Shown here piece by piece: positions 1-64,000 of a stretch of DNA of 64,000 nucleotides. The position numbers and the translations under genes were made by a program. The notes beneath the pieces were generated by a model. That model did no database searches. It was given only the letters and a program-made list of their open reading frames with translations, and was not told the origin of the DNA. How positions within the stretch are numbered: position 1 is the first letter of the stretch; each line of letters starts with the position of its first letter. Origin of the DNA: an uncultured Bacilli bacterium (GTDB lineage Bacteria > Bacillota_I > Bacilli_A > RF39 > UBA660); the NCBI GenBank assembly GCA_934130405.1, contig CAKOXX010000005.1, forward strand, positions 369 through 64,368. Reading direction: 5' to 3'.

Positions 1-800
1 AAAAACTAAATAAAGCTCTAATCAGTGAGCTAAAGGAATTTTTTAACTTAAAAAAATTAACTAATCTAAAAAACTGTTTAATAATTGGACTAGGAAATAG
101 ACTATCTACTCCTGATGCTATCGGCCCTTTAACTTTAGATGACATAAAAGTTACAAGACATTTATTTACATTAGGTTTTGATGTTCTAGATAAATATCGG
201 TCTATTGCAACTTTTACCCCTGGAGTAATGGGAACAACTGGCATAGAGACTTATGATGCAGTAATGGGAATAATTGATAATATAAAACCAGATTTTATTA
301 TTGTCATTGATTCTCTTTGTGCCTCTTCAATTGATAGATTAAATAAAACAATTCAGATAACTGATACAGGTATTCATCCTGGCAGTGGCATTGGTAATAA
401 TAGAAAAGAATTATCTTTTGAAACCTTAAATATTCCAGTAATTGCTATTGGTATACCAACAGTAGTAGAAGCCTCAACTATAGTTAGCAATTCGATAGAG
501 TATTTATTTAACCATATCAGTTACGAAATAGACAATAAAGATAAAAAGTCACTAAAGTTTGTTCCTACTATTAGTAGAGATTACAAAGAACACAAGAATA
601 ACTTTACTAAAGCCGAGAAAGAAAATCTTCTAGGAATAGTAGGAGGATTAGATAGTGCATCTAGTAAAGACTTAATGCGCGAAGTATTACTACCTTTAGG
701 ATATAACTATATAGTTAGTTCTAAAGAAATAGACTTTGTAGTTAAAAAAATATCAGCACTGTTAGCAGATTCTTTAAATAATAGTTTACTCCTTCCTTAA
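1..800 (+). CDS. gpr: Germination protease GPR (spore endopeptidase); 5' end cut by the window edge
   Basis: Frame 3 is open from base 3. The translation ...IIGLGNRLSTPDAIGP...VTRHL...FTPGVMGTTGIETYD...VIAIGIPTVV matches the GPR family. The gene sits in the gpr-spoIIP-lepA order typical of endospore formers. Confidence 0.8.
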   Translation, partial: KLNKALISELKEFFNLKKLTNLKNCLIIGLGNRLSTPDAIGPLTLDDIKVTRHLFTLGFDVLDKYRSIATFTPGVMGTTGIETYDAVMGIIDNIKPDFIIVIDSLCASSIDRLNKTIQITDTGIHPGSGIGNNRKELSFETLNIPVIAIGIPTVVEASTIVSNSIEYLFNHISYEIDNKDKKSLKFVPTISRDYKEHKNNFTKAEKENLLGIVGGLDSASSKDLMREVLLPLGYNYIVSSKEIDFVVKKISALLADSLNNSLLLP

Positions 801-855
801 TTATCGACAAATATTCTTCACTTTTTTTGGTATATTACCTAAAAAGAGGTGGAAT

Positions 856-1827
856 ATGGGAAAGAGAATGAATCTTAAAAACAAGAAAAAGAAAAGACAC
901 ATCATTAAGAAAACAATATTCATTATAGTATTTCTCTTTTCTTGCTTTTTTACTATTAGATTATTAGCTAGTATTTCCATTGAGAATCAATCTGATGAAT
1001 TTTTAACCTACTTACTAGAAAATCAAAATATATACTTAGAGGATAATCGAAAAGGCTTCAGTTATTTTCATAAATTAATGATGAATATTATAAACGTCGA
1101 TTTATCAAGTCCATTAACTTTTCTTAATAGAGACTATAAAGGACTAACCAATAACAATATTGTTCAGGTAAGACAAACAGAAACAACTTTTAAGAATAAA
1201 GACCAGAGTAAAAAAAATCCAACTATTTATATATATAATACGCATCAAACTGAAGATTATAAGCCAACTAGTTACTTAGAATATAGTGTGAATCCTAGTG
1301 TTATGATGTCTAGCTATATCTTAGAAGAACAATTAACCAAAAAAGGTTATAAAGTTTTAGTAGAAGAAGAAAGCGTTAGTAAATTAAGAACATCATTAGG
1401 ACTAAATTATGCAGGAAGTTATAAAGTCACCAGAAGTATGATGGAAACAGCCAAGAAAAATAATCCAACACTAAAGTATTATATTGATTTACATCGCGAT
1501 TCACTAACACACGATAAAACAACCTTAACAGCAGATAATAAAAGTTATGCTAAAATATTATTCCTAATAGGATTAGAAAATACCAATTATCAAGAAAATT
1601 TAGATTTTACCACTAAAATAAGTACTTCATTAAACGAAAAAGTTCCAGGACTCAGTAAAGGAATTTACAAAAAAGAAGGACCCCTTGTAAATGGGGTATA
1701 TAATCAAGATTTTTCAAATAGAGTAATATTGGTAGAAGTAGGCGGCAATGAAAACACGATAGAAGAAGTTTATAGAAGCCTAATCGTTCTTGGAGAAGTG
1801 CTTGATGAGGTGATAAAAAGTGACTAA
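856..1827 (+). CDS. spoIIP: Stage II sporulation protein P
   Basis: 323 aa with an N-terminal TM segment. The motifs IYIYNTHQTEDY, YIDLHRDS and LVEVGGNENTIEE are typical of SpoIIP. An AGAGGTGG RBS lies just upstream, and the synteny with gpr and lepA fits. Confidence 0.8.
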   Translation: MGKRMNLKNKKKKRHIIKKTIFIIVFLFSCFFTIRLLASISIENQSDEFLTYLLENQNIYLEDNRKGFSYFHKLMMNIINVDLSSPLTFLNRDYKGLTNNNIVQVRQTETTFKNKDQSKKNPTIYIYNTHQTEDYKPTSYLEYSVNPSVMMSSYILEEQLTKKGYKVLVEEESVSKLRTSLGLNYAGSYKVTRSMMETAKKNNPTLKYYIDLHRDSLTHDKTTLTADNKSYAKILFLIGLENTNYQENLDFTTKISTSLNEKVPGLSKGIYKKEGPLVNGVYNQDFSNRVILVEVGGNENTIEEVYRSLIVLGEVLDEVIKSD

Positions 1828-2143
1828 AAGTGGCATCGCAAGATTAGTTATTTTAATTTTATTCTTCCTGTTCATGATTCTTTATGGAATGCAACTAACC
1901 GGTTATAACGAATATAGACAGAATAGGAAGAGTCTTTTAACAAGTGAAGAGTTATCTAACTATGAAAAAGATATAAAAGCAGGAAAAGATGTCAGTACCA
2001 GTGATTACTTAGCAAAAAAGAAAAAATCCTATAAAAATAACCTTTCTAACTTAGGCTTAGACATATCTAAAGGAATCAGTTTTGTTTTCAATAAAACAAT
2101 GGATGGTTTATTTAAACTAATGGAAGAAGCAGTTAATTCTTAA
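1820..2143 (+). CDS. Small membrane protein in the position of B. subtilis YqxA
   Basis: 107 aa with one N-terminal TM helix (LVILILFFLFMILYGMQ). It overlaps the spoIIP stop by 8 nt, which suggests translational coupling. The YqxA assignment rests on position and loose resemblance only. Confidence 0.45.
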   Translation: MTKSGIARLVILILFFLFMILYGMQLTGYNEYRQNRKSLLTSEELSNYEKDIKAGKDVSTSDYLAKKKKSYKNNLSNLGLDISKGISFVFNKTMDGLFKLMEEAVNS

Positions 2144-2276
2144 AAAATTCCAATAAATAAAAATAGCAAAATGTTCTAGAAAATGTTAAAAAAATTTTGA
2201 AAAAGAAGCGCTACAAGCATTTCAAAAGTTGTTTTCTTATACGAATTAAGGTATACTTTAACTGTGGTGATTTCTA

Positions 2277-4076
2277 ATGAAACAAAAAAACATACGTAAT
2301 TTTTCTATTATAGCACATATAGATCATGGTAAAAGTACTTTAGCAGATAGATTAATTGAATTAACTGGAGCTCTTGATCAAAGACAAATGAAAGACCAAA
2401 TTCTTGATTCAATGGATATTGAAAGAGAACGTGGTATTACTATTAAATTAAATACGGTTACTCTAAACTATAACTATCAAGGAGAAGACTATCAGTTAAA
2501 TTTAATAGATACTCCAGGTCATGTCGATTTCTCTTATGAAGTAAGTAGAAGTCTAGCTTCTTGTGAAGGAGCATTATTAGTAGTGGATGCCCACGAAGGC
2601 ATAGAAGCACAAACACTAGCTAATCTTTACTTAGCACTTGATCATAATCTTGCAATCATTCCAGTAATTAATAAAATAGATTTACCAAATGCTGAAATTG
2701 AAAAGGTTGAAGAAGAGTTAGAAAGCCTTGGTTTTGACAAAAAAGACATCTTAAAAATAAGTGCAAAAACAGGTCAGGGAGTACCATTACTTCTTGAACA
2801 AATCGTTACTAAACTTCCTTGTCCTAAAGGAGAAGAAACAAAACCCTTAAGAGCTTTAATATTTGATAGTATTTATGATTCTTATCGCGGTGTTTTAATG
2901 GCAGTTCGTGTCTTTGACGGTGAATTAAAAGTAGGAGATATGATTTCAATGTTACAAACTGATTCCTCCTATGAAGTATTATCTTTATTCATCAATACTC
3001 CTAAAGAAAAGGAAAAACAAGTCTTAAAAACCGGCGAAGTTGGATATGTCTACGCTTCTATTAAAAGTATCAATGACATTCATGTCGGTGATACCTTAAC
3101 AACAACAAAAACTAAAGATGTAATTGAACCATTACCAGGTTATCAGCCAATGAAAAGTATGGTGTACTGTGGACTTTACCCAATAGAAACAAGTGAATTT
3201 GAGCTCTTAAGAAGTGCCCTAGCTAAACTAAAACTAAATGATGCTGCCTTAACTTTCGAACCCGAAACATCTCTAGCTCTAGGATTTGGGTTTCGCTGCG
3301 GCTTTTTAGGTTTATTACATATGGATGTCACTAAAGAACGTCTTGAAAGAGAATTTTCTATATCTCTAATCGCGACCGCTCCTTCGGTAAAATATCAGGT
3401 ACTATGTCAAGATGGTACAAACTCAACTGTAGAATCACCATTTCAAATGCCTGATAAAAGCAAGATTAAAGAAATAAAAGAACCATATGTAAAAGCCCAT
3501 ATCTACACCCCAAAAGATTATATTGGTCCTATTATTGAATTATCAAATGAAAAAAGAGGAATAATGGAGACAATTGATTATATAACTGACCAAAGAGTAG
3601 TAATAATTTATGATTTTCCATTATCAGAAATAATTTATGACTTCTTTGATAGGTTAAAATCAATCACTAAAGGTTATGCATCCTTTGACTATGAGTTTAT
3701 TGATGATAGGGTAAGTGACTTAGTTAAGCTAGATGTATTATTAAATGGAGAAACAGTTGATGCCTTAAGTATGATTGTTCATCGAAGCTTTGCGGATAAA
3801 AAAGGAAGAGAGCTAGTTGAAAGATTAAAAGAAGTCATTCCAAGACAATTATTTGAGGTACCAGTGCAAGCTAGTGTTGGTGGAAAAATAATTGCAAGAA
3901 CGGATATAAAAGCCTTGAGAAAAAATGTCCTTGCTAAATGTTATGGTGGGGATATCACTAGAAAGAAAAAACTTTTAGAAAAACAAAAAGAAGGAAAGAA
4001 AAAGATGAAACGATTAGGTTCTGTTGAAGTACCTCAAGAAGCTTTCCTTGCTCTTTTAACAAAAGATAAAAATTAG
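2277..4076 (+). CDS. lepA: Translation elongation factor 4 (LepA)
   Basis: 599 aa. GTPase motifs [14 protein letters not shown] and NKID are present, along with the characteristic LepA C-terminal region ([22 protein letters not shown]). Confidence 0.97.
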
Positions 4077-4843
4077 TCCTTAAAGAATATATAAATAATT
4101 CTTAATACAATATCTAAATTTTCTAAATAAGAGTAATGAGTAGAATTCTTAAAAACGATAAGCTCACTATCTCTTATTTTTTTCTTCATTAAAACACCAT
4201 CACTTAATGGAGTAGAAGTGTCCTTATCTCCCCAAAGAATTAATGTTTCTGTTTTAATTTCTTTTAAATAATCTGTAAGATCTAAATTGACAATATTTTT
4301 GAAAGTTTCTCTTTCCAAAGTGTTTAATACTGAATAGTCACTAGAAGCAAATAACTTAAAAAGTTTCTTTTTATATTTTGTACGATATTTTTTTGGAATA
4401 AGTTTTGCCAGCCATTGTAATAATTTATAACACTTTAAGCGCAGCCATTTCCAAACAGTCATTTTTGGCTTTATACCAGCACTATCAATCAAAATTAGTT
4501 TTTTAATTTTTATATTGTACAAACCAGCTAGTAAAATAGCTATTCTTCCCCCAAAAGAATGAGCAATAATATATGGATTAGTAATCTTTTCTTTATCTAA
4601 TAATGTAATAATAAGACTTACATAATCATGCATAGTCAAAACTTTCTTAGGAAATGGTGTCTTTCCAAATCCAGGATAATCTACTAAATATACCGTGTAA
4701 CTGTTTCTTAAAGAACTAATCATTCCTTTAAAAGTATCTTTTGTTTTGCCCCATCCTGGTAAGATAATTGCAACCTCTTTTTGATTACCAAATTTTTCAT
4801 AATAAAGTTTGATACCCTTATAAGTAATGTACATAATAATCAC
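4073..4843 (-). CDS. Alpha/beta-fold hydrolase
   Basis: 256 aa with the nucleophile elbow AHSFGG (GxSxG) and the usual alpha/beta hydrolase layout. It converges on lepA, and the two stop codons overlap. Confidence 0.75.
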
Positions 4844-4975
4844 CTAATTTATCATATGAAAAAAATTCAAAAAAGTACGTAAATAAGAACTTAATTCCTC
4901 ACAAAAAATCTATATGTTTTATCAGGATAATCTGTTATAATGATAATAAGGAGGTAATGAAAATAAAAAGGCAAT

Positions 4976-5950
4976 ATGAAAAAAACAATAAAGATAAGGT
5001 TAATTATAATAATATTAATTTCTTCGTTATTATTAACAACTTATCGAATATATCAAAAGTGTCCAAATAATCAAATATCTTTTAAGACTACCTCTGTTTC
5101 TACTACACAAAGATATATAGATAAAGATGTTTCAAATGTAAATGAAGCAATAAATTTAATAAAATCAGACTCAAAAATTCAAGAAAAAAACTGTAATAAT
5201 ATAATAAAAAATATAGATAAAGAAATACAAGAAGAAACACAAATATATGGAGTAAATCTTTGTGAAATGGAACCAGAAACAGCCAGACAAATTTACAATA
5301 CTTTAAATAAGATTTATAAAGAATATAAAGGATTAAAAGGATATGTCACAAACTTAAGCTTAAATAATGATAGTAATAGTTCACATCTAACGTCATTTAA
5401 GCCAAGTTATGTTTTTATAACTAGCTCTAAAAAAGATACTTTTCCAATGGTTATAAAAAGTCAAATCTTGTTGAACTCAAGATATTACTTAAATGAAGAC
5501 TATGCTAAAAAAGTAATAAATCAAGAAATAGACTCTGGAAATTTTCTTTCCAACACTACACTTCAAAGTCTTTTAGCACATGAATATGCTCATGTACTTA
5601 CTTATGTCTTAGCACTTAAGTATTATGAGAGTGTAAATCCCATTTTTCTAACAAAAGAAAATTATAAAAATTACAATAATGCTATTAATAATTATAAAAA
5701 CGATAACTTTAGTAAAATCATATTCAAGGAAGCATACAAAAATTATAATACCACTGAAAGTGAAGATGATTTTCAAAAAGCCATATCACTATATGCCAAT
5801 AAAAAAGATGCATTAGGAAATGTTTTATATAATGAAACAATAGCAGAAGCTTTTCATGATTATTTTTTGCATGGTAAACAAGCTAGTAAAGAATCGTTAG
5901 AAATAATGAAGGTACTTAATAAATATAGTATTAATTATTCAATAAAATAA
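4976..5950 (+). CDS. Membrane-anchored or secreted protein with an HExxH zinc-peptidase-like motif
   Basis: 324 aa with an N-terminal hydrophobic segment and a single HEYAH motif (LLAHEYAHVLTY). I did not recognise a family. Confidence 0.5.
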   Translation: MKKTIKIRLIIIILISSLLLTTYRIYQKCPNNQISFKTTSVSTTQRYIDKDVSNVNEAINLIKSDSKIQEKNCNNIIKNIDKEIQEETQIYGVNLCEMEPETARQIYNTLNKIYKEYKGLKGYVTNLSLNNDSNSSHLTSFKPSYVFITSSKKDTFPMVIKSQILLNSRYYLNEDYAKKVINQEIDSGNFLSNTTLQSLLAHEYAHVLTYVLALKYYESVNPIFLTKENYKNYNNAINNYKNDNFSKIIFKEAYKNYNTTESEDDFQKAISLYANKKDALGNVLYNETIAEAFHDYFLHGKQASKESLEIMKVLNKYSINYSIK

Positions 5951-6039
5951 AAATAAGAAAAATGAAAAACATCTTGAAGTAAATTAAAATATCTTCATAT
6001 ATAATAAAGAAGTCAAATAATAAAGTGAAGATGCTATCA

Positions 6040-6235
6040 AAAGTATTGAAAATTTAGTCAGTTCTAAAACAATAGTAGTGGTTAATAAAAATTATTCCTG
6101 AAACAAATTAAAAATCTTATATATATCAAAAACACAAGTAATACCACTTTACTATACTAGTGGAAATAATGGAACGAATGATAAAACATAATTATCAATA
6201 TTTCTGAATTAAATTTAACAATTGAAAATAAATGA
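6040..6235 (+). pseudogene. Decayed remnant of the 3' end of a paralog of the downstream MBL-fold gene
   Basis: Nucleotide similarity to 7520-7700. For example, ccactttactatactagtggaaataatgg at ~6143 matches ccactttattatactggtggaaataatgg at ~7619 (the PLYYTGGNNG region). The remnant is broken by stops. Confidence 0.4.
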
Positions 6236-6259
6236 AATAGAAAGGAATGTTAGTTAAAA

Positions 6260-7711
6260 ATGAAAAAAGAACTAAAAATAATATTACTATCAATCATTAT
6301 TTTGCTAGTATCTATAGTAAGCTGTATATATATAGATACGGAAAATAATAAAAAAACATTTAATAATAAGGAATCTTTCAATAGTCAAATGGAAGATGAA
6401 GATGAAGAAGATTATTCAATAAAAAACTATCAATACATAAACTTAGGTGTTGATCAAACTACAAAAATAAACTATGATTTTCTAGCTGAAAAATTAGATA
6501 AAATAGAATTTAGTAGTGCAAATGAAGAAATAGCTACAGTAGATCAAGAAGGAAACGTTTATGCTAAAGCAATAGGTAAAACAACAGTCACCTTAAAATA
6601 TAACAGTGGAACAATTGATTTTTATGTTACTGTTAATGATGCTTATACAAGTAATGCTAGTACTACCGATACAAAGGTACACTTTATTTCTTTACGACGA
6701 CCAGATACAGGAGAATTTAAAACAAATGATGCTATATTACTAGAAAGCAATGGCAAATATGCTTTAGTAGATACTGGTTTTGCCGTTACAGCAAATGATT
6801 TATACAATTATTTGATGCAATTTTCAACTAATGGAATATTGAAATTGGAATTTGTTTTAATAACACATAATCATACTGACCATATAGGAGGACTTGCATA
6901 CTTATTAGAAAAAAGTAATATAAAAATAAAAACACTCTATCTAAATAAATATTATAAAAATGATATAATGGCTAAATATATGGGTGCTAATAAGCAAGAA
7001 AACTATGCTATTTATAATAGCGAAAAAAATAAAAAATATGTTATAAATAATCAAATACGATATAACAGAGTAATTACTTTAATGAAACAAAGACATTTAA
7101 GTGATAATAGCAATTTTAATATTTACTATTTATCAGGGGCAGATGATGCACGGCGTGCAACAGGTGGACTAAAATCATTAAGCTTTGGAAATTATACAAT
7201 AAGACTATATAATACAAGACAACAATTAAAGAGCACAAAGATGGATTACAATGGTTTTAACAGTGGTGATTGTATAACAGAATATTGCCGAAATGCTGAT
7301 GGAAACGTAAATACAGTAGTAGCAAAAGTAACAAGTAATGTTAATGGAGTAGTGCACACAACCTTATTAACAGGAGACTTAAATTATCCACAATTGAAAG
7401 GAATAACTAAAACAGTTGGGAAAGTAGATGTCTTTAAAATGCCACATCATGGTGTTTATGCAACTAATAAAGCAAAGAAGTTAACATCTTCAGTAATTAG
7501 AAATAGTCTAAAAAATGCAATAGGATCTAATACAATAGTTGTAGTAACAGCAGCTAAAAGTAAATTTAATAATAGGTCAATATTAGGAATGTTATATGTA
7601 TCCCAAACTTTAGGTAGACCACTTTATTATACTGGTGGAAATAATGGTGCAGACGCTAGAACAATTGTTATTAATTATGCAAGATCAAATTTAGCTGTTG
7701 AATATAATTAG
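6260..7711 (+). CDS. Secreted MBL-fold (ComEC/Rec2-related type) hydrolase with an N-terminal Big_2-like Ig domain
   Basis: 483 aa with a signal/TM segment. A Big_2-like stretch (IATVDQEGNVYAKAIGKTTVTLKY) is followed by the metallo-beta-lactamase motif ITHNHTDHIGG and a later KMPHHG. Confidence 0.7.
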   Translation: MKKELKIILLSIIILLVSIVSCIYIDTENNKKTFNNKESFNSQMEDEDEEDYSIKNYQYINLGVDQTTKINYDFLAEKLDKIEFSSANEEIATVDQEGNVYAKAIGKTTVTLKYNSGTIDFYVTVNDAYTSNASTTDTKVHFISLRRPDTGEFKTNDAILLESNGKYALVDTGFAVTANDLYNYLMQFSTNGILKLEFVLITHNHTDHIGGLAYLLEKSNIKIKTLYLNKYYKNDIMAKYMGANKQENYAIYNSEKNKKYVINNQIRYNRVITLMKQRHLSDNSNFNIYYLSGADDARRATGGLKSLSFGNYTIRLYNTRQQLKSTKMDYNGFNSGDCITEYCRNADGNVNTVVAKVTSNVNGVVHTTLLTGDLNYPQLKGITKTVGKVDVFKMPHHGVYATNKAKKLTSSVIRNSLKNAIGSNTIVVVTAAKSKFNNRSILGMLYVSQTLGRPLYYTGGNNGADARTIVINYARSNLAVEYN

Positions 7712-7724
7712 AAAGGGATTAACT

Positions 7725-8387
7725 ATGAAGACACTAAAAAATATATTTATAGTTTGTTCAATATTAATAATTTGTATTTTAGTAGCATCTATCTATATAA
7801 CACCACTTTATGGACCGAAAAGAATAGAATCAGTAACATATAATTATTTAGATGATGACGATGAAGAAGATGATTTTAGTCCCTATGATGAAATGGCTAC
7901 ACCAAATGATATAGCTGATAATCCTGATGATGCTAATAGTAACTATGATGATAATAGCTATGATGATGATAATGATAACCAAGAAAAAATAGACGACTCT
8001 AGTAGTATTAATCAAAGTCAAGCAAATAATAATTCTAATGCTAATAATGGTAGCAATAATGCAAACAGTAATAATAGTGCTAATTCTAATAATGGAAGCA
8101 ATCAAACTACTAACAATGGAAGTTCAAATAATAATAGTAGCCATAATTCAAATAATAATAGTAGCCATAATTCAAATAATAATAGTAGCCATAATTCAAA
8201 TAATAATTTCTTTACTCCTAATGACAATGACGAAACAAATCAAAATTCAAAAAATAATATTAATTACGAATTAACAGAAGCTGATAAGGCCAAAATGCGT
8301 AAGCAAAAATTAATTCTTTATACCATTGTTTCTATTTATTTGATATTTATAGCAGTATCAGTAATAAGAAAAAAACTAAGAAAATGA
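7725..8387 (+). CDS. Low-complexity D/N/S-rich protein with TM segments at both ends
   Basis: I chose the start at ATG 7725, after AAAGGGA; the ORF track starts at TTG 7698. The protein has an N-terminal TM, an acidic stretch, a long N/S-rich region containing three exact NNSSHNSN repeats, and a C-terminal TM plus basic tail. Confidence 0.6.
   Translation: MKTLKNIFIVCSILIICILVASIYITPLYGPKRIESVTYNYLDDDDEEDDFSPYDEMATPNDIADNPDDANSNYDDNSYDDDNDNQEKIDDSSSINQSQANNNSNANNGSNNANSNNSANSNNGSNQTTNNGSSNNNSSHNSNNNSSHNSNNNSSHNSNNNFFTPNDNDETNQNSKNNINYELTEADKAKMRKQKLILYTIVSIYLIFIAVSVIRKKLRK
8136..8207 (+). repeat. Three exact tandem copies of a 24-bp unit (agtagccataattcaaataataat) inside the CDS
   Basis: Read directly from the sequence. 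The units occupy 8136-8159, 8160-8183 and 8184-8207. They are in frame and encode SSHNSNNN three times. Confidence 0.9.
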
Positions 8388-8634
8388 TGAAAATATATTA
8401 AGATAGACCTATTCTATATCAGCAGTAAGCTATGTTCGATTTTGGAATAGCAAAATATTTATTAATAAAAAGCTGGTAGTGTTTTGTTTGTGGTACAAAA
8501 CATGATAGAGACACTAACACCTATAGGGATAGTAGGTTACATAAGCCCATCATCTAAAGACAATGGTAAGTTCACATTATCAAATATTAAACTAGCTATT
8601 ATAAATAAGTTAGTTTTTTATTTATTTAACAATA

Positions 8635-8663
8635 TTTACACACTATGTTATAAATGCTATAAT
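8635..8663 (+). promoter_or_regulatory. Putative sigma-A promoter for the 8687 gene
   Basis: TTTACA (8635-8640), a 17-nt spacer ending in TGc, then TATAAT (8658-8663). The start codon is 24 nt downstream. Confidence 0.5.
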
Positions 8664-8686
8664 AACAGCAGTTAGGGGGGAAAATA

Positions 8687-9847
8687 ATGAATATTTTTGA
8701 AAAAATTTATAAATTAATTAATATTGAAGAACCAAATGAATCAAAAAAATATGAAGAAAGTTTATCACAAAATATATCTTCAACAGAAACATATTCAGAT
8801 GACTATAAAGAATTATTTGCTAGAAGAATAAATGATTTTCTAACTGATTATAAAAAGAATCTTCTAATAGAAGAACAAAGTCCTACCTATGTTGATTCAC
8901 GAATGACAGAAATGAAAAACTTTATTGAAAAAATGGCCATTATATATGAAATCATTTATCCAGATATATCTTTTCTTCAAGCAGAAGATAAATTTATAAA
9001 TGACTCTTATGTTAATCAAGTTATGTTTAAAGATAATAAATATCTAAATGATACTTTAGAAGAAGAAACATTACTTGAAGAATTAGAATGGAATAAATTT
9101 ATTGGGGTAAAACCAATGATAAAAATATTGTCTGAACAAGAAAAAGAATTACTACGAAAACCTAGTTATAATATGTTGATTAATTTGAAATCTAGTGGTT
9201 TTTGGGATCCTTGGGATAGTTTAACGTTAACAAAAAGAGGAGTTATTAGAAAAACTAGACTTAACAAAAGAAAATCAGCCTTGAAAGATGAAGATTTAAT
9301 TGGATGTCGAGCTTCCAAAGTAGTAGAACGACTAAAAAATAAAAATATTCCAGAAACAGCTTATATCGAACTAGCAAATGAAGTTACAAGAGTAGATAGA
9401 TTAAATAAGCAAAGAGATGCAATGTTAGAATGTATTATGTTTCGTATAATGGAAAGAGGATATGACTTTCTAGGAGCTAGAAGAGCCTTATTATTTGCTA
9501 ATGATTTTAGCTTGGTTTTAGAAAAACCACTTATTTATGAAATAAATGGAACTACCGAAGACTTTAATGTTGCTGCATTCTTAAGAAAATATAGTGATTT
9601 AGGAGGAAATCTAGATAATGCTAAGAACTTAATGTTCAGTGAAGATTCAAAATATACTTGGTGTTATGATAGTAAGATGGAGTTAGAAGAAGACCTTAAA
9701 TCAGAAGAAGAAAAGGCGAAAGAACAAGAATTGCGTCAAAGATTAGTAACAAGTTTATATGGAAATATCAATCAAGAAGAATTAGCACAAGAGAAAGTAA
9801 AGCACCTAAGACTTGAAAGAAGATTAAACAGAAAGAAAAATGACTAA
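8687..9847 (+). CDS. Hypothetical protein (386 aa, charged, no TM)
   Basis: A long ORF with a GGGGGG-containing RBS and its own promoter. I did not recognise a family. Confidence 0.6.
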   Translation: MNIFEKIYKLINIEEPNESKKYEESLSQNISSTETYSDDYKELFARRINDFLTDYKKNLLIEEQSPTYVDSRMTEMKNFIEKMAIIYEIIYPDISFLQAEDKFINDSYVNQVMFKDNKYLNDTLEEETLLEELEWNKFIGVKPMIKILSEQEKELLRKPSYNMLINLKSSGFWDPWDSLTLTKRGVIRKTRLNKRKSALKDEDLIGCRASKVVERLKNKNIPETAYIELANEVTRVDRLNKQRDAMLECIMFRIMERGYDFLGARRALLFANDFSLVLEKPLIYEINGTTEDFNVAAFLRKYSDLGGNLDNAKNLMFSEDSKYTWCYDSKMELEEDLKSEEEKAKEQELRQRLVTSLYGNINQEELAQEKVKHLRLERRLNRKKND

Positions 9848-9978
9848 AATTGTTTATCAAATGGACAATTTTTTTTCTTCTGTTTAATACTTTCTCTTCT
9901 GTGGTATAATAATTGATGAGATTTGTATTTAAAAAAAGAAAGATATATGTTATTATACAATAACTGAAAAGAGGAGCT

Positions 9979-11391
9979 ATGGGAAAAAATATGGAAATTA
10001 ATTGGTGGCAACAGAACAAAGGAAAAATTTGTCTTGTATTTCTAATTATGTTAGTATTTATTTTACTTGTCTTTTTTCTATTGGTACCAAGAATTACTTT
10101 AAAGGGAAAATCAACTATCATAGTAAATAGAAATGGTGAATATAAAGAACCAGGTTACCGAGCAAGTTACTTATTTGATAGTTTAACTGATAAAGTAAAA
10201 GTATCAGGAAACGTTAACAGTAAGAAGGATGGTGTTTACTACATTACATATAAAGTAAAAGGACCAATCATTACTATAAGCACTAAAAGAAAAGTAGAAG
10301 TTAAAGACATCGAACCTCCTGTTATAACACTAGAAGGTGGAGCAGATGTTTTTATCTGTCCTAATAGTAAATATGAAGAGTTAGGTTATAAAGCTAGTGA
10401 TAATGTAGATGGCAATTTAACTAAAAGAGTAGAAATATCTAGAAAAGATAATATAATTACTTATAAAGTAAAAGATAAAGCAGGAAATGAAACGAAAAAG
10501 ATGAGAAAAATCAGTGAAGGAGATAAAACACCTCCTGTCTTGACTCTTAATGGTGGAGATATTGTCTTCTCTTATCTTGGTGAGCCTTATGTTGAACCAG
10601 GTTATAAAGCAATTGATAACTGTGACCAAGATATCACAGGGATGGTCATAACTAGTGGAAGTGTTGATCAAAACAATCCAAACGATCAAATAATAACCTA
10701 TACGATAGAAGATAAAGCACACAATAAAACTGAAGCTAAAAGAACTATTAAAATGGTTAGAAAAGACCATGCTGGAACAATTTACTTAACCTTTGATGAT
10801 GGACCAAATGCTGGTACTACCAATGTTATCTTAGATATCCTAAAAGAAGAGAATGTCAAAGCTACTTTCTTTGTAACCGGCAAAGGCCCAGATGAACTTA
10901 TTAAAAGAGAATATGATGAAGGACATACTGTTGCACTACATACTTTTTCTCATAGTTATCCAGTAGTTTATCAATCTGTAAATGCTTATTTTGATGATTT
11001 AGCAAAAGTTCACGATAGAGTAAAAAGAATAACTGGTTATGACAGTAGAATAATTAGATTCCCTGGTGGAAGTAGTAACACAGTTAGTAGGCACTATCAA
11101 GAAGGAATAATGTCTATCTTAACTAACCAAGTCATAGAAAAGGGTTACTACTATTATGACTGGAATATTTCTAGTGGTGATGCTGGCGAATATAGAGATT
11201 CAGAAAGTATTTACAAGCAAGTAACAAGAAGTTTATCAAAAGATAGAACCAACATGGTTTTAATGCATGATATTAAACCTTATACAAGGGATGCTTTAAG
11301 AAGTATCATAAAATATGGTAAAGAACATGGCTATCACTTTGATAAAATAACACCAGGAACAAAAATGGTAAGACAAAGGGTTAATAATTAG
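9979..11391 (+). CDS. Polysaccharide deacetylase (NodB/CE4 domain) with three N-terminal Ig-like (DUF5011-type) repeats
   Basis: 470 aa with an N-terminal TM. The GYKAxDNxDxxxT-type repeat occurs three times. The C-terminal NodB motifs are YLTFDDGPN and HTFSH. Confidence 0.8.
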   Translation: MGKNMEINWWQQNKGKICLVFLIMLVFILLVFFLLVPRITLKGKSTIIVNRNGEYKEPGYRASYLFDSLTDKVKVSGNVNSKKDGVYYITYKVKGPIITISTKRKVEVKDIEPPVITLEGGADVFICPNSKYEELGYKASDNVDGNLTKRVEISRKDNIITYKVKDKAGNETKKMRKISEGDKTPPVLTLNGGDIVFSYLGEPYVEPGYKAIDNCDQDITGMVITSGSVDQNNPNDQIITYTIEDKAHNKTEAKRTIKMVRKDHAGTIYLTFDDGPNAGTTNVILDILKEENVKATFFVTGKGPDELIKREYDEGHTVALHTFSHSYPVVYQSVNAYFDDLAKVHDRVKRITGYDSRIIRFPGGSSNTVSRHYQEGIMSILTNQVIEKGYYYYDWNISSGDAGEYRDSESIYKQVTRSLSKDRTNMVLMHDIKPYTRDALRSIIKYGKEHGYHFDKITPGTKMVRQRVNN

Positions 11392-11401
11392 AGGAGGTAA
11401 T

Positions 11402-11926
11402 ATGCCTAAATATTATATACCAAGTATGTATCTAAAAGATATTTATCAAATACCTGTTAAAACTTTAAAACAAAAGGGAGTGAAGGCATTAGTCTTTGAC
11501 CTTGATAACACTATAGCAAGGACAGATGAAAAAATTCCTAATTCTAAAGTAATTAACTATTTTGAAACACTAAAGAAAGATTTTACACTTTTTATTCTTT
11601 CTAATAGTCCAAGTAAAAGGGTTAAACCATTTGGTGATAAGTTAGGAATTAAATATTATTCTTTATCTTTAAAACCAAATACACAAAATATGAAAAGACT
11701 TTTAAAAGAAAATAACCTTAATAAAGAAGATATTATTCTAATTGGTGATCAGTATATGACTGATATGTTACTAGCAAAAAAACTAAAACTTAACACTATA
11801 TTAGTAGATCCAATATCTAATAATGAATTTAAAATAACTAGTATTAATAGATTTTTAGAGAAGAAAATTCTAAAGAAATTAAAAGAGGAAAAACTGTTAG
11901 AGAAAGGAAAATATTATTATGAATGA
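11402..11926 (+). CDS. yqeG: YqeG-family HAD phosphatase
   Basis: 174 aa with HAD motif I (FDLDNTI) and motif IV (IGDQYMTD). It lies immediately upstream of yqeH, as in Bacillus. Confidence 0.8.
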   Translation: MPKYYIPSMYLKDIYQIPVKTLKQKGVKALVFDLDNTIARTDEKIPNSKVINYFETLKKDFTLFILSNSPSKRVKPFGDKLGIKYYSLSLKPNTQNMKRLLKENNLNKEDIILIGDQYMTDMLLAKKLKLNTILVDPISNNEFKITSINRFLEKKILKKLKEEKLLEKGKYYYE

Positions 11927-12923
11927 AGAAAAATGTTGTAAAGGATGTGGCATTAAGCTGCAAGATGAAAATGTTTTACAAGAAGGTTATACCGTTAGTT
12001 TAGAACAAGATTACTGTCAAAGATGTTTCAGAATAAAGAACTATGGTGATTATCAAGTAGTTACTAAAAGTAATGATGAATATATTGATATTTTAAAACA
12101 AGTCGGTGAAACAAAAGACTTAGTTCTATATATAGCAGACTTACTAAACTTAGAAGAAAATTTTGAAGAAATCAGAAAATATATTCCTAATAAGATGATT
12201 TTAGTTTTAAATAAAAAAGATGTTTTACCAAAGTCAGTTAAAGAAGAAAAGATAATTAATTATTTTAATAATATGGAAGTGCCATTTGAAAAGGTAATTG
12301 TAATTAGTGTAGAGAAAAACAAGAACATTGACTATTTATTAAAACAGATTAAACTATATCAAACTAGTAAAGATGTATATGTAGTAGGTCATACTAATGC
12401 CGGAAAAAGTACTTTAATAAACAAACTTATTTCTAACTATTCTGATAATAATGAAGAATTAACAATCTCTCCCTTACCAGCTACTACTTTAAGTACAGTT
12501 AAGATTGAACTTAATGATTATTTAACTTTAATAGATACTCCTGGTTTAGTTGATAATGGCAGTATCGTTAATGTTGTTGATAAAACAGTCCTTAAGAAAA
12601 TAAGTCCCCGTAAAGAAATTAAACCAAAGACTTATCAAATCAAAAAAGGACAAAGTATCTTAGTAGATGACTTACTTCGTATTGATTATGTTGAAGGTGA
12701 GAAGAATAGCTTTACTTTCTATATGTCAAATGATTTAAAAATAAGAAAAATAGCAAGTCGGAGAATGGACTTGAAAGAAATGGGAAAAACAACACATCAG
12801 ATGAAATTTGATGAAGACTTATGTATCAATGGTTTAGGTTTTATCAAAATGGTTAATCAAGGAACAGTAGATATTTATACTTACCCAAATGTTACAAGTT
12901 ATACTAGAAAAAATTTAATATAA
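11919..12923 (+). CDS. yqeH: Ribosome biogenesis GTPase YqeH
   Basis: 334 aa with an N-terminal Cys4 element (CKGCGIKLQ...CQRCFR). The G motifs are circularly permuted: NKKD comes before GHTNAGKST and DTPG. Confidence 0.85.
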   Translation: MNEEKCCKGCGIKLQDENVLQEGYTVSLEQDYCQRCFRIKNYGDYQVVTKSNDEYIDILKQVGETKDLVLYIADLLNLEENFEEIRKYIPNKMILVLNKKDVLPKSVKEEKIINYFNNMEVPFEKVIVISVEKNKNIDYLLKQIKLYQTSKDVYVVGHTNAGKSTLINKLISNYSDNNEELTISPLPATTLSTVKIELNDYLTLIDTPGLVDNGSIVNVVDKTVLKKISPRKEIKPKTYQIKKGQSILVDDLLRIDYVEGEKNSFTFYMSNDLKIRKIASRRMDLKEMGKTTHQMKFDEDLCINGLGFIKMVNQGTVDIYTYPNVTSYTRKNLI

Positions 12924-12930
12924 GAGGAAG

Positions 12931-14679
12931 GTGAAAATAATGAATCAACAAGATATCATAAGAGAAATTAGACAAAAAAATGATATAGTTGATATCATTA
13001 GTGAAAAAATTCCTCTTGTTGCTCGTGGTAAAAATTACTTTGGTGTCTGTCCGTTCCACGATGATACTAATCCTTCAATGAGTGTTTCTAGAGAAAAGCA
13101 AATTTATACTTGCTTTTCTTGTCATGCTACTGGTAATGTTTTTAACTTTCTAATGGATTATGAACATAAAGAATTTAGAGAAGTCTTAAAAGAATTAGCT
13201 GATAGAGTAGGAATACCACTTGCAGGTTATCACGAGACAAAAAAAACAACCAAGTACGATGCCTGGTATGATATTTATAATCTAGCATTAAAATATTACC
13301 AAAACAACTTGATGAGTGGTATGGGTAAAGATGCTAGAAATTATTTGGAAAATAGAAGTATCGATGAAGAAATTATTAAAAAATTTGAACTGGGTTGGTC
13401 CCTAGATGATAACAACTTAACTAATCTTTTAATGAAGAAAGGTTATACAATAGATTTACTTAACCAAGTCGGACTAAGTACTGGTAATAATGATTTATAT
13501 CGAAATAGATTAATGTTTCCTTTGCACGATTTGAATGGTCGTGTAATAGGTTTTAGTGGACGAATTATTACTAATAGCAAACAAAATAAATATTTAAACA
13601 CCAAAGAAACCGAATTATTTAAAAAAGGGAAACTACTTTATCATTATCATATTGCTAAAGAAGCAGTCAGAATTAGTAAAAATGTTATTATTATGGAAGG
13701 ATTTATGGATATAATAAGAGCTAGTATCTATGGCTTTGATAATACAATTGCAACTATGGGAACTGCTCTTACTAAAGACCATATCAGTAATATCAAAAGA
13801 TTATCTCCTAATATAATTCTTTGCTTTGATGGAGATGAAGCTGGTCAAAAAGCGACCATGGCCGCTGGTAACTTATTTGGAGAAGCCGGTATCGAAGTTA
13901 AAGTAATAGAACTTCCCCTTGAAGATGATCCTGATAGCTTTTTACTTTCTAGAGGAAAAGACGCTTTTGCTAGCTTAATTAATAGTGCAATCTTCTTTAA
14001 AGACTATAAGATAAAACGTTTAAAAAATAAAGTAAACTTTGCTAGCAGTGAAGAAAAAGCTGATTATATTCATAAAGTCTTAGAAGAAACAAAAGAGATA
14101 GATGACCAGATAAGAATAGAAATAATATTAAAAGACCTTGCAAAAAACTTCGAAATAGGTTATAATACCTTGGAAAAAAGTTTTCAAGAATTAAAAGGCC
14201 AAAAAGAAATAACAACTTTTAAAATTGTGGAAACAAAAGCACCCACTGAAAGATTAGATAAGTATCAAAAAGCTAGCTATGCACTCCTTTCTTATATGAT
14301 TGATTTACCTTGGGTTATAGATGATGTTGAAGAAGCGCATCTTGTTTTTCCAAATAGTAAATTGCGCTTATTAGAAAATGAAATAGTAGCTTATTATAGA
14401 ACAAATGGCTTTATAAACTGGGCAGACTTTTACACTTATCTTGGAACAAATGAAGAATTATTGAAACTCTTATCAGAAATCGGTTCATATCCATTGAAGA
14501 AGGAAGTAAGCAAGGAAGAAATTTCTAGTTATGAAAGTGTTATTCTAGATTATAGTAGAAAACAACAAATCAAAAGATTAAATAAGAAATTACTTGATAC
14601 AACTGATCCACTGGAACAAGCAAGAATAGCTGAAGAGATAAGAAAATTGAGAATTGGGGAGAAGCAAAATGGTAAATGA
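12931..14679 (+). CDS. dnaG: DNA primase
   Basis: The zinc-binding region is [13 protein letters not shown]...[13 protein letters not shown], and the TOPRIM motifs are EGFMDII and [10 protein letters not shown]. The real start may be ATG 12940. Confidence 0.95.
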
Positions 14680-15763
14680 AATTAAAACTATTGAACAAAG
14701 AAAAGAAAATCTAATCAAAAAAGGTAGTGAAAATGGTTACATTACTTATGAAGAAATGGCCAATGAACTAAAGGGTTTAGAACTAGATAGTGATAGTCTT
14801 GATGATTTATATAATAGTTTAGTAGATGCAGGTATTGAAATAGTTAGTGAAGATGCTAATGATGAAGAAGCTAGTGGCGAAGAAATAACTGATAATACTT
14901 TAGTTGAAAATATTACTCTTTCTAAGGACATTAAGATTAATGACCCAGTTAGAATGTATTTAAAAGAAATTGGTCGTATTCCATTGCTTACTTCTGATGA
15001 AGAATTTGAATATGCAAGACGTGCTGTAGATGGTGATGAAGAAGCTAAAAGAATCTTAGCTGAATCTAACCTACGTCTTGTTGTATCAATTGCTAAACGT
15101 TATGTCGGAAGAGGAATGCTTTTCCTTGACCTTATCCAAGAAGGTAATATTGGTCTTATGAAAGCAGTTGATAAGTTTGATCCAGAGAAAGGATATAAAT
15201 TTTCAACTTATGCTACTTGGTGGATTAGACAAGCTATTACTAGAGCTTTAGCTGATCAAGCAAGAACTATTCGTGTTCCTGTTCATATGGTTGAAACTAT
15301 TAATAAGTTAGCACGTGTTCAACGTCAATTAACACAAGACTTAAATAGAGAACCAACTGATGAAGAAATTGCCAAAAAATTAGGAATCTCTGTTGATAAA
15401 GTAAGAGAAGTTTATAAGATAAGTCAAGACCCTGTCTCACTTGAAACACCAATCGGTGAAGAAGATGATTCTCATTTAGGTGATTTTATAAGAGATGAAC
15501 GTACTGTTAGTCCTGAAGAATATGCAACAGAAGAATTATTAAAAGAAGAACTAGCAGGTGTTTTACTTACCTTAACTGATCGTGAAGAAAAAGTATTAAG
15601 ACTTCGTTTTGGTCTAGATGATGGACAATGTAGAACTCTAGAAGAAGTAGGGCAAATCTTCGGTGTTACTAGAGAAAGAATTAGACAAATAGAAGCCAAA
15701 GCTTTAAGAAAACTAAGACACCCATCTCGCTCTAGAAAATTAAAGGACTTTTTAACTGACTAA
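14669..15763 (+). CDS. sigA: Primary RNA polymerase sigma factor SigA/RpoD
   Basis: The protein has an acidic region 1.1. Region 2 reads [18 protein letters not shown]...[16 protein letters not shown], and region 4.2 reads [31 protein letters not shown] chose ATG 14669, after GGGGAGAAG; it overlaps the dnaG stop. Confidence 0.95.
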
Positions 15764-16419
15764 TGAAGATAAATAAACGTTTAAAACTAGTTGGTGATTA
15801 TATTAGTGAGGAAAGCATTCCTCTTGATGTTGGATGTGATCACGCCAAGTTATCCATCTATTTGTTAAAAGAGCGAAACTTTCCTTTTGTTTATGCTTCT
15901 GATAATAAAGAAGGACCTTTAAATCAAGCTAAAGAAAACATATCATTTTATAATCTTGTAGATAGAATAAAACTATCAAAGAAAGAAGGCTTAGCTTCTC
16001 TTGAAGATAATATTGATACTATCACTATTACTGGAATGGGTGGACTTACTATTTGTAAGATATTCAAAGAAAATGAAAAAAGTCTTGCAAATATTAAAAG
16101 TATTATTTTATCACCTAATAACTTTATTAAAGAAGTTAGAGAAACTATTTGTTCTTTAGGGTATTACATTGATGAAGAAACATTAGTAGTAGAAAATGCA
16201 AAAACTTATCATATTTTAGTATTTGCTAGAGGAAAGAAAAATTATTCTTTAAAAGAATTATCTCTTGGACCAATACTTATGTTAAAAAAAGATAAACTAG
16301 TAAAAGACTATTATCATAATAAATTAAGAGAAGTAAATAGTTTACTTCAAAAAAATATAACAGAAGAAAAACATAAAGAATTAGAATTACTAAAGGAATA
16401 TTTGGAAGAAACTTGCTAA
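15763..16419 (+). CDS. trmK: tRNA (adenine22-N1)-methyltransferase TrmK (YqfN family)
   Basis: 218 aa. The N-terminus KRLKLVGDYI...DVGCDHAKLSIYL and the motif ITGMGG fit the family, as does the conserved position after sigA. Confidence 0.8.
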   Translation: MKINKRLKLVGDYISEESIPLDVGCDHAKLSIYLLKERNFPFVYASDNKEGPLNQAKENISFYNLVDRIKLSKKEGLASLEDNIDTITITGMGGLTICKIFKENEKSLANIKSIILSPNNFIKEVRETICSLGYYIDEETLVVENAKTYHILVFARGKKNYSLKELSLGPILMLKKDKLVKDYYHNKLREVNSLLQKNITEEKHKELELLKEYLEETC

Positions 16420-16441
16420 ATATTCCTTTTTTTGGTATAAT
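16413..16441 (+). promoter_or_regulatory. Sigma-A-type promoter of giant sigma paralog 1
   Basis: TTGCTA (16413-16418), a 17-nt spacer, then TATAAT (16436-16441). The stretch from the -10 box through the SD is nearly identical to 20531-20558. Confidence 0.6.
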
Positions 16442-16471
16442 ATGTAAGAAATTTTGAGGGGGTAAAAGATT

Positions 16472-18532
16472 GTGAGATTAAATAGTGAAAAAATTAAAAA
16501 AATGTCAATGGACAAATTAGCAGAATTATTAGCAAAAGATATGAAAAAAGTGGGTGATACTTACTCGTTTGCATTTTCTTCAAAAGAAGATGCTATCAAA
16601 TTAATGAATAATCAGTTATTAAAGAAATATTCGGAAATAACTAATAGTACCGTAGATGAAGAGATTGATTTTCAAGATGAGTTTAAAACTACAATAACTG
16701 ACTATATTAAAAGTACTTTTGAAACAGAGAATGAAAGATATTTACAAATATTTAATAATTATCTAAAACAAAACGTTGGAGAAATTGATTCTTATAAAAC
16801 AGCACATCAAGCACTTAAAAAAGTTACAGATTTATTTACAACAATAGATTATGTACCAAGTGAAATCACTTGTTCTAGTTTATTAGAAGCTAATTCAAAA
16901 ACAACTACTATGATTAAAGAAGTATTTAAAAAGTTTGAAAAACAACTTTCTAAATCACCAGTTGAAGATGTATTTCCTAGCGAAGTAGTAGCATCATTTG
17001 TAACGGCATATGCTTATCTTAATAATATAGAATTAAAAACTAATGAAGATTTAGTTATGGAGGAAACTGATGATAACTTAGAGAACAACGAATTTTTTAA
17101 TAAGTTGAAATCTTATTATAGTTCTCTACCACCAGTTTTAACTAAAAAAGAAGAACAAGAATTATTAGAAAAAAGTAAAAATGGGGATAAACTTGCTCGT
17201 AATCAATTAGTTGAAAGAAATTTGAGATTAGTAATATCAATTGCTAAACGCTATAAAGATAAAAAAATTGAGGTTGTTGATTTAGTTCAAGACGGAAGTA
17301 TCGGCTTAATTAATGCAATTGAGAGATTTGACTTTACTAAACAAACTAAATTTTCAACATATGCTTGCTGGTGGATTGTAAGAGAAATTAATAGAGATAT
17401 TGTTAATAACGGTAGAACAGTGAGAGTACCACTTCATATGCAAGAAAAAGCTAAAAAGTATAATAAAGATTATAAGAAAATGGTAAGCAAATTAAATAGA
17501 TATCCTACTGATGCTGAAATTCAAAAAGAATTAAGAATTTCTGATAAAAGTATGCAACAAATCAAAGCTGTTAACTCTGAAATTGCTAGTTTAGATGAAT
17601 CAATAAAAGAAGATAGTGATGATACTCTTGCTGAATTTTTAGCATCAAATGAATTAAGTGTAGAAGAGCAATATGAACTAAAAGCTTTACACGCTGACCT
17701 TGAAAAAGTCTTCACTAGTGGAGTTTTATCAGAACGTGAAGTTGAAATATTAAAACTTAGAAATGGCTACTATGGAGAAATTTACACTCTACGAAGTGTT
17801 TCAGAACAACTTGGTGTTTCGCACGCAAGAGTAGGGCAAATAGAGGAAGCCGCTTTACAGAAAATATTCCGTTCAAAATATAAAAAATCTTTAGCTCAAT
17901 ATTTAACAAATGGTGAAGATATAACTGTAAGAGGGGAAAAAGTATTTGGTCATGATAGAAAACCTAAAGCTCAAAAAATTAGTTTAGAAAAACAAATGAG
18001 TATTAAATATGTATACAACTATTTTGAAGGCTATAATAAAGAAGAAATAGCAACAGCTATTAAGTCAACCTTATCAAATGATGAATTAGCATTACTTTCT
18101 AAATTCTATGGTAATGACTTGGTTAACTTAACATATAATAATACTTCATCAACTAGTCTTAGAGAAAAATTACGTACCGAGATTCTTCCAGTAATTCAAA
18201 AAGAATTAGCTGATAATTCGATAGCCGTTTTAAACTATGAAAGACGTCAAAATAATGTAGCTACTGATTATACACAAATTCTAAATCAAGAGATAAATAA
18301 AAAATCTGCTGCTAATGAAACAGAATATTTAAGTGATAGAAAAATAGATAAATATTTATCAGCAACTTTAGTAGAAGATGGTGCTGAAGATTTAGCTAAT
18401 AGAGTTCATAATATTACAACTAAAAACCTAGCCAGTTATTGTAAACAATTATTATCAGGAAGCAAGATAGAAAAAAGAGAATATCAACAAGAGCAAAAAG
18501 TTTTAGTTAAGACTATGAGTAAAAGTAATTAA
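16472..18532 (+). CDS. Giant sigma-70-family protein, paralog 1 (686 aa): novel N-terminal domain, sigma regions 1.2-4.2, and a ~215-aa C-terminal extension
   Basis: The core spans aa ~222-468: NLRLVISIAKRY, DLVQDGSIGLINAIERFD, FSTYACWWIVREI, RTVRVPLHM and LGVSHARVGQIEEAALQKI. The flanking domains are shared only with the two paralogs downstream. GTG start after GAGGGGG. Confidence 0.8.
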   Translation: MRLNSEKIKKMSMDKLAELLAKDMKKVGDTYSFAFSSKEDAIKLMNNQLLKKYSEITNSTVDEEIDFQDEFKTTITDYIKSTFETENERYLQIFNNYLKQNVGEIDSYKTAHQALKKVTDLFTTIDYVPSEITCSSLLEANSKTTTMIKEVFKKFEKQLSKSPVEDVFPSEVVASFVTAYAYLNNIELKTNEDLVMEETDDNLENNEFFNKLKSYYSSLPPVLTKKEEQELLEKSKNGDKLARNQLVERNLRLVISIAKRYKDKKIEVVDLVQDGSIGLINAIERFDFTKQTKFSTYACWWIVREINRDIVNNGRTVRVPLHMQEKAKKYNKDYKKMVSKLNRYPTDAEIQKELRISDKSMQQIKAVNSEIASLDESIKEDSDDTLAEFLASNELSVEEQYELKALHADLEKVFTSGVLSEREVEILKLRNGYYGEIYTLRSVSEQLGVSHARVGQIEEAALQKIFRSKYKKSLAQYLTNGEDITVRGEKVFGHDRKPKAQKISLEKQMSIKYVYNYFEGYNKEEIATAIKSTLSNDELALLSKFYGNDLVNLTYNNTSSTSLREKLRTEILPVIQKELADNSIAVLNYERRQNNVATDYTQILNQEINKKSAANETEYLSDRKIDKYLSATLVEDGAEDLANRVHNITTKNLASYCKQLLSGSKIEKREYQQEQKVLVKTMSKSN

Positions 18533-18550
18533 AAAAGAAGAAAGGAGAAG

Positions 18551-20467
18551 TTGCTTATTATTATGATAAATAATATGAATAATAATATAAACACTTTAGA
18601 ACCTTTAGACAAACTTTCTCCAGATGAGACAACTTATGAACTATATTTAAGTAGAGATAATATGCTTGACTTACTTAAAGGAGATTGTAATGTCTTTTCT
18701 AGATTAGATATTGATATAAGAGATGATGAAGAATTTGTCATTGAAGCAATAAGAGGCAATCATCTTAATTATAACTATATTAGTGATAGATTACGTAATG
18801 ATTTGGATTTTACTATCAAATTAGTCAAGAAATTAGACTTTGGAGCAGTAATTAAATTATTTGATGAAAAATATAGAGATAACGAAGAAATTATGTTGAT
18901 TGGACTAAGCAAATGTATAGCAGCATATCGATTTTTATCACCAAGACTAAAAAATGATCCAGAGTTTAATGCGAGACTTGCTGTTATTCCTAAAACGGTA
19001 CTTGGTTATGATTACTTGCCAGCAAAAATGATTAAAAATAAAGAATTTCAAGAAAAATTAGAAGAGTTAAAAAGTCAAGAAAAAGGCCAAATAATAAAAC
19101 AAAATATTGCTCAAAACAAACAAGAATATTTACTAGAAGAACAAGAAAGAAAAATTAAAAAACGAGAAAATAAAACTTATAAAGTATTACTAAGTAGAAA
19201 TAACATATTAAATCTGTTAAATACTACTTATGGTTTTTCTCGTAGTGATATGGTAATAAGAGACAATGCTGAATTTGCTATGATAGCTATAGAAAGACGA
19301 TATACTAATTATGATTATATAAGCGATAGGTTACGCAATGATTTGGACTTTACACTAAAAGTAGTTCAAAGGATTGATTCTGGTATGGTAGCTAAATTTT
19401 TTGTTGATAAATATAAGGATAATGAAGAAATTATGTTTACTGTTTTAAGAAAAAGTCCACAAGCATATCGTTTTCTATCACCAAGATTAAAACAAAATCC
19501 CGAATATAATGCTAATCTTATAATTAATATAGGAATGAAATGTAGTAGATACTTATCAAATCAAGTAAAAACCAATCCAGTATTTATAGAAAAACTAAAA
19601 GATAATGGTTTTAGTGTAATTTATTATGAAAACTTAAAAAGAGCACAAGATATTAGCGAAAATCAAGAGGAAAGAAAATATTTAAAAATATGTAAAAAAT
19701 TTATAGAAACTAAATCGTCGACATCAACATTAACAGTTCAAAAATTTATAGAACAAGAAAAAATAAATATAAAAGATTTTAATTCTGCAATAGATTATAT
19801 ATCAAAAACTGATAAAGATGTATATACTTATATAAAAGGTATATTAAATTTAAATAGTCAAAAATATATACATACAAGAGAAAATGCAATTGCTCAGTTT
19901 ATTAACGATTTAAATAATGATATACAACTAACTAATGGAGAAATTAGAAAGTGTAATATTATCGATTTTTATAGATATTTTGGCAGATATGATTTAAAAC
20001 CTGATATGAGAGAATTTAAAAAATTTATAAATCGTCCGTTAGAACCAACCTTAGTTAGAAAATTAAATAAATTTTTTAGTGAAAACAAGGAAGGAAATCG
20101 TATAAACTATAAGCAAGAGTACGAAGGTGTACAATCTTTCTTAGTTAATGGAACACCAGTAGAAGCAACATTGGCACAAAAGAAAAGTGTAGCTAGTTTA
20201 ATGTTTAAAAATAATCTACCAAATGTTAGAAAAGTTTATACAATCTTATTAAGAAGTTGTGTAAAAGGAAGCCTTGAATCAGAATACGAATATTTACTAT
20301 CAAAATCAAATAAAGATACAGATGAGATTTTAGATGATAGTAAAAATGCAACTGAAGATGAACTTATAAGACGAATAACTGATAGGATGAAAGAAACTGA
20401 TACAAAAGAATGTATGAGAGAAAAAATATTTGTTAAAAGTAATACACTATGGGATGTAAATTATTAA
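18551..20467 (+). CDS. DUF4116-type repeat protein (about 634-638 aa depending on the start codon) with an internal ~110-aa duplication
   Basis: Two near-duplicate modules contain IRDDEEFVIEAI...YISDRLRNDLDFTIKLVKK...YRDNEEIM...AYRFLSPRLKNDPEFN and its second copy. This looks like the DUF4116 repeat pattern. The start may be ATG 18563. It is separated from paralog 1 by 18 nt. Confidence 0.65.
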   Translation: MLIIMINNMNNNINTLEPLDKLSPDETTYELYLSRDNMLDLLKGDCNVFSRLDIDIRDDEEFVIEAIRGNHLNYNYISDRLRNDLDFTIKLVKKLDFGAVIKLFDEKYRDNEEIMLIGLSKCIAAYRFLSPRLKNDPEFNARLAVIPKTVLGYDYLPAKMIKNKEFQEKLEELKSQEKGQIIKQNIAQNKQEYLLEEQERKIKKRENKTYKVLLSRNNILNLLNTTYGFSRSDMVIRDNAEFAMIAIERRYTNYDYISDRLRNDLDFTLKVVQRIDSGMVAKFFVDKYKDNEEIMFTVLRKSPQAYRFLSPRLKQNPEYNANLIINIGMKCSRYLSNQVKTNPVFIEKLKDNGFSVIYYENLKRAQDISENQEERKYLKICKKFIETKSSTSTLTVQKFIEQEKINIKDFNSAIDYISKTDKDVYTYIKGILNLNSQKYIHTRENAIAQFINDLNNDIQLTNGEIRKCNIIDFYRYFGRYDLKPDMREFKKFINRPLEPTLVRKLNKFFSENKEGNRINYKQEYEGVQSFLVNGTPVEATLAQKKSVASLMFKNNLPNVRKVYTILLRSCVKGSLESEYEYLLSKSNKDTDEILDDSKNATEDELIRRITDRMKETDTKECMREKIFVKSNTLWDVNY

Positions 20468-20507
20468 TCTACGTTCTTTTTTTGATTAGTTTTAGAACAA
20501 TTAAAAT

Positions 20508-20536
20508 TTGCAAAATAGAGCGTTTTTTAGTATAAT
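20508..20536 (+). promoter_or_regulatory. Sigma-A-type promoter of giant sigma paralogs 2 and 3
   Basis: TTGCAA (20508-20513), a 17-nt spacer, then TATAAT (20531-20536). The downstream leader ATCTAAGAAATTTTGGAGG closely matches the paralog 1 leader ATGTAAGAAATTTTGAGGG. Confidence 0.6.
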
Positions 20537-20561
20537 ATCTAAGAAATTTTGGAGGAATAAT

Positions 20562-22580
20562 ATGCAGTTAGAAAATACAACAATAAGAAAAATGTCAATC
20601 GAAAAATTGGGAGAATTACTTGCTAAAGATATGAAAAAAATAAGTGAAACTTATTCCTTTGCATTTGCTACTAAAGAAGATGCAATAAATTTAATGAGTT
20701 CATTTCTTAAAGTAGAATATGTAAATATAATTAATAATGATAAAAATGAATGTATAGATTTCTATAGTACTTTTGAAGATGTAATGAATAACTATGTTAG
20801 AACGATTTTTGAAGTAGACTATGAACTAGCATATACAAAATTATTTAATAAGTATATGGAACAAAATGTAGGAGAAATTACTAGTTACAAACAAACACAT
20901 TACGAAATTAAAAAAATAATTAGTTTTTTTAAAACTATTGGTTATCAGCCTTCAGAAATTGTATGTTCAAACATTCTAGAAAGTAATTCTAAATTTTCTA
21001 CTATGATTGGAAAAATAGTAGATAGGTATAAGGAAAAATTAAGTAGTATGAATGCTGAAGAAATTTTTCCTGATTCTACAATGTTATCATTTGTCACTAC
21101 TTATGCTTTTATTAATGAAATAGAATTAAAAACTAAAGCTGAAGAACAAGAAAATATTAATCCTGAAATTTTACCGGATTTAGATATTTATAGTGATGAT
21201 AATGTAAAATTATATATAAAATCCTTACAAAAAACATTATTACCAAATGACCAAAGAAAATTATTTCTTCAATTAAAAGAAGGAGACTTAGATGCTAGAA
21301 AGAAACTAATTGAAACTAATTTAAGATTAGTAGTACCGATAGCATCCTACCACCAAAATAGGGGGGTAGAATTTTTAGATTTGATTCAAGAAGGTAACAT
21401 TGGCTTAATGAAAGCAGTTGATAAATTTGATTGTGAAAGAGGCTGTACCTTTTCAACCTATGCTTATTGGTGGATTAAAAATTATGTTTTAAAAGGAGTT
21501 ATGAAATATAAAAAAACAATTGCCATACCATCTTCTATTCAAGGAATAGTAAACAAATACAATTCAAATTTTAATGAACTAACTAGAAAGCTTAAAAGCT
21601 ATCCTACGCAAAAAGAAGTAATGGAAGAGTTAAATATTACTAATCAACAATTAGATCAAGCTATGATGGTAAATGCTAAAATGTTAAGTTTAGATGAACC
21701 ATTAGGGGTTGATAATGATTTGCCTCTTGGGGAACTTATAGCAACAGATGATTTAAGTATTGAGGAAGAATATGAAAAAAAATCCTTAGAAACTGAGGTG
21801 AGAAATTTACTTAATAGTGATTTGCTAGATGAACGTACTATAGAAATTTTGAAATTAAGAAACGGTTTTTGTAATAATCGTGTATATTCTTGTAGGGAAG
21901 TAGGAGAAATTTTAGGAATTAGTAGACAAAGAGTAGACCAAATAGAAGCGAGAGCTTATAAAAAATTAAGAAATTCTGATTACAGTGATGCCGTACTGGC
22001 CTACTTAGTAAATGGAACTAAAATTAAAGAAAGAATTACTAAAGAAAGGGTAGAAGAATTAGCAGCGAGAAAAGCTAATAGACTTAAAGTAAATCAGGAA
22101 GAAAAACCTGATGTTCGAAAAATCTATGCATACTTTTCTGGTTACCAAAAAGAAGAAATTGCTGAGGTTATCTCATCTTTATCAAAAGAAGATTTAGAAA
22201 TAGTAAAAGGGTTATTTGGTAGTAATTTGAAAAGATTATCTTATCAAAAAAAATCGACTGCTACTAGTTTAGAAAAATATAGTGAACAAATTATTCCAGT
22301 TATTGAAGATAAATTAAATAATGACTATATAAAAGTTTCAAATTACTACATAAAATGTAATGATTTATCATTTGATTATGATAAGACAGAATATCATAGT
22401 TTAGATGATAACCAGTTTGACGAACTAGATAAAGGTAAAATCAACTACGCTAACATAAGAAAAAGTTTATTTGCTTCCTTTCAAACTGATACTTCTGTTT
22501 CTTTTAATAAAAGAAAAGTAAGAAAACAAACATTACAAAATAAAAAAGGTGAACAACCTAAAATACTAATATATAAATAA
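20562..22580 (+). CDS. Giant sigma-70-family protein, paralog 2 (672 aa from ATG 20562)
   Basis: I chose ATG 20562 (MQLENTTIRKMSIEKLGELLAKDMKK), which aligns with the starts of paralogs 1 and 3. The core contains [20 protein letters not shown] and FSTYAYWWIKNY. The RTxRxPVH element is degenerate (KTIAIPSS). Region 4.2 reads ISRQRVDQIEARAYKKL. Confidence 0.8.
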   Translation: MQLENTTIRKMSIEKLGELLAKDMKKISETYSFAFATKEDAINLMSSFLKVEYVNIINNDKNECIDFYSTFEDVMNNYVRTIFEVDYELAYTKLFNKYMEQNVGEITSYKQTHYEIKKIISFFKTIGYQPSEIVCSNILESNSKFSTMIGKIVDRYKEKLSSMNAEEIFPDSTMLSFVTTYAFINEIELKTKAEEQENINPEILPDLDIYSDDNVKLYIKSLQKTLLPNDQRKLFLQLKEGDLDARKKLIETNLRLVVPIASYHQNRGVEFLDLIQEGNIGLMKAVDKFDCERGCTFSTYAYWWIKNYVLKGVMKYKKTIAIPSSIQGIVNKYNSNFNELTRKLKSYPTQKEVMEELNITNQQLDQAMMVNAKMLSLDEPLGVDNDLPLGELIATDDLSIEEEYEKKSLETEVRNLLNSDLLDERTIEILKLRNGFCNNRVYSCREVGEILGISRQRVDQIEARAYKKLRNSDYSDAVLAYLVNGTKIKERITKERVEELAARKANRLKVNQEEKPDVRKIYAYFSGYQKEEIAEVISSLSKEDLEIVKGLFGSNLKRLSYQKKSTATSLEKYSEQIIPVIEDKLNNDYIKVSNYYIKCNDLSFDYDKTEYHSLDDNQFDELDKGKINYANIRKSLFASFQTDTSVSFNKRKVRKQTLQNKKGEQPKILIYK

Positions 22581-22604
22581 TGATACTTAACAGGGGGGAG
22601 TATT

Positions 22605-24623
22605 ATGCAATTAGAAAGTACAATAATTAAAAAGTCTTCAGTAGATGAGTTAACAGAATTGCTAGCCAAAGATATTAAAAAAATCAGTGATGAATATTCT
22701 TTTGCTTTTGACTCAACTGACAAAGCAATTACATTAATGAATCTTTTTATTAAGAAAAAATATGTAAAAATCATTAATAGTTCTAAAGAAGAGAAATTTG
22801 ATTTTCATAAAATTTTAGAAAATGTAATGAATAACTATGTTAATAGCATTTTTTCAAGAGAAGACGATGAAGAATATATAAAATTATTTAATAAATATAT
22901 AGAAGCAAAGATAGGAAAAATTACTAATTATAAAGAAGTTCATTATGAATTGGAAAAAGTCGTTTCCCTCTTTGAAACTATTGATTATCACCCATCAGAA
23001 ATTATGTCAACCACACTTTTGAAAAAAAATTCGAAGTTTTCTGCTATGATTGGAGAAGTAGTAAAAAAATTCAGTAGGAGAATAGCTAAATCTAATATTG
23101 AAGATGTTTTTCCGGATTCCATAATGTTATCTTTTGTGTCAGCATATGCCTATCTAAATAAAATAGCCTTAAAAACAGAAGAAAACATTGTAGAAGAATC
23201 ACCAGTTAAGCAAAAAAATGAAAGTTATGTAGATAATGATGTAACTTTATATATGCAAAGTATACCAAAACAATTAAAATCTGATGAAGAAAGAGAATTA
23301 TTTATACAAATGAAACTTGGTGATTTAGAAGCACGAGATAAGTTGGTAAAAGGGAATTTAAGATTAGTAGTTTCAATTGCTAAACGATATTTAGATAAAG
23401 GTGTGCCATTTTTGGATTTAATCCAAGAAGGAAATCTTGGTTTAATAAAATCTGTTGAAAGATTTGATTATGAAAGAGGCTGTACCTTTTCAACATACGC
23501 AACCTGGTGGATTAAACAGTATATTTCAAATAGTATTATGAATGATGGAAGAACAGTTAGAATACCAGTTCATATTCATGAAAAATTAGCAAAATACAAT
23601 AAAGTATATAGCAAGCTATCAAAAAAACTTAATAGAAATCCAACTCCAGAAGAAGTAGCACAAGAGATGAATCTTACAGATAATCAAATATATAATATTA
23701 TGGCAGCAACTACTGGAATATTAAGTTTAGATGAACCAGTAAAAGAGGATAGTGATGATACTCTTGCAAAATTTTTAGCATCTGATGAATTAAGTATAGA
23801 AGAACAATATGAAAAAAGTTCTTTAGCAAAAGATGTAAATGATTTACTTGATAATGTTTTACTAAAAAAACGTGATATTGAAATTATTAAATTGCGTAAT
23901 GGATTTTATAATAATAGAAAATATAGCTTGAAAGAAATTGCAAAAATTTTTGATATTTCTAGTGAACGTGTTCGACAGATAGAAGCAAAAGCTTATGAAA
24001 TTTTAAGAAATCCTAAATATTCTTCTAATATAGTCGAATACTTAGAAAACTCTGATTCTATTAAGAATAGAATTGCTAAAGAACTAGAAGCTCAAAGAAT
24101 AAAAAAAGAAACTGATAAAAATAGAATCAATAGTGAAAAAATAACAGGCGTAAAAAAAATATATTCACGTCTTAATGGCTATACAAGGAAAGAAATAGCA
24201 GAAGTTATAGCATCTTTACCAGAAGTGGATATAGAAGCAGTTTATGATGTCTTTGGTCATCGCTTGGAAAAACTTTGTTATAGAAATTCGTCCTTAGAAA
24301 CTAATAGAGAAAAGATTAGTAATCAAATTTTAGATTCTATTGAAGAAAAATTAGCAACTGATTATATTAGAGTAATAAATTATTGTAAAAATTGTAGTGG
24401 TGTTCATTTTGATTATGATGCGGTAGAAGTACCTAATAGTTTTAGTGAAACTAGTTATGATATAGAAGAATTAAGATGTAGCCAAAATCTTATAAGCAAA
24501 TCTTTACGTGCTTCTATACAAGAAAATATTGGTACAAATACTTTAACTACTAATAAAGTACTAACTAAGCATAAATCATTAAATAATAAAAACACTCACC
24601 AAAAAGTATTAATATATAAATAA
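22605..24623 (+). CDS. Giant sigma-70-family protein, paralog 3 (672 aa)
   Basis: It lies 24 nt after paralog 2 with a GGGGGGAG RBS. The core contains [54 protein letters not shown] and ISSERVRQIEAKAYEIL. It has the same N- and C-terminal domains as paralogs 1 and 2. Confidence 0.8.
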   Translation: MQLESTIIKKSSVDELTELLAKDIKKISDEYSFAFDSTDKAITLMNLFIKKKYVKIINSSKEEKFDFHKILENVMNNYVNSIFSREDDEEYIKLFNKYIEAKIGKITNYKEVHYELEKVVSLFETIDYHPSEIMSTTLLKKNSKFSAMIGEVVKKFSRRIAKSNIEDVFPDSIMLSFVSAYAYLNKIALKTEENIVEESPVKQKNESYVDNDVTLYMQSIPKQLKSDEERELFIQMKLGDLEARDKLVKGNLRLVVSIAKRYLDKGVPFLDLIQEGNLGLIKSVERFDYERGCTFSTYATWWIKQYISNSIMNDGRTVRIPVHIHEKLAKYNKVYSKLSKKLNRNPTPEEVAQEMNLTDNQIYNIMAATTGILSLDEPVKEDSDDTLAKFLASDELSIEEQYEKSSLAKDVNDLLDNVLLKKRDIEIIKLRNGFYNNRKYSLKEIAKIFDISSERVRQIEAKAYEILRNPKYSSNIVEYLENSDSIKNRIAKELEAQRIKKETDKNRINSEKITGVKKIYSRLNGYTRKEIAEVIASLPEVDIEAVYDVFGHRLEKLCYRNSSLETNREKISNQILDSIEEKLATDYIRVINYCKNCSGVHFDYDAVEVPNSFSETSYDIEELRCSQNLISKSLRASIQENIGTNTLTTNKVLTKHKSLNNKNTHQKVLIYK

Positions 24624-24652
24624 GGAGATTTAACAAAATTCTTCTTTTTTTC

Positions 24653-24680
24653 TTGACTTAAATTTTAATTATGATATTAT
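24653..24680 (+). promoter_or_regulatory. Putative promoter of the fur-family/rubrerythrin operon
   Basis: TTGACT (24653-24658), a 16-nt spacer ending in TGa, then TATTAT (24675-24680). Confidence 0.5.
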
Positions 24681-24685
24681 ATTAA

Positions 24686-24702
24686 TTGATAATAATTATC
24701 AA
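24686..24702. promoter_or_regulatory. Perfect Fur/PerR-type 7-1-7 box (TTGATAAT-A-ATTATCAA)
   Basis: An exact 8-1-8 palindrome. Its core TGATAATAATTATCA equals the classical Bacillus Fur-box consensus TGATAATNATTATCA. It sits just downstream of the -10 box of the fur-family gene. Confidence 0.7.
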
Positions 24703-24716
24703 TAAGGGCTGATTTT

Positions 24717-25097
24717 ATGGAGAGATTAACTAAGCAAAAACAACTCATTTATGAAGTATTGAAGGAATGTCATTTACATCCAACATTACTAGAACTTACT
24801 GAGCTAGTCAAAGAAAAAGACTCTAATATTGGTCAAGCTACTGTTTATCGAACTATCAACAAATTAGTAGAAAAGGGTGAAGTAGCTAAACTAGTATCAG
24901 TTGATCATAATTATCGTTACGATATTAGTAAAGACCACTATCACTTTCAGTGCACTAACTGTGGAGTAATAGAAGATATATTTTATAGTAGTGAAGAGCT
25001 AAAAAAAATAAAAGAGTTATTTAAAAATCAAAATATTAACAGTATTGATTTAATTGGTTATGGTCTTTGTAAAAAATGTTCTAAGGATAATTGTTAA
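24717..25097 (+). CDS. Fur-family transcriptional repressor, probably PerR-like given the linked rubrerythrin
   Basis: 126 aa with a winged-helix N-terminus (ATVYRTINKLVEKG), two CxxC pairs (CTNCG and CKKCS) and a HYHF motif. Confidence 0.85.
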   Translation: MERLTKQKQLIYEVLKECHLHPTLLELTELVKEKDSNIGQATVYRTINKLVEKGEVAKLVSVDHNYRYDISKDHYHFQCTNCGVIEDIFYSSEELKKIKELFKNQNINSIDLIGYGLCKKCSKDNC

Positions 25098-25115
25098 GAG
25101 AAAGAAGGTATAAAA

Positions 25116-25658
25116 ATGGAACTAAAAGGAAGTAAAACAGAACAAAACTTAATGACAGCATTCGCAGGAGAAAGTCAAGCTAGAAATAAGTATACTTACT
25201 ATGCTTCAAAAGCTAGAAAAGATGGTTATGAACAAATAGCAGCTATTTTTGAAGAAACAGCTAATAATGAAAAAGAACACGCTAAACTTTGGTTTAAACA
25301 ATTACATGGTGGAGAAATTCCTGATACTATGCAAAACTTAGAAGATGCAGCAGCTGGTGAAAACTATGAATGGACAGAAATGTACAAAGAATTTGCTGAA
25401 GTTGCTCGTCAAGAAGGTTTTGACAGAATAGCATATTTATTTGAAAGTGTTGGAAAAATCGAAGCAGAACACGAAAAAAGATATTTAACTCTATTAAGAA
25501 ATGTTAAAGATGATAAAGTATTCCATAAAGATGGTGATAAGATTTGGATTTGTCGTAATTGTGGACATGTTTATGTTGGAAAAGATGCTTTAGATGTATG
25601 TCCAGTATGTAATCATAAACAAAGTTTTATGGAAGTAAAAGCTGAAAATTACGAATAG
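25116..25658 (+). CDS. rbr: Rubrerythrin
   Basis: 180 aa with a ferritin-like diiron domain (EExxH-type motifs ANNEKEHAKLW and EAEHEKRY) and a C-terminal rubredoxin-like CRNCGH...CPVCNH. Confidence 0.9.
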   Translation: MELKGSKTEQNLMTAFAGESQARNKYTYYASKARKDGYEQIAAIFEETANNEKEHAKLWFKQLHGGEIPDTMQNLEDAAAGENYEWTEMYKEFAEVARQEGFDRIAYLFESVGKIEAEHEKRYLTLLRNVKDDKVFHKDGDKIWICRNCGHVYVGKDALDVCPVCNHKQSFMEVKAENYE

Positions 25659-25717
25659 GCATAAAAAATTAAATTTTTTAAAAAAATGTAATTTTGCAAA
25701 TTCAGGCCTAAATTTTC

Positions 25718-25761
25718 CTGAAAATAGCAAATTCCATAACTGAAAATGCCAAATTCGGCAA
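25718..25761 (+). repeat. Tandem 22-bp direct repeat (CTGAAAATAGCAAATTCCATAA / CTGAAAATGCCAAATTCGGCAA)
   Basis: Read directly from the sequence. A third related GCAAATTC copy lies at ~25695. The repeat sits upstream of the Rpn-family gene. Confidence 0.5.
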
Positions 25762-25948
25762 AAAAGAAGGGTGAATTTTAAAAATTCGGTGTTTGCTCTT
25801 CTTTTTTATATGTGTTAGATTATGTCTCACCGAAGGGAGGTGAGAGAATATTGTAAAATTAGATAACGATAGAGTTTTAAAGTTAAAAGAAAAACTCTTA
25901 AGAGAACATAAGGTTATACCAGCTACCCAAGACTCTGTTTTTAAGATA

Positions 25949-26791
25949 GTGATGACTTCTTGTCCTAATTATCTTTCTTTTCTAATTAGTGAATTTACAG
26001 GTGTATCAAAAGAAGATATTAAACGTAAATTAGTGATTAAGAATAATGAACTTAATCTAAGTAATGCTAAAGAAAAAAGAAAAATCTCTGATTTTATTGT
26101 TGGTATTGATAAGTTATTAGTTAATATCGAAATGAATGGCAAATATTATGAATGGTTATTCATGCGAAATGATGCTTATCTAGGAAAGATTGAAGGAGAA
26201 AGTTTAAACTCTGGTAATGATTATAGTACCCTTTATTCGTTTTTACAGATTAATCTAAATAATTTTACTTACTTTAAAGGTAATGATTCAACATTAGAAT
26301 TTGTTTATACTGATAAAAAAAGTAAACAAATTGAAACGGAAAAAGTTAAAAAATATCATATCAGTCTTCCAAAACTAGCTAAGAAATACTATAATGGAGC
26401 TAGATTAAGTAAGCTTGAAAAAGCGTTACTTATACTAAAAATTGATAAGATTAGTGATTTAGAAAAATTAGGGAAAGGAGATAATGACTTGATGGAAGCA
26501 GTAGGAAGAATAAAAGAAGCTTCTCTTGATATTAATACGATTGGCCTTTATGATGCTGACATGGAGCGCGAAAGAATTGAAAATGGTATTAGAAGTATAT
26601 CATTTAAAGCCGGCGATAAACATGGATTCAGTCGAGGTGTTGAATATGGACTTGAGCAAGGACTTGAGCAAGGAAGCACAAAAGAAAGAATTTTTATAAT
26701 TAGTGCAATGCTTAATAACGGAATGAGTCAGGAAGAAGTTACTAGGATGACTGGTATACCAATAAAAGAAGTAAAAGCGATAAAACTCTAG
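25949..26791 (+). CDS. Rpn-family recombination-promoting nuclease / putative transposase (PD-(D/E)XK, YhgA-like)
   Basis: The N-terminal pattern is DSVFKIVM...FLISEF...SDFIV...VNIEMN, and the C-terminal repeats are ERGxEQG-like with an HTH-like tail (MSQEEVTRMTGIPIKEVKAIKL). The frame is open upstream to 25844, so the true N-terminus is uncertain. Confidence 0.65.
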   Translation: MMTSCPNYLSFLISEFTGVSKEDIKRKLVIKNNELNLSNAKEKRKISDFIVGIDKLLVNIEMNGKYYEWLFMRNDAYLGKIEGESLNSGNDYSTLYSFLQINLNNFTYFKGNDSTLEFVYTDKKSKQIETEKVKKYHISLPKLAKKYYNGARLSKLEKALLILKIDKISDLEKLGKGDNDLMEAVGRIKEASLDINTIGLYDADMERERIENGIRSISFKAGDKHGFSRGVEYGLEQGLEQGSTKERIFIISAMLNNGMSQEEVTRMTGIPIKEVKAIKL

Positions 26792-26900
26792 GTTTTATCC
26801 TTTTCTTTTGCTAAGAAGTATAACGGGAAAAGATAAAAGTTATTAATTATAAACAAAACACAATAAGATAGTATTATAATGTAACTAATTAAGTAGACAT

Positions 26901-27263
26901 GAAAAGGCTCTACTTATATTAAGAGTTGATAAAGTTAGTGATTTAGAAAAACTAGGAGAAGGAGATGAAGATTTAATGGAAGCAGTTGGAAGAATAGGGG
27001 AATCTTCGCTTGATATTAATACTATTGGACTTTACGATGCTGATTTGGAACGAGAGAAAATAGAAAATGGTATCAGAAACATATCATTTAAAGCTGGTGA
27101 GCAGCATGGATTTAATCGTGGAATCGAACGTGGAATTGAACAAGGAAGTATGCAAAAGCAAACTACAATAATTAGTGCAATGCTTAACAATGGATTCAGT
27201 CAAGAGGAAATATCTAAAATTACTAATATCCCAATAAAAGAAGTAAAAACGGTTAAATTTTAG
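26901..27263 (+). pseudogene. Truncated 3' copy (~120 codons) of the Rpn-family gene
   Basis: The in-frame translation EKALLILRVDKVSDLEKLGEGDEDLMEAVGRIGESSLDINTIGLYDADLEREKIENGIRNISFKAGEQHGF... parallels the C-terminal third of the 25949 gene. The nuclease N-terminal part is absent. Confidence 0.6.
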
Positions 27264-27286
27264 GCCGTGTTTCAGTGGAAAAAAGA

Positions 27287-27315
27287 TTGATTTCTTAAAA
27301 GCAATATAGTAAAAT
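27287..27315 (+). promoter_or_regulatory. Putative promoter of frr
   Basis: TTGATT (27287-27292), a 17-nt spacer, then TAAAAT (27310-27315). Confidence 0.45.
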
Positions 27316-27331
27316 TGTGTTGAGGAGAGAT

Positions 27332-27877
27332 ATGATGAATCAAGAAATAGATAATGCAGTAGAAAAAATGAGAGCAACTGTAAATAACTTAGAAAAAAAA
27401 TTTGGAGCAGTAAGAGCAGGAAGAGCTAATCCTTCTAGTTTAGATGGTGTTATGGTTGAATATTATGGACAAATGACACCATTAAAACAATTAGGTACCA
27501 TCTCAGTTCCAGAAGGAAATCAACTATTAATTAAACCATTTGATAAAAGCTGTCTAAAAGAAATGGAAAAAGCAATTATAGCAGCTAACTTAGGATATAA
27601 TCCTAGTAATGATGGAGAAACTATTAGAATAGTAGTACCAGCACTTACAGAAGAGAGAAGAAAAGAACTTGTTAAACAAGTAAAAGCTCTAGCAGAAGAA
27701 GCAAAAGTTGCTATTAGAAATATTCGTCGTGATGCTAATGACAAAATTGAAAAAGAAGAATTAGCGGAAGATGAAGAAAAAAGTTTAAAAAATGATATTC
27801 AAGACTTAGTTAATGAATATAATAAAGATATTGAAAGACTTCTTAAAGAAAAAGAACAAGAGTTAATGACAATTTAA
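27332..27877 (+). CDS. frr: Ribosome recycling factor
   Basis: About 181 aa from ATG 27332, after GAGGAGAG. The motifs VRAGRANPSLLD-like (VRAGRANPSSLDGV), IPALTEERRKELVK and IRNIRRDAND are typical of Frr. Confidence 0.93.
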   Translation: MMNQEIDNAVEKMRATVNNLEKKFGAVRAGRANPSSLDGVMVEYYGQMTPLKQLGTISVPEGNQLLIKPFDKSCLKEMEKAIIAANLGYNPSNDGETIRIVVPALTEERRKELVKQVKALAEEAKVAIRNIRRDANDKIEKEELAEDEEKSLKNDIQDLVNEYNKDIERLLKEKEQELMTI

Positions 27878-27902
27878 TAAATTTGTGATAGTATAAACAT
27901 TA

Positions 27903-28110
27903 AATCAATGAGAAGGAAGTAGTAAAAGATTAATAAAAGTAAAAGAGAGATTATGGTTGGTGTAAATAATCCTTTTATCCTTTGAATTCATCCTTTGAGT
28001 CTTAAAGCAAAACTTTAAGCGTTACTCGCGTTAAGAGATTAGAGTGTATAGAAAACTATAAAATAAGGTGGTACCACGGATATGTTTCGTCCTTAGTTTA
28101 TAGTTTTTCT
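27903..28110 (+). promoter_or_regulatory. T-box leader (Phe specifier UUC) with an intrinsic terminator
   Basis: The stem I start AATGAGAAGGAAGTAGTA and an AGAGAG box are present. The specifier context is GAAUUCA (UUC at 27987-27989). The T-box sequence AAGGTGGTACCACGG lies at ~28065-28079. The terminator is GAAAACTATAAA...TTTATAGTTTTC followed by a T-run (28051-28108). Downstream are a HAD gene, pheS and pheT. Confidence 0.75.
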
Positions 28111-28129
28111 TTTGTTAGGGGGATAATTT

Positions 28130-28753
28130 ATGCGAAAATTTATTTGGGATTTAGATGAAACACTATTAAGTGCAGATTTTAGAAAAGAAGATGACTTTTT
28201 TAAAGAACAAATACTTGATGAAAAAGTAGATGAATTTATTAGAAGTAAAGTTAAATATTTAATGGAATACGAAAGAACGTTTTTTAAATATGACATAAAG
28301 TTATTAAGTGAATTTCTAACACTTAGAAGTGGACTTAAGATAGATGAAAATCTAATTGAATATTGGAATGAACATAATAAAAATATTCCTGACGTAATAC
28401 ATGATGGAGCAGAAGAAGTACTTTCTTATTTACATAGTAAAGGTTATCAAAATATTCTTTATACTAATTGGTTTAAAGATGTTCAAAAAGAAAGATTAAG
28501 AAGAGCTAATCTATTAGAATACTTTAGTGAAATATATGGTGGAGATTTTGCTATTAAACCTAACGCTATTGGGTATAAGAAAATAATTAAAGATGTAAAT
28601 CCTAATGAAACAGTTATGATAGGTGATAATATTATAAATGATGTTTTAGTTCCAAGAAGTATTGGGATAACTTCATATCATTATGACCCTTTAGATAAAA
28701 ATAATGATAAAAATAAAATTAAAACATTAAAGAAAATAAAGGAGATGTATTAA
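28130..28753 (+). CDS. HAD-superfamily hydrolase
   Basis: 207 aa with motif I (WDLDETL) and motif IV (IGDNIINDV). It lies between the T-box leader and pheS, and pheS starts 2 nt after its stop. Confidence 0.7.
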   Translation: MRKFIWDLDETLLSADFRKEDDFFKEQILDEKVDEFIRSKVKYLMEYERTFFKYDIKLLSEFLTLRSGLKIDENLIEYWNEHNKNIPDVIHDGAEEVLSYLHSKGYQNILYTNWFKDVQKERLRRANLLEYFSEIYGGDFAIKPNAIGYKKIIKDVNPNETVMIGDNIINDVLVPRSIGITSYHYDPLDKNNDKNKIKTLKKIKEMY

Positions 28754-28754
28754 A

Positions 28755-29801
28755 GTGAATATAGAAGAGATTAAGAAAAATATAGTACAAGAATTAAATG
28801 AAACTAAAGATATTAAAAGTCTTAATGATTTAAAAGTAAAATACTTAGGTAAGAAAGGTATTATTACTGAACTTAGTAGTAAGATTAAAGAAATACCGAA
28901 TGAAGAGAAGAAAGAGTTTGGTATGAAGATGAATGAGTTAAAAAATAGTTTTAATTCATTATATGATAGTAAGAAAACTTTATTTGAAGAAGAAGCTCTT
29001 AATGAGAGGCTAGCTAGTGAAAGTATTGATGTAACACTTCCTGCTACTCATGTTGAAATAGGAAGCCCTAATATCTTAGAGAAACTAGTAGAAGACTTAG
29101 AAGATTTATTTATATCAATGGGGTATGATGTAGTTGATGGACCAGAAATAGAAGAAGATAAATATAACTTTGAACTTTTAAATATACCTAAGGGTCATCC
29201 AGCAAGAGATGCTCAAGATACTTTCTATTTAAAAGATGATGAGATTTTACTTCGTAGTCAAACATCTCCTGTTCAAATTAGAACAATGTTAAAAGCTAAG
29301 GGAGAAAAACCAGTTAGAATGATATGTCCTGGTAAGACTTATCGAAGAGATGATGATGATGCAACTCACTCTCATCAATTTATGCAAATAGAAGGATTGT
29401 TAGTTGATAAAAATATTCATCTAACAGATTTAAAAGGTACTTTTGAAATAGTTGCTAAAAGACTATTTGGTAATGATACCGAGGTTAGATTAAAACCTAG
29501 TTATTATCAGTTTACTGAACCATCAGTAGAGTTAGATATTAGTTGTTTTAATTGTAAAGGTAAAGGTTGTGCTATTTGTAAAAATAGTGGTTATATAACA
29601 GTAGCAGGAGCAGGAATGGTTCACCCTAATGTCTTAAGAAACTGTGGTTATGACCCAGCTGTTTGGTCTGGTTTTGCCTTTGGTTTTGGAGCAGAACGAC
29701 TTGCTATGTTAAAATATGGTATTACAGATATTAGAACTTTTTATATGACAGATTTAAGAAGTAGTAAAACATTTGATAGAAAGGAAGATAATAATGATTA
29801 A
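28755..29801 (+). CDS. pheS: Phenylalanine--tRNA ligase alpha subunit
   Basis: 348 aa with class II aaRS motifs (HPARDAQDTFY, RRDDDDATHSHQFMQIEG and GAGMVHPNVL...GFAFGFGAERLAM). GTG start. Confidence 0.95.
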   Translation: MNIEEIKKNIVQELNETKDIKSLNDLKVKYLGKKGIITELSSKIKEIPNEEKKEFGMKMNELKNSFNSLYDSKKTLFEEEALNERLASESIDVTLPATHVEIGSPNILEKLVEDLEDLFISMGYDVVDGPEIEEDKYNFELLNIPKGHPARDAQDTFYLKDDEILLRSQTSPVQIRTMLKAKGEKPVRMICPGKTYRRDDDDATHSHQFMQIEGLLVDKNIHLTDLKGTFEIVAKRLFGNDTEVRLKPSYYQFTEPSVELDISCFNCKGKGCAICKNSGYITVAGAGMVHPNVLRNCGYDPAVWSGFAFGFGAERLAMLKYGITDIRTFYMTDLRSSKTFDRKEDNND

Positions 29802-32163
29802 TTTAGAATGGGTAAGTGACTATATTGATATTTCTGATTTAACACCAAAAGAACTAGCTAAGATGGTAACAGAAAGTGATATCAATGTGGAAAAAGTAAT
29901 TACTAATCATATAGATAACCTAGTAATTGGAGAAGTAGTAGAATGTGTTAATCATCCTGATAGTGATCACTTACATATCTGTAAAGTAAATATTGGAAGT
30001 GAAATATTACAAATAGTATGTGGTGCTCCTAATGTTAGAGTGGGCTTAAAAGCGATAGTTGCACTTGTAGGAGCTGTTTTACCAGGTGACTTTGAAATTA
30101 AGAAAAGTAAAATTAGAGGAGTAGAATCTAATGGTATGCTTTGCGCCTTATATGAATTAGGTTTAGAAGATAAGAATGACGAGACTTATAGCAAAGGTAT
30201 TTATGAAGGAGCAAGTAACTTAAAAGTAGGAGAAGATGCTTTAAAAGCTTTAGATTTAGAATCAACTGTACTTGAACTTGATATTCATAAGCATCGTAAT
30301 AATGATTGCTACTATCACATTGGCTTTGCCTATATAGTAAGTGCTATCTTAAATAGAAAAGTAACTTTACCTGATATAAGTTTTAAAGAAATAACTGATA
30401 GTGTAGATAAACATTTTAGTCTAGAAGTAGCAACTAATAAATGTAGTTACTATCTTGCTAAAATGGTTAAAAATGTTACTATTAAAGAATCTCCTTCCTT
30501 CATTAAGAAAAGATTAATAGCAGCAGGAATGCGTCCTATTAACAATGTAGTAGATATTTCTAATTATGTAATGTTAGAATTTGGTCAACCACTTCACTTC
30601 TTTGATTATGATAAGTTAGGTGCTAAAGTCTTAGTAAGAGATGCTAAAGAAGAGGAAGAAATTACTACTCTTGATAATAAGATGAGAAACTTAACTAATA
30701 ATGATATTGTAATAACTGATACTATAAATCCTGTTTGTATAGCTGGTGTTATGGGGGGAATTGATACTGAAGTAACAGATAATACGAAAACTATTCTAAT
30801 TGAAAGTGCAATCTTTGATCCTGTTAGTATCAGAAATACTGCTGCAAGATTAAACCTTCGTAGTGAAGCTTCTATTAGATATGGTAAAGGACTAAACTAT
30901 GAATATACAGAAATGGCTATTAAAAGAGCTTGTCATTTACTAGAAAAGTATGCTGATGCTCAAATCTTATCTGGTATTGTTAAGTATGATAATATTGATA
31001 AAGAACCAAAAGTAGTAACCTTTAAAGCTAGTGAAGTTAATAATCTTTTAGGTATAGAAATAAGTGAAGCTGATATGGAAAAGGAAATGGATAGATTAGG
31101 TTTTGCTTATACTTTAAAAAATCAAATATTTACAGTAACTATTCCTAATAGAAGACTTGATATTGAACCTAATGTAAATGACATAGCAGAAGAAATTGTA
31201 AGACTTTATGGTTACCATAACTTAACTGCTACTTTACCAGTTGTATCTATCAAGAAAGGTGAATACAAAGGCGATATCAAATATCGCAAGTATATTTCTA
31301 AAAGACTTAGAATGAAAGGATTAACCGAAACTAAAACTTATACTTTAGTATCACCTAGTATGGCTGAATTATTTGATTATGAACAAAAAGAAAAAGTAGT
31401 TCTTCCTAACCCAATGAGTGTTGATAAGTCAGTTGTGAGAACAACTATTATACCTTCTTTAATAAATGTTTATAATTATAATAAAGCAAGAAAAGTAGAA
31501 GATATATTCTTATATGAAATAAGTAAAACTTATGATAAAAACTATCAAGAAGAATCTAAGATTGCTGGTTTATTAAAAGGCAATATTGTTAAATCATCTT
31601 GGAATGGTAATATAAAATGTGATTTTTATGTGGTAAAAGGAATAGTAGAAGATATTCTTAACTCACTAGGTTTTACCAATCGTTATACTTTCATTCCAGC
31701 TAAACTTCCTAATCTTCATCCAGGTGTTTCTGCTAGTATTTTACTAGATGGAGAAATGTTAGGTATCATAGGTAGAGTTCATCCAAATATTCTAAAAGAC
31801 GAAGTCTATATCTTTGAACTTTCTTTAAATAAGTTAATGCGTAAAGTAAAACCAATTAAGTTTAAGGAACCAGCTAAGTATCCTAGTATTCAAAAAGATG
31901 TCGCTTTCTTAATCGATAGAAGTATTAATGCTAGTGAAATAGAAAAGATGATAAAGAAATCATCATCTAGATTATTAAAAGATATAAGTGTATTTGATGT
32001 CTATCTTGGAGATAATATTGCTAGTGATAAAAAATCAATGGCGTTCAAATTAACTTATCTTGATGATGCGAAAACTCTAACAGATGAAGAAGTAATGAAT
32101 GATTTCCATCAAATGATAGAAAAAGTTACAAAAGAATTTAACTGTGAAATTAGAGATAACTAA
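29794..32163 (+). CDS. pheT: Phenylalanine--tRNA ligase beta subunit
   Basis: I chose ATG 29794 (MINLEWVSDYI), which overlaps the pheS stop. The protein has a tRNA-binding domain (ICGAPNV, KIRGVESNGMLC) followed by B3/4, B5 and FDX-ACB regions. Confidence 0.95.
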   Translation: MINLEWVSDYIDISDLTPKELAKMVTESDINVEKVITNHIDNLVIGEVVECVNHPDSDHLHICKVNIGSEILQIVCGAPNVRVGLKAIVALVGAVLPGDFEIKKSKIRGVESNGMLCALYELGLEDKNDETYSKGIYEGASNLKVGEDALKALDLESTVLELDIHKHRNNDCYYHIGFAYIVSAILNRKVTLPDISFKEITDSVDKHFSLEVATNKCSYYLAKMVKNVTIKESPSFIKKRLIAAGMRPINNVVDISNYVMLEFGQPLHFFDYDKLGAKVLVRDAKEEEEITTLDNKMRNLTNNDIVITDTINPVCIAGVMGGIDTEVTDNTKTILIESAIFDPVSIRNTAARLNLRSEASIRYGKGLNYEYTEMAIKRACHLLEKYADAQILSGIVKYDNIDKEPKVVTFKASEVNNLLGIEISEADMEKEMDRLGFAYTLKNQIFTVTIPNRRLDIEPNVNDIAEEIVRLYGYHNLTATLPVVSIKKGEYKGDIKYRKYISKRLRMKGLTETKTYTLVSPSMAELFDYEQKEKVVLPNPMSVDKSVVRTTIIPSLINVYNYNKARKVEDIFLYEISKTYDKNYQEESKIAGLLKGNIVKSSWNGNIKCDFYVVKGIVEDILNSLGFTNRYTFIPAKLPNLHPGVSASILLDGEMLGIIGRVHPNILKDEVYIFELSLNKLMRKVKPIKFKEPAKYPSIQKDVAFLIDRSINASEIEKMIKKSSSRLLKDISVFDVYLGDNIASDKKSMAFKLTYLDDAKTLTDEEVMNDFHQMIEKVTKEFNCEIRDN

Positions 32164-32193
32164 AATTAGTTATAGCTAAATTAATTATAAGAG

Positions 32194-32508
32194 GTGATTA
32201 TCTTGCAAAAAAAAGAAACTTTAATTAATGAATTTAAGACTTATGTTGGTGCATACTATGGTGTTAATAGTATGGATGAATATGATTTAAAAGTCTATGT
32301 TTTAAAAGAGATAGAACAAGATATAAAAGATTTTATCTTAGTTAATGACCTTGATAAGAATGAATGTTTACTACTTGCTAAGGAAGTAGAAGAAAAAGTG
32401 CCTTTAAAAACAAAATTACAAGATAGTCTTTTAATTCTTTATAAAATGAATGCTTCAATGGAACTTATTTTTATGATTAAAAATAAATTAAAAAAATATA
32501 ATAAGTAG
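32194..32508 (+). CDS. Hypothetical small protein
   Basis: An ORF of ~100 aa after AAGAGG. The start codon is ambiguous (GTG 32194 or TTG ~32203). I did not recognise a family. Confidence 0.4.
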   Translation: MIILQKKETLINEFKTYVGAYYGVNSMDEYDLKVYVLKEIEQDIKDFILVNDLDKNECLLLAKEVEEKVPLKTKLQDSLLILYKMNASMELIFMIKNKLKKYNK

Positions 32509-32569
32509 CAAAAATTACCAGGAAAGAAAATCTATAAATTAGACATTTTATTAATGGAGGTGTCGAATT

Positions 32570-32986
32570 TTGAAAAAGATTTTCTTTTTTATTGGTATAA
32601 GTTTTTTCTTGTTAGTGATAACTAATACGAAAGCTTTAAATATATATGATGGTAATAGCAAAGAAAGAGTTACTATATCTTTTAAAGATAAAGCAGTAAC
32701 TACTAGAAATTTAAAAGATAAACTTAGCTTTGATTATCAAATTATTTCTATGCAACCTAAACTTAGTCTATCTTATTATGATGAAGCAATTACAAAAAGA
32801 ATAGAAAATTTTAAATTTAGTGATATAGCAGAAGGAGAGAAGGAATATATTGCTCTTTTACGTAGATATGGTCTTTATGATGATATAGAAAAAGTTAATT
32901 GTTTTGGGGTGCCTTTAGAAAGTTTAACTATTTATACTAAGTCAACTAATCTTACTAATTTACAGTATGAGATATTAAAATCATAG
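32570..32986 (+). CDS. Hypothetical secreted protein
   Basis: 138 aa with an N-terminal signal-like segment (FFFIGISFFLLVITNTKA), a GGAGGTG RBS and a TTG start. Confidence 0.5.
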   Translation: MKKIFFFIGISFFLLVITNTKALNIYDGNSKERVTISFKDKAVTTRNLKDKLSFDYQIISMQPKLSLSYYDEAITKRIENFKFSDIAEGEKEYIALLRRYGLYDDIEKVNCFGVPLESLTIYTKSTNLTNLQYEILKS

Positions 32987-33045
32987 GAAAGTATCCATTT
33001 TTCTAAAAAGTATGTTATCCTATATATAATAAGAGAGGTAGAAAG

Positions 33046-33561
33046 ATGAAGTTAAGAAGAAGTAAAAAAGAAATAACTAAACTAAACATGGCAGTGCTAG
33101 TTATTGTGTTAGTAGTTATTATTTTCTGTGTGGTTGTATACTTTACTGTTAGAAATAGCAATTTTAGGGAAGATGATATAATTTATTTAAAAAACTTAAC
33201 TAGTTATATTGAAAGTGTTGATGATTTACAAGAGGAAAGTTATCTTCTTACTAGTTATGATGAATATAGGGAAAAGATAAAAACCAATGAGTTGAGTAAA
33301 AGAAATTTTAAGAATAGTAACTATCTTTTTTTAAGAGTTAATTATAATATGTGTGATACATCAGATAATTTTCCAATTGATTATTCTATTCAAAATAATG
33401 AAGTGAAGATAATAATTGATGATTATGAATCTTGCAATATTTGTGCTTTTGGTAATAAATACTATTTAATAAGATTAGATAAGAAGATTACTAATCCTAA
33501 TGTTACGATTGAGCATAAAATAGCAAATCCTAAGAACTGTGATGGAGTGTATTTAAATTAG
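33046..33561 (+). CDS. Membrane-anchored hypothetical protein (paralog A)
   Basis: 171 aa with an N-terminal TM helix. Its ~130-aa Cys-containing domain is shared with the N-terminal half of the next gene. Confidence 0.6.
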   Translation: MKLRRSKKEITKLNMAVLVIVLVVIIFCVVVYFTVRNSNFREDDIIYLKNLTSYIESVDDLQEESYLLTSYDEYREKIKTNELSKRNFKNSNYLFLRVNYNMCDTSDNFPIDYSIQNNEVKIIIDDYESCNICAFGNKYYLIRLDKKITNPNVTIEHKIANPKNCDGVYLN

Positions 33562-33582
33562 TAATTATAAAGAGGTAGAAAA

Positions 33583-34644
33583 ATGAAATTAAAAAGAAGT
33601 GAGAAGGCAATAACTAAGCTAAATGTAGCAATAATAGTTACTGTGATAGTAGTAATTATTTTCTGTGTAGTGATATATTTAACTGTTCAAAATAATACTA
33701 GTAAAGACACGAACTTTATCTATTTAAAATCAGTATTAAGTGCCAAAATAGATAATGAAGTATTAAAGAAAGAAAACTATGTCTTTACCAGTTATGAAGA
33801 ATATAAAAAAGTATTTGGAACTGATAAACTAAGCGAAAGTGACTTTAAAAATAATAATTATCTTTTACTTAGTATTAGTTATAATCCTTGTAGTGAAAAG
33901 AAAATAACACCAACTAATTATTCAGTTAATGGTAATAATATTAAAGTAACAGTTACTTATAAGAGTACTTGTGGTGGTTGTGCTAGTGAGAATGTTTATT
34001 ATTTATTAAAAGTAAATAAAAATATTACTAGTCCTAATGTTAATATTGAATATAAAGAAATAAGTAAGGAAGACTGTAACAATAATGGAATTTATAAGGT
34101 TGATAAACCATTAATTTATCTTTATCCCACAGTAGATACTAAAGTAAATGTAAAATTAGGAAGAAGTGAAGCATTAACTTCCACTTATCCTAAATATAAA
34201 GATAGTTGGAATGTTTTAGCAAAACCAACGGGAGAGTTAATAGATGATAAGGGTCGTAGTTTTTATGGCTTATACTGGGAAGGGTATAACACTATTGATG
34301 TTACTTTTGAAGATGGTTTTGTGGTAAAGAAAGATGATTTAATTCCTTTTCTTGAGGAAAAATTAAGTGCTTTAGGTTTAAACGAAAGAGAAGCTAATGA
34401 ATTCATTATTTATTGGTTACCAAGATTAGAAGAAAATGAGTATAACTTAATTAGATTTGAAAGTATTACTAATATAAACAAAGATATGCCACTTATTATT
34501 AATCCTAAACCTGATACGGTGATTAGAATTTTAATGGAATATAAGAAAGCGGATAAAGATACAAAAGTTAAAACACAAGCATTAGTAACTCCAGTTCGTA
34601 AAGGTTTTACGGTAGTTGAATGGGGTGGCACTATAGTTAAGTAA
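33583..34644 (+). CDS. Membrane-anchored hypothetical protein (paralog B) with an extra ~190-aa C-terminal domain
   Basis: 353 aa. The first ~165 aa parallel paralog A (MKLKRSEKAITKLNVAIIV... and ITSPNVNIEYK). The C-terminal domain begins YKVDKPLIYLYPT. Confidence 0.6.
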   Translation: MKLKRSEKAITKLNVAIIVTVIVVIIFCVVIYLTVQNNTSKDTNFIYLKSVLSAKIDNEVLKKENYVFTSYEEYKKVFGTDKLSESDFKNNNYLLLSISYNPCSEKKITPTNYSVNGNNIKVTVTYKSTCGGCASENVYYLLKVNKNITSPNVNIEYKEISKEDCNNNGIYKVDKPLIYLYPTVDTKVNVKLGRSEALTSTYPKYKDSWNVLAKPTGELIDDKGRSFYGLYWEGYNTIDVTFEDGFVVKKDDLIPFLEEKLSALGLNEREANEFIIYWLPRLEENEYNLIRFESITNINKDMPLIINPKPDTVIRILMEYKKADKDTKVKTQALVTPVRKGFTVVEWGGTIVK

Positions 34645-34649
34645 TAATT

Positions 34650-34684
34650 AACACATAAAGTCCTTAGATTTTATGTGTTTTTCT
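34650..34684 (+). terminator. Rho-independent terminator
   Basis: The stem is AACACATAAA/TTTATGTGTT with a 10-nt loop, followed by TTTTC. Confidence 0.65.
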
Positions 34685-34760
34685 AAAATTATATCGACAA
34701 AAAAACTTGCAAACAAATGTTTTTCTTGTTATACTTGTAGTGGAAAAAGTGGTGAAAAGA

Positions 34761-35345
34761 ATGAATAAAAGTGAATTATTTAAAGATGAATTAAACTATT
34801 TGAAAAATGAAGATATTAAGAAAAGTGCTACGGAACTAATCAATATATTACCGGAGTATTTCTTTCATGAAGCAGCTTCATCTACAGGAAAATATCATCC
34901 AAAATATGCTTTAGGAGAAGGTGGTTTATTAAGACATACTAAAGCAGCTTGTTATATTGCACATGAACTATTAAATGACCCAGCAATCGGTGAAAAATAT
35001 ACATCTCGTGAAAAAGACTTAATGATAGTAGGGTTAATAATGCATGATGGTTTAAAAAGAGGCTTAAAGGAAGAAACATATACTAGATTTGACCATCCAT
35101 TATTAGCAGCAAATTTTGTTTATGAAAATAGAGAAAAAGTAGATATTAGTGAAGAAGAAGCATTATTCTTAAAAGAAGTAATTTCATCACATATGGGACC
35201 TTGGACTAAAGATTATAATGGTAACGAAGTATTACCATACCCAAAAACTAAGTACCAGAATTTTGTTCATATGTGTGATTACTTAGCAAGTAGAAAAGGT
35301 TTACTTGTACCTTTTGATAGTGCTAATAATGTATCATTAATATAA
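34761..35345 (+). CDS. HD-domain phosphohydrolase
   Basis: 194 aa from ATG 34761. The motifs GKYHP, HTKAA and LIMHDGLK indicate His/Asp metal ligands of the HD superfamily. Confidence 0.75.
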   Translation: MNKSELFKDELNYLKNEDIKKSATELINILPEYFFHEAASSTGKYHPKYALGEGGLLRHTKAACYIAHELLNDPAIGEKYTSREKDLMIVGLIMHDGLKRGLKEETYTRFDHPLLAANFVYENREKVDISEEEALFLKEVISSHMGPWTKDYNGNEVLPYPKTKYQNFVHMCDYLASRKGLLVPFDSANNVSLI

Positions 35346-35357
35346 GAGGAACTAAAA

Positions 35358-36023
35358 ATGGGAAAGATAATAGTAATTGAAGGAGTAAATGATTCAGGAA
35401 AAGAAACACAAAGTAAGCTATTAGCACAAACTTTGAAAGAAGAAGGCTATAAAGTAGTAGAATTTTCTTTTCCAATGTATAAAAGTCCGACAGGGAAAAT
35501 ATTTAAAGAATGTGTTTTAGGAAAGAATAATAACGGTTGGTTTCCAGAAGGATACGAAAAATTAGATCCATATGTTGTTTGTCTTTATACAGCAGCTGAT
35601 CGAAAATATCATAAAGAAAAGATAGAACGATATCTAAAAGATGACTATATTGTAATACTAAATAGATATACTAGTTCAAATATGGCTCATCAAGGAAGTA
35701 GATATAATGATAGTGAAGAGCGCTTTTTTATGTATCAATGGATAGATAAACTAGAGTATTGGTTGTTGAGACTTCCTAAACCAGACTGTACTATTCTTTT
35801 AAAAGTACCAGCCAAATATTTAAATCAATTAGATGAAAAACAAGTATCATTTACTTTTCAAGAAGATATCTTCGACCAAGATTTAGTTTTAAAATCATAT
35901 ATTGAATTATCAGAATTATATAATTGGGATACTATTGATTGTGTTTCTAATGATAAAATGAAATCAGTAGAAGAAATTCATAAAGAGATAATGAAAATAG
36001 TAAGAATAAATTTAGAAAAATAG
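35358..36023 (+). CDS. Thymidylate-kinase-like nucleotide kinase
   Basis: 221 aa with the P-loop IVIEGVNDSGKETQ and NRYTSSNMAHQG (DRY..S..AYQ-like). The usual REPGGT lid region is divergent, so the substrate is uncertain. Confidence 0.6.
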   Translation: MGKIIVIEGVNDSGKETQSKLLAQTLKEEGYKVVEFSFPMYKSPTGKIFKECVLGKNNNGWFPEGYEKLDPYVVCLYTAADRKYHKEKIERYLKDDYIVILNRYTSSNMAHQGSRYNDSEERFFMYQWIDKLEYWLLRLPKPDCTILLKVPAKYLNQLDEKQVSFTFQEDIFDQDLVLKSYIELSELYNWDTIDCVSNDKMKSVEEIHKEIMKIVRINLEK

Positions 36024-36039
36024 TTAATAATAGTGTTAG

Positions 36040-36693
36040 GTGATAAAAGTGGATTTATTAATTGTCTTAGTCAAAACACTATTTTTTTATTGGGTGATAG
36101 TTTTACTATATCGTTTTATGGGAAAAAGAGAAGTTGGAGAGTTAAGTATAGTTGATTTGATAGTATCAGTTTTAATAGCTGAACTAGCAGCAATGTCGAT
36201 TGAGCAATATGATAAGAGTATTTTTTTAAGCTTAATTCCAATGATAGTTTTAGTCTTACTTCAAATAATTCTTGCAAAACTTTCTCTTAAACACCCAAAA
36301 CTTCGAACACTACTAGATGGAAATCCTTCTATCATTATCGAAAAAGGAAAAGTAAATTATAAAGAACTAGTCAAACAAAGATATAATCTTGAAGATTTAC
36401 TAACACAGTTAAGAGCAAGAGAAATTAAAAGCTTAGAAGAAGTTGATTATGCCATACTAGAAACATCAGGTAAACTTTCTGTCTTTCAAAAACAAAAAGG
36501 AAAGAGTGTTTATCCTTTAGCAGTAATACTTGATGGTGTTATTCAAGAAGATACATTGAAAGCGATTAAAAGAGATAAAAAATGGTTGGAAGAGATGCTT
36601 TTACTAGAAAATGTTTTATTAGAAGATGTCTTCTATGGCTTTTTTAAAGACCATCAATTATTCTTGATAAAAAATAGTGACTGTATCACTTAA
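36040..36693 (+). CDS. DUF421 (YetF/YdfS-type) membrane protein
   Basis: The protein has N-terminal TM helices with RFMGKREVGELSIVDLIVSVLIAELAA, then a soluble C-terminal domain (LEDLLTQLRAREIKSLEEVDYAILETSGKLSV). Confidence 0.75.
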   Translation: MIKVDLLIVLVKTLFFYWVIVLLYRFMGKREVGELSIVDLIVSVLIAELAAMSIEQYDKSIFLSLIPMIVLVLLQIILAKLSLKHPKLRTLLDGNPSIIIEKGKVNYKELVKQRYNLEDLLTQLRAREIKSLEEVDYAILETSGKLSVFQKQKGKSVYPLAVILDGVIQEDTLKAIKRDKKWLEEMLLLENVLLEDVFYGFFKDHQLFLIKNSDCIT

Positions 36694-36741
36694 ACGACAA
36701 AATAAGTATAGAATAATATATAAAATAAGATAGGTGAAAAT

Positions 36742-37914
36742 ATGAAAAAATACCTTATCATTATTTTAATATTTATTCTAGGCTTATTTTTATTATTTGG
36801 AAAAAAATCTAAAGAGGTAGAGAAAATGGAAGAGAAAAGATTTATCTTTATATCTTATATAGAACTTGCTAAGTATTTAAAAGATAAAGAAGAAACAGTA
36901 ATGAAAAATACTATTGATGATATGATAAATCAATGTAAAGATTTCGGTTTTACCGATATAATCTTACAAGTTAGAAGTTTTTCTGATGCTATTTATTATT
37001 CTGATATTTTTCCTAGTAGTATTACTATTGTTGCTAAAGAAGGGGATAAATTACCTTTTGATGTGCTAGATTATTTTATAAAGATAAGTCACAAAAATAA
37101 TATTCGTCTTCATGCTTGGATTAATCCTTATCGAATAAGAAGTAATTTATCAAAGGAAGAAATTAAAGATAATAATCCGGCTTTTAAGTATTTAAATACT
37201 AATAAAGTAGAGAAAAATGCTAAAGGTATTTTTTATAATCCTGCTGATGAAGAAGTTAGAAAGTTAATACTTAGTGGAGTAGATGAAATACTTGATAATT
37301 ATGATATAGATGGCATTCATTATGATGATTACTTTTATCCAAGTGATACTATTGATTTAGAAAACTATAATGAAGCAAAAAAAGATAACCAAGACTTAAC
37401 ATTACAACAATTTCGATTGGAAAATACTACGAAACTAATTAAAGAAACTTATGAACGAGTAAAAAAGAAGAATAAAAATATTTTATTTGGAATAAGTCCT
37501 GAAGGTAATATTACTAATAATTATGAAGTTAATTATATTGATACTAAAAAATTTGCTAGTGAAGAAGGTTATGTTGATTATTTAATGCCCCAGATATATT
37601 TTGGTTTCTTTAATTCTGTTAAACCATTTTATCAAACGGTTAAAGAATGGAATAGTTATATAACTACGGATAAAGTTAAATTAATACCTGCTCTTGCCTT
37701 TTATAAAGTTGGGTGTGAAGACTTATATGCTAAAGAAGGTCAATATGAGTGGGTTGAGTCTAACAATATAATAGCAAGAGAAGTATTAACTAGTAGACCA
37801 TTATCTAATTATCAAGGGTTTGCTATTTTTAGATATGATTCTATACTAAGTGATAATTTGACAGACCAAGCTTTTAAAGAAAAAGAAAATTTAAAAAATA
37901 TACTTAAAGAGTAA
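36742..37914 (+). CDS. Glycoside-hydrolase-like family 10 (GHL10, YngK-type) protein
   Basis: 390 aa with a signal/TM segment. The motifs DIILQVRSFSDAIYYS, LHAWINPYRI and DGIHYDDYFYP are typical of the family. Confidence 0.7.
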   Translation: MKKYLIIILIFILGLFLLFGKKSKEVEKMEEKRFIFISYIELAKYLKDKEETVMKNTIDDMINQCKDFGFTDIILQVRSFSDAIYYSDIFPSSITIVAKEGDKLPFDVLDYFIKISHKNNIRLHAWINPYRIRSNLSKEEIKDNNPAFKYLNTNKVEKNAKGIFYNPADEEVRKLILSGVDEILDNYDIDGIHYDDYFYPSDTIDLENYNEAKKDNQDLTLQQFRLENTTKLIKETYERVKKKNKNILFGISPEGNITNNYEVNYIDTKKFASEEGYVDYLMPQIYFGFFNSVKPFYQTVKEWNSYITTDKVKLIPALAFYKVGCEDLYAKEGQYEWVESNNIIAREVLTSRPLSNYQGFAIFRYDSILSDNLTDQAFKEKENLKNILKE

Positions 37915-37949
37915 TTGTTATGTTATACTTAGATTGTAGGAGGCTTTAG

Positions 37950-38447
37950 ATGAATAGAAAAGGATTTACACTAATTGAATTATTAGCGACGATTACTATT
38001 TTAGCAATGATTATGTTGGCGGCAGTTCCCAATATAATGAGTACTCTTGATAAGAGTAAACGAAGAACTTATATAGAAGATGCTAAGAAGATGATATCTC
38101 TTGCTGAATATAGATTAAGAAGTGATACTACTGTTAAAAGACCAAGTAATGGCCAAAGCGTTGTATTTTTACTTAAATCTATGGATTTAACTGATTTTAG
38201 TGAAGGACCTGAAGGGGGACAATATGATACTAATTATTCTTATGTTAAGTTAACCAATAGTGGTGGTACTTATGTTTACTATGCAACATTAATAGAAAAT
38301 TATGGTGATAATAAACATCGTGGTGTAGTTAATCTAACAAGAGATCAATTACTGAATGAAAATGCTATAAATAAAGTTAGTAAATTAAATACAGTTCCAG
38401 CAATATCAACTTCAGGTGTTGTGCAAACTGTAAATGAATTAAAATAA
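37950..38447 (+). CDS. Type IV pilin-like protein (prepilin N-terminal cleavage/methylation motif)
   Basis: 165 aa. MNRKGFTLIELLATITILAMIMLAAVP is a class III signal peptide with G-F and E+5. Confidence 0.8.
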   Translation: MNRKGFTLIELLATITILAMIMLAAVPNIMSTLDKSKRRTYIEDAKKMISLAEYRLRSDTTVKRPSNGQSVVFLLKSMDLTDFSEGPEGGQYDTNYSYVKLTNSGGTYVYYATLIENYGDNKHRGVVNLTRDQLLNENAINKVSKLNTVPAISTSGVVQTVNELK

Positions 38448-38525
38448 TAGAAAAAATAAATCCTATAAATTGACATAAAACGACATAATGTGTTATCATC
38501 AATATATGAAAATATGGAGGATGTT

Positions 38526-39101
38526 ATGAGAAAGAAAAGAACGAATCAGAAAGGGTTCACGTTAATAGAATTATTGGCAGTTATCGTTATTTTAGCTATT
38601 TTAATGACCCTAGCAATTACTAGTATGCAAGGATATATTAATGGTGCTAAGAAGGATACATATATAACAACTGCTCAACAATTTTTACAATATGTAAGAT
38701 TAGGAATTACTAATGGTGATTATACTTCACCTATAGCCGGTGAATGTACAGCTATTCATATTAATAGTATTCAAACAGAATCTGGAGTAAATAATAGTCC
38801 ATTTGGAAAATCACTTGTTGATTCACAAAGTTTCATAGTAATTTATAACTCTACTTCTTCAGGTAGTGATAAGTTATTATACTATGCTGCAATGAATGAT
38901 GCACAAGGTAATGGATTTGTTTTAACAGCAGAAGATTCTTTAGAAAGAGGTATTGTTAAGGTTCGTAAAGAAGGTGGCTTTGCTGGTACAACTTTACCTA
39001 GCAAAATAACTTCATCTCAGTCTGCTAATCTTAATTTGCCAAAGGGAAAAAGTGCTGGTGTAGTTGTCAGTAGTTGTAAATTAACAAATATTGATGGATA
39101 G
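38526..39101 (+). CDS. Type IV pilin-like protein (tandem paralog 1)
   Basis: I chose ATG 38526, after GGAGGATG. The class III signal is KGFTLIELLAVIVILAILMTLAI. A Cys pair (GEC...SSCKL) suggests a D-region disulfide. Confidence 0.8.
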   Translation: MRKKRTNQKGFTLIELLAVIVILAILMTLAITSMQGYINGAKKDTYITTAQQFLQYVRLGITNGDYTSPIAGECTAIHINSIQTESGVNNSPFGKSLVDSQSFIVIYNSTSSGSDKLLYYAAMNDAQGNGFVLTAEDSLERGIVKVRKEGGFAGTTLPSKITSSQSANLNLPKGKSAGVVVSSCKLTNIDG

Positions 39102-39202
39102 CAGGTAAAAAGATTATTGGTATAGTTATTTTATATATGACTATACTTTAAATTGACATTGAATGATAAAAAATTAGCGTTTATAGATATGGAGGATGTA
39201 TT

Positions 39203-39745
39203 ATGAAAAAGAATAAAGTGAATCAGAAAGGTTTTACATTAATCGAATTATTAGCAGTTATCGTTATTTTAGCTATTTTAATGACTCTAGCAATTACTAG
39301 TATGCAAGGGTATATTAATGGGGCTAAGAAAGATACATATATAACAACTGCTCAACAATTTTTACAATCTGTAAGATTAGGAATTACTAATGGCGATTAT
39401 ACTTCACCTATAGCCGGTGAATGTACAGCTGTTCATATTAATAGTATTCAAACAGAATCTGGAGTAAATAATAGTCCATTTGGAAAATCACTTGTTAATG
39501 AACAAAGTTTTATAGTAATTTATAACTCTACTTCTACAGGTAGTGATAAGTTATTATACTATGCAGCAATGAATGATACACAAGGTAATGGCTTTGTATT
39601 AACAGCAGAAAATTCTTTAGATAGAGATATTGTTAAAGTTCGTAAAGAAGGTGGATTTAGTGGAACAACATTAGTTGCCTCTGGTGCATCACTTCCACTT
39701 CCTGGTGGTTCTACTACTTGTAAACTTACAAATATTGATAAGTAA
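39203..39745 (+). CDS. Type IV pilin-like protein (tandem paralog 2)
   Basis: 180 aa, near-identical to the previous gene over the first ~155 aa and divergent in the C-terminal tail. It has the same GGAGGATG RBS context. Confidence 0.8.
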   Translation: MKKNKVNQKGFTLIELLAVIVILAILMTLAITSMQGYINGAKKDTYITTAQQFLQSVRLGITNGDYTSPIAGECTAVHINSIQTESGVNNSPFGKSLVNEQSFIVIYNSTSTGSDKLLYYAAMNDTQGNGFVLTAENSLDRDIVKVRKEGGFSGTTLVASGASLPLPGGSTTCKLTNIDK

Positions 39746-39752
39746 TTAATTG

Positions 39753-39783
39753 AAAAAAAGTCTCTAAAATTAGAGATTTTTTG
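39753..39783 (+). terminator. Rho-independent terminator after the pilin genes
   Basis: AAAAAGTCTCTA-AAAT-TAGAGATTTTTT forms a hairpin followed by a T-run. Confidence 0.55.
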
Positions 39784-39789
39784 TTTGCA

Positions 39790-39935
39790 ATTAAGAGAAC
39801 AAAACTGAAAACAAGTTTTCAGTAGCCTTACCTCACGGTAAGCCATTTCTGCTTCACAGAACTAAATTAGTTCTCCACAGACCAGTATCGGGTGGTCGCT
39901 ACCCTATTATTTTTCACTGAATTTTATTTTAAGTT
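39790..39935 (-). ncRNA. Candidate TnpB omega-RNA (reRNA) scaffold at the element's right end
   Basis: On the minus strand, directly after or overlapping the tnpB stop, there are three consecutive hairpins: GAACTAATTTAGTTC, CTTACCGTGAGGTAAG and CTGAAAACTTGTTTTCAG. This position matches where omega-RNAs are encoded in IS200/IS605 elements. Confidence 0.4.
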
Positions 39936-41086
39936 AAGCTCTGCATATATATTTTTAAACCTTCAAACATTATATTCACGCTTGCGTTGAAATCTCTATC
40001 ATGCTTTGTATGACACATTGGACATTCGTACTTTCTTATACTTAAATTCTTTAACTCTTTATTTTGAAACTCACATACACTACATACTTGACTGCTTGGG
40101 TAATATCTATCTATTTGTATTAATTTTTTGTTATTCCATTCAGCTTTATATTTAAGTACTCTAATTATTTCTCCAAGTGGGTTTGAACTTAAGCTTTTTG
40201 CTATATTATGATCCTTGTACATACTTTTAACATCTAGATTTTCACACACAATTATGTCATTTTCTTTTATTAATTTATTTGTTATATCGTGAATTAAATG
40301 TTTTCTAGCATTTCTTATCTTTTGCCATAGCCTTTGTATTTTAAGTTTTAATTTATATCTATTTTTACTTTCTCTCTTGCATCTAGCTAAAGCTCTTTGA
40401 AGTCCTTTTAGTCTTTTACTTCTATCTTTTATTATATTTTTAATTTTTTCATTATGTGATGTTACTATCAAATCCTTTATACCCAAATCTATTCCAATTA
40501 TACTTTGAGGAGTAAACATAGGTTTATATACATCTTCTTCTACTAAAATGCTAACGTAATATCTTTCGGCGTCTTTTCTTATAACTGCACTTCTAATTCT
40601 TCCATTTATACTTTCTTTATTTCTATATCCTTTTATTTTTACCCATTTTAATTTAGGAAGCTTAATCAATCTTTTTTCTAAATCAAGTTCTATCGAATTA
40701 TATACTTTTTCTTTATAGGTACTTACCACATTATTGGTTTTATAACTGTCTTTAACCCCTTTTGCTTTAAATTTAGGAAAACCACCTTGCTTAAAGAAAT
40801 GGTCATAAGCACATTCTAAATCATTTGAAGCATTTCTAAGAGAACAGCTATCAACCTCTTTTAAAAATGGATATTTCACAAGTAGACTTGGTATCATGGT
40901 ATTCTGGTCATATGCAGATTTACCTTTTTTAGTATTGTTGTAAGTATCAATTCTATCCCTTAAAAAGATATTATAGACAAGTCTAGCAGAACCGATAGTT
41001 TTATTTATTAAAATCTTTTGCTCTACATTTGGATAAAGTCTAAAAATATACCCTTTAAGTACTTTCGTATAATCACCTCAATTCAT
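39929..41086 (-). pseudogene. tnpB: TnpB (IS605 OrfB-type RNA-guided nuclease), 385 codons with an in-frame TGA at codon 3
   Basis: RuvC motifs: IGIDLGIKDL, IVCENLDVKSM and DRDFNASVNI. Zinc finger: CSVCEF...CPMCHTKH. The N-terminal YIFRLYPNVEQ motif lies upstream of the tracked ORF (39929-40897) but in frame with it. The ATG at 41086-41084 is followed by AAT and then TGA (41080-41078). Confidence 0.7.
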
Positions 41087-41396
41087 TAGAATATAGCATA
41101 TCACATAAAACAAACGTTTGCAATGAGCATTTAAAACTTTTTATAAATTTCCTATTGTACAAAAAAATAGGAAGTTAGTTAAACTAACTTCCAAAAAGAA
41201 TAAAAAGGGGTTGGCTAGTGTGATACTAGCTACCAATTCGCCTAATTCCGAATTGGTGATTTCTATAATAACGGTAAAAGGGTAGTTTGTCAATCATTTT
41301 TCTAAAAAAAGTTCATAAAAAAATTTTATTGATAAATACCTTATCTTGTAGACTTTTTAAATTTAATAAATTATACTTAACTAAAGGAGAAAAATT

Positions 41397-42293
41397 ATGT
41401 TAAAAGTTAAGAATATTACTAAATATTATGGTGCTAATAAAGCGGTAGATAATTTGTCTTTTACAGTAGAAAAAGGTGAAATATTTGGCCTTTTAGGAGA
41501 AAATGGTGCTGGAAAAACTACTACTTTTAGAATCATTCTAGGTCTTATTACTGCTAGTAGCGGTAGTGTCACATTAGATGGTAAAAGTATTGATTATAGT
41601 GTTACTGACAAAATTGGTTACGTAACAGAAGAGCGCAGTCTTTTAACAAAGATGACTGTTAAGAATCAAATATTACTCTATGGGGTTTTAAAAGGTATGG
41701 AAGAAGAAGAAATACTGACAGAAATGCGCAAGTGGTTAGTTAAATTTCAAATACCTGAATATGAAAACAGAAAGATAAAAGAACTATCTAAAGGAAATCA
41801 ACAAAAGATACAGTTCATCGCTGCTGTTATCAATCATCCGAAGTTATTAATACTAGATGAACCTTTCTCTGGACTTGATCCTATTAATGTGGAACTTTTA
41901 AAGAAAGCGATTATTGAATTACAAAAAGATGGTTGTGCTATCATCTTTTCTTCCCATCAAATGGAACAGATTGAAGACTTTTGTGAGAAACTAGTTATTC
42001 TATCAAAAGGAAAAGTAGTGGTATCAGGTTATCTAAAAGATATAAAGAGTGAATATCGAAAGAAAAATATCTTATTAAGGGGAGATAATCTTCCATTAGA
42101 TGATATAAAAAAGATAAAAGGTGTAATATCAGTTAGTGAACATAGAGGAGAGTACTTAGTTAAAGTAGATGAACTTTCTATTGCTAGTTCGATTTTTAAA
42201 CTAGTAAAGAAATATGACATTACTAAGTATGATGTTACGGAACCAACTTTAAATGAAATCTTTATTGAGAAAGTAGGTGCTAAAAATGCTTAG
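41397..42293 (+). CDS. ABC transporter ATP-binding protein (NatA/YhaQ-like, ABC-2 type)
   Basis: Walker A is GENGAGKTT, the signature is LSKGNQQKIQ and Walker B is LLILDEP. A C-terminal extra domain is typical of ABC-2 exporters. Confidence 0.9.
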   Translation: MLKVKNITKYYGANKAVDNLSFTVEKGEIFGLLGENGAGKTTTFRIILGLITASSGSVTLDGKSIDYSVTDKIGYVTEERSLLTKMTVKNQILLYGVLKGMEEEEILTEMRKWLVKFQIPEYENRKIKELSKGNQQKIQFIAAVINHPKLLILDEPFSGLDPINVELLKKAIIELQKDGCAIIFSSHQMEQIEDFCEKLVILSKGKVVVSGYLKDIKSEYRKKNILLRGDNLPLDDIKKIKGVISVSEHRGEYLVKVDELSIASSIFKLVKKYDITKYDVTEPTLNEIFIEKVGAKNA

Positions 42294-43566
42294 AAAGTTT
42301 TTCTATTTAGTTAAGATAAGTTTCAATAAAAAGTTAAAATCAAAATGGTTTATTGCTGTAAATGTTATTTTAGCAATTGCTATGTTTGCTTTATTCAACT
42401 TAAATTCTATCATAACTTTTTTTGGTGGAGACTTTGATAAATCTTTAGAAATACTTGTTTATGATAAAACTAATATTTCTTATGATTACTTAAAAAATAA
42501 TCTTACTAATCTTGCTAATAATTTAGATGAAGATAAACTAGTTATTAAACAAGTTACAGAAAATAAAAAAGAACTAAAAGATGATGAGATTCTAATTACT
42601 CTTAATATTGATGATAAATTATTATCTGCTAGTGTAACTAGTGAGAAGAAAATTGACCAAGATATTTATCAACTAATCTATCAGAGTTTAAATAGTACTA
42701 AGCAACAAGTCTTAGTAGAGAAATTAAACTTAGATAGTAATACACTTGCTATGTTATCAAATAGTATTGATATAAACCGAATAGTTTTACGTGATAAAAA
42801 GACACAAGATGAGAATATGTCAATGATTATGAGTACAATCTTTCCAAGTTTGATTTTACCATTCTTTATGTTAATCGTTTTCCTTGTCCAGATGGTCGGT
42901 GGAGAAATCTGTGAAGAAAAAACAACAAAAAGTATGGAAATAATTATTTCTAACGTTAGTCCGAAGACTCATCTCTTATCAAAGATAGTAGCTAATAATT
43001 TATTTGTATTATTACAAGGTATCTTATTTTTCTTATATGGTTTAGTTTCATATTTTATAAGTAGTAGAAATGGCAGTCTTAATATTCCATCAGAAATAAC
43101 TAATATTTGGGATGGGTTGGTAGCAACAGGTTTACTTAAAAATATTATATCTTTTATTCCTTTCTTATTAGTACTTATCTTGTTATCATTCTTGGCTTAT
43201 TCCTTACTTGCTGGAATACTTGCCTCAATGACTACCAATATTGAAGACTTTCAACAGTTACAAGCTCCGATTGTTTTCATCTTATTAGCTGGTTATTACT
43301 TATCAATTATGGCAAGTATGTTTCAAGGAAGCGCTTTCTTAAAAGCAGCTTCTTATATTCCACTTATCTCTTGTCTTTTATCACCAACTTTGTTTGTAAT
43401 GGGAGAAGTTACAATGGTAGATGTAACAATTTCAATTGTTTTACTTATCGTTTTCTTATACTTGATTGTAAATTATGGAATGAAAGTTTATAAAGTGGGA
43501 ATACTAAACTATTCAAATGAAAAAGTTTGGACTAGATTTATAAAAGCATTTAGAAAAGAAGATTAG
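42277..43566 (+). CDS. ABC-2 type transporter permease (NatB/YhaP-like)
   Basis: 429 aa with an N-terminal TM, a large extracytoplasmic loop and a C-terminal cluster of TM helices. It overlaps the ATPase gene. Confidence 0.8.
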   Translation: MLKMLRKFFYLVKISFNKKLKSKWFIAVNVILAIAMFALFNLNSIITFFGGDFDKSLEILVYDKTNISYDYLKNNLTNLANNLDEDKLVIKQVTENKKELKDDEILITLNIDDKLLSASVTSEKKIDQDIYQLIYQSLNSTKQQVLVEKLNLDSNTLAMLSNSIDINRIVLRDKKTQDENMSMIMSTIFPSLILPFFMLIVFLVQMVGGEICEEKTTKSMEIIISNVSPKTHLLSKIVANNLFVLLQGILFFLYGLVSYFISSRNGSLNIPSEITNIWDGLVATGLLKNIISFIPFLLVLILLSFLAYSLLAGILASMTTNIEDFQQLQAPIVFILLAGYYLSIMASMFQGSAFLKAASYIPLISCLLSPTLFVMGEVTMVDVTISIVLLIVFLYLIVNYGMKVYKVGILNYSNEKVWTRFIKAFRKED

Positions 43567-43576
43567 GGGTGAAATA

Positions 43577-44494
43577 ATGGCTAAGATTGTGATTATTGGT
43601 TTAGGACACGTTGGACTTGCATATTTAGAAAATTTGATTTTTGATAAAAGTATTAGTGGTGAAGTGGTTTTAATTGATAATGATGAAGAAAAACTTAAAG
43701 GAGAAATACTCGATATTGAGCAGGGTCTAGTTCTTAATAATAGCAATGTTGATCTTAAGATAGGTGATTATAGTTCGCTAGATAATGCTGATATTTGTGT
43801 TTTAACACTTGGCTTACCACAAAGTAAAAAAAGTAGGTTAGAGGACTTAGCTGGTGCTAGTAAGATGGTAAAAGAAGTAACTGAGAAAATAGAAAACACT
43901 TCTTTTAATGGAATAATTTTGGTAGCTACTAATCCGGTTGATGTTATAAGCCAAATGGTAGCAGCTAATTTAGCTTATCCTTATCAAAGAGTGATAGGAA
44001 CAGGAACAATGCTTGATACTATTAGACTTAAAAGTTTAATCAGTAAGAAGGTTAATGTTTCTCCTGATGATATTAATGTCTATGTTTTAGGAGAACATGG
44101 CAATAGTCAGTTTGTTTATTATAACAATGCTAATATTTCTATGTCTTCAATAAAGAATTATTTATCAAAAGAAGAAAGAGATGAGCTGGCATCACTGACT
44201 AAAAAGATGGGGAGTTTAATAGTAACTAATAAGGGTTATACTTCGTTTGGAGTAGCTAGTTGTTTATTAGAACTTACTAAAACTATTTTAAATGATTCTA
44301 GAAAGATTTACCCAGTATCACATTATCAAGCTGATTATGATTTATATTTTTCAATGCCTGCAGTGATTGGAAAAAGTGGTATAATTAAAACAGTACCAGT
44401 TAAACTTAGTGAGGAAGAAGAAAAGCAATTAGTGATGGTTACTAGGGTTTTAAAAAGTGCTGTGGATGAAGTGGTACCACCAGAATTATATTAG
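43577..44494 (+). CDS. ldh: L-lactate/malate dehydrogenase family protein (probable L-lactate dehydrogenase)
   Basis: 305 aa with the Rossmann motif KIVIIGLGHVG, plus ATNPVD and the catalytic-His region GEHGNSQF. Confidence 0.8.
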   Translation: MAKIVIIGLGHVGLAYLENLIFDKSISGEVVLIDNDEEKLKGEILDIEQGLVLNNSNVDLKIGDYSSLDNADICVLTLGLPQSKKSRLEDLAGASKMVKEVTEKIENTSFNGIILVATNPVDVISQMVAANLAYPYQRVIGTGTMLDTIRLKSLISKKVNVSPDDINVYVLGEHGNSQFVYYNNANISMSSIKNYLSKEERDELASLTKKMGSLIVTNKGYTSFGVASCLLELTKTILNDSRKIYPVSHYQADYDLYFSMPAVIGKSGIIKTVPVKLSEEEEKQLVMVTRVLKSAVDEVVPPELY

Positions 44495-44503
44495 GAGGAA
44501 GCA

Positions 44504-44824
44504 ATGTTTAATTTTATTTATTTAGTAATTTTATGTTTATTAGTAGCGATTATTTTTGCTAGCTGCTATAAGTTTTTAAGATTTAAAAAGTGGTCATTAG
44601 CAATTGGGGGTTTCATTTATTCTTTAATAGTAATAATTACTACTTTAATATTCTTTGAAGGTAGATTAAAAAGTAGTGAAGTTGACTATTTAATTAGTTC
44701 TTTAGGAGAAGGCAATATCTTTGCAATTATAGTTTTACTTTTACAGTTAGTATTATGTTTTGTTACAGTATTTGATTATTACCAAGTTTTAAAATTAGTA
44801 AAACCTATTAAAGATACAAAATAA
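44504..44824 (+). CDS. Small integral membrane protein
   Basis: 106 aa with three predicted TM helices and a GGAGG RBS. Confidence 0.5.
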   Translation: MFNFIYLVILCLLVAIIFASCYKFLRFKKWSLAIGGFIYSLIVIITTLIFFEGRLKSSEVDYLISSLGEGNIFAIIVLLLQLVLCFVTVFDYYQVLKLVKPIKDTK

Positions 44825-44825
44825 A

Positions 44826-44872
44826 AAGACTATTATCGAGTGATTAGTTCATTTGTTAATAGTCTTCTTTTA
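44826..44872. terminator. Hairpin terminator (could act in both directions)
   Basis: The stem is AAGACTATTA/TAATAGTCTT, followed by CTTTT. Confidence 0.5.
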
Positions 44873-45152
44873 TTAAGAATTAGAAATTTCTTCTAGCTCA
44901 CTAATAGAAAGTCCGGTATACGTAGAAATTTTATCTAAACTTTCATTGTTACTTAACATTAGTTTAGCTATTTCTAGTTTTGTTTCTGTTTTTCAAACAA
45001 TAATACCATTATCAACGTTTTCTTTCATAAGCAGAGTTTCGACACCTTTCCTCTACCTTTTCAGTATTATACCAGGCATTAGATTCATCATTGAGTTCCA
45101 ATTTCTCAATCTCATCCATTATGACCAGTCCTTTGGTGCTATAAAAGTGTAA
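44873..45152 (-). pseudogene. Degraded C-terminal fragment of another Rpn-family nuclease gene
   Basis: The minus-strand translation, broken by stops, reads ...MDEIEKLELNDESNAWYNTEKVEERCRNSAYERKR* ... KTETKLEIAKLMLSNNESLDKISTYTGLSISELEEISNS*. This resembles the C-terminal repeat and HTH tail of Rpn proteins. Confidence 0.4.
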
Positions 45153-45374
45153 TAATTAATTGCAGAAATGTGATTGAATATTACACTTCTTTTTATTATG
45201 ATTGAAGTGATTGGATAACGTGAGTCTTTTAGAGATAACGTTCTCGTATTTCACATAATATATTCGTTTAAGCAAGTTGAGATTGAAATAATTTTCGTGT
45301 AAAGAGCCAAAATTAGAATATGTAGAGGAGTTGGAACCAATTATAATTAAGAGAAGGATAGGAAGGAAAATAAA

Positions 45375-46525
45375 ATGAAGTATGGAATTGGCATTGATGT
45401 TTCAAAAGGAAAAAGTACGATAGCTGTATTATCAGCTGCTGGAGAGTTGATTGTTGAACCATTTGAAATAAATCATGATATAGAAGGAGTAAAATTATTA
45501 GAGGAAAAAATAAAAGATATTCCAAAAGAAGATTTAAAGATAGTCATGGAAGAGACAGGAACATATCATTTACCAATATTAGGTTATTTACTTGATAAAG
45601 GATACTTTGTTGTTGCTGAAAATGCTTTGAAAAATAAAAAGTATCTTGATTGAGGATTAAGAAAAGCTAAGACAGATAAAAAAGATTCTTTAAAGTTAGC
45701 TGAGTATTGCTGTGATAATTGGTATAAGTTAAACAAGATAAGAGAAAACGATGAAATATATAATAATTTAAGATTCTTATCAAGGAGATATTTAGATAAT
45801 GTGGCTATTCAAACAAAAGAGAAGATAAGTTTTTCTAATTTATGTGATTTATTATTTTCTGGGTATTATCAACTGCTAGATGAAAACAATTTTATTTTAT
45901 GTTTAGGAGTATTTAAAAAGTATTATCATCCAGCCATTGTTACAACAAAAAACAATCTCAATTTATAATCGAGATTGATGAACTTGCAAAAAAGTTAGGA
46001 CATAAAAGTGCTGGAATAAACCTAGCAAAAAAAAGTTTATAATCTGGCACTTAATACAATCAGTCCGCATCCTAACAATAAATATACACAACTTTCAGCA
46101 GAATGTTGTGTTGATGAATTGATTTTAACAATTAATTCATCTAATAAGATTATAGTAGAAATGGATGAACTTGCAAGAGAATTACCAGAATATGAAGAAA
46201 TAAATAAAATGCCTGGTGTTGGTAAGAAATTAACATCAAGAATAATTGCTGAAATTGGTGATGTGAGAAAATTTAAAAATGCTGGAAGTATTATTGCATA
46301 TGCAAGATTAGACGCACACCACCATATCAATCAGGAAAATTTGAAGCCACGAATAGACATATTTCTAAAAGAGGAAACAAGCATTTAGTAAAAACTGGAT
46401 ACGAAGTGATGAAATCAATCAAAAGTAGTTGTAAGTCGGATAACGAATTAAAAGCATATATTATAAAAAAAGAAAATGAAGGTAAATCAAAGAAATCTGC
46501 TAAAGTGGTAAATATGCTTACTTAA
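45375..46525 (+). pseudogene. IS110-family transposase gene inactivated by an in-frame stop and frameshifts
   Basis: The N-terminus YGIGIDVSKGKSTIAV...VMEETGTYH is the DEDD domain. An in-frame TGA lies at 45651-45653, followed by GLRKAKTDKKDS. Later segments (MPGVGKKLTSRIIAEIGDVRKF and HISKRGNKHL) are in different frames. Confidence 0.75.
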
Positions 46526-46656
46526 ATTGCAAAAAAAGACCCCAAAATGAGGTCTGGTGTTAGCATACCTAAAATTAACTAAAAAATTTTAAAATTATTT
46601 TATCAAAATCTATTGATTTTTATTAGAAAGTTTTTTATAAATATCTAATTTAAGTC

Positions 46657-46687
46657 TTGACCGTGAGTTAACTCTCTGGTTTATACT
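46657..46687 (+). promoter_or_regulatory. MerR-type promoter (19-nt spacer with an imperfect dyad)
   Basis: TTGACC (46657-46662), a 19-nt spacer GTGAGTTAACTCTCTGGTT, then TATACT (46682-46687). The dyad CcGtGAGTTAACTCtCtG is centred on TTAA. Confidence 0.5.
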
Positions 46688-46720
46688 TTAATTGTATTAA
46701 AGTTTAAGGAGGAATAAAAG

Positions 46721-47224
46721 ATGAAAAGTTTAGTAATTTATTTTTCTCATACTGGAGAAAGCTACATAAATGGAACCATTAGAAATATTACGAAGGGTAA
46801 TACAGAAATAGTTGTTGAAAAAATAAAAGAAATCACTGGTGCAGATTTGTTTAAAGTAGAACCAGTAACAGCATATCCATATAACTATCAGGAATGTTGT
46901 GATGTTGCTAAGGAAGAACTTAATAATAATATTAAAAGAGAAACAAAGAGTGAATTAACTAGTATAGCTGATTACGATACAATCTATATTGGTGGACCTG
47001 TTTGGTTGGGACATTATCCAATGCCATTACTTGCTACGTTAGAAAAGTTAGATTTCTCTTCTAAAAAAGTAAAACCATTTACTACTCATGATGGCTCTGG
47101 TTTAGGCAGTGTTATGAGTGATGTAGAAAAATACTGTAAAAATGCTATCGTTGAAAGTGGTTTGAGCATTGTAGGAAGTAATGTAAATAATGCTGAAGAA
47201 AAATTAGAAAGTTGGTGTAAATAA
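46721..47224 (+). CDS. Flavodoxin-like protein
   Basis: 167 aa with LVIYFSHTGES at the N-terminus and GGPVWLGHYP. This is the flavodoxin_4-like pattern. Confidence 0.75.
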   Translation: MKSLVIYFSHTGESYINGTIRNITKGNTEIVVEKIKEITGADLFKVEPVTAYPYNYQECCDVAKEELNNNIKRETKSELTSIADYDTIYIGGPVWLGHYPMPLLATLEKLDFSSKKVKPFTTHDGSGLGSVMSDVEKYCKNAIVESGLSIVGSNVNNAEEKLESWCK

Positions 47225-47475
47225 TGGTAAAACAAACAGCAGGTAAAGATCAACTAGGTGGTTTTGCTGATAAATTTGCTGAATATAATGATGATTTATT
47301 ATTTGGTGAAGTTTGAATAGAACAGATAAGTTATCTTTAAAAGATAGAAGTATGATAACTATTGCTGCTTTAATGGGAAAAGGTATAAATGATTACACAA
47401 TTAGCTTTTTATACTGGTTGGCCTAATGCCTGGGCAGTGTTTAAAATGGGAAAGGAAGTATATAAAGATGAATGA
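47224..47475 (+). pseudogene. Carboxymuconolactone decarboxylase-family gene, frameshifted and internally deleted
   Basis: It begins MVKQTAGKDQLGGFADKFAEYNDDLLFGEV and then hits TGA where the family has W. Restoring one G gives WNRTDKLSLKDRSMITIAALMGKGI. The tail ...AFYTGWPNAWAVFKMGKEVYKDE is in another frame, and the central part is missing. Confidence 0.55.
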
Positions 47476-47893
47476 TAAAGAGTTTGATAAAATAAATGTT
47501 TTTGGGAAAGGTAATGAAAATATCGATTATGCTAAATATTTTATTGGAAAAAGTTATTTAAATCCTTTAACTAATCCGAAAGAAACAGTTTTTCTTGCTA
47601 ATGTTACCTTTGAACCTGCTTGTAGAAATAACTGGCATATTCATCATGCTAAAAGTGGTGGTGGTCAAATATTAATTTGTACAGCTGGTAGTGGTTGGTA
47701 TCAAGAAGAAGAAAAAGATGCCGTTAGTCTAGAACCAGGTATGGTAATTACAATTCCTGCAAACGTTAAACACTGGCATGGAGCGAAAAAAGATTCTTGG
47801 TTTAGTCATATTGCTGTAGAAGTACCAGGAGAAGAAACTTCAAACGAATGGTGTGAAGCAGTAACCGATGAAGCGTATGCTAAATTAGGTTAA
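47468..47893 (+). CDS. Cupin-domain protein
   Basis: 141 aa from ATG 47468. The cupin motifs are NNWHIHHAKSGGGQILI and PANVKHWHGA. Confidence 0.8.
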   Translation: MNDKEFDKINVFGKGNENIDYAKYFIGKSYLNPLTNPKETVFLANVTFEPACRNNWHIHHAKSGGGQILICTAGSGWYQEEEKDAVSLEPGMVITIPANVKHWHGAKKDSWFSHIAVEVPGEETSNEWCEAVTDEAYAKLG

Positions 47894-47924
47894 ATAGTAA
47901 AAATAGTTGGAGGTTACATAAAAA

Positions 47925-48137
47925 ATGAATAATAAAGAAAAAGCAAGAGAATTTTGTTTAGAAGTAAAGAAACTAGCAAAAGAGTATGATTTACCATTTT
48001 TTGTTGTTACAGATGGCGCTTCTGCTACTAGTAATAATAACTGTAGTGCGGTAAAAAATGCAAGAGATGCACATATTAAATGGGAACAAGAAAATGGTTA
48101 TAATCCCTTTGAAGACTGGTCTAAAAACGAAAAATAG
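47925..48137 (+). CDS. Hypothetical small protein (70 aa)
   Basis: A GGAGG RBS and coding-like composition. I did not recognise a family. Confidence 0.45.
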   Translation: MNNKEKAREFCLEVKKLAKEYDLPFFVVTDGASATSNNNCSAVKNARDAHIKWEQENGYNPFEDWSKNEK

Positions 48138-48159
48138 CCGTATAATCATACAAAAATGA

Positions 48160-48354
48160 TTAAAAACAAAAAATGTTATCAATGACTTAGCAAAAAATCA
48201 TACAGTTATTATTGTTGCACATAGATTAAGTACAATAGTTGATTCTGATAATATTTTTGTTTTAGATAAACATAAAATAAGTGCTAGTGGAACACATAAT
48301 GAATTGATGAAAAATTGTGCTGAATATAGAAATTTGTATGAAATAGAAGAGTAA
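48160..48354 (+). pseudogene. 3'-terminal fragment of an ABC exporter ATPase gene
   Basis: The translation ...NVINDLAKNHTVIIVAHRLSTIVDSDNIFVLDKHKISASGTHNELMKNCAEYRNLYEIEE* covers the H-loop to the C-terminus. Walker A, Walker B and the TM domain are absent upstream. Confidence 0.65.
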
Positions 48355-48384
48355 GAAAATAATAAAAATAAAAAGTGAGATTAG

Positions 48385-48867
48385 ATGATGAATAAAAAAC
48401 TAGTTGTATATTTTTCATATACAGTTCATACAAAGATGATTGTAGATAAAATAAAAGAAAAGATAGATTGTGATGTTTTAAGAATAGAAACTGTGATACC
48501 ATATTCAACTGACTACGATAATGTCGTTAATGATGAACAAAATAGTGAAAGAAGTAATTTCTTACCAGAAATAAAAGATATAAATATAGACCTTACTAAC
48601 TATGACACAATAATACTTGGAACACCAGTTTGGTGGTATCGACCAGTTCCTGCTATTAGAACATTTCTAAATAAATATGACTTAACAGGAAAAATAATCA
48701 TTCCTTTTGCAACCAATGCTGGTTGGTTAGGAAAGACTTTTATTGAAATAAAAAATCTTTGTCCTAATTCTATAGTAACTAATAATATGAATATTGTCTT
48801 TGAAAGTTATTCTGATAATTTAGTTACAAGTGATGAAGAAATTACTGATTGGATAAATACATTATAG
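48385..48867 (+). CDS. Flavodoxin-like protein (second copy, divergent)
   Basis: 160 aa with LVVYFSYT and LGTPVWWYRP motifs, the same family pattern as the 46721 gene. Confidence 0.7.
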   Translation: MMNKKLVVYFSYTVHTKMIVDKIKEKIDCDVLRIETVIPYSTDYDNVVNDEQNSERSNFLPEIKDINIDLTNYDTIILGTPVWWYRPVPAIRTFLNKYDLTGKIIIPFATNAGWLGKTFIEIKNLCPNSIVTNNMNIVFESYSDNLVTSDEEITDWINTL

Positions 48868-48947
48868 TCCTTAAAAAGCTACTCAAAAAAAGATAGCTTT
48901 TTTTTATGTTTTGTAGTATAATAATCGACAAAAAAGAAGGGGATAAT

Positions 48948-49913
48948 ATGGAAAATATAACTATGTTAGATATGCAATCTAACGATATGTTATCAGAACT
49001 TAGTAAGAATGAGTTGGAAGAATTAAGAAAGGAAATAAGAAATTCTAGTTTGTCTTATAGATCTAGTATAGGTTTGGAAGCAGTTGATACTTTTGGTACA
49101 GAAATAGAATATGAAAACTTTTCTAGAAGTGTGGTGGATGATTATATTGCAAAAAAGCACTATGGATATGTATCTAGTTACGATGATTCTGTACCGACCG
49201 GTGGTGAGATTAAATCACCAATTTCTCAAGATATGCCAGAGTTTTGGAAAGAATTTCAAGAAATATGTTTTTTTCTAGCCGAAAATGGTGCTGAAACAGC
49301 CAAGAACTCAGGCGGTCATATTCACATTGGAAGTCATATTTTGAAAAATAATTATATTTATTGGCGCCAATTTTTTAAGACTTATATGTTATATGAAACC
49401 GAGTTATTTGAATTTTTTAAAGGAGAATTTAAAGAAATGCGTCCAACGGTTGGTGAATATGCAGAGCCAATAGCAAAAGCCTTATATCAAGATTTAGAGA
49501 AACTTAATAATTTAACTACTTTTGATGAAATGTATAATAGCATATTTATACCAACAAAAAAAGTTGCTGTTAATTTGAAGAAAGTAGTACCAAATACTAT
49601 TAAACCACGTCTTAATAGTACGATTGAATTTCGAAGTCCAAATGGAACAAGTAAAGAAATTATCTGGCAAAATAACATAAATACCGCTGTGAAACTTCTA
49701 AAAGCTCCGGTGAAAGAACTGGTAGATGAAGATTATCTTGATTATCGACTTAGAGAAGGGTTACCAACTGAATCATCACTTTCTAATGCTTTAGAACTTG
49801 TTGATACTATATTTGATAATAATTTAGATAAAATCTACTTTTTAAAACAATATAATAAAGACTTTAATTTTAAGGAAGAAAAGTGTAGAGGGCTAGTTAA
49901 GAGTAAATTTTAG
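48948..49913 (+). CDS. Putative amidoligase (Amidoligase_2 / glutamine-synthetase-like fold family)
   Basis: I chose ATG 48948, after GAAGGGG. The motif series is GTEIEYE, GGEIKSP, GGHIHIGSH and IEFRSPNGT, as in the putative amidoligase family. This call is by eye only. Confidence 0.55.
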   Translation: MENITMLDMQSNDMLSELSKNELEELRKEIRNSSLSYRSSIGLEAVDTFGTEIEYENFSRSVVDDYIAKKHYGYVSSYDDSVPTGGEIKSPISQDMPEFWKEFQEICFFLAENGAETAKNSGGHIHIGSHILKNNYIYWRQFFKTYMLYETELFEFFKGEFKEMRPTVGEYAEPIAKALYQDLEKLNNLTTFDEMYNSIFIPTKKVAVNLKKVVPNTIKPRLNSTIEFRSPNGTSKEIIWQNNINTAVKLLKAPVKELVDEDYLDYRLREGLPTESSLSNALELVDTIFDNNLDKIYFLKQYNKDFNFKEEKCRGLVKSKF

Positions 49914-49974
49914 AATAGCAATTTACTAAAATAGAACAATTTGATAAAATAAATCATATAGAGTATGGTGATTT

Positions 49975-51420
49975 ATGGTGAAGAAGAAAAAAGGGTTTAC
50001 ATTAGTTGAATTACTTGCAACTATTACAATTATGGGGTTAATTACTGTAATGGTAACACCATCTATTGTTAAGTTACAAGATAATAACAAGACAAAACAA
50101 TTTCAAATGTATGCTAAGAGTTTGGTTGAAGCTGCTAAAGTTTATGTCCAGAAAGAAGGAGAAGATATTACTCCCCTTGGTGTAGATGCGTGGCAAGGTT
50201 GTATTGAAATTAGTTATCAAGAATTAGCTACTAGTGATTTAGTTAAATCTTACGATGATACAGATTATGATTGTTCTGGTTCTAAGATACGTTATACAAA
50301 AACAAAGAGTAGTGGTAAATATACTTATCATTTAGTATGTAACTCAAAAGTTAGTAAAAAGAAAAACTACGACTTAAATACTATTCCAAATGCTGCTTGT
50401 AGTGTGGAATCGTTAAGCTGTACTCCAGGGGAGAATGCTGTTACCAAAATTACTAGTAAAGCTAATAGTGAAAGCTTAGATTATAATAGTGCTAATGCTA
50501 CTCAAAAGAAGGAAGTATGGACTTATTCAAAGAGTGCTACAACGCAACTTAAAGCTAATACTGAATACAGATATATTGGACAAAATCCAAATAATTATAT
50601 AAAATTTAATAATGAAATCTGGAGAATCATTGGAGTATTTGAAACTGATGATGGTACTGGAAAATATGAAAAAAGGTTAAAAATAATTAGGAATGAAGCT
50701 TTTCCTAAAGAACTTTCTTGGGACAATAAAAATGCTTCTACTGGGGCAGTCGATTACTATGGAAAAAATAACTGGGCTGATGCTAGACTTAATTATTTAT
50801 TAAATCCTAATCATGATAGTGAAACATATGGTGGAAGTCTCTACTGGAATAGAAAGTCCGGTAACTGTTATGCCGGAAGAGATAATGCTACTACTACCTG
50901 TGACTTTTCATCAATTGGACTTACTAACGTTTCAAAAGATTTAATTGGAAATGCCAAATGGTATTTGGGAGGAATAGGAGATTTTACTAGTTCTTCGAAT
51001 GGTTTAGCAACACATTTCTATACTAGAGAAAGAGAAACTTCAGTATACAGTGGTAGAAGTAGCAGTTGGATAGGAAAAGTTGGTTTAATGTATGTAAGTG
51101 ATTATGGTTTTGCAACAAGTGGAAATAGTTCAACTAATAGAGCTAGTTGTTTAAGAAAAGAGTTATATACTTGGAGTTATTCTACAGATTGTGTTAACAA
51201 TGATTGGTTATTTAATTCTACTTATCAATGTATGATTAATCCACGCTCCGATTCTCCAGGGATAGGTTTTCAAATATTTTCAGATGGTATTATTCGTGAT
51301 ATATCTAGTTATGTTACTTGTAATGTTCGACCAGTGGTTTATTTAAAATCATCAGTAGCTTTTAGTGATGGAGATGGAAGTAGTTCGTCACCTTATATCA
51401 TTGATGATTGTGAGGAGTGA
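49975..51420 (+). CDS. Large type IV pilin-like protein: prepilin N-terminus fused to a ~330-aa C-terminal domain
   Basis: The N-terminus is MVKKKKGFTLVELLATITIMGLITVMV. The C-terminal domain contains NNYIKFNNEIWRIIG...GLMYVSDY...VRPVVYLKSSVAFSDGDGSSSSPYII and resembles the C-terminus of the 55132 product. Confidence 0.75.
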   Translation: MVKKKKGFTLVELLATITIMGLITVMVTPSIVKLQDNNKTKQFQMYAKSLVEAAKVYVQKEGEDITPLGVDAWQGCIEISYQELATSDLVKSYDDTDYDCSGSKIRYTKTKSSGKYTYHLVCNSKVSKKKNYDLNTIPNAACSVESLSCTPGENAVTKITSKANSESLDYNSANATQKKEVWTYSKSATTQLKANTEYRYIGQNPNNYIKFNNEIWRIIGVFETDDGTGKYEKRLKIIRNEAFPKELSWDNKNASTGAVDYYGKNNWADARLNYLLNPNHDSETYGGSLYWNRKSGNCYAGRDNATTTCDFSSIGLTNVSKDLIGNAKWYLGGIGDFTSSSNGLATHFYTRERETSVYSGRSSSWIGKVGLMYVSDYGFATSGNSSTNRASCLRKELYTWSYSTDCVNNDWLFNSTYQCMINPRSDSPGIGFQIFSDGIIRDISSYVTCNVRPVVYLKSSVAFSDGDGSSSSPYIIDDCEE

Positions 51421-51426
51421 TAAAAT

Positions 51427-53394
51427 ATGGAGTTATTAGCACCAGCAGGAAATAAAGAAAGTTTGATAGCAGCAATTAATAGTGGTGCAGATGCTATTTA
51501 TTTATCAGGGAAGAAATTTGGAGCACGCGCATATGCTCTAAATTTTTCTAATGAAGAACTAAAAGAAGTCATAAGAATTGGAAAAATTTATGGTGTTAAA
51601 ATCTATGTGACGATGAACACATTAGTAAAAGAAAATGAAGTAGAAGAGTTTCTAGACCAAGTAGAATTTCTATATGCTAATGGAGTGGATGCTATCTTAA
51701 TGCAAGACTTTGGAATGATTTGTTTATGTCTTAAGAAGTTTCCTAATCTTGAAATTCATGCTTCTACACAAGCTCATAATGTTTCTAGAGAAGGAATCGA
51801 TTTTCTTTACAAGTTAGGTGTTAAAAGAGTAGTGTTACCAAGAGAAATGTCTCTTGAAGAGATAAAACAGATTGAAACACCAGTTGAGAAGGAAGTATTT
51901 GTTCATGGAGCACTTTGTGTAAGTTATTCTGGAAGATGTTTAATGTCCCAAGTACTAGGAGGTAGAAGTGGTAATCGCGGGGAATGCGCTGGTTGTTGTC
52001 GTTTTCCTTGGAAATTATATAAAAATGATAAATTAATTAATGAAGGTTATCTTCTTTCTATGAAAGAGTTGAATTTAAGTGAAGATGTCAGGAGATTAAC
52101 TCCTTATGTTGATAGTTTAAAGATTGAAGGAAGAATGAAAAGTCCTAGCTATGTCTCTTTTATTACTAACTATTACCGTAAGATACTTAACAAAGAAGAG
52201 ATTACAGAAATAGAAAAGGAAAACTTACAGAGTTTATTTTATCGTGGTTTTACTAAAGGTCATTTATTAGCTAGTAAAGATTTAATAAATAAAACATCAC
52301 CTAATCATATCGGTTTACCTATCGGTAAAGTATTGGAAGTAACTGATGATAAGATAATCATTTTATTAGATAAGGAATTAAATCAAGAAGATGGTATTAG
52401 ATTCTTAGAAAGTGGTAAGGGAATGATAGTTAATTATCTTTATGATATGAAAGGTAAGTTAATATCTAAAGGTAATGCTAAACAAAAGATAATGCTTGAT
52501 AATAAGATAGGTCTTACATCTTTAGATACAGTATCTTTAACTACTAATCATAAATTAATGACTAGTTTTGATACTATTACTAGAAAAGTACCAATTCATA
52601 TTAAAGTTACGGCTAAGAAAAATAAACCTTTAGAAGTTATTTTTAGTAAAGATGATGTTGAAGTTAAGGAACAAGGTAATTTAGTAGAACAAGCAAGAAA
52701 TGTTGCTGTTACTAAAGAAAGACTTATTTCACAGGTAGAAAAACTAGGTAATACCCCTTTTAGTTCTAAGAATATTGAAGTGGAAATGGATGATGATATA
52801 TTTATTCCCATGACAGAAATTAATATTATTAGAAGGACTTTAACTGAAAGATTAATTGGTAAGTTAAGAATGACCTTTAAAGAACCAGTTATTAATAGAT
52901 TTAACTTAGATTATGTTGATGTAGATAATATTGATATAAATAACTATAAAGAAATACCTGCTTGTCAGTTTAATATAAAAGAAAGATGTGGTATAATTCA
53001 CGAAATTATTGATGGTAGAGGAAAAGACTTTGTAGCAGCTAGTAGTTGTAATATTACTAATTATTATACCGCTTACTTCTTAGCTTACTATGGTTATAAA
53101 GGTGTTATTTTATCAACTGAATTAACAGATAATGAACTTAATACTTTAGCTAGGAAAATAAAAGAAAAGACAAGTATAACTTTATTTGTAGAAAATAATA
53201 TTAATAATGAAGTAATGACTATTAAAGGGAATATTTTAGAAATAGATAACACTAATAGTTATTATTTAGAAGATCCAAAGAAAAGAAAATTTAAAGTTAA
53301 ATACGATGGTAGATTAACCCATATTTATTCACCATATAAAATAGATAGAAATGAAAAAGTTATTGATAATGTAGAGTTTATTAGTAATAATTAG
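51427..53394 (+). CDS. Peptidase U32 family protein (long form)
   Basis: 655 aa. MELLAPAGN...GADAIY, VYVTMN, HASTQ and the Cys-rich GECAGCCRFPW are characteristic of the U32 family. Confidence 0.85.
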   Translation: MELLAPAGNKESLIAAINSGADAIYLSGKKFGARAYALNFSNEELKEVIRIGKIYGVKIYVTMNTLVKENEVEEFLDQVEFLYANGVDAILMQDFGMICLCLKKFPNLEIHASTQAHNVSREGIDFLYKLGVKRVVLPREMSLEEIKQIETPVEKEVFVHGALCVSYSGRCLMSQVLGGRSGNRGECAGCCRFPWKLYKNDKLINEGYLLSMKELNLSEDVRRLTPYVDSLKIEGRMKSPSYVSFITNYYRKILNKEEITEIEKENLQSLFYRGFTKGHLLASKDLINKTSPNHIGLPIGKVLEVTDDKIIILLDKELNQEDGIRFLESGKGMIVNYLYDMKGKLISKGNAKQKIMLDNKIGLTSLDTVSLTTNHKLMTSFDTITRKVPIHIKVTAKKNKPLEVIFSKDDVEVKEQGNLVEQARNVAVTKERLISQVEKLGNTPFSSKNIEVEMDDDIFIPMTEINIIRRTLTERLIGKLRMTFKEPVINRFNLDYVDVDNIDINNYKEIPACQFNIKERCGIIHEIIDGRGKDFVAASSCNITNYYTAYFLAYYGYKGVILSTELTDNELNTLARKIKEKTSITLFVENNINNEVMTIKGNILEIDNTNSYYLEDPKKRKFKVKYDGRLTHIYSPYKIDRNEKVIDNVEFISNN

Positions 53395-53430
53395 TATTGG
53401 TACGTACCAAAAGCTAGAAATGGAGAAAAG

Positions 53431-53823
53431 ATGAAAAACGAAATTTTATTAACAGATGTTTTAGATTATGCTAAACAAAATAGTGTATCAAAAAATGAAC
53501 TTTTATATTTGTTACAAATGTATAATTCTTATAAAAAAGATAAAACAGATGGAGAAGAGTTAACTACGGAGGATTTAATTAGAAATATTGCTATTGTAAA
53601 TGATGATTTAAAACATGGAAGTGATACTAGATTAGTAGTTAGTAGAGTAGCAGAAGAATTGGATATTTTAAATGAATTAGCATATTTAACTAAAAGTCAA
53701 GATGAAGCTAAAAAATATGATCTTGGTTATAGAATTGGTCAATTAATGTTTGATTGTGATATTAAATTTGAAAAATCTAATAAAGTTTTAGAGAAAAAAA
53801 TAAGAAGTAAAGGGGGAAAATAG
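53431..53823 (+). CDS. Hypothetical protein (130 aa)
   Basis: An ORF with a GGAGAA RBS. Its stop overlaps the start of the next ORF. Confidence 0.45.
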   Translation: MKNEILLTDVLDYAKQNSVSKNELLYLLQMYNSYKKDKTDGEELTTEDLIRNIAIVNDDLKHGSDTRLVVSRVAEELDILNELAYLTKSQDEAKKYDLGYRIGQLMFDCDIKFEKSNKVLEKKIRSKGGK

Positions 53824-54818
53824 TGGTGTTGAACAATATTGCTTTTAATTCTGCCTTTGCTTCTGTTAATAAAGAATTGATGATAGAAATAGATGAAGTA
53901 ATTAATAAATATAATTTAATCCAAGAAAAAATGGATAAGATTAAACTAGATTATCAATTAAGATTTCAAGATTATTATGATGCAAATTTAACATATTCTG
54001 AGAATCTAGAATACTTTAAAGCTGTTTTTCCTAATTATGAAGATAAACACTTACTATTATTTTCTAAATATATTTTAGATAAAGAATTTGAGGATATTAA
54101 GATTATTTTAGAAGAACCTGAATATGGTGTGGATTATTTAATTGAATTAGTGGAAGAAGAAGGAATCTTAAGAAATGCTAAAGAGATAGTTAATTATATT
54201 GATGCTAATTCTATTAATAATAAAAACGATTTGAATGATGTTGTCAATTTATTTATACTTCCAAGTTATAATTCTGAGATTATAGAAGCATTGATGGAAA
54301 ATAATACTGGTAGTTCAGAATTATCTTTAAAAAAAGCAGGAAGTGCACTAAAGACGCTAATGAGTACTAGTTTTAACAGTCCAGAATTTTCTTCTAAGGT
54401 TCATAAAGTAATTGATAATTCTAGGGACCATGACGTAAAACTTACGTCAGAAGAAGTCCCAATGCAAAGATATAGTACGGGAAAATGTACAAAAGTCATG
54501 TTTTTTAAGTTACCGTTAAGTGATGAGAATAGAAATCACTTAGCTCAAGAATTTAATTCTGATAAGTTAGAAAATGTTTATTATATTGCAGGTTATGGTA
54601 ATTTTAAAGATAGTGGTTATTCTGAACCTGATTTTTATAGATTATTTTTGAATATGACATATTCTAATCAAGATGAGTTACAAAATGTTGTTGATGCTAC
54701 TTCTAATAGTAAAAAGTATCAAGAATTAGTTACATATATTAGGGCAAGTGAAGAGAAGCTTTCTAATTTAGTTTTTTGTAGTCAGAATGATACTAAATCT
54801 TCAAAAATTAGTAAATAA
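53823..54818 (+). CDS. Hypothetical protein (331 aa)
   Basis: A GTG start overlapping the preceding stop (TAGTG). I did not recognise a family. Confidence 0.45.
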   Translation: MVLNNIAFNSAFASVNKELMIEIDEVINKYNLIQEKMDKIKLDYQLRFQDYYDANLTYSENLEYFKAVFPNYEDKHLLLFSKYILDKEFEDIKIILEEPEYGVDYLIELVEEEGILRNAKEIVNYIDANSINNKNDLNDVVNLFILPSYNSEIIEALMENNTGSSELSLKKAGSALKTLMSTSFNSPEFSSKVHKVIDNSRDHDVKLTSEEVPMQRYSTGKCTKVMFFKLPLSDENRNHLAQEFNSDKLENVYYIAGYGNFKDSGYSEPDFYRLFLNMTYSNQDELQNVVDATSNSKKYQELVTYIRASEEKLSNLVFCSQNDTKSSKISK

Positions 54819-54845
54819 TATAAAATTTATTGGTAATAATAATTA

Positions 54846-54873
54846 GTGTTCAGATGTGATGAACACTTTTTTT
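54846..54873 (+). terminator. Rho-independent terminator
   Basis: GTGTTC-AGATGTGAT-GAACAC followed by TTTTTTT. Confidence 0.7.
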
Positions 54874-54877
54874 GATA

Positions 54878-55100
54878 TTGTTAAAAGTCAAGTATTATGA
54901 TATTATTAAGATGTCAAGAATACTGATATTTGATAAAAGATAAGAAGTAGGTGATTAGTATGTATCAAATGATTAAAGTTAACTATAAATTAACGTGGGG
55001 GGGGGGTACTTACTAATTTAAGAAAAAGACTTACTTTCTTTTATCATGGAATAAAGATAGATTAGATATCACTCGTAGTGGTATAAATCTATCTTTTTTG
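54878..55100 (+). promoter_or_regulatory. Leader copy 1: promoter, SD-sequestering long stem, mini-ORF with G10 tract, intrinsic terminator
   Basis: The promoter is TTGTTA (54878-54883), 17 nt, then TGaTATTAT (-10 at 54901-54906). The outer stem is GATAAAAGA (54932-54940) paired with TCTTTTATC (55037-55045), with further imperfect pairing. G10 lies at 54997-55006. The terminator stem is 55053-55063 paired with 55086-55096, followed by a T-run. Confidence 0.55.
54960..55016 (+). CDS. Candidate 18-aa leader peptide MYQMIKVNYKLTWGGGTY
   Basis: The SD AGGTGA lies 5 nt upstream of the ATG. The G10 tract encodes part of WGGG. The C-terminal 13 residues recur in copy 2 if one G is added there. Two of the nucleotide differences between the copies are synonymous (acg/act and tac/tat). 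Confidence 0.4.
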   Translation: MYQMIKVNYKLTWGGGTY

Positions 55101-55131
55101 TGTAATACTAAAATGAAAGGAACAAGTCTTT

Positions 55132-56991
55132 ATGAATAAACAAAAGTTTAAAAATATATTAACTATCGGAACAACCTTTATCTTACTAATTACTGTTATT
55201 GGTATCAGTTATGCTGCTTTTAATTACTCAGGAATAGGTCAAAAGTTGAATACCATTACGACTGGAGCAATTACGATGAATTATACAGAAAGCAGTAATG
55301 TCATCTCAATGAGTAATGCACTTCCCACCACAGATTCTACTGGAAAGAAAAGACTGAATTCCGGAGAATACTTTGATTTTACTATTAAATCATCAATCAC
55401 AGGAAATACAGATATCAACTATGAGATAGCAGCGAAAGAAGAAAATGGTAATACTTTTGATGGAAAGAATATCAAACTATATCTTACAAAAGTTAATTCC
55501 GATGGAAGCGAAGAAGAAGCGATGCCCCCAAAGACTTATTCAGAAGACCCAACCGGCAATGTTTATACAGGACGACCATCCGATATGATGAGTTTATTTG
55601 TAGGTAATCTTAATCAGCAAGGAGACACAGAAATAAAATATCGCTTAAGATTATGGGTAGATGAAAGTTATAATCCGCAGAGTGATAATGGAGGACTAGT
55701 ATATAAAGTAAAAGTAAATGTTTATGGACAAACTAGTGATACAGTAGCAGAAGTAGAGGATACCTATTGTAAAGATAATGGCTTTACTACTTTGTCGGAT
55801 TGTATGTTAGTAATGAATAATCACGAGACTTCTGTAGAGACTGCTAAACAAAATATAACTAACAAAGGAACACCAGACTTTTCTAAGACAGCCACGACTG
55901 ACGAAGGTTTATTTATGGCAGATGATGATGAAGGACCCAGTTACTATTATAGAGGAGCAGTCAAGAATAATTATGTATCATTTGCAGGATATACTTGGAG
56001 AATTATCCGTCGAAATGGAGATGGAAGTGTTCGAATGATTTATGCAGGGAAGAAGACAAGTGATACAGGTGAATCAACAATAATAGGTAAATCATCTTTT
56101 AATGAGAAATATTGGGATCCAACCTATGTAGGATATAAATATAATGAAAAATTTTCACTTCATGAAAATAGCGAAACAGGTTATGTTTGGTTTACCAATA
56201 CGCAAAAATACGATTTTGGAACAGGATATAACTTTGATGAATCAACAAAAAAATTTGTGTTAACAGGAACCATTAAGAAATTAACGTGGGAAGATAATCA
56301 TGATGAAATAGTATTAGGGAAACTATACAGCTGTTTAACTTCAAATTGTAACGCAGTTTATAAAGTGACAGAATATAAAAATGAAACACAAATGCAAGTA
56401 CAGCCGATTTCGTATAGTAGTGATAGTTATGAAGATGCAGTTACAAATAATACAAATTCAACTGTGAAAGATGTATTAGATACATGGTATAAAAATAATT
56501 TAGCAAGTTATACATCATATATAGCAGATGAAATATTTTGTAATGATAGAAGTTTAATAGACGGTTCAGGATATTTAATAACACCAACAACTTTTTATGG
56601 AACTTATCATCGTTTACGCGATAAAAAAACACCAAGCTTAAAATGTATACAAGATAATGATAAATTTAGAGTATCAAATACAAGTGCAAAATTAGATTAT
56701 CCAATTGCACTTATTACTGCCGATGAAGTTTCTATGGCAGGCGGAGTATATAATATAGCAAATAATAATTATTATTTATATAATGGACAATATTTTTGGA
56801 CAATGTCTCCATCTAAATTCACTTCTAATTATTCTCTTGCCGGAGCTTGGTATGTTATTCCTTCAGGTAGTTTACTTGATCACGGTGGCATTGTTGATCC
56901 TCGCGGTATCCGACAAGTTATCAATCTAAAGTCTAATGTCAAAATAACAAAGGGAGATGGAACAGCTTTGAATCCATTTACTATTAAATGA
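55132..56991 (+). CDS. Secreted 619-aa protein: SipW-type-like signal/N-terminal module plus a C-terminal domain shared with the 49975 pilin-like protein
   Basis: The N-terminus ...LLITVIGISYAAFNYSG...TGAITMNY resembles SipW-cognate (TasA/camelysin-type) signals. It also has YRLRLWVDE. The C-terminus contains NNYVSFAGYTWRII...IALITADEV...GIRQVINLKSNVKITKGDGTALNPFTI. Confidence 0.7.
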   Translation: MNKQKFKNILTIGTTFILLITVIGISYAAFNYSGIGQKLNTITTGAITMNYTESSNVISMSNALPTTDSTGKKRLNSGEYFDFTIKSSITGNTDINYEIAAKEENGNTFDGKNIKLYLTKVNSDGSEEEAMPPKTYSEDPTGNVYTGRPSDMMSLFVGNLNQQGDTEIKYRLRLWVDESYNPQSDNGGLVYKVKVNVYGQTSDTVAEVEDTYCKDNGFTTLSDCMLVMNNHETSVETAKQNITNKGTPDFSKTATTDEGLFMADDDEGPSYYYRGAVKNNYVSFAGYTWRIIRRNGDGSVRMIYAGKKTSDTGESTIIGKSSFNEKYWDPTYVGYKYNEKFSLHENSETGYVWFTNTQKYDFGTGYNFDESTKKFVLTGTIKKLTWEDNHDEIVLGKLYSCLTSNCNAVYKVTEYKNETQMQVQPISYSSDSYEDAVTNNTNSTVKDVLDTWYKNNLASYTSYIADEIFCNDRSLIDGSGYLITPTTFYGTYHRLRDKKTPSLKCIQDNDKFRVSNTSAKLDYPIALITADEVSMAGGVYNIANNNYYLYNGQYFWTMSPSKFTSNYSLAGAWYVIPSGSLLDHGGIVDPRGIRQVINLKSNVKITKGDGTALNPFTIK

Positions 56992-57019
56992 TACAAGTGA
57001 GGAAAGAGGTGCTTCGAAT

Positions 57020-58473
57020 ATGAAATCTAAGATTAATAAACAAAGTATATTTTTAATTATATTACTTGTGATATTGATATTTATTATTTTAAGAATGTCG
57101 TATGCATTTTTACAAACAAGTTTCTTTGCAAGTAATGATAATGTTTTAAAAGTAGCTAGTTTAGCACTTGTATTAGATGAGTCAGAAGGTAATGCGATAA
57201 CAGTATCAGCAGATGGACCGTTATCAGATAGTGAAGGTGTTAATTTAAATAATTACTACTCATTTAAATTAACTAATAATGGAAAAGTAGCATCTTCGTA
57301 TACAATATATTTAGATAATCAACCACTTGATGATGGAGATGTAAGGATTGACCAGAAATATGTTCACTATAGTTTAGAAAAAGATGGTTCTAATAATGTT
57401 GCTAAGTCACTAACTGGAGAACAAAAACTAGAAAGTGGAATAATAAATAGTAAACAAACTATCAACTATAAATTAAGATTATGGTTTTCAAGTGATATGA
57501 CAGCTGAAGAAGAAAATAAAGTCTTTAAAGCAAAACTTAGAATAGAAGCTAGTCAAAATATTAATGCTATGGCATCATCTCTTAAACTTACCGATGAAGA
57601 AAAACAAACAATTACTAAGATAGTATTTCAGGATAAAATAAATGATATAGAAAACACTACTAAGAGTTATGATTTATCAGCAAATGATAATAATAGTGTT
57701 ATTGGCAAAATAGTATCTAATGGCGATAGTACAAATACTTTATATATCCAAAGTAATGGGGAAATATTTGCTAATAGTAATTCTAGTTACCTATTTAACT
57801 ATTTTACCGAACTAAAAACAATAGAAAATTTAACTTTGTTAAATACCTCACAGGTTATAAATATGTCACACATGTTTAGCAATTGTAAAAGTTTATTAAA
57901 TATTGATTTAAGTAACTTTGATACATCTAAAGTTGCTAATATGAATGGTATTTTTAGTATGTGGAATAAAACGGATGATGCTGCTAGTACTGGTAGTTTG
58001 ACTTCATTAAATTTAAGAAGTTTTGATACAAGTAAAGTTACTAATATGTATGATATGTTTGCATATAATAAAAATTTGGAAGAATTAAATATAAGTAGTT
58101 TTAATACTGAAATGTAATAAATATGGCTTTTATGTTTACAAATTGTATTAAGTTAAGTAGTATTGATGTTAGTAATTTTAATACTAGTAGTGTAGTTTAT
58201 ATGCAAAATATGTTTGGCAGCTGTAAAAGTTTAACTTCTTTGAATCTAAGTAGTTTTGATACTTCGAATGTAAATTATATTAAAGAAATTTTTTATAATT
58301 GTGAAAAATTACAGAGTATAGACTTAAGAAAGGCAATTTTTACAAAAATTTCAAATTATGATAGTATGTTTTATGGTGTACCGTCTGATATAAACATTAT
58401 TACTAAAGATGTAATAAATAAATCTTGGTTAGAGGATAGATTAAATGGAAAAGGAACAGTTACTATTGGTTAG
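57020..58473 (+). pseudogene. Secreted BspA-type leucine-rich-repeat protein split by a 1-nt frameshift in an A-run
   Basis: It appears as two ORFs, 57020-58117 and 58123-58473. Reading gaaAatgtaataaatatggct with one extra A gives ...FNTENVINMAFMFTNC, which exactly continues the LRR periodicity (F.TS.V.NM..MF..C..L). Confidence 0.7.
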
Positions 58474-58490
58474 ATATTTTGATAAATATA

Positions 58491-58708
58491 TTGAGATACA
58501 AAAATAGTTGTGATAAACTTAAATTATCAAAAGTAAAGAAAGTAGGTGAGTAATTATGAATATGTGTTTTAGGAATGATTACTCACTTTTTAAGTCTAGA
58601 AAAGTTAACTCAAAATTAACTTGGGGGGGGGTACTTATTAAGTAATAAACCTACTTTCTTTAATAGTGTAAAAATAATAGAATAGGAAAAAACTTATTCT
58701 GTTTTTTT
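58491..58708 (+). promoter_or_regulatory. Leader copy 2: promoter, perfect 14-bp inverted repeat covering the SD, mini-ORF with G9 tract, intrinsic terminator
   Basis: The promoter is TTGAGA (58491-58496), 17 nt, then TGaTAAACT (-10 at 58514-58519). The inverted repeat is TAAAGAAAGTAGGT (58534-58547) paired with ACCTACTTTCTTTA (58649-58662). An inner hairpin pairs 58546-58554 with 58578-58586. G9 lies at 58623-58631. The terminator spans 58679-58708. Confidence 0.55.
58556..58645 (+). CDS. Candidate leader peptide, copy 2 (29 aa as sequenced: MNMCFRNDYSLFKSRKVNSKLTWGGVLIK)
   Basis: The SD AGGTGA lies 6 nt upstream of the ATG. With G9 the frame exits as GGVLIK*. With G10 it would end KVNSKLTWGGGTY*, matching copy 1. 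Confidence 0.35.
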   Translation: MNMCFRNDYSLFKSRKVNSKLTWGGVLIK

Positions 58709-58740
58709 GTGCTGTTTAAAAAAATGAAAAGAGGTAAAAA

Positions 58741-59949
58741 ATGAAAAAGGGACAAAATATATTTTTAGTTATATTATTAGTAATATTGATATTTATTATT
58801 CTGGGAATATCATATGCGTTTTTACAAACAAGTTTCTTTGCAAGTAATGATAATGTCTTAAAAGTAGGAGACTTATCGCTTGTATTAGATGAATCGGAAG
58901 GTAATGCGATAACTGTATCAGCTGATGGGCCATTATCAGATAGTGAAGGTGTTAATTTAGATAATTACTACTCATTTAAATTAACTAATAATGGAAAAGT
59001 AGCATCATCATATACAATCTATTTAGATGATCAACCACTAGATGAAGGTGATGTTAGAATTGACCAGAAATATGTTCACTATAGTTTGGAAAGAGATGAT
59101 TCTAATAATGTTGCTAAGTCTTTGATTGAAAGTCAAAAACTAGAAAGTGGAATAATTAATAGTGGACAAACTATTAACTATAAATTAAGATTATGGTTTT
59201 CAAGCGATATGACAGCTGAAGAAGAAAATAAAGTCTTTAAAGCAAAACTTAGAATTGAAGGAGCATCAACTAGTGAAGAAGGGTTAAATAAAAAGTGTCA
59301 TAGTGTTGGAGGAGATTATTACGTAGATGGAGAATGTAGAAAATATTATGTAATGAAAAATAATATAGTGGATATGGAAAATGTTTCATTTGGAAACGAA
59401 ACTGATGGTAATAAAATAAATCATAGCTATGATGCAATATCTAAAACTTGGACAGTTAGTTATACAGGAAGTAATAAATGGTTTGGAACTTATATAACTC
59501 CAACTCTTGAGTATGTTAAACATCTTTATTATGGATATTATGAGTCGAGTTGTCATTCAATAGATGGAAGAGTGGAATTCTATACTTATAATAGTAATCC
59601 TATATATCCTGCCATTAATGTTTCAAAGTTAAATGATAATGCTTATTCCTACTATTATAGTTTAATAGACGATATAGATATAAATAATATTACAAGTTAT
59701 GGTCCTTATCTTCAATATAATGGCTTTCCAATTACTACAGAGTTATCACCAACGTATACTTTAAATAATTATATGATAATTGACTTAACTTTGATGTTTG
59801 GTGAAGAAAATGAACCAAGTAAAGAATGGTGTGATAAGAATTTAACTAGTTATATAGAATATAATGAAAGTGGAGTAAAGGCTCCTATTAGTGATATAAA
59901 CTATACTGGTAAGACTAGTTATTATGATGTAATATCAATGTATAAATAG
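58741..59949 (+). CDS. Secreted 402-aa protein sharing the ~175-aa N-terminal module of the 57020 gene, with an unrelated C-terminal domain
   Basis: The N-terminal part, roughly nt 58741-59262, looks about 90% identical by eye to 57020-57553. It contains ISYAFLQTSFFASNDNVLKV and YKLRLWFSSDMTAEEENKVFKAKLRIE. Similarity ends abruptly after RIE. Confidence 0.7.
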   Translation: MKKGQNIFLVILLVILIFIILGISYAFLQTSFFASNDNVLKVGDLSLVLDESEGNAITVSADGPLSDSEGVNLDNYYSFKLTNNGKVASSYTIYLDDQPLDEGDVRIDQKYVHYSLERDDSNNVAKSLIESQKLESGIINSGQTINYKLRLWFSSDMTAEEENKVFKAKLRIEGASTSEEGLNKKCHSVGGDYYVDGECRKYYVMKNNIVDMENVSFGNETDGNKINHSYDAISKTWTVSYTGSNKWFGTYITPTLEYVKHLYYGYYESSCHSIDGRVEFYTYNSNPIYPAINVSKLNDNAYSYYYSLIDDIDINNITSYGPYLQYNGFPITTELSPTYTLNNYMIIDLTLMFGEENEPSKEWCDKNLTSYIEYNESGVKAPISDINYTGKTSYYDVISMYK

Positions 59950-60019
59950 TAGTAAAAACCTCTTGACAAAATCTTGGTATTTTCATTATTCTAGTAAATA
60001 GAATGAGGAGGAATAAAAG

Positions 60020-60547
60020 ATGGAAATAGTTAGAGTGGTAACTGGGACATTAGATGAAAATTGTTATGTATTAAAAATTGATGATAAATGTTTATTAATA
60101 GACCCAGGAGCAGATGCTGATAAGATAAAAGAAGCGATGGGGGAAGCTAAATTGCTAGGAATATTAGTAACACATTCACATTTTGACCATGTTGGAGCTT
60201 TAAGAGAATTTCTTAAAAATAATAGAAAACTTATGGTTTATAAGAAAAGTAATTTACAAGACTTAGTAGAAAAAGAGATAGGTCCTTTCAAATTTAAATG
60301 TTATTATACACCAGGACATAGTAGTGACTCAGTAAGTTTTTACTTTAAGGAAGAAAATGTCTTATTTGCAGGAGATTTTATCTTTAAAGGAACGATAGGC
60401 AGAACAGACCTTCCAACCGGTAGTAGCGCTGATATGCAAAAATCTTTAGAAAAATTAGAAGAATTTGCTGATACTACTAAAATATACTCAGGACATGGTG
60501 AATTAACAACGCTAGAAGAAGAAAGAAAAAATAACCCATATCTATAA
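60020..60547 (+). CDS. MBL-fold metallo-hydrolase (glyoxalase II-like small form)
   Basis: 175 aa with THSHFDHVG, TPGHS and GHG motifs. Confidence 0.85.
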   Translation: MEIVRVVTGTLDENCYVLKIDDKCLLIDPGADADKIKEAMGEAKLLGILVTHSHFDHVGALREFLKNNRKLMVYKKSNLQDLVEKEIGPFKFKCYYTPGHSSDSVSFYFKEENVLFAGDFIFKGTIGRTDLPTGSSADMQKSLEKLEEFADTTKIYSGHGELTTLEEERKNNPYL

Positions 60548-60580
60548 TATCTATGATATAATCAAAGAAAGAAGAGAAAG

Positions 60581-60904
60581 GTGGTTATTATGTATATTGA
60601 TTTAATTGTTCTAATAGTTTTAATTTTACTAGTTATTATGTTCTTTAGACAATTCTCTAGTTTTGTTTACTTTATAGCAATTACTGATATATTTCTTAGA
60701 ATATTGACATATATAGGACAAAATATTCCTTTGCAAGATGTCGCAGCAGTAATAGATAAATATATACCTAAAAGTATTTTAGGTATACTAGGAAGTTATA
60801 CAAGTGGACTTCTATATGAAATACTAGCATGGGCATTTATCATTATAATGATTATATTTGAAACGTATATCATTAAATTCTTTATCAAGAAAAAGAAGGT
60901 GTAA
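60581..60904 (+). CDS. Small integral membrane protein
   Basis: About 105 aa with three hydrophobic helices. The start may be ATG 60590. Confidence 0.5.
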   Translation: MVIMYIDLIVLIVLILLVIMFFRQFSSFVYFIAITDIFLRILTYIGQNIPLQDVAAVIDKYIPKSILGILGSYTSGLLYEILAWAFIIIMIIFETYIIKFFIKKKKV

Positions 60905-60906
60905 AA

Positions 60907-61542
60907 GTGGGTAAAGGAACTTTGAAAAAATTTGTTATAACAGTAATAATACTAGAAATATTGATAGGTGCTATTTACTATGGTTATAAAAAACTAGGGA
61001 CTAGTTCTGATGGGACTAGCAATTTATCATTAAAAGATAAGACGGTAACAACACTTTATAAAAAAATAGCTCATGAAGATTTAGAAATACTTGATGTAAT
61101 GGAAAATAGAGCAATGTTATACTATGCTTATTGGAATATAGATGATAAAGAAACAATTAACTGTGAAGTAGTAGATGTCAAAGAAGATGGTTATACTTGT
61201 GATGGTTTAGTAACTTTTGTTAAGAAAAATGATTTAGAAAAAGCTGTTAAAAATCTATATGGAAAAGATATTACTGTTCAAGTAGAAAGCTTTGAAGTAG
61301 ATAAGAAGCATTATGCTGTTTATAATGAAACTCATAAAGGAGTAGTAGTGTTTTCTAAGGAAGATAATTCTTCACCTATCAATATAAAACTAAAAAGTGC
61401 AGTGAAAGATGAAGATAAAATCTTATTAACAACCCAGATATTAGATGGTATCTATGGAACAGTTAAAGAAACTTATCAGTATACATTTGTAAAAAATGGT
61501 AAAGACTATTATTTAACAAAGAAAGAGAAAGTAAAGGCGTGA
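60907..61542 (+). CDS. Membrane-anchored hypothetical protein
   Basis: 211 aa with a GTG start right after the previous stop and one N-terminal TM helix. Confidence 0.5.
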   Translation: MGKGTLKKFVITVIILEILIGAIYYGYKKLGTSSDGTSNLSLKDKTVTTLYKKIAHEDLEILDVMENRAMLYYAYWNIDDKETINCEVVDVKEDGYTCDGLVTFVKKNDLEKAVKNLYGKDITVQVESFEVDKKHYAVYNETHKGVVVFSKEDNSSPINIKLKSAVKDEDKILLTTQILDGIYGTVKETYQYTFVKNGKDYYLTKKEKVKA

Positions 61543-61548
61543 TTAAAT

Positions 61549-61986
61549 ATGTATGACAAGATTAAAAGTGGAATAGTAGCAGCTATGAAAGCTCATGATA
61601 AGGAAAGATTAGCAGTGTTAAGAATGGTTAAAGCTGCTGTTGATTTAGACCATATCGATAATAAAGTAGAAATTAATGATGACTTAGTTTTAAGTGTAAT
61701 CTTAAAGCAAGTAAAAATGCGAGAAGACTCTATTGAACAATATTCTAAGAGTGCTAGAAGTGACCTTGTTGAAAAAGAAACAATAGAATTAAATATTTTA
61801 AAAGAGTTTTTACCAGCTCCTTTAACCGAAGAAGAGCTAGATGAATTAATTACAGAAGCTATTGAAGAAGTTAAACCAACTGGTATGAAAGATATGGGTA
61901 AAGTAATGGGTTATTTATCACCTAAAGTAAAGGGAAGAACAGACCAAAAAGCTTTATCAGCAAAAATTAAAGAAAGATTACAATAA
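61549..61986 (+). CDS. yqeY: GatB/YqeY-domain protein
   Basis: 145 aa. The N-terminus ...AMKAHDKERLAVLRMVKAAV and the C-terminus MGKVMGYLSPKVKGRTD are typical of YqeY. Confidence 0.85.
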   Translation: MYDKIKSGIVAAMKAHDKERLAVLRMVKAAVDLDHIDNKVEINDDLVLSVILKQVKMREDSIEQYSKSARSDLVEKETIELNILKEFLPAPLTEEELDELITEAIEEVKPTGMKDMGKVMGYLSPKVKGRTDQKALSAKIKERLQ

Positions 61987-62031
61987 AACTTTTCCTATTA
62001 GGAGGGAAAGTTTTTCACTTGGAGGACTTAT

Positions 62032-62646
62032 ATGGAAATAGATAATTATAAATATGAAAGAGAATTAAGAGAAAAAGGAATTACTTTAATAGCAGGAGTA
62101 GATGAAGTAGGAAGAGGTCCTTTAGTAGGACCAGTTGTAACTGCTTGTGTAATATTACCAGAAAAGTTTGATTTACCACATTTAACTGATAGTAAGAAAC
62201 TAACTGAAAAAAGAAGAGAGATTCTTTATAAAGAGATACAAGAACAAGCCTTAGGAATTGGTATTGGAATAGTAGATAATGAAGAAATAGATAGAATTAA
62301 TATCTTAAATGCTACTAAGAAAGCGATGAAGATGGCGATTAATAATTGTAAAGTAAAACCAGAACATGTCTTAATAGATGCTGTTAAACTAGATATTGAT
62401 ATACCAACTACTTCTATCATTAAAGGTGACTTGAAAAGTATTACTATTTCTGCTGCTAGTGTTATTGCCAAAGTGACTAGAGACCATATGCTATATGAAT
62501 TAGATGAAAAATATCCAATGTATGACTTTAAACATAATAAAGGTTATCCAACTAAGAAACATATCGAAGCAATTAAGGAATATGGTATTATTAAAGAACA
62601 TCGTAGAAGTTACTCTCCTGTTAAAGAATATGTAAATAATAAGTAA
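62032..62646 (+). CDS. rnhB: Ribonuclease HII
   Basis: 204 aa with [21 protein letters not shown] and [12 protein letters not shown] motifs. Confidence 0.9.
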
Positions 62647-62660
62647 ATTTTTAAAAATGC

Positions 62661-62689
62661 TTGACAATGATAGTAATTATCAGATATAA
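62661..62689 (+). promoter_or_regulatory. Putative topA promoter with a Fur-type box in the spacer
   Basis: TTGACA (62661-62666), 17 nt, then ATATAA (62684-62689). The spacer contains TGATAGTAATTATCA (62668-62682), one mismatch from the box at 24687-24701. Confidence 0.45.
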
Positions 62690-62712
62690 GAATATGGAAA
62701 AGGAGGAGCTTT

Positions 62713-64000
62713 ATGACGAAGAACTTAGTAATAGTAGAAAGTCCTAGTAAGAGTAAAACTATTGAAAAATATCTTGGTAAAGATTATAAAGTAGTATCTA
62801 GTAAAGGACATATTAGAGATTTAGCAACTAGTGGTAAGTTAGGACTAGGTGTTGATATAGAAAATGGTTTTAAACCTAATTATATTCCTTTAAAAGGAAA
62901 AAGTAAATTAATAACAGAATTAAAGAAAGATGTTAAAAATAGCGACCATGTTATTCTAGCAACCGACCCTGATCGTGAGGGGGAAGCAATATCTTGGCAT
63001 TTAAAAGAAGCTTTAAATATTAAAGATGATGATTATTCTCGTGTTTTATTTCATGAGATAACAAAAGATAGTGTTTTAGAAGCCATTAAACATGAAGGTA
63101 AGATTGACCAGAATTTAGTTAAGAGTCAAGAAACTAGAAGAATATTAGATAGAATTATTGGTTTTAGATTATCAAAGTTATTGCAATCTAAGATTAAAGC
63201 AAAGAGTGCAGGTCGTGTTCAAAGTGTTGCTTTAAAGTTAATTGTTGATAGAGAAAGAGAAATTGAAGCTTTTAAACAAGAAGAATATTATACTATTACG
63301 GCTTATTTTGATTTTGTTGCTGCTAATCTTTTTGAATATAAAGATAAGGAAATTAAATTAAGCTCTAAGGAAGAAGCTGATCAAGTTCTTGCTGCTTTGA
63401 CTGATGATTATAAAGTGTATTCTGTAGAGGAAAAACTTAAGAATAAGAAAAGTAAAGCTCCTTTTACGACTTCAACATTGCAACAAGAAGCGGCTAATAA
63501 ACTAGGTTTTCCTACTAAAAAAACTATGATGATAGCGCAAAAACTTTATGAAGGAATTGATCTTGGTAGCGAAACAACTGGTTTAATTACTTATATGAGA
63601 ACAGATTCTATTCGCTTATCTGATGAGTTTATTCACAATACTTTTAATTTTATTGAGAAAAACTATGGTAAAGAGTATGTTGGTTATGCAAAACAAGCAA
63701 AGAAAAAAGAAAATGTCCAAGATGCTCATGAAGGTATTAGACCAACTAGTATTTTAAGACGTCCAGAAGATGTTAAGAGTCATTTGTCAAATGATGAGTT
63801 TAAACTATATCGTTTGATATATTATCGTGCTTTAGCTAGTTTGATGGCTGATGCGAAAGTTAATCAGACAACAGTATTGTTTGCTAATAATGATTATCAC
63901 TTTAAAGCGACTGGTAGTGTTATTATCTTTAAAGGTTACTTAGAAGCTTATGCTACTTATGAAGCTAATGAAGAAAATTATTTATCTGCTTTTGTCAAGG
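62713..64000 (+). CDS. topA: DNA topoisomerase I; 3' end cut by the window edge
   Basis: The N-terminus MTKNLVIVESPSKSKTIEKYLGKDYKVVSSKGHIRDL is the TOPRIM domain, followed by ATDPDREGEAISWH. The frame stays open to the end of the window. AGGAGG RBS. Confidence 0.93.
   Translation, partial: MTKNLVIVESPSKSKTIEKYLGKDYKVVSSKGHIRDLATSGKLGLGVDIENGFKPNYIPLKGKSKLITELKKDVKNSDHVILATDPDREGEAISWHLKEALNIKDDDYSRVLFHEITKDSVLEAIKHEGKIDQNLVKSQETRRILDRIIGFRLSKLLQSKIKAKSAGRVQSVALKLIVDREREIEAFKQEEYYTITAYFDFVAANLFEYKDKEIKLSSKEEADQVLAALTDDYKVYSVEEKLKNKKSKAPFTTSTLQQEAANKLGFPTKKTMMIAQKLYEGIDLGSETTGLITYMRTDSIRLSDEFIHNTFNFIEKNYGKEYVGYAKQAKKKENVQDAHEGIRPTSILRRPEDVKSHLSNDEFKLYRLIYYRALASLMADAKVNQTTVLFANNDYHFKATGSVIIFKGYLEAYATYEANEENYLSAFVK

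Follow-up and report, generated by a model that had tools for sequence, protein, structure and literature searches.

Three long paralogous proteins (S1, S2, and S3), encoded in tandem near the housekeeping sigA gene of an uncultured human-gut Bacilli bacterium, are probably functional, lineage-specific alternative sigma factors that derive from SigA and carry novel accessory domains. The architecture of sigma-70 proteins is among the best-charted areas of bacterial transcription, and variation among primary-like sigma factors is considered to fall mostly in region 1.1 and the non-conserved insert. What is new here is a family of RpoD-derived sigma factors with a confidently folded, unmatched N-terminal domain (N-domain) and tandem duplicates of region 4. 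In the literature searched, no description was found of tandem region 4 duplicates in RpoD-derived sigma factors, nor of the combined architecture of N-domain, sigma core, and region 4 duplicate. Because the genes evolve fast and are locally triplicated, a lineage-specific role in regulation or conflict is suggested for human-gut Bacilli.

Gene order and transcription units

In the window, i.e., the whole stretch of 64,000 nucleotides that was analysed, the array is preceded by yqeG-yqeH-dnaG-sigA-trmK. The placement after dnaG-sigA-trmK given in the initial annotation is agreed upon by Pfam and NCBIfam, and the three paralogous ORFs that it listed are intact, at 686, 672, and 672 aa. The features are as follows.

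14654..15763 (+): sigA, housekeeping; NCBIfam RpoD equivalog NF006666 and Pfam r1_1, r1_2, r2, r3, r4
16413..16456 (+): promoter P1 (consensus scan), TTGCTA-17-TGgTATAAT; carries the 22-nt segment GTATAATATGTAAGAAATTTTG
16472..18532 (+): S1, GTG start, 686 aa; Pfam Sigma70 r2/r3/r4
16472..17041 (+): S1 N-domain, aa 1-190
17147..17917 (+): S1 core, aa ~226-482
18002..18241 (+): S1 module, aa ~511-590, followed by a poorly conserved tail
18551..20467 (+): DUF4116-repeat protein, 638 aa; Pfam DUF4116
20508..20551 (+): promoter P2, TTGCAA-17-TATAAT; shares the 22-nt segment of P1
20562..22580 (+): S2, ATG start after GGAGG, 672 aa; Pfam Sigma70 r2/r3/r4
20562..21131 (+): S2 N-domain
21246..22019 (+): S2 core, aa ~229-486
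22113..22352 (+): S2 module, aa ~518-597
22605..24623 (+): S3, 672 aa, 24 nt after S2 behind GGGGGGAG; Pfam Sigma70 r2/r3/r4
22605..23174 (+): S3 N-domain
23283..24056 (+): S3 core, aa ~227-484, with a basic helix at aa 483-513
24150..24389 (+): S3 module, aa ~516-595, then a disordered tail

The neighbouring SigA passes the RpoD equivalog model NF006666 (597 bits against a cut-off of 572) and is 98-100% identical among three species, with dN/dS of 0.00-0.03. It is the likely evolutionary source of S1-S3, which would have arisen from a SigA-type sigma factor and then been triplicated locally, together with promoter and leader. Within the window, the 22-mer of the two promoters has just two occurrences, one ahead of S1 and one ahead of S2, against 0.06 expected by chance. 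P1 has 10/12 consensus matches with TG, and the mechanical ORF of S2 begins at TTG 20508, inside P2. The earlier proposal of two operons is borne out by the two sigmaA-type promoters with an identical 22-nt -10/leader and by intergenic gaps of 18 and 24 nt with ribosome-binding sites, the DUF4116 gene following S1 behind AGGAG. Transcription is thus predicted from sequence to proceed in two bicistronic units, S1-DUF4116 and S2-S3. No target promoters for S1-S3 were identified.

The DUF4116 ORF matches PF13475 in five stretches (92.1 bits against a gathering score of 24.9, E = 1.5e-26); the protein contains an internal duplication of ~266 bp, and its C-terminal half has no assigned domain. As a conserved partner of the sigma factors it was rejected, being confined to the closest relatives and missing from all other family loci. 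The idea of a dedicated module beside sigA that includes DUF4116 does not hold either, since this is no conserved unit: L002 has lost most of S1 and DUF4116, adjacency to sigA is specific to the closest relatives, and family members of other lineages lie elsewhere in the chromosome.

The block could also be cargo of a mobile element or a prophage remnant inserted between trmK and fur. Its GC content is slightly below that of the flanks (0.25-0.27 vs 0.28-0.31), a PD-(D/E)XK transposase-like ORF lies 1.3 kb downstream, and the block is presumably missing at this position in model Bacilli, judging from the sigA-trmK region of B. subtilis. However, integrase, recombinase, flanking repeats, and tRNA were looked for and none was found, the promoters are of the host sigmaA type, and the position of the block is unchanged in three species that have diverged to a SigA dS of up to 0.6. 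Searches for the N-domain by tblastn in INPHARED and PLSDB and by a scan of IMG/VR were empty, and PHROGs gave nothing significant, so a phage or plasmid origin was rejected. An origin as mobile cargo is therefore very unlikely. The adjacent genes identified by Pfam (trmK, fur, rubrerythrin) are housekeeping genes.

The sigma core and its departures from SigA

The three paralogs are 38-48% identical over their full length, 47-48% over the N-terminal 215 aa, and 27-28% over the C-terminal ~200 aa; together with an S3 ortholog they form their own clade. Pfam matches to Sigma70_r2 (63-77 bits), r3 (34-65 bits), and r4 (35-43 bits) all exceed the gathering scores and span aa ~245-470. A full core from region 1.2 to 4.2 had been proposed for each paralog. 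Regions 2, 3, and 4 are confirmed, but Pfam detects no region 1.2 in S1, S2, or S3. The corresponding stretch aligns with SigA in a degenerate manner, the AlphaFold2 (AF2) model puts helices there, and r1_2 is detected by Pfam in 36/50 family relatives. Sigma70_r1_1 has no match at E < 0.1 in S1-S3, whereas SigA matches at 8e-13.

The best NCBIfam models for S1-S3 are of the RpoD/SigA type (cyano-RpoD, RpoD_Cterm, RpoS), all scoring far below curated cut-offs; the RpoD equivalog test with NF006666 fails at 192, 202, and 260 bits against 572, and ten further family members fail it too. The possibility that the long sigma factors serve as the primary sigma of some lineage was rejected as well, since none of 13 further family members tested reaches an RpoD cut-off. 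In structural comparison, the AF2 model matches the SigA, RpoD, and RpoS chains of holoenzymes with Foldseek E values of 1e-15 to 1e-19 and target-normalised TM scores up to 0.66; for SigA the E values lie at 1e-17 to 1e-19.

Group 2 sigma factors (RpoS, cyanobacterial SigB-E, actinobacterial SigB/HrdA-D) resemble S1-S3 in having a core that stems from RpoD and comprises regions 2, 3 (with the 3.2 finger), and 4, in missing region 1.1, and in coexisting with a bona fide primary sigma. They differ in being ~300-400 aa long, without a folded 190-aa N-terminal domain and without extra copies of region 4. Moreover, S1-S3 score far below every curated NCBIfam cut-off and evolve much faster than SigA.

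Conserved motifs of S1-S3 are NLRLV, DL(I/V)Q(E/D)G, FSTYAxWWI, and QIE. The shared motifs quoted in the initial annotation are present, except that the string FLDLIQEGN... is limited to S2, S3, and SigA because S1 reads VVDLVQDGSIGLINAIERFD. The loss of the RTxRxPxH element from S2 was verified: S2 reads KTIAIPSS where the others have RTVR(V/I)P(L/V)H, and other residues (KTIAIPSSIQG) stand at its extended -10 and -12 contacts.

As had been claimed, DNA-contact residues in helices 2.4 and 4.2 differ among the paralogs and from SigA. By alignment to SigA, with positions in E. coli sigma-70 numbering, S3 retains Q437, H455, E458, E585, R588, and Q589, S1 carries R584H, E585A, R588G, and Q437R, and S2 carries Q437N, T440L, H455S, E458G, and R588D. 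S3 would thus stay near SigA, S1 would have changed its -35 contacts, and S2 would have lost extended -10 contacts. Since several canonical DNA contacts are missing from S2, this paralog may not act as a normal initiation factor.

If S1-S3 are alternative sigma factors, they would bind core RNA polymerase via their intact regions 2.1-2.2, 3.2, and 4 and use the conserved aromatic cluster of FSTYAxWWI to melt a -10 element resembling TATAAT. Because the base-contacting residues differ among S1, S2, and S3, each paralog would be expected to read different -12, extended -10, and -35 contexts.

Terminal domains and their family

Searches of Pfam, NCBIfam, PADLOC, PHROGs, and PDB assigned neither the N-terminal nor the C-terminal addition to any sigma-associated domain already characterised, as the initial annotation had anticipated. 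The N-terminal 190 aa are predicted with high confidence to fold into an all-alpha domain of about 12 helices (pLDDT 96, pTM 0.89 in AF2), with zero matches in Pfam, NCBIfam, PDB, and BFVD. The claim that region 1.1 is replaced by a shared domain is right insofar as all three paralogs possess a domain other than region 1.1, but not in that the domain would be found only among these three. An exhaustive HMM search recovered it in 172 cluster representatives among 1.84 billion, nearly all of them long sigma-70 proteins, from metagenomes only, with a rare and patchy distribution. Sigma regions 2 and 4 are present in 48/50 representatives tested. Architectures in the family follow N-2-3-4-(M)0-5, where M is the C-terminal module described below; family member P0117 consists of the N-domain and five modules, without regions 2-4. 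Word-indexed homolog searches returned two matches for the N-domain profile and five for the C-terminal profile, all near-identical fragments.

The N-domain of S1-S3 is similar to region 1.1 in lying N-terminal to region 1.2, with an acidic linker between, and in being mildly acidic (pI ~5; net charge of -6 to +1 vs -14 for SigA aa 1-95). It differs in being twice as large, without a Sigma70_r1_1 match and without a structural match in PDB. In place of the autoinhibitory acidic region 1.1, S1-S3 would carry this mildly acidic domain of 190 aa with an acidic linker behind it; the domain most likely serves as a regulatory or partner-binding head. A degenerate sigma-like domain was considered and is unsupported: the best Foldseek matches (SigW, PhyR, CnrH) have E values of about 1 or higher and TM scores of about 0.3, and hhalign comparison with the sigma-2, sigma-3, sigma-4, and module profiles of the family itself gives probabilities below 1%. 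Against PDB sequences, the N-domain profile matched designed helical repeat proteins only, which is a compositional effect.

The ~200-aa extension after region 4.2 noted earlier is indeed present in S1-S3, but it is not an unrelated addition, as its folded part is a diverged duplicate of region 4. The extension holds a ~75-aa module, the copy number of which varies from 0 to 5 across the N-domain family. Four tests mark the module as a copy of sigma region 4 that has diverged. Aligned with region 4, it gives an hhalign probability of 85% (E = 5.8e-6); Pfam Sigma70_r4 matches 12/35 modules and r4_2 matches 8/35; P0117 is matched by the NCBIfam ECF and BldN region-4 models; and the best PDB sequence matches of the module are region 4.1 of SigA/RpoD. 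Some extra copies in the family score better as true sigma-4. A word-indexed search with the module profile found no homolog, the domain being too short for the E-value of a 5.8-billion-sequence search. At the very least, the N-domain and the sigma-4-like module could each be described as a new domain family.

Modules of the family are basic (median pI 8.9), as is the helix that follows sigma-4 (pI ~9.8). The modules of S1-S3 themselves, however, are neutral to acidic (pI 4.9-8.1), and in the hhalign match the recognition helix is covered far less well than region 4.1; DNA binding by these particular modules is therefore doubtful. In the holoenzyme, the basic helix and the one diverged region 4 copy would lie upstream of -35, where they could touch upstream DNA or a partner protein. 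Were S1-S3 to form holoenzymes, they would offer a natural experiment on the replacement of region 1.1 and a test of whether promoter recognition reaches beyond -35 on the upstream side when further sigma-4 domains are present.

A bolder interpretation, which we consider unlikely, is that the family represents a mechanistically distinct class of initiation factor. Sigma and "activator" would here be joined in a single polypeptide: an array of upstream elements would be read, or partners recruited, by the basic connector and the additional region-4 copies (one in each of S1-S3, as many as five in other members), and the novel N-terminal fold would take over from region 1.1 as a gate that responds to signals. 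On this view, P0117 would be an independent regulator assembled from the same components.

The initial annotation knew of no sigma family with terminal additions of this size. Large terminal additions do exist, as shown by MzaA of the MZA anti-phage system, the model of which has 726 positions with the core at 454-716, and by the reviewed C-terminal extensions of ECF sigma factors (PMC7826278, PMC8999054). ECF sigma factors with fused C-terminal regulatory extensions include ECF41, ECF42, and ECF56 (PMC7826278, PMC8999054, PMC3426412), and they exemplify sigma factors whose activity is modulated in cis by an accessory domain placed behind region 4. Unlike S1-S3, which possess region 3 (Pfam, all three) and RpoD-type regions 2 and 4, the ECF proteins are without regions 3 and 1.2, and their extensions are SnoaL-like, TPR, and so on, rather than region-4 duplicates.

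Selection, gene turnover, and a possible role in conflict

The dN/dS of S1-S3 is 0.17-0.32 against 0.00-0.03 for SigA, indicating purifying selection at a pace of evolution far above that of SigA. By gene, the values are 0.21 for S1 (vs L001), 0.19-0.32 for S2, and 0.17-0.30 for S3. By segment, omega is about 0.1-0.3 in the N-domain, the core, and the module each, and 0.4-0.9 in linkers and tails.

Fast evolution, tandem duplication, and presence/absence variation would also fit a conflict-type system, in which S1-S3 are abortive-infection or anti-phage sigma factors like MzaA, or proteins that hijack RNA polymerase or act as decoys. Their dN/dS is about 10-fold above that of neighbouring housekeeping genes, copies are gained in tandem and lost (deletions in L002; a tandem pair in L015), the distribution is rare, patchy, and metagenome-only, and DNA-contact residues vary even between orthologs. 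MzaA (NCBIfam NF041931, PADLOC PDLC02203), with its large N-terminal addition to an RpoD-like core, demonstrates that such a protein can serve defence, and its model is among the top NCBIfam matches for all three paralogs and the top one for S3. However, the MzaA models match the sigma core alone (positions ~454-716 of 726; 190-263 bits vs a cut-off of 800), leaving the N-terminal 450 positions unmatched, and membership in this defence system was rejected on these PADLOC results. No Mza partners (MzaB-E) were found nearby when the DUF4116 ORF was scanned against PADLOC and the other neighbours against Pfam; the DUF4116 ORF had no convincing PADLOC match, reaching only E = 8.5e-4 against PtuB. 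The N-domain has no homolog in the phage, plasmid, and IMG/VR collections, and family loci are embedded in housekeeping regions. A role in conflict is thus rather improbable, and alternative sigma factors remain the preferred explanation.

The genes might instead be assembly chimeras, or decaying sigA duplicates on the way to becoming pseudogenes. In L002 most of S1 and DUF4116 is gone, contig L007 joins the 3' half of S1 to unrelated DNA, and S2 has lost conserved motifs. This explanation is largely refuted, and we deem it extremely unlikely: dN/dS stays well under 1 for each of the folded domains, and AF2 confidence is high. The ORFs are not assembly chimeras, because the same arrangement recurs in the independent assemblies L001, L003, and L004-L006. 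S1, S2, and S3 are undisrupted in the window and in L001, at least four independent assemblies have intact S2 and S3, and intact ORFs occur in at least three species.

Genes and predicted transcription units at the sigA locus

The window is AT-rich (GC 0.25-0.33), and nearly every gene is on the + strand. From 9.9 to 25.7 kb the genes are, in order, polysaccharide deacetylase, yqeG-like HAD phosphatase, yqeH-like GTPase, dnaG, sigA, trmK, S1, DUF4116, S2, S3, a Fur-family gene and rubrerythrin, where S1, S2 and S3 are long SigA-like sigma paralogs.

Genes and predicted promoters from sigA to S3
14654-15763, +, sigA, primary sigma factor (NCBIfam RpoD and Pfam)
15763-16419, +, trmK
16413-16441, +, sigmaA-type promoter 5' of S1, TTGCTA-17-TGgTATAAT
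16472-18532, +, S1, 686 aa
18551-20467, +, DUF4116 protein gene, 638 aa
20508-20536, +, sigmaA-type promoter 5' of S2, TTGCAA-17-TATAAT
20562-22580, +, S2, 672 aa
22605-24623, +, S3, 672 aa

By its profile matches, the neighboring SigA is a genuine primary sigma factor, scoring 597 bits against NCBIfam RpoD (cut-off 572), with Pfam regions 1.1, 1.2, 2, 3 and 4 all detected. The gene order recurs in independent assemblies of three related uncultured Bacilli species (L001, human-gut MAG HGM10844; L002, MAG SUG1206; L003, a Hadza gut MAG), as well as in several Logan and ENA contigs. Because it is repeated in independent assemblies, the S1-S3 array is not an artefact.

The S1 and S2 promoters have in common an identical 22-nt -10/leader segment, without a third copy in the window, thus the promoter was duplicated too. 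The gaps between S1 and DUF4116 (18 nt) and between S2 and S3 (24 nt) each contain a ribosome-binding site, and no terminator was found in either. The simplest reading of these predicted signals is two bicistronic units, S1-DUF4116 and S2-S3, in agreement with the initial annotation.

The sigma core and its DNA contacts

Pfam Sigma70_r2, r3 and r4 were detected at aa ~245-470 in each paralog, and full-length pairwise identity among the three is 38-48%, which bears out the annotation of three sigma paralogs at dnaG-sigA-trmK. The top NCBIfam models (RpoD/SigA-type, RpoS, and MzaA, the sigma-70 family protein of the MZA anti-phage system) cover the core alone, with scores far under their cut-offs. 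An AlphaFold2 model of S3, built from a 93-sequence family alignment (mean pLDDT 82.9), matched SigA, RpoD and RpoS chains of holoenzyme structures by Foldseek (E 1e-15 to 1e-19). On these matches, S1-S3 belong to the sigma-70 family. Membership tests rejected them as RpoD equivalogs, MzaA or ECFs.

Contact residues were read from the alignment of the paralogs to the window SigA, at positions that we take to follow E. coli sigma-70 numbering. All three paralogs keep the core-binding helix and the melting residues FSTYAxWWI. The SigA-like motifs originally quoted for the array were recovered, except that S1 departs from them in region 2.2 (VVDLVQDGSIGLINAIERFD). The described variation in helices 2.4 and 4.2 was recovered, with S1 and S2 altered relative to SigA.

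Base-contact positions
S1, changed: Q437R, T440N, R584H, E585A, R588G
S2, changed: Q437N, T440L, R451A, H455S, E458G, R588D
S3, kept: Q437, H455, E458, E585, R588, Q589 (none of these changed)

In the L003 ortholog of S2, the contact positions differ once more. S1-S3 would be expected to bind core RNA polymerase, to melt -10-like elements as standard sigma factors do, and to differ from one another in the -12, extended -10 and -35 sequences they prefer. Their closest counterparts in working would be the group 2 sigma factors, from which they differ by two added accessory elements, an N-terminal domain (N-domain) and a sigma-4-like module. The predicted core function is conventional; the mechanisms of the accessory domains are putative.

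The N-domain and the C-terminal modules

The N-domain (aa 1-190) has no match in Pfam or NCBIfam (E<0.1), none in the PDB by sequence and none in PHROGs. Modeled by itself from a 122-sequence alignment, it packs about 12 helices into a compact bundle (pLDDT 96, pTM 0.89), for which Foldseek returned nothing at E<0.001 in PDB or BFVD. A sigma-like origin was considered and rejected: the top Foldseek matches, the ECF sigmas SigW, CnrH and PhyR, are weak (E no better than about 1, TM near 0.3), and hhalign against the family's sigma-2, sigma-3 and sigma-4 profiles gave probabilities <1%. With a family median pI of 5.2, the domain is mildly acidic. An acidic linker follows, and the domain resembles SigA region 1.1 in neither charge nor size. 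It takes the place of region 1.1 and is probably a head domain with a regulatory or partner-binding role.

The N-domain had been thought restricted to S1-S3, which did not survive when 1.84 billion representatives were searched exhaustively by HMM: 172 proteins carry it at E<1e-3 (16 at E<1e-10), nearly all 500-1100 aa long with the domain N-terminal. Pfam detected Sigma70_r2 and r4 in 48 of 50 such proteins each, r3 in 46 and r1_2 in 36. Every cluster looked up is of metagenomic origin, and the sole source-given name is 'sigma-70 family RNA polymerase sigma factor [Bacillota bacterium]'.

After region 4, the S3 model continues with a long basic helix (aa 483-513; connector aa 485-515, pI ~9.8-10), a ~75-aa helical module (pLDDT ~80-90; consensus IYxYFxxYxKEEIxxVIxxLxxxExxLLxxRYGxDLxNP...IPKI), a disordered stretch and a poorly conserved tail. 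The wider family has 0-5 module copies 3' of the core. Four tests indicate that the module arose as a copy of sigma region 4 and then diverged. Aligned by hhalign, 121 modules matched region 4 of the family (probability 85%, E 5.8e-6). NCBIfam ECF and BldN region-4 models match modules of the metagenomic protein P0117. Among 35 modules, Pfam gave weak matches (Sigma70_r4 in 12, r4_2 in 8; best E 7e-5). Against PDB sequences, the module profile scored best with region 4.1 of SigA from S. aureus and C. difficile and of sigma-4 fragments of RpoD (best E 0.0016). In some members the true region-4 profile outscores the module profile on extra copies (architectures such as N-2-3-4-4), giving a continuum from region 4 duplicate to module. 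Region 4.1 shows the strongest likeness, with little conservation of the recognition helix. Across the family the modules are basic, with a median pI of 8.9; those of S1-S3 are neutral to acidic (4.9-8.1). In the holoenzyme, the basic helix and module may be positioned upstream of -35.

P0117 (577 aa) consists of the N-domain directly followed by five modules, without regions 2-4, and in P0035, another family member, two modules precede the N-domain; therefore both elements can exist without the sigma core or rearranged around it. Neither accessory element is represented in Pfam or NCBIfam, and neither was found in the literature searched. The two constitute two definable new domain families, notable for transcription specialists.

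Evolution, neighborhood and flanking features

Window genes were compared with their counterparts in L001-L003.

Amino acid identity and dN/dS
SigA: 98-100%, 0.00-0.03
DnaG: 91-98%, 0.04-0.06
S2 and S3: 65-87%, 0.17-0.32
S1 (vs L001): 91%, 0.21

S1-S3 thus evolve at ~10x the rate of the housekeeping sigma. Omega is about 0.1-0.3 in each of the N-domain, sigma core and C-terminal module, so all three folded parts are under selective maintenance; in linkers and tails it is 0.4-0.9. Decay or chimerism of S1-S3 is poorly supported and extremely improbable. In a core distance tree S1-S3 and an S3 ortholog form a separate clade, and median core identity to the wider family is 45% for the window SigA and 34-37% for S1-S3. 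This pattern would be expected of fast-evolving derivatives of a SigA-like ancestor, duplicated inside the lineage. We consider it reasonably likely that S1-S3 are lineage-specific, locally triplicated alternative sigma factors from a SigA-type ancestor. The main rival, a conflict-type role, would fit their fast evolution and the duplication, loss and patchy distribution of long sigmas, and we regard it as unlikely. No phage, plasmid, IMG/VR or defense-system links of the long sigmas were found; carriage as mobile-element cargo is poorly supported and very improbable.

The proposal of a sigA-adjacent module including DUF4116 fails as a unit: DUF4116 is limited to the closest relatives, the constant pair being S2-S3, and members in other lineages sit elsewhere: between polC and yqeG-yqeH in L010, near gerQ and gyrB in L014, and in L015 as a further tandem pair with a module ORF standing alone after it. 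In L003 (4609-7842) the counterpart of S1 (873 aa, 32% identical to S1) has two C-terminal modules, and no DUF4116 gene is present. This counterpart carries an additional helix-rich terminal segment (…SIKEIIILSLAFGYVDNKYF…), which a following 152-aa ORF repeats together with a module. In L002, S1 is missing its 5' two-thirds and DUF4116 is mostly gone: 7085-7900 (vs window 16424-18007 and 18715-20447) lacks the S1 promoter, the first ~510 codons and most of DUF4116. What remains is a 175-aa ORF with a module and tail, and 69 aa of DUF4116. The gap may be a genuine deletion or may come from collapse of the MAG assembly. In an ENA contig (L007, 1-1600), S1 is represented by its 3' part, starting at region 2.2, fused to unrelated GC-richer DNA whose opposite strand encodes a secreted surface-type protein; the contig is either chimeric or carries an insertion that disrupts S1.

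Within the DUF4116 gene, ~266 bp are duplicated (about 18707-18972 and 19247-19512). The repeats are covered by a PHROG of unknown function. No family could be assigned to the C-terminal half of the protein (aa ~370-638), where PADLOC PtuB gave a weak match (E 8.5e-4, aa 409-493).

Features downstream of S3
24717-25097, Fur-family gene, followed by rubrerythrin
25949-26791, PD-(D/E)XK transposase-like ORF (Pfam PDDEXK_2)
26976-27263, 95-aa ORF repeating the C-terminal part of the transposase-like ORF
27899-28097, T-box leader (Rfam RF00230, 112.7 bits), 5' of a HAD hydrolase gene and two further ORFs

Two elements lie 5' of the Fur-family gene (24653-24716): a sequence resembling a promoter, TTGACT-16-TGaTATTAT, and TGATAATAATTATCA (24687-24701), a perfect 7-1-7 palindrome that we take to fit the classical Fur box consensus; this putative Fur box suggests an autoregulated fur-rubrerythrin operon. 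The rubrerythrin-to-frr gap is ~1660 bp in the window vs ~440 bp in the close relative L004, thus the PD-(D/E)XK insertion is strain-specific. Rfam matched the T-box leader alone in the whole window, which has no tRNA genes. The two ORFs after the HAD hydrolase gene are likely pheS-pheT, judging from pheS-type Pfam matches in L004.

Follow-up and report, generated by a model that had tools for sequence, protein, structure and literature searches.

Two leaders in the window

Two homologous leaders, copy 1 (54878–55131) and copy 2 (58491–58740), were found in the window (the whole 64-kb stretch of DNA analyzed herein). They displayed a shared order of parts, namely promoter-like site, left repeat arm with an SD, mini-ORF, GUUAA hairpin, G tract, right repeat arm, and terminator; in both copies, the RBS and ATG of a large gene followed ~30 nt after the terminator hairpin plus T run. 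The features of this region were as follows:

54845–54876, + strand: intrinsic terminator of the preceding operon (hairpin plus T run), marking the start of an independent transcription unit
54878–54906, + strand: copy 1 promoter-like site (−35 TTGTTA, 17-nt spacer, extended −10 TG-a-TATTAT)
54932–54952, + strand: copy 1 left arm, purine-rich, containing the SD AGGTGA (54949–54954)
54960–55016, + strand: copy 1 mini-ORF, MYQMIKVNYKLTWGGGTY and stop, in an early-stop frame (predicted OFF)
54978–54994, + strand: copy 1 invariant small hairpin (GUUAA–7 nt–UUAAC), inside the mini-ORF and just 5′ of the G tract
54997–55006, + strand: copy 1 G tract (10 G), proposed slipped-strand switch
55029–55045, + strand: copy 1 right arm ACTTACTTTCTTTTATC, anti-SD-like, pairing with the left arm
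55053–55099, + strand: copy 1 intrinsic terminator (putative attenuator), a long hairpin plus T6 (dG about −16 to −18 kcal/mol) with compensatory changes in relatives
55132–56991, + strand: regulated gene 1, coding for a 619-aa secreted/surface protein with an N-terminal hydrophobic signal
57020–58473, + strand: PARCEL/DUF285 surface-protein gene of the same operon, 28 nt after gene 1 and without its own leader
58491–58519, + strand: copy 2 promoter-like site (−35 TTGAGA, 17-nt spacer, extended −10 TG-a-TAAACT)
58534–58547, + strand: copy 2 left arm TAAAGAAAGTAGGT, overlapping the SD AGGTGA (58544–58549)
58556–58645, + strand: copy 2 mini-ORF, MNMCFRNDYSLFKSRKVNSKLTWGGVLIK and stop, in an early-stop frame (predicted OFF)
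58604–58620, + strand: copy 2 invariant small hairpin (GUUAA–7 nt–UUAAC)
58623–58631, + strand: copy 2 G tract (9 G), proposed slipped-strand switch
58649–58662, + strand: copy 2 right arm ACCTACTTTCTTTA, pairing with the copy 2 left arm
58676–58708, + strand: copy 2 intrinsic terminator (putative attenuator), AGAATAGG–loop–CTTATTCT plus T7 (dG −8 to −10 kcal/mol)
58741–59949, + strand: regulated gene 2, coding for a 402-aa secreted protein of the same family, its N-terminal domain common with that of gene 1

The presence of two leader copies with one order of parts, first described in an initial annotation of this DNA, was borne out: the window contained two exact matches to the 30-nt core AAAGTTAACTnnAAATTAACnTGGGGGGGG, compared with 0 expected from shuffles, and an nhmmer profile search of the window returned copies 1 and 2 and no third copy. 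Both leaders folded better than shuffled sequences (z = −3.9 and −5.5), and the two G tracts were the only runs of at least seven G or C in this 28%-GC window.

An extended −10 promoter placed 17 nt after a −35-like hexamer, as initially annotated, was present in both copies, these promoter-like sites being consensus matches only, of which a scan gave about as many in shuffles. The −35 hexamer, the 17-nt spacer, and TG-n-TAnnnT were found at the same position in related copies (see below) of differing sequence, and the position and spacing of the copy 1 promoter were kept in its type-A relatives (see below). In all copies, only 20–33 nt lay between the terminator and the structural start codon, leaving no room for a second promoter after the terminator.

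The initial annotation had matched the element to no known riboswitch or leader class. This held for Rfam: a permissive scan of 54000–60000 gave SprX as the best overlapping match (17 bits vs. a gathering score of 80; E = 3.3), and a scan of the whole window at the gathering threshold returned nothing relevant. It did not hold for the literature, in which the Streptococcus gallolyticus pil1/pil3 leaders follow the same logic (PMC3894217; see below). The sole Rfam match of the whole window at the gathering threshold was a T-box at 27899.

The leader family

Further copies were sought in genomes and metagenomes, as had been suggested with the initial annotation, and a family of leaders was found. 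The exact-core scan of species-representative genomes gave 16 copies in three MAGs labelled uncultured Bacilli, with 13 of the 16 exact core matches in one Hadza-gut MAG, and the profile search added copies to reach at least 14 in one uncultured gut Bacilli genome. Twenty-three further real copies came from a scan of metagenome contigs. Over all loci, the profile had 64 matches, and ~45 distinct copies were present in public assemblies. Two matches from a viral-contig scan were located inside coding sequence and were discarded as chance.

Every copy was located directly upstream of a gene from one secreted-protein family, and two subtypes were recognized: (i) type A, copy 1-like, before 619-aa genes that were followed by PARCEL/DUF285 or 401-aa genes without a second leader, and (ii) type B, copy 2-like. 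There were also hybrid leaders with a type-A 5′ part and a type-B 3′ part, e.g., L007 and L012. At more distant protein homologues (35–40% identity), the leader was absent and XRE-type HTH genes flanked the homologues. Upstream of one family member, an IS-like ORF stood where others had the leader.

The mini-ORF

A short ORF with the SD AGGTGA in the left repeat arm was seen in both window copies, in agreement with the initial annotation. In all copies of the family, an ATG was found 6–9 nt after the SD, in frame with (K/Q)VNxKLTWGG and with no intervening stops, and the N-terminal parts of the mini-ORFs were unrelated among copies and 3–25 codons long. Given a dozen or more unrelated N-termini, such in-frame placement would have a chance probability of ~(1/3)^12. 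That the N-terminal part varies, yet the SD/ATG always stands in frame with VNxKLTWGG, argues that the mini-ORF is almost certainly translated. Within the conserved part, the Thr codon varied only synonymously (ACG/ACC/ACT), the Asn codon (AAC/AAT) was likewise synonymous, and position x was free. Two synonymous third-position changes had been counted inside the ORF segment common to the window copies; only one of the differences there was synonymous (ACG/ACT, Thr), and TAT/TCA changes Tyr to Ser.

The peptide end KVN(Y/S)KLTWGGGTY, taken initially as conserved, was true of copy 1 only: copy 1 ended with WGGGTY, while copy 2 ended with WGGVLIK (reading ...KVNSKLTWGGVLIK and stop). The ends differ because the G tract is one base longer in copy 1 (10 G) than in copy 2 (9 G), and the end was mistaken for conserved because this tract had been overlooked. 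The 5′ part of the copy 2 mini-ORF also formed a hairpin with the SD/AUG region (about 58545–58590).

Length variation of the G tract

The tract encoded WGG(G) in every copy, and the tract and its flanking nucleotides were conserved at the nucleotide level across copies. Tract lengths of 7, 8, 9, 10, and 11 were observed, with the caveat that Illumina length calls at 9–10 G are error-prone and that several contigs had only 2–5× coverage; three contigs terminated exactly within the tract. The orthologue of the copy 1 locus was found with G9 and G10 on otherwise identical DNA. In a comparison of contigs of the 619-aa gene, identical in many samples, (i) L046 (G9) and L049 (G10) had that one G as their sole difference over 3610 nt and (ii) L047 (G9) and L050 (G10) had two differing positions over 3535 nt. 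These two pairs represented two haplotypes 8 SNPs apart, and each haplotype was found in both G states; the length change had thus happened repeatedly. One type-B locus, with an identical 255-nt leader in nine samples, had G9 in 5/9 and G10 in 4/9, mixed within one assembler.

The alleles were distributed as follows: (i) for type A, G9 (read-through; see below) in seven, G10 in six, and G8 in one of the profile-search copies and (ii) for type B, mostly G9 (34 copies) or G10 (10 copies), both predicted OFF. Type-B read-through alleles, G8 (L087, L088, and L089) and G11 (L090), occurred at loci that had G9 elsewhere and were found only by a targeted search of protein collections with the predicted type-B read-through peptide. 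The proteins returned by this search were called genes of 41–42 aa, with the sequences ...WGGYLLV...FFHS.K.ME and ...WGGGYLLA.... As judged from these sequences, the G tract is hypermutable.

Terminator and reading frames

The strong intrinsic terminator described initially as lying directly before the RBS of the structural gene was confirmed in both copies as a hairpin plus T run. The subtypes had terminators of differing sequence, all of them hairpins (−8.6 to −18.4 kcal/mol) followed by a T run, and four pairs displayed compensatory changes between subtypes.

In 45/45 distinct copies, which are paralogues and whose agreement is partly inherited, exactly one frame entered the terminator and stopped (TAG or TAA) 10–28 nt inside it, while the other two frames stopped 5–15 nt before the right arm and 29–41 nt before the hairpin. 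Across the 45 copies, the read-through frame contained 0 stops vs. 140 and 105 in the other two frames. Read-through required G9 in type A and G8 or G11 in type B: with 9 G, the copy 1 ORF would extend to the TAG at 55063–55065, and with 8 or 11 G, the copy 2 ORF would extend to the TAG at 58683–58685, both inside the respective terminators.

The spacers of type B were 19, 22, or 25 nt long, and indels in the spacer region were multiples of three or compensated; between L002 and L013, for example, a +3 insertion and a −1/+1 pair that cancels out left the frame unchanged. Spacer shuffles left one frame open into the hairpin in ~59% of trials (P about 0.59 per single copy). The within-subtype substitutions (37 events) gave 0 new stops in the read-through frame vs. 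2.1 expected (p = 0.12, an underpowered test), and the same set gained two new stops in each of the other two frames. By hand count, the 10–12 stop trinucleotides in five divergent spacer classes all avoided the read-through frame (p roughly 0.01–0.02). These statistics were only suggestive, and the read-through frame is plausibly under selection.

Repeat arms and the long-range helix

In agreement with the initial description, the inverted repeat of copy 2 was a perfect one of 14 bp and that of copy 1 was imperfect; the pyrimidine-rich right arm was complementary to the left arm. The 9-pair helix of left arm and right arm was kept in 12 representative copies, and a helix of the two arms was kept in all copies. 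At −14.5 kcal/mol, the arm pairing was only moderately stronger than that of the right arm with other SD regions (−9.1), many of which this anti-SD-like arm paired with reasonably well; 10% of background pairings were as strong. Covariation in this long-range helix was confined to one-sided G–U changes, with no double compensatory changes. In a search for a trp-kind antiterminator, partial folds did not place the right arm in a stable helix with the 5′ half of the terminator.

Proposed mechanism

Each copy is probably a phase-variable, translation-dependent transcription attenuator. The description at the level of parts (a translated ORF, a mutable tract, and a terminator) is much firmer than this full mechanism, in which we infer that the frame controls termination. 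The translation-coupled transcription attenuator of the initial annotation stood in its general reading, and conservation of the ORF and the stems among homologous copies, on which that annotation had made its reading depend, was indeed found, the mini-ORF frame, terminator, and arm pairing being kept in ~45 related copies; the variable element, i.e., the G tract, had been missed.

The proposed steps are as follows: (i) a sigma-70-type promoter would start a leader RNA of about 200 nt; (ii) a ribosome would load at the left-arm SD and translate the mini-ORF with its run of 9–10 G; (iii) one-G slipped-strand changes at replication would shift the frame after the tract; (iv) in two of the three frames, the ribosome would stop 5–15 nt before the right arm and at least 29 nt before the terminator, so that the hairpin would form and expression would be OFF or low; and (v) in the third frame, the ORF would stay open across the right arm and end at a TAG/TAA in the hairpin, so that the ribosome behind the polymerase would block the hairpin and expression would be ON. 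The left-arm/right-arm helix, whose right arm mimics an anti-SD, probably makes the SD inaccessible once a first ribosome is on the leader, and untranslated leaders would then terminate. With at least 14 such leaders per genome before paralogous secreted-protein genes, individual cells would come to express different surface proteins in a stochastic, heritable, and reversible manner.

Since no antiterminator was predicted, physical occlusion by the ribosome at the terminator is the simplest reading, and the reading frame is a likelier signal than any metabolite or charged tRNA. By their frames, copy 1 (G10) and copy 2 (G9) should both be OFF; a switch to ON is predicted at G9 for copy 1 and at G8 or G11 for copy 2. 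The invariant GUUAA hairpin and the conserved VNxKLTW peptide are outside what the attenuator model explains.

A wider reading, possible although rather unlikely, would see the cassette as a genome-wide hierarchical antigenic-variation system with a recombining module, three output levels, and subtype wiring, beyond the binary pil1 switch (see below). In such a system, the common 120-nt module could recombine among the at least 14 loci (as in the hybrids L007 and L012); the two early stops, 5 nt and 15 nt upstream of the SD-sequestering arm, might not be equivalent for re-initiation or RNA stability, giving three levels; and the commonest lengths, G9 and G10, could toggle type A ON/OFF, while type B would need a rarer change, to G8 or G11, before it is expressed.

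Alternative readings

No rival reading fits as much of the evidence as the phase-variable attenuator. One rival attributes the frame change mainly to the polymerase slipping, or the ribosome shifting by −1/+1, on the G run, which would then act as a rheostat with a fixed read-through fraction per template instead of a heritable switch. Runs of 9–10 identical bases are slippery for polymerases and ribosomes, a hairpin UACUUA...UAAGUA followed the tract in many copies, and G9 and G10, which are OFF at the DNA level, dominated the type-B loci; however, DNA-level length polymorphism was directly seen and included read-through-frame alleles, and slippage is improbable as the main source of frame change. 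Slippage by polymerase or ribosome on the tract is a refinement of the phase-variable attenuator, or a possible extra layer that would not be heritable, and not an alternative to it.

It is also unlikely that the leaders are conventional leader-peptide attenuators that sense translation speed at Trp-Gly-Gly(-Gly), codons that are candidates for sensing given the rarity of GGG at 28% GC, with no phase variation and with G-length differences that are noise or sequencing error. The architecture of a mini-ORF plus terminator would suit such a device, as would the WGG(G) encoded by the tract of every copy, and poly-G is a known weak spot of short-read sequencing. Against this, lengths from 7 to 11 were seen, the variation recurring between otherwise identical sequences and among contigs from a single assembly pipeline; no antiterminator to compete with the terminator was predicted; a ribosome stalled on the tract, >40 nt upstream of the terminator, would be too far away to influence it; and the regulated genes coded for surface proteins rather than enzymes of amino-acid metabolism.

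Similarly low is the probability that the G tract acts as RNA, either pairing with the C/U-rich right arm in competition with the left arm or serving as the target of a C/U-rich sRNA or of a protein, with its length tuning expression. RNAalifold on 45 copies did pair GGGGGGG...GUA with UACUUUCUUU, and conservation of the tract plus flanks at the nucleotide level would accord with an RNA role, but nearly all of the predicted pairs were G–U and invariant, thus giving no covariation evidence, and single-sequence folds left the tract unpaired. Moreover, this reading leaves unexplained why the SD–ATG is always in frame with the tract and why one frame always reaches the terminator.

Finally, inversion of a DNA segment flanked by the inverted repeat, i.e., a recombinase switch acting through the terminator as in Clostridioides difficile cwpV, was rejected as highly improbable: inverted repeats of 11–14 bp do flank the core and one contig of the same strain ended near copy 1, just after the right arm, but the core had the same orientation relative to promoter and gene in 64/64 copies, the segment is only 90–130 bp, no recombinase gene was found in the neighbourhood, and the contig ends are accounted for by the repeated ~120-nt module and the G tract.

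Comparison with known systems

The phase-variable attenuator proposed here was compared with the S. gallolyticus pil1/pil3 leaders, in which (i) GCAGA repeats in the leader ORF change the frame, (ii) expression is low when the peptide stops 28 nt or more short of the hairpin and high when it stops within or beyond it, and (iii) mutants of start codon, stop codon, and terminator confirm the model, which works in Lactococcus lactis too (PMC3894217). Both systems had a promoter, a translated leader ORF with a simple-sequence repeat, and a terminator before surface-structure genes, and both came from gut Firmicutes; in both, repeat changes shift the frame and move the leader stop from at least 28 nt upstream into the hairpin. 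The early stops here, 29–41 nt before the hairpin, matched the S. gallolyticus 'low' class. Four parts of a pil1-kind leader were found, namely a leader ORF with its own SD/start, a variable repeat inside the ORF, a terminator before the gene, and a stop that is moved into the hairpin.

The two systems had no sequence relationship, and they differed in several further respects: (i) the repeat here was a G9–10 homopolymer, while S. gallolyticus had 13–22 GCAGA units; (ii) one of three frames reached the terminator here vs. two of three in S. gallolyticus; (iii) a ~120-nt cassette was present at no fewer than 14 loci per genome before a paralogous family here, while two pilus operons had such a leader in S. 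gallolyticus; (iv) a predicted SD-sequestering long-range helix and an invariant small hairpin were additional here; and (v) the mechanism was shown experimentally in S. gallolyticus, while the present one is proposed from sequence.

The leader peptide, the intrinsic terminator, and the dependence on ribosome position were common with attenuation at Escherichia coli trp, his, and pyrBI. In pyrBI, the leader ORF overlaps the terminator and a closely following ribosome prevents the hairpin, as would occur in the ON frame here. Unlike in trp, his, and pyrBI, there were no regulatory codons for a pathway end-product and no antiterminator, and the input would be a heritable frame change rather than a metabolite. 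No tandem codons for an amino acid of the operon, as expected of a trp-type leader, were found; the downstream genes coded for secreted proteins of no assigned function plus PARCEL.

With the poly-G contingency loci of Campylobacter and Neisseria and the poly-A loci of Mycoplasma, the leaders shared a mutable homopolymer, a surface-protein multigene family, and ON/OFF states set by ±1 nt (reviewed in the discussion of PMC3894217). At those loci, the homopolymer is located either within the structural gene, whose translation it truncates, or between the promoter hexamers (−35 and −10); the tract here, by contrast, belonged to a leader ORF of its own, with transcription termination as its proposed output. 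Phase variation via an intrinsic terminator in the 5′ leader of a surface-protein gene is also the case in C. difficile cwpV, whose switch is reportedly a site-specific DNA inversion, but no inversion was seen here. In the Helicobacter pylori tlpB/RepG system, a C/U-rich sRNA pairs in trans with a G-repeat whose length tunes expression; the G tract here was inside a translated ORF.

Within the full-text library searched for systems joining leader-ORF repeat slippage with transcription attenuation, S. gallolyticus was the only one found. The present leaders are best described as a poly-G, multi-copy version, new in this form, of a principle already published for S. gallolyticus pili, serving a secreted-protein family in uncultured gut Bacilli. 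Their presence points to an independent origin of this principle in a widespread lineage of uncultured human-gut Bacilli. The sequence rule, G length modulo 3 per subtype, would allow the surface proteins expressed by a population to be predicted from metagenomes alone. The leaders also carry a warning that short G-tract ORFs of this kind would be functional, being neither assembly noise nor pseudogenes, and the cassette offers a compact, portable, stochastic genetic switch.

Proteins encoded downstream

The proteins of the regulated family were 390–625 aa long and harbored an N-terminal hydrophobic signal ...G(V/I)SYA(L/A/F)... and a common N-terminal domain. Homologues in gut metagenomes were numerous (>4500 matches), none of them named, and Pfam, NCBIfam, and PDB gave no sequence matches for the regulated proteins. 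The AlphaFold model of the gene 2 protein (mean pLDDT 68) displayed two beta-sandwich domains, with weak structure matches to CBM22/CBM32-like beta-sandwiches (TM about 0.3); as modelled, the regulated proteins may possibly be glycan-binding. The signal ...GISYA(A/F)... may be of SipW/TasA type, which we take only as a lead; no NCBIfam model matched either regulated protein. The PARCEL/DUF285 gene in the window was split by a 1-nt frameshift at about 58110–58122, while its relatives had an intact 545-aa gene.

Hybrid and variant leaders

Hybrid leaders were identified at L007:1437, L012 (1327, minus strand), L004:3550, and L008:5949: each had a type-A-like promoter and mini-ORF start (MYQ...) in its 5′ part and a type-B right arm and terminator in its 3′ part, and this mosaic organization suggests recombination in the conserved core that surrounds the G tract. 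The variant leader at L010:1021-1150 contained ...TTAACC-CC-G9 in place of ...TTAACC-T-G9, resulting in a Trp-to-Pro replacement in the mini-ORF plus one additional base; the mini-ORF Trp codon is thus not strictly required, and the additional base had the same frame effect as one more G.

The leaders with a long mini-ORF N-terminus (window 58545-58590, L014, L006, L018, and L022) harbored, inside the ORF, an inverted copy of their own SD/start region (GGTGAGTAATTATG ... ATGATTACTCAC). Pairing of GGTGAGTAATTATG with ATGATTACTCAC gave a second hairpin of ~10 bp, which would mask SD and AUG; the recurrence of ...YSLF... in the long mini-ORF peptides is explained by this inverted copy.

Family members with other upstream arrangements

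One member of the regulated secreted-protein family, P0162 (upstream DNA in L073-L082), had no G-tract leader: its place was taken by the terminal portion of an upstream ORF together with a distinct hairpin plus T run, and an HTH_OrfB_IS605 gene was located downstream, suggesting possible replacement of the leader via an IS element. L083 and L084, carrying distant homologues P0188 and P0181 from another lineage, displayed no leader; each secreted-protein gene was paired with an XRE-family HTH gene in divergent or convergent orientation, with a Fic-domain gene nearby.

Contig ends at leaders

Metagenome contigs frequently terminated in or beside the leader (L020 end, L028 start, L036 end, L001 start [window 55051], and L077-L082), and three broke off exactly within the G tract. 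These breaks are compatible with a repeated 120-nt module plus either length heterogeneity or poly-G read failure, and leader loci would therefore be under-assembled in MAGs.

Split PARCEL/DUF285 gene and other features of the window

A PARCEL/DUF285 surface-protein gene (window 57020-58473), located 3′ of the 619-aa regulated gene 1, was split into two ORFs (365 aa and 116 aa) by a 1-nt frameshift at ...ACTGAAATGTAATAAATATGGC...; its repeat consensus NTENVINMAFMF would be regained if GAAAT were read as GAAAAT, and the gene was intact (545 aa) in relatives. The product of this gene and the 402-aa protein encoded at 58741 had almost the same first ~180 residues.

Two further features were recognized in the window:

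27899-28097, T-box leader that scored 112.7 bits, exceeding the gathering score, and precedes the ORFs at 28130, 28755, and 29773

49975-51420, 481-aa protein, type IV pilin-like in that its N terminus carries a prepilin-type methylation motif

A U32 peptidase/collagenase-like gene lay immediately downstream of the latter.

Follow-up and report, generated by a model that had tools for sequence, protein, structure and literature searches.

Phase variation acting through a leader-peptide attenuator was shown experimentally for the pil1 and pil3 loci of Streptococcus gallolyticus (Danne et al. 2014, PLoS Pathog, PMC3894217). At these loci, short leader peptides stop at least 28 nt upstream of the terminator and expression is low; long ones end inside the hairpin or past it, the ribosome blocks the terminator and expression is high (PMC3894217). 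Literature searches found no other homopolymer-in-leader attenuators beyond Danne et al. 2014 (PMC3894217), and the coupling of phase variation to such a leader peptide is so far known by experiment from one species and two loci. The two leaders described here are best viewed, from their sequences, as a variant of the pil1/pil3-type attenuator in which a homopolymer replaces the GCAGA repeats. They had been read in the first-pass annotation as a contingency locus that works via a leader peptide, a reading that fits but is not unprecedented given pil1 and pil3 (PMC3894217). It is likely that each G tract is a slipped-strand contingency switch inside a ribosome-dependent transcription attenuator, and one-base slips of the G run probably switch the surface-protein genes on and off at random.

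The sequence of the window (i.e. the whole 64 kb stretch of DNA that was analysed) was inspected. The G10 tract of copy 1 and the G9 tract of copy 2 were found exactly where the first-pass annotation had placed them, at the equivalent place of the conserved ORF of two homologous leaders. They had been described as the only conspicuous G runs, and this was borne out: the window has 28% G+C and holds no further run of at least 8 G or C, with 0.03 expected from shuffles. Each tract lies inside a conserved block common to both leaders (AAAGTTAACTnnAAATTAACnT-Gn-TACTTA...ACnTACTTTCTTT), downstream of the candidate promoter and in an ORF separate from the structural gene, and ends 125 nt (copy 1) or 109 nt (copy 2) upstream of the structural ATG. 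The order in each leader is promoter, Shine-Dalgarno (SD) site and ATG of a mini-ORF containing the tract, pyrimidine arm, intrinsic terminator and surface-protein gene (Table 1).

Table 1. Features of the two G-tract leaders, with positions in the window. P1 is the stem formed by the pyrimidine (3') arm and the leader SD region (5' arm).
Feature	Position	Strand	Remarks
Copy 1 candidate sigma-70 promoter	54878-54906	+	TTGTTA, 17 nt spacer, TG-n-TATTAT; consensus scan only
Copy 1 P1 5' arm, UGAUAAAAGA..AAGUAGGU, with the leader-ORF SD site	54931-54952	+	Fold of 54925-55100
Copy 1 leader ORF, 18 aa, MYQMIKVNYKLTWGGGTY then stop	54960-55016	+	Short frame, predicted OFF
Copy 1 conserved block GTTAAC-N6-TTAAC, directly 5' of the tract	54978-54994	+	Weak hairpin, -0.8 kcal/mol
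Copy 1 G10 tract, proposed slippage site	54997-55006	+	
Copy 1 P1 3' arm, ACUUACUUUCUUUUAUCA	55029-55046	+	Fold
Copy 1 intrinsic terminator	55053-55099	+	11+8 bp hairpin 55053-55096; 3' strand runs into U6 tail 55094-55099
Copy 1 long-frame stop TAG, 5' half of terminator stem	55063-55065	+	G9 or G12; predicted ON
Copy 1 controlled (predicted) genes	55132-58473	+	619-aa membrane-anchored protein and DUF285/PARCEL-repeat surface protein
Copy 2 candidate promoter	58491-58519	+	TTGAGA, 17 nt spacer, TG-n-TAAACT; consensus scan only
Copy 2 P1 5' arm, UAAAGAAAGUAGGU, with the leader SD	58534-58547	+	14-bp helix with 58649-58662
Copy 2 leader ORF, 29 aa, ending in KVNSKLTWGGVLIK then stop	58556-58645	+	Short frame, predicted OFF
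Copy 2 conserved block/hairpin AAGUUAA-N7-UUAACUU	58602-58622	+	-2.2 kcal/mol
Copy 2 G9 tract, proposed slippage site	58623-58631	+	
Copy 2 P1 3' arm, ACCUACUUUCUUUA	58649-58662	+	Fold
Copy 2 intrinsic terminator	58676-58708	+	11-bp hairpin 58676-58703; 3' strand runs into U7 tail 58702-58708
Copy 2 long-frame stop TAG, 5' half of terminator stem	58683-58685	+	G8 or G11; predicted ON
Copy 2 controlled (predicted) gene, 402-aa protein	58741-59949	+	N-terminal anchor and domain of the family

The copy 1 candidate promoter directly follows the terminator of the preceding gene (54845-54867), and the consensus scan also gave an overlapping alternative at 54872-54901. In both window copies and in the whole family described below, AAGTAGGTG is found 6-9 nt before the leader ATG and is taken, on sequence evidence only, as the SD site. 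The P1 duplex of copy 1 has an energy of -17.8 kcal/mol in the fold of 54925-55100. Terminator energies are -18.4 kcal/mol (z-score -5.8) for copy 1 and -9.5 kcal/mol (z-score -4.6) for copy 2. Neither terminator was called by a simple scan because they contain few G-C pairs and the scan demands at least three; the calls rest on the folds and on covariation, compensatory changes being present in 8 of the 10 pairs of the stem across the family. Copy 1 precedes the gene of the 619-aa protein (55132-56991) and that of the surface protein, which is split by a frameshift (57020-58117 and 58123-58473). Between the copy 1 U tail and the ATG there are only 32 nt, too few for a separate promoter, and the structural gene of copy 2 also starts 32 nt after the U tail.

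The mini-ORF peptides are those claimed in the first-pass annotation, and addition of one G to copy 2 indeed gives a peptide ending in TWGGGTY. The distances had to be corrected. The stop of copy 2 is shifted downstream, but by 4 nt relative to the downstream sequence and not 5, and by fold the stop lies 12 nt (not about 21) before the arm in copy 1 and 3 nt (about 4 had been claimed) in copy 2. The stem proposed to sequester an SD does pair with one, but this SD belongs to the mini-ORF itself and not to the structural gene. The contrast drawn between G9 and G10 in copy 2 holds for the reading frame but not for its effect: both frames stop before the arm, at least ~30 nt before the terminator, and both are predicted to be OFF. 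The consequential state is predicted to be the third frame, read with G9 or G12 in copy 1 (34-aa peptide ending in LTFFYHGIKID) and with G8 or G11 in copy 2 (peptide ending in WGGYLLSNKPTFFNSVKIIE). Both window leaders would be in OFF frames, each one G deletion away from ON.

About 60 related leaders were collected, all from uncultured gut Bacilli or human-gut assemblies. Searches with the downstream protein yielded 14 loci and a DNA pattern about 50; the pattern matches numbered 63, or 62 without L102, which is part of a long ORF and does not represent a leader. Tract lengths, counted over all 63, were G7 in 6, G8 in 10, G9 in 34 and G10 in 13. Leaders of the copy 1 type have G8 (L076, L114) or G9 (L056, L064). 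Among the 12 genes found by protein homology for which upstream sequence was available, a sample unbiased for the tract, 10 had G8-G10, one had a degenerate tract and one was leaderless. An SD and an ATG ORF open up to the tract were present in all 59 scorable leaders. Nearly all the downstream genes share the same N-terminal anchor domain and have variable C-termini, including DUF285/PARCEL surface repeats. Two tract-less leaders were found, L009 with GTGGG and L078 (reverse strand) with AGCACAGGC, and both are fixed in the long frame. L009 is followed by an intact 478-aa ORF; downstream of L078, where only the gene start was examined, the family's N-terminal anchor is encoded.

The length of the leader ORF varies from 15 to 45 codons, and the same nucleotides are read in two different frames depending on the clade. 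A functional mini-peptide was ruled out from the sequences by these two frames and by the differing lengths and sequences of the peptides. In both frames the tract is read as a run of GGG, a rare codon (20 of the 225 Gly codons in the window ORFs), as would be expected if the ribosome stalled at two or three consecutive GGG codons, depending on how much Gly-tRNA is available or on another translation stress, and if this stall set the terminator read-through, as in classical codon-sensing attenuation. This is highly improbable: the genes predicted to be controlled encode surface proteins and not glycine metabolism, no conserved antiterminator favoured by a ribosome stalled at the tract was seen, and a stall 20-30 nt before the arm would leave the terminator uncovered. 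Inspection of the sequences across subfamilies found no conserved 2:3 antiterminator alternative. One candidate, in which the copy 1 arm pairs with AAAGAUAG of the terminator 5' half, was dropped as the pairing is missing in other subfamilies.

Reading frames after the tract were compared in 55 leaders. A single frame is open through the arm in 48 of them, the other frames stopping at most 19 nt after the tract; two frames are open in 7, and zero or three in none. No leader lacks an early-stopping frame, and none lacks a frame that continues further, in almost all cases into the terminator. Of the 38 leaders for which the long-frame stop was listed, 33 have it on the 5' side or in the loop of the terminator, 4 on the 3' side and 1 at 9 nt beyond the hairpin. 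This frame pattern is only modestly non-random (P ~0.03 against shuffled spacers), since AT-rich spacers easily hold stops and the arm is stop-free by composition, and its statistics are weak because there are only 7 independent spacer clusters. The predicted states in the assemblies were long in 14 cases and short in 45.

Tract length differs within seven allele groups, six of which toggle between short and long frames (low-coverage contigs, leaders other than those of this strain). L103 (G7, short) and L123 (G9, long) are distinguished by one SNP and the 2-nt tract gap over 3864 nt (99.9% identity), and L038 (G10, short) and L100 (G9, long) by one SNP and a 1-nt gap over 557 nt. L103 and L123 belong to two different human-gut assemblies. 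Most metagenome contigs have a coverage of 1.3-5x, so some one-G differences may be consensus errors. For the strain studied here, a separate ENA assembly, ERZ27287188 (L001, with the tract length of copy 2, and L002), has identical G9 and G10 tracts; it possibly derives from the same reads, so that homopolymer error at the two window sites is possible. Exact-protein look-ups for tract variation in the same strain returned only assemblies of identical length, possibly the same data. This agreement between the two assemblies, the low coverage and the well-known homopolymer errors of Illumina sequencing are what would be seen if the tracts were real but had been miscalled wherever their lengths differ, the G9 and G10 of the window included, and nothing switched. 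Such an artefact is nevertheless very unlikely. Tracts that differ by 2-3 nt are found where the background is otherwise identical (L103/L123, L081/L109, L034/L052), the G7-G10 span covers ~60 independent assemblies from different assemblers, and a run that is costly at 28% G+C is kept across lineages ~60% identical in protein, which argues for selection on the run.

Long homopolymers are also known sites of transcriptional realignment and frameshifting, and G GGG GGG has the form of a slippery heptamer. If RNA polymerase slipped on the G run, or ribosomes shifted frame there, a fixed fraction of the ribosomes of each cell would enter the long frame and expression would be graded and not ON/OFF; either process could coexist with DNA slippage. 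That frame heterogeneity is of this non-genetic kind is quite unlikely: transcriptional slippage is efficient mainly on A/T runs and not on G runs, no conserved stimulatory structure was found downstream of the tract at a spacing typical of frameshifting, and the length polymorphism at the DNA level already supplies a switch.

The P1 5' arm was found in all family leaders and the TTTCTTT core of the 3' arm is invariant across the family. Duplex energies of cognate and non-cognate arms did not differ significantly (P = 0.06); as the arms lack significant covariation, the case for P1 is one of conserved complementarity only. The GTTAAC-N6-TTAAC block is among the most invariant leader positions and is conserved as nucleotides, being read in two frames according to the clade. 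The attenuator model gives no reason for this nucleotide-level conservation 5' of the tract. Three SNPs that distinguish L002 from the window cluster in a 7-nt hairpin loop, and the variant block equals that of the paralogous leader L052, which points to gene conversion. A tRNA anticodon-loop mimic and a diversity-generating retroelement target at this loop were rejected for the same reason, and because the substitutions are not restricted to A.

Conservation of the block and tract independently of the reading frame, together with that of the P1 stem, would also suit a structured leader RNA that responds to a physiological signal, with the G tract as a structural or binding element and its length differences as neutral noise. 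The tract might for example compete with the leader SD for the CUUUCUUU arm, in a pairing reminiscent of the poly-G/pyrimidine pairing of Bacillus subtilis pyrG. Indeed, RNAalifold paired the G tract with the arm through 2 G-C and 6 G-U pairs in 22 of 22 sequences, and fold z-scores were -3.9 and -5.5. These G:arm pairs are invariant, however, so that covariation cannot speak for them, and the tract is unpaired when sequences are folded singly. A search of Rfam 15 gave nothing at the gathering threshold and, between 54700 and 58800, only chance-level matches (E at least 2, searched to E = 10). Variation from 7 to 10 nt between near-identical alleles is unexpected for a structural element, the two leaders in which the tract is replaced kept a long ORF and no G-rich element, and SD and ORF are retained in all scorable leaders. 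The arm also lies outside the terminator, unlike in pyrG. A structured RNA is therefore considered unlikely.

The core of the first-pass annotation, that a slippage-prone tract in a leader ORF sets where ribosomes stop relative to the terminator and so puts the surface-protein genes under stochastic control, is strongly supported by comparison, since the tract is kept in ~60 leaders, near-identical alleles vary in length and the stops depend on the frame; the G9 and G10 that it contrasted in copy 2 are both predicted OFF. In this slipped-strand attenuator, transcription would start from a promoter placed ~50-80 nt before the ATG of the leader. A ribosome would load on the leader SD (AAGUAGGUG) and translate the mini-ORF through the G tract, and the tract length modulo 3 would determine which of the three frames is read next. 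In two frames, it would meet a stop within 19 nt, in a recurrent TTAAGTAA-type sequence giving stops in two frames, and would be released before the pyrimidine arm. The arm would then pair with the leader SD to form P1, the terminator hairpin would form ~30-45 nt further on and transcription would end, leaving the gene OFF except for basal read-through. In the third frame, the ORF would be open across the arm and end within the terminator hairpin. With the ribosome on the terminator 5' strand at the moment when RNA polymerase is on the U tract, the transcript would fail to terminate and the gene would be ON. A G gained or lost at replication would move the lineage between these states, and several such leaders per genome would yield a stochastic mix of surface-protein variants. 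Leader translation, the role of P1 and the switching rate are what we infer from this anatomy. The assignment of the long frame to the ON state follows the S. gallolyticus precedent and also draws on the tract-less alleles, which are fixed in that frame.

Coupling between ribosome and RNA polymerase is reported to be weak in B. subtilis, and the attenuator would therefore need a pause. It is conceivable, if rather doubtful, that the GTTWAC-N6-TTAAC block and the G tract form a dedicated module, either a pause signal or a DNA site tuning or targeting slippage, and that with P1 they make up a self-timed, one-ribosome heritable attenuator with at least 4 independently switching copies per genome. 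As a pause signal, the weak hairpin and the 9-10 bp rG:dC hybrid after it would hold RNA polymerase until the pioneer ribosome arrives, and P1 would close the leader SD after one round of translation. If such a module exists, ribosome-dependent antitermination would be workable in a Bacilli-type organism with otherwise poor coupling, and uncultured gut Bacilli would gain an opa-like combinatorial coat from a multigene surface-protein family. P1 and the block beside the tract may reveal how ribosome-dependent antitermination is timed where transcription and translation are loosely coupled.

As slipped-strand attenuators, the G-tract leaders would constitute a second, unrelated and much larger family with the logic of pil1/pil3, based on a homopolymer and hosted by uncultured human-gut Bacilli for which no genetics is available. 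About 60 natural alleles in predicted ON, OFF and locked states are at hand, and Firmicutes may generally use the device to randomise which surface proteins they express. The tract length modulo 3 would give a sequence-only rule for predicting expression states from metagenomes. Homopolymer-bearing leaders would also be spots of unstable assembly and annotation.

Among other known systems, the Clostridioides difficile cwpV switch is a site-specific DNA inversion made by a recombinase. Like the G-tract leaders, it places a phase-variable 5' leader, with or without an intrinsic terminator, ahead of a Firmicute surface-protein gene, but it has no leader ORF and no homopolymer. In B. subtilis pyrG, poly-G added at the 5' end by reiterative transcription pairs with the pyrimidine strand of the terminator, whereas the tract described here is template-encoded and internal, and the complementary CUUUCUUU is the P1 arm, outside the terminator hairpin. 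At the E. coli pyrBI attenuator, a ribosome that is translating across it stands physically in the way of the hairpin, which then does not form. The G-tract leaders share with pyrBI and with the trp/his leaders a leader ORF followed by an intrinsic terminator. Those operons respond to a metabolic signal, through UTP-dependent pausing or the supply of charged tRNA, that can be reversed within the cell; here the signal would be a heritable change of frame, there is no conserved 2:3 alternative and the operons encode surface proteins.

The poly-G loci of Campylobacter, Neisseria, Haemophilus and Helicobacter resemble these leaders in their G7-11 tract of strain-variable length, in an AT-rich or host-adapted genome, in their association with surface structures and in the frame shift as the switching event. 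In Campylobacter-type loci, the structural gene itself carries the tract, often in the part coding for the signal peptide, or the tract lies in the promoter spacer. In the leaders described here, it is neither in the structural gene nor between the -35 and -10 elements, but in a separate leader ORF of 18-29 codons ~110-125 nt upstream, and its effect would be on termination and not on truncation of the product.

The closest likeness is to pil1/pil3. In both cases, a simple-sequence repeat is located in a short leader ORF that has a ribosome-binding site and start codon of its own, and an intrinsic terminator comes next, ahead of surface-structure genes; gain or loss of repeat units shifts the frame and with it the stop, and there is more than one locus per genome. 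The pil1/pil3 switch was shown by experiment, whereas the G-tract leaders are known here from their sequences. The repeat is a G7-G10 homopolymer here and 13-23 copies of GCAGA in pil1/pil3, and usually one of the three frames is long here, whereas both out-of-frame states are long in pil1. The G-tract leaders belong to an uncultured, low-G+C lineage of gut Bacilli, and the genes are of the membrane-anchored DUF285/PARCEL type and not sortase pili. The G-tract leaders have, beyond what pil1/pil3 have, a long-range stem hiding the leader SD and an invariant 19-nt block beside the tract. The two share no sequence similarity, and the class that unites them is one of mechanism and not a sequence family.

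The two long G tracts were located where the first-pass annotation had placed them, and its statement that they are the only such runs was confirmed. The window (28% G+C) holds no other run of at least 8 G or C, and 0.03 such runs were expected from shuffles of the window. The genes starting at 55132 (copy 1) and 58741 (copy 2) have homologous 5' leaders, and each leader contains one of the tracts. The leaders have the block AAAGTTAACTnnAAATTAACnT-Gn-TACTTA...ACnTACTTTCTTT in common, and neither was matched by Rfam. The U tail is separated from the structural gene's Shine-Dalgarno sequence (SD) and ATG by 32 nt. No separate promoter would fit into so short a gap, so transcription of the structural genes must pass through the hairpin. 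Elsewhere in the window, a T-box leader (Rfam RF00230, 112.7 bits, E = 4e-24) was found at 27899-28097 (+), in keeping with the window coming from Firmicutes/Bacilli. Upstream of the leader-controlled genes, 49975-51420 (+) encodes a 481-aa protein with a prepilin-type N-terminal cleavage/methylation motif, an unusual length for a pilin.

Features of the two leaders, with the peptides predicted for each tract length
Feature	Copy 1	Copy 2
Candidate promoter	54878-54906	58491-58519
Purine arm with SD AAGUAGGUG	54931-54952	58534-58547
ATG mini-ORF	54960-55016	58556-58645
Conserved GTTAAC-N6-TTAAC block	54978-54994	58602-58622
G tract	54997-55006	58623-58631
Stop-codon-rich spacer	55007-55028	58632-58648
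Pyrimidine arm, pairs with SD arm (P1)	55029-55046	58649-58662
Hairpin and U tail	55053-55099	58676-58708
Hairpin energy (z-score)	-18.4 kcal/mol (-5.8)	-9.5 kcal/mol (-4.6)
Short peptide (predicted)	G10 (as assembled), G7, G8, G11	G9 (as assembled), G10, G7, G12
Long peptide (predicted)	G9 or G12; 34 aa	G8 or G11
End of long peptide, inside terminator stem	TAG 55063-55065	TAG 58683-58685

A query with the N-terminal 174 aa of the copy 2 product (402 aa, encoded at 58741-59949) found 23 relatives. Their alignment (A3) led to 14 loci in species-representative genomes, all of them uncultured 'Bacilli bacterium' MAGs or Clostridium sp. CAG:451. Twelve protein-retrieved genes had upstream sequence, a sample unbiased as to the tract. 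The same leader with G8, G9 or G10 precedes 10 of them; of the other two, one carries a degenerate tract and one lacks the leader. Scanning metagenome contigs by DNA pattern gave about 50 further leaders, nearly all from human-gut assemblies. The pattern matches numbered 63 (G7 in 6, G8 in 10, G9 in 34 and G10 in 13), and 62 were kept as leaders because one, L102, lies within a long ORF. A single assembly carries several leaders. The scan also returned an unrelated locus of about 46% G+C on Ga03079xx contigs with a differing G-run length: some contigs have TTAATGT-G11-TTCGCTCC and others TTAATGT-G7-TGGTTTTCGCTCC (L023, L063, L068 and L108 were compared with L024, L027, L032 and others).

Almost all downstream genes encode a common basic N-terminus, a transmembrane helix, a G(I/M/V)SYA(F/A/L) motif and a beta-rich domain. 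The C-termini differ, and some are DUF285/PARCEL surface repeats. The second gene of operon 1 and the copy 2 gene are 90% identical over 510 nt at the 5' end (57040-57548 and 58752-59260), and their C-terminal halves are unrelated. Judged by this pair, the surface genes are a cassette-like family with a common N-terminal anchor domain, and their common 5' region is likely to be a recombination substrate and a source of assembly breaks. ORFs 57020-58117 and 58123-58473 belong to a single DUF285/PARCEL-repeat surface-protein gene, which is interrupted by a 1-nt frameshift at a short run of A (gaaatgtaa; gaaaatgtaataaat is expected from the repeat consensus). The split is identical in contig L001 of the same strain (ENA assembly ERZ27287188). 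It represents either a pseudogene or an error, and the site is no long homopolymer. The sister-clade homologue P0016 reads FALKKNNG where relatives read FAL-KNNG, and homologues P0021 and P0023 begin MLLKNNG, a pattern suggesting that some members carry another frameshift-prone A run in their coding sequence.

An AAGTAGGTG-like SD a few nt 5' of an ATG, followed by an ORF open to the tract, was found in 59/59 leaders with scorable upstream sequence. These ORFs stay open although they are 15-45 codons long in an AT-rich background. Conservation does not extend to the peptide: ...KVNxKLTWGG... is read in one clade and ...SLQLVNMGGG... in another, from the same nucleotides one frame over, and individual leaders (L069, L080) switch between the two readings by single indels. 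The conserved feature is therefore translation across the tract, not its product.

Past the tract, exactly one frame is open through the pyrimidine arm in 48 of the 55 non-identical leaders; two are open in 7, and zero or three in none. The closed frames reach a stop at most 19 nt past the tract, often through the recurrent TTAAGTAA, which gives TAA in two frames. Of the 38 listed leaders, 33 have the stop of the open frame in the 5' half or the loop of the terminator hairpin, 4 have it in the 3' half and 1 has it 9 nt beyond the hairpin. The frame in which the arm is read varies by subfamily (TTFFY in most, NYFLL in the L062/L078 type), which points to ribosome position, rather than peptide, as what matters. 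When compared with shuffled spacers, the presence of exactly one open frame was of modest significance (P about 0.03, 7 independent spacer clusters). The pattern is consistent with a frame switch, without being decisive. A leader that senses the GGG codon would draw on the rarity of this codon (20 of the 225 Gly codons in ORFs of the window), and is less consistent with such frame-dependent stops.

Leaders with flanks at least 95% identical were placed in allele groups, giving 13 groups of two or more members. Tract length differs within 7 of the 13, in a comparison where coverage of most contigs is only 1.3-5x, and 6 of these 7 toggle between the short and the long frame. L103 (G7, short) and L123 (G9, long), from separate human-gut assemblies, differ by 1 SNP and a 2-nt tract gap over 3864 aligned nt; between L038 (G10) and L100 (G9), the differences over 557 nt are a single SNP and a single G. 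As assembled, 14 leaders are in the long frame and 45 in one of the short frames. The window's own strain has G9 and G10 in its only other assemblies too. Two leaders have lost the tract, and both are fixed in the long frame, ending inside the terminator. L009 (3855-3941) has GTGGG in its place, after a deletion between the block halves, and the gene 3' of it is an intact 478-aa ORF. The reverse strand of L078 (about 2429-2533) has AGCACAGGC, and the gene 3' of it, examined at its N-terminus, begins with the family's anchor. Both are candidate locked-ON alleles. Pure homopolymer sequencing error as the origin of the length differences, and non-genetic slippage in transcription or translation, are less consistent with the combination of length polymorphism, conserved SD and ORF, frame-dependent stops and locked long-frame alleles, which also weighs against sensing of GGG.

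A second ERZ27287188 contig, L002 (7163-7174 region), is identical to the window over 7314 nt but for 3 SNPs (54985, 54986 and 54995), all within 12 nt 5' of the copy 1 tract (TAT to TTA, ACG to ACC). It ends exactly 141 nt past the last SNP, 141 being the assembler's k, a pattern resembling a de Bruijn bubble formed by two haplotypes. In its variant form the 19-mer is identical to the block of the paralogous leader type L052, suggesting a short gene-conversion patch between leaders.

The leader terminator is supported by covariation, with compensatory changes in 8 of 10 consensus stem pairs (22 diverse leaders). P1 can form in 33/33 representatives (mean -14.4 kcal/mol). Because the arms are so conserved, non-cognate pairs are nearly as stable as cognate ones (P = 0.06). 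In the RNAalifold structure, P1 was replaced by pairing between the G tract and CUUUCUUU of the arm (2 G-C, 6 G-U); these columns are invariant, and single-sequence folds favour P1. The tract as a structural or ligand-binding element fits less well with the same four features that weigh against the other explanations. Few parts of the leader vary as little across the family as the GTTWAC-N6-TTAAC block adjoining the tract, which is read in two frames in different clades. As an RNA hairpin it is marginal (-0.8 kcal/mol in copy 1, -2.2 in copy 2); possible roles are signalling a pause, binding a protein or providing a context for slippage. When the whole copy 1 leader is folded, the arm's partner is the structural gene's SD region (55100-55128), not the leader SD, so in transcripts that read through the terminator the arm might also hide the main ribosome-binding site. 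This pairing is absent from the copy 2 fold.

In the proposed frame switch, a ribosome loaded on the leader SD would trail RNA polymerase. In a short frame it would be released before the arm, P1 would shut the leader SD, the terminator would form and transcription would end (OFF). In the long frame it would pass the arm and occupy the 5' strand of the terminator while the U tract is made, so that the hairpin would be blocked and the surface-protein gene transcribed (ON). Slipped-strand gain or loss of G would change the state of a lineage. We infer that the long frame is ON from the locked tract-less alleles and from Streptococcus gallolyticus pil1/pil3, where changes in a GCAGA repeat lengthen a leader peptide whose ribosome destabilises a premature terminator (PMC3894217). 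There, expression is low when the leader stop lies at least 28 nt upstream of the hairpin, and high when it lies inside or past the hairpin (PMC3894217). The window stops end 36 nt (copy 1) and 30 nt (copy 2) before the hairpins. By this rule both leaders are predicted to be OFF as assembled, each one G deletion away from ON. The phase switch proposed in the first-pass annotation was thus right in essence; the contrast it stressed, G9 against G10, is one between two predicted OFF states.

The locus is neither a classical poly-G locus, in-gene or promoter, nor a pyrG-type system, a metabolic attenuator or a known Rfam element. No other homopolymer-in-leader attenuator was found in the literature search. 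In its anatomy and its frame-dependent stops, as far as sequence shows them, the locus corresponds to a pil1-type leader-peptide phase-variation attenuator, and repeat number differs between near-identical alleles elsewhere in the family. It differs from pil1/pil3 in having no sequence in common with them, in its repeat, a homopolymer instead of GCAGA, and in its ON frames, usually one of three where pil1 has two. It also differs in the P1 stem and the invariant block, and in being a multigene family of uncultured gut Bacilli.
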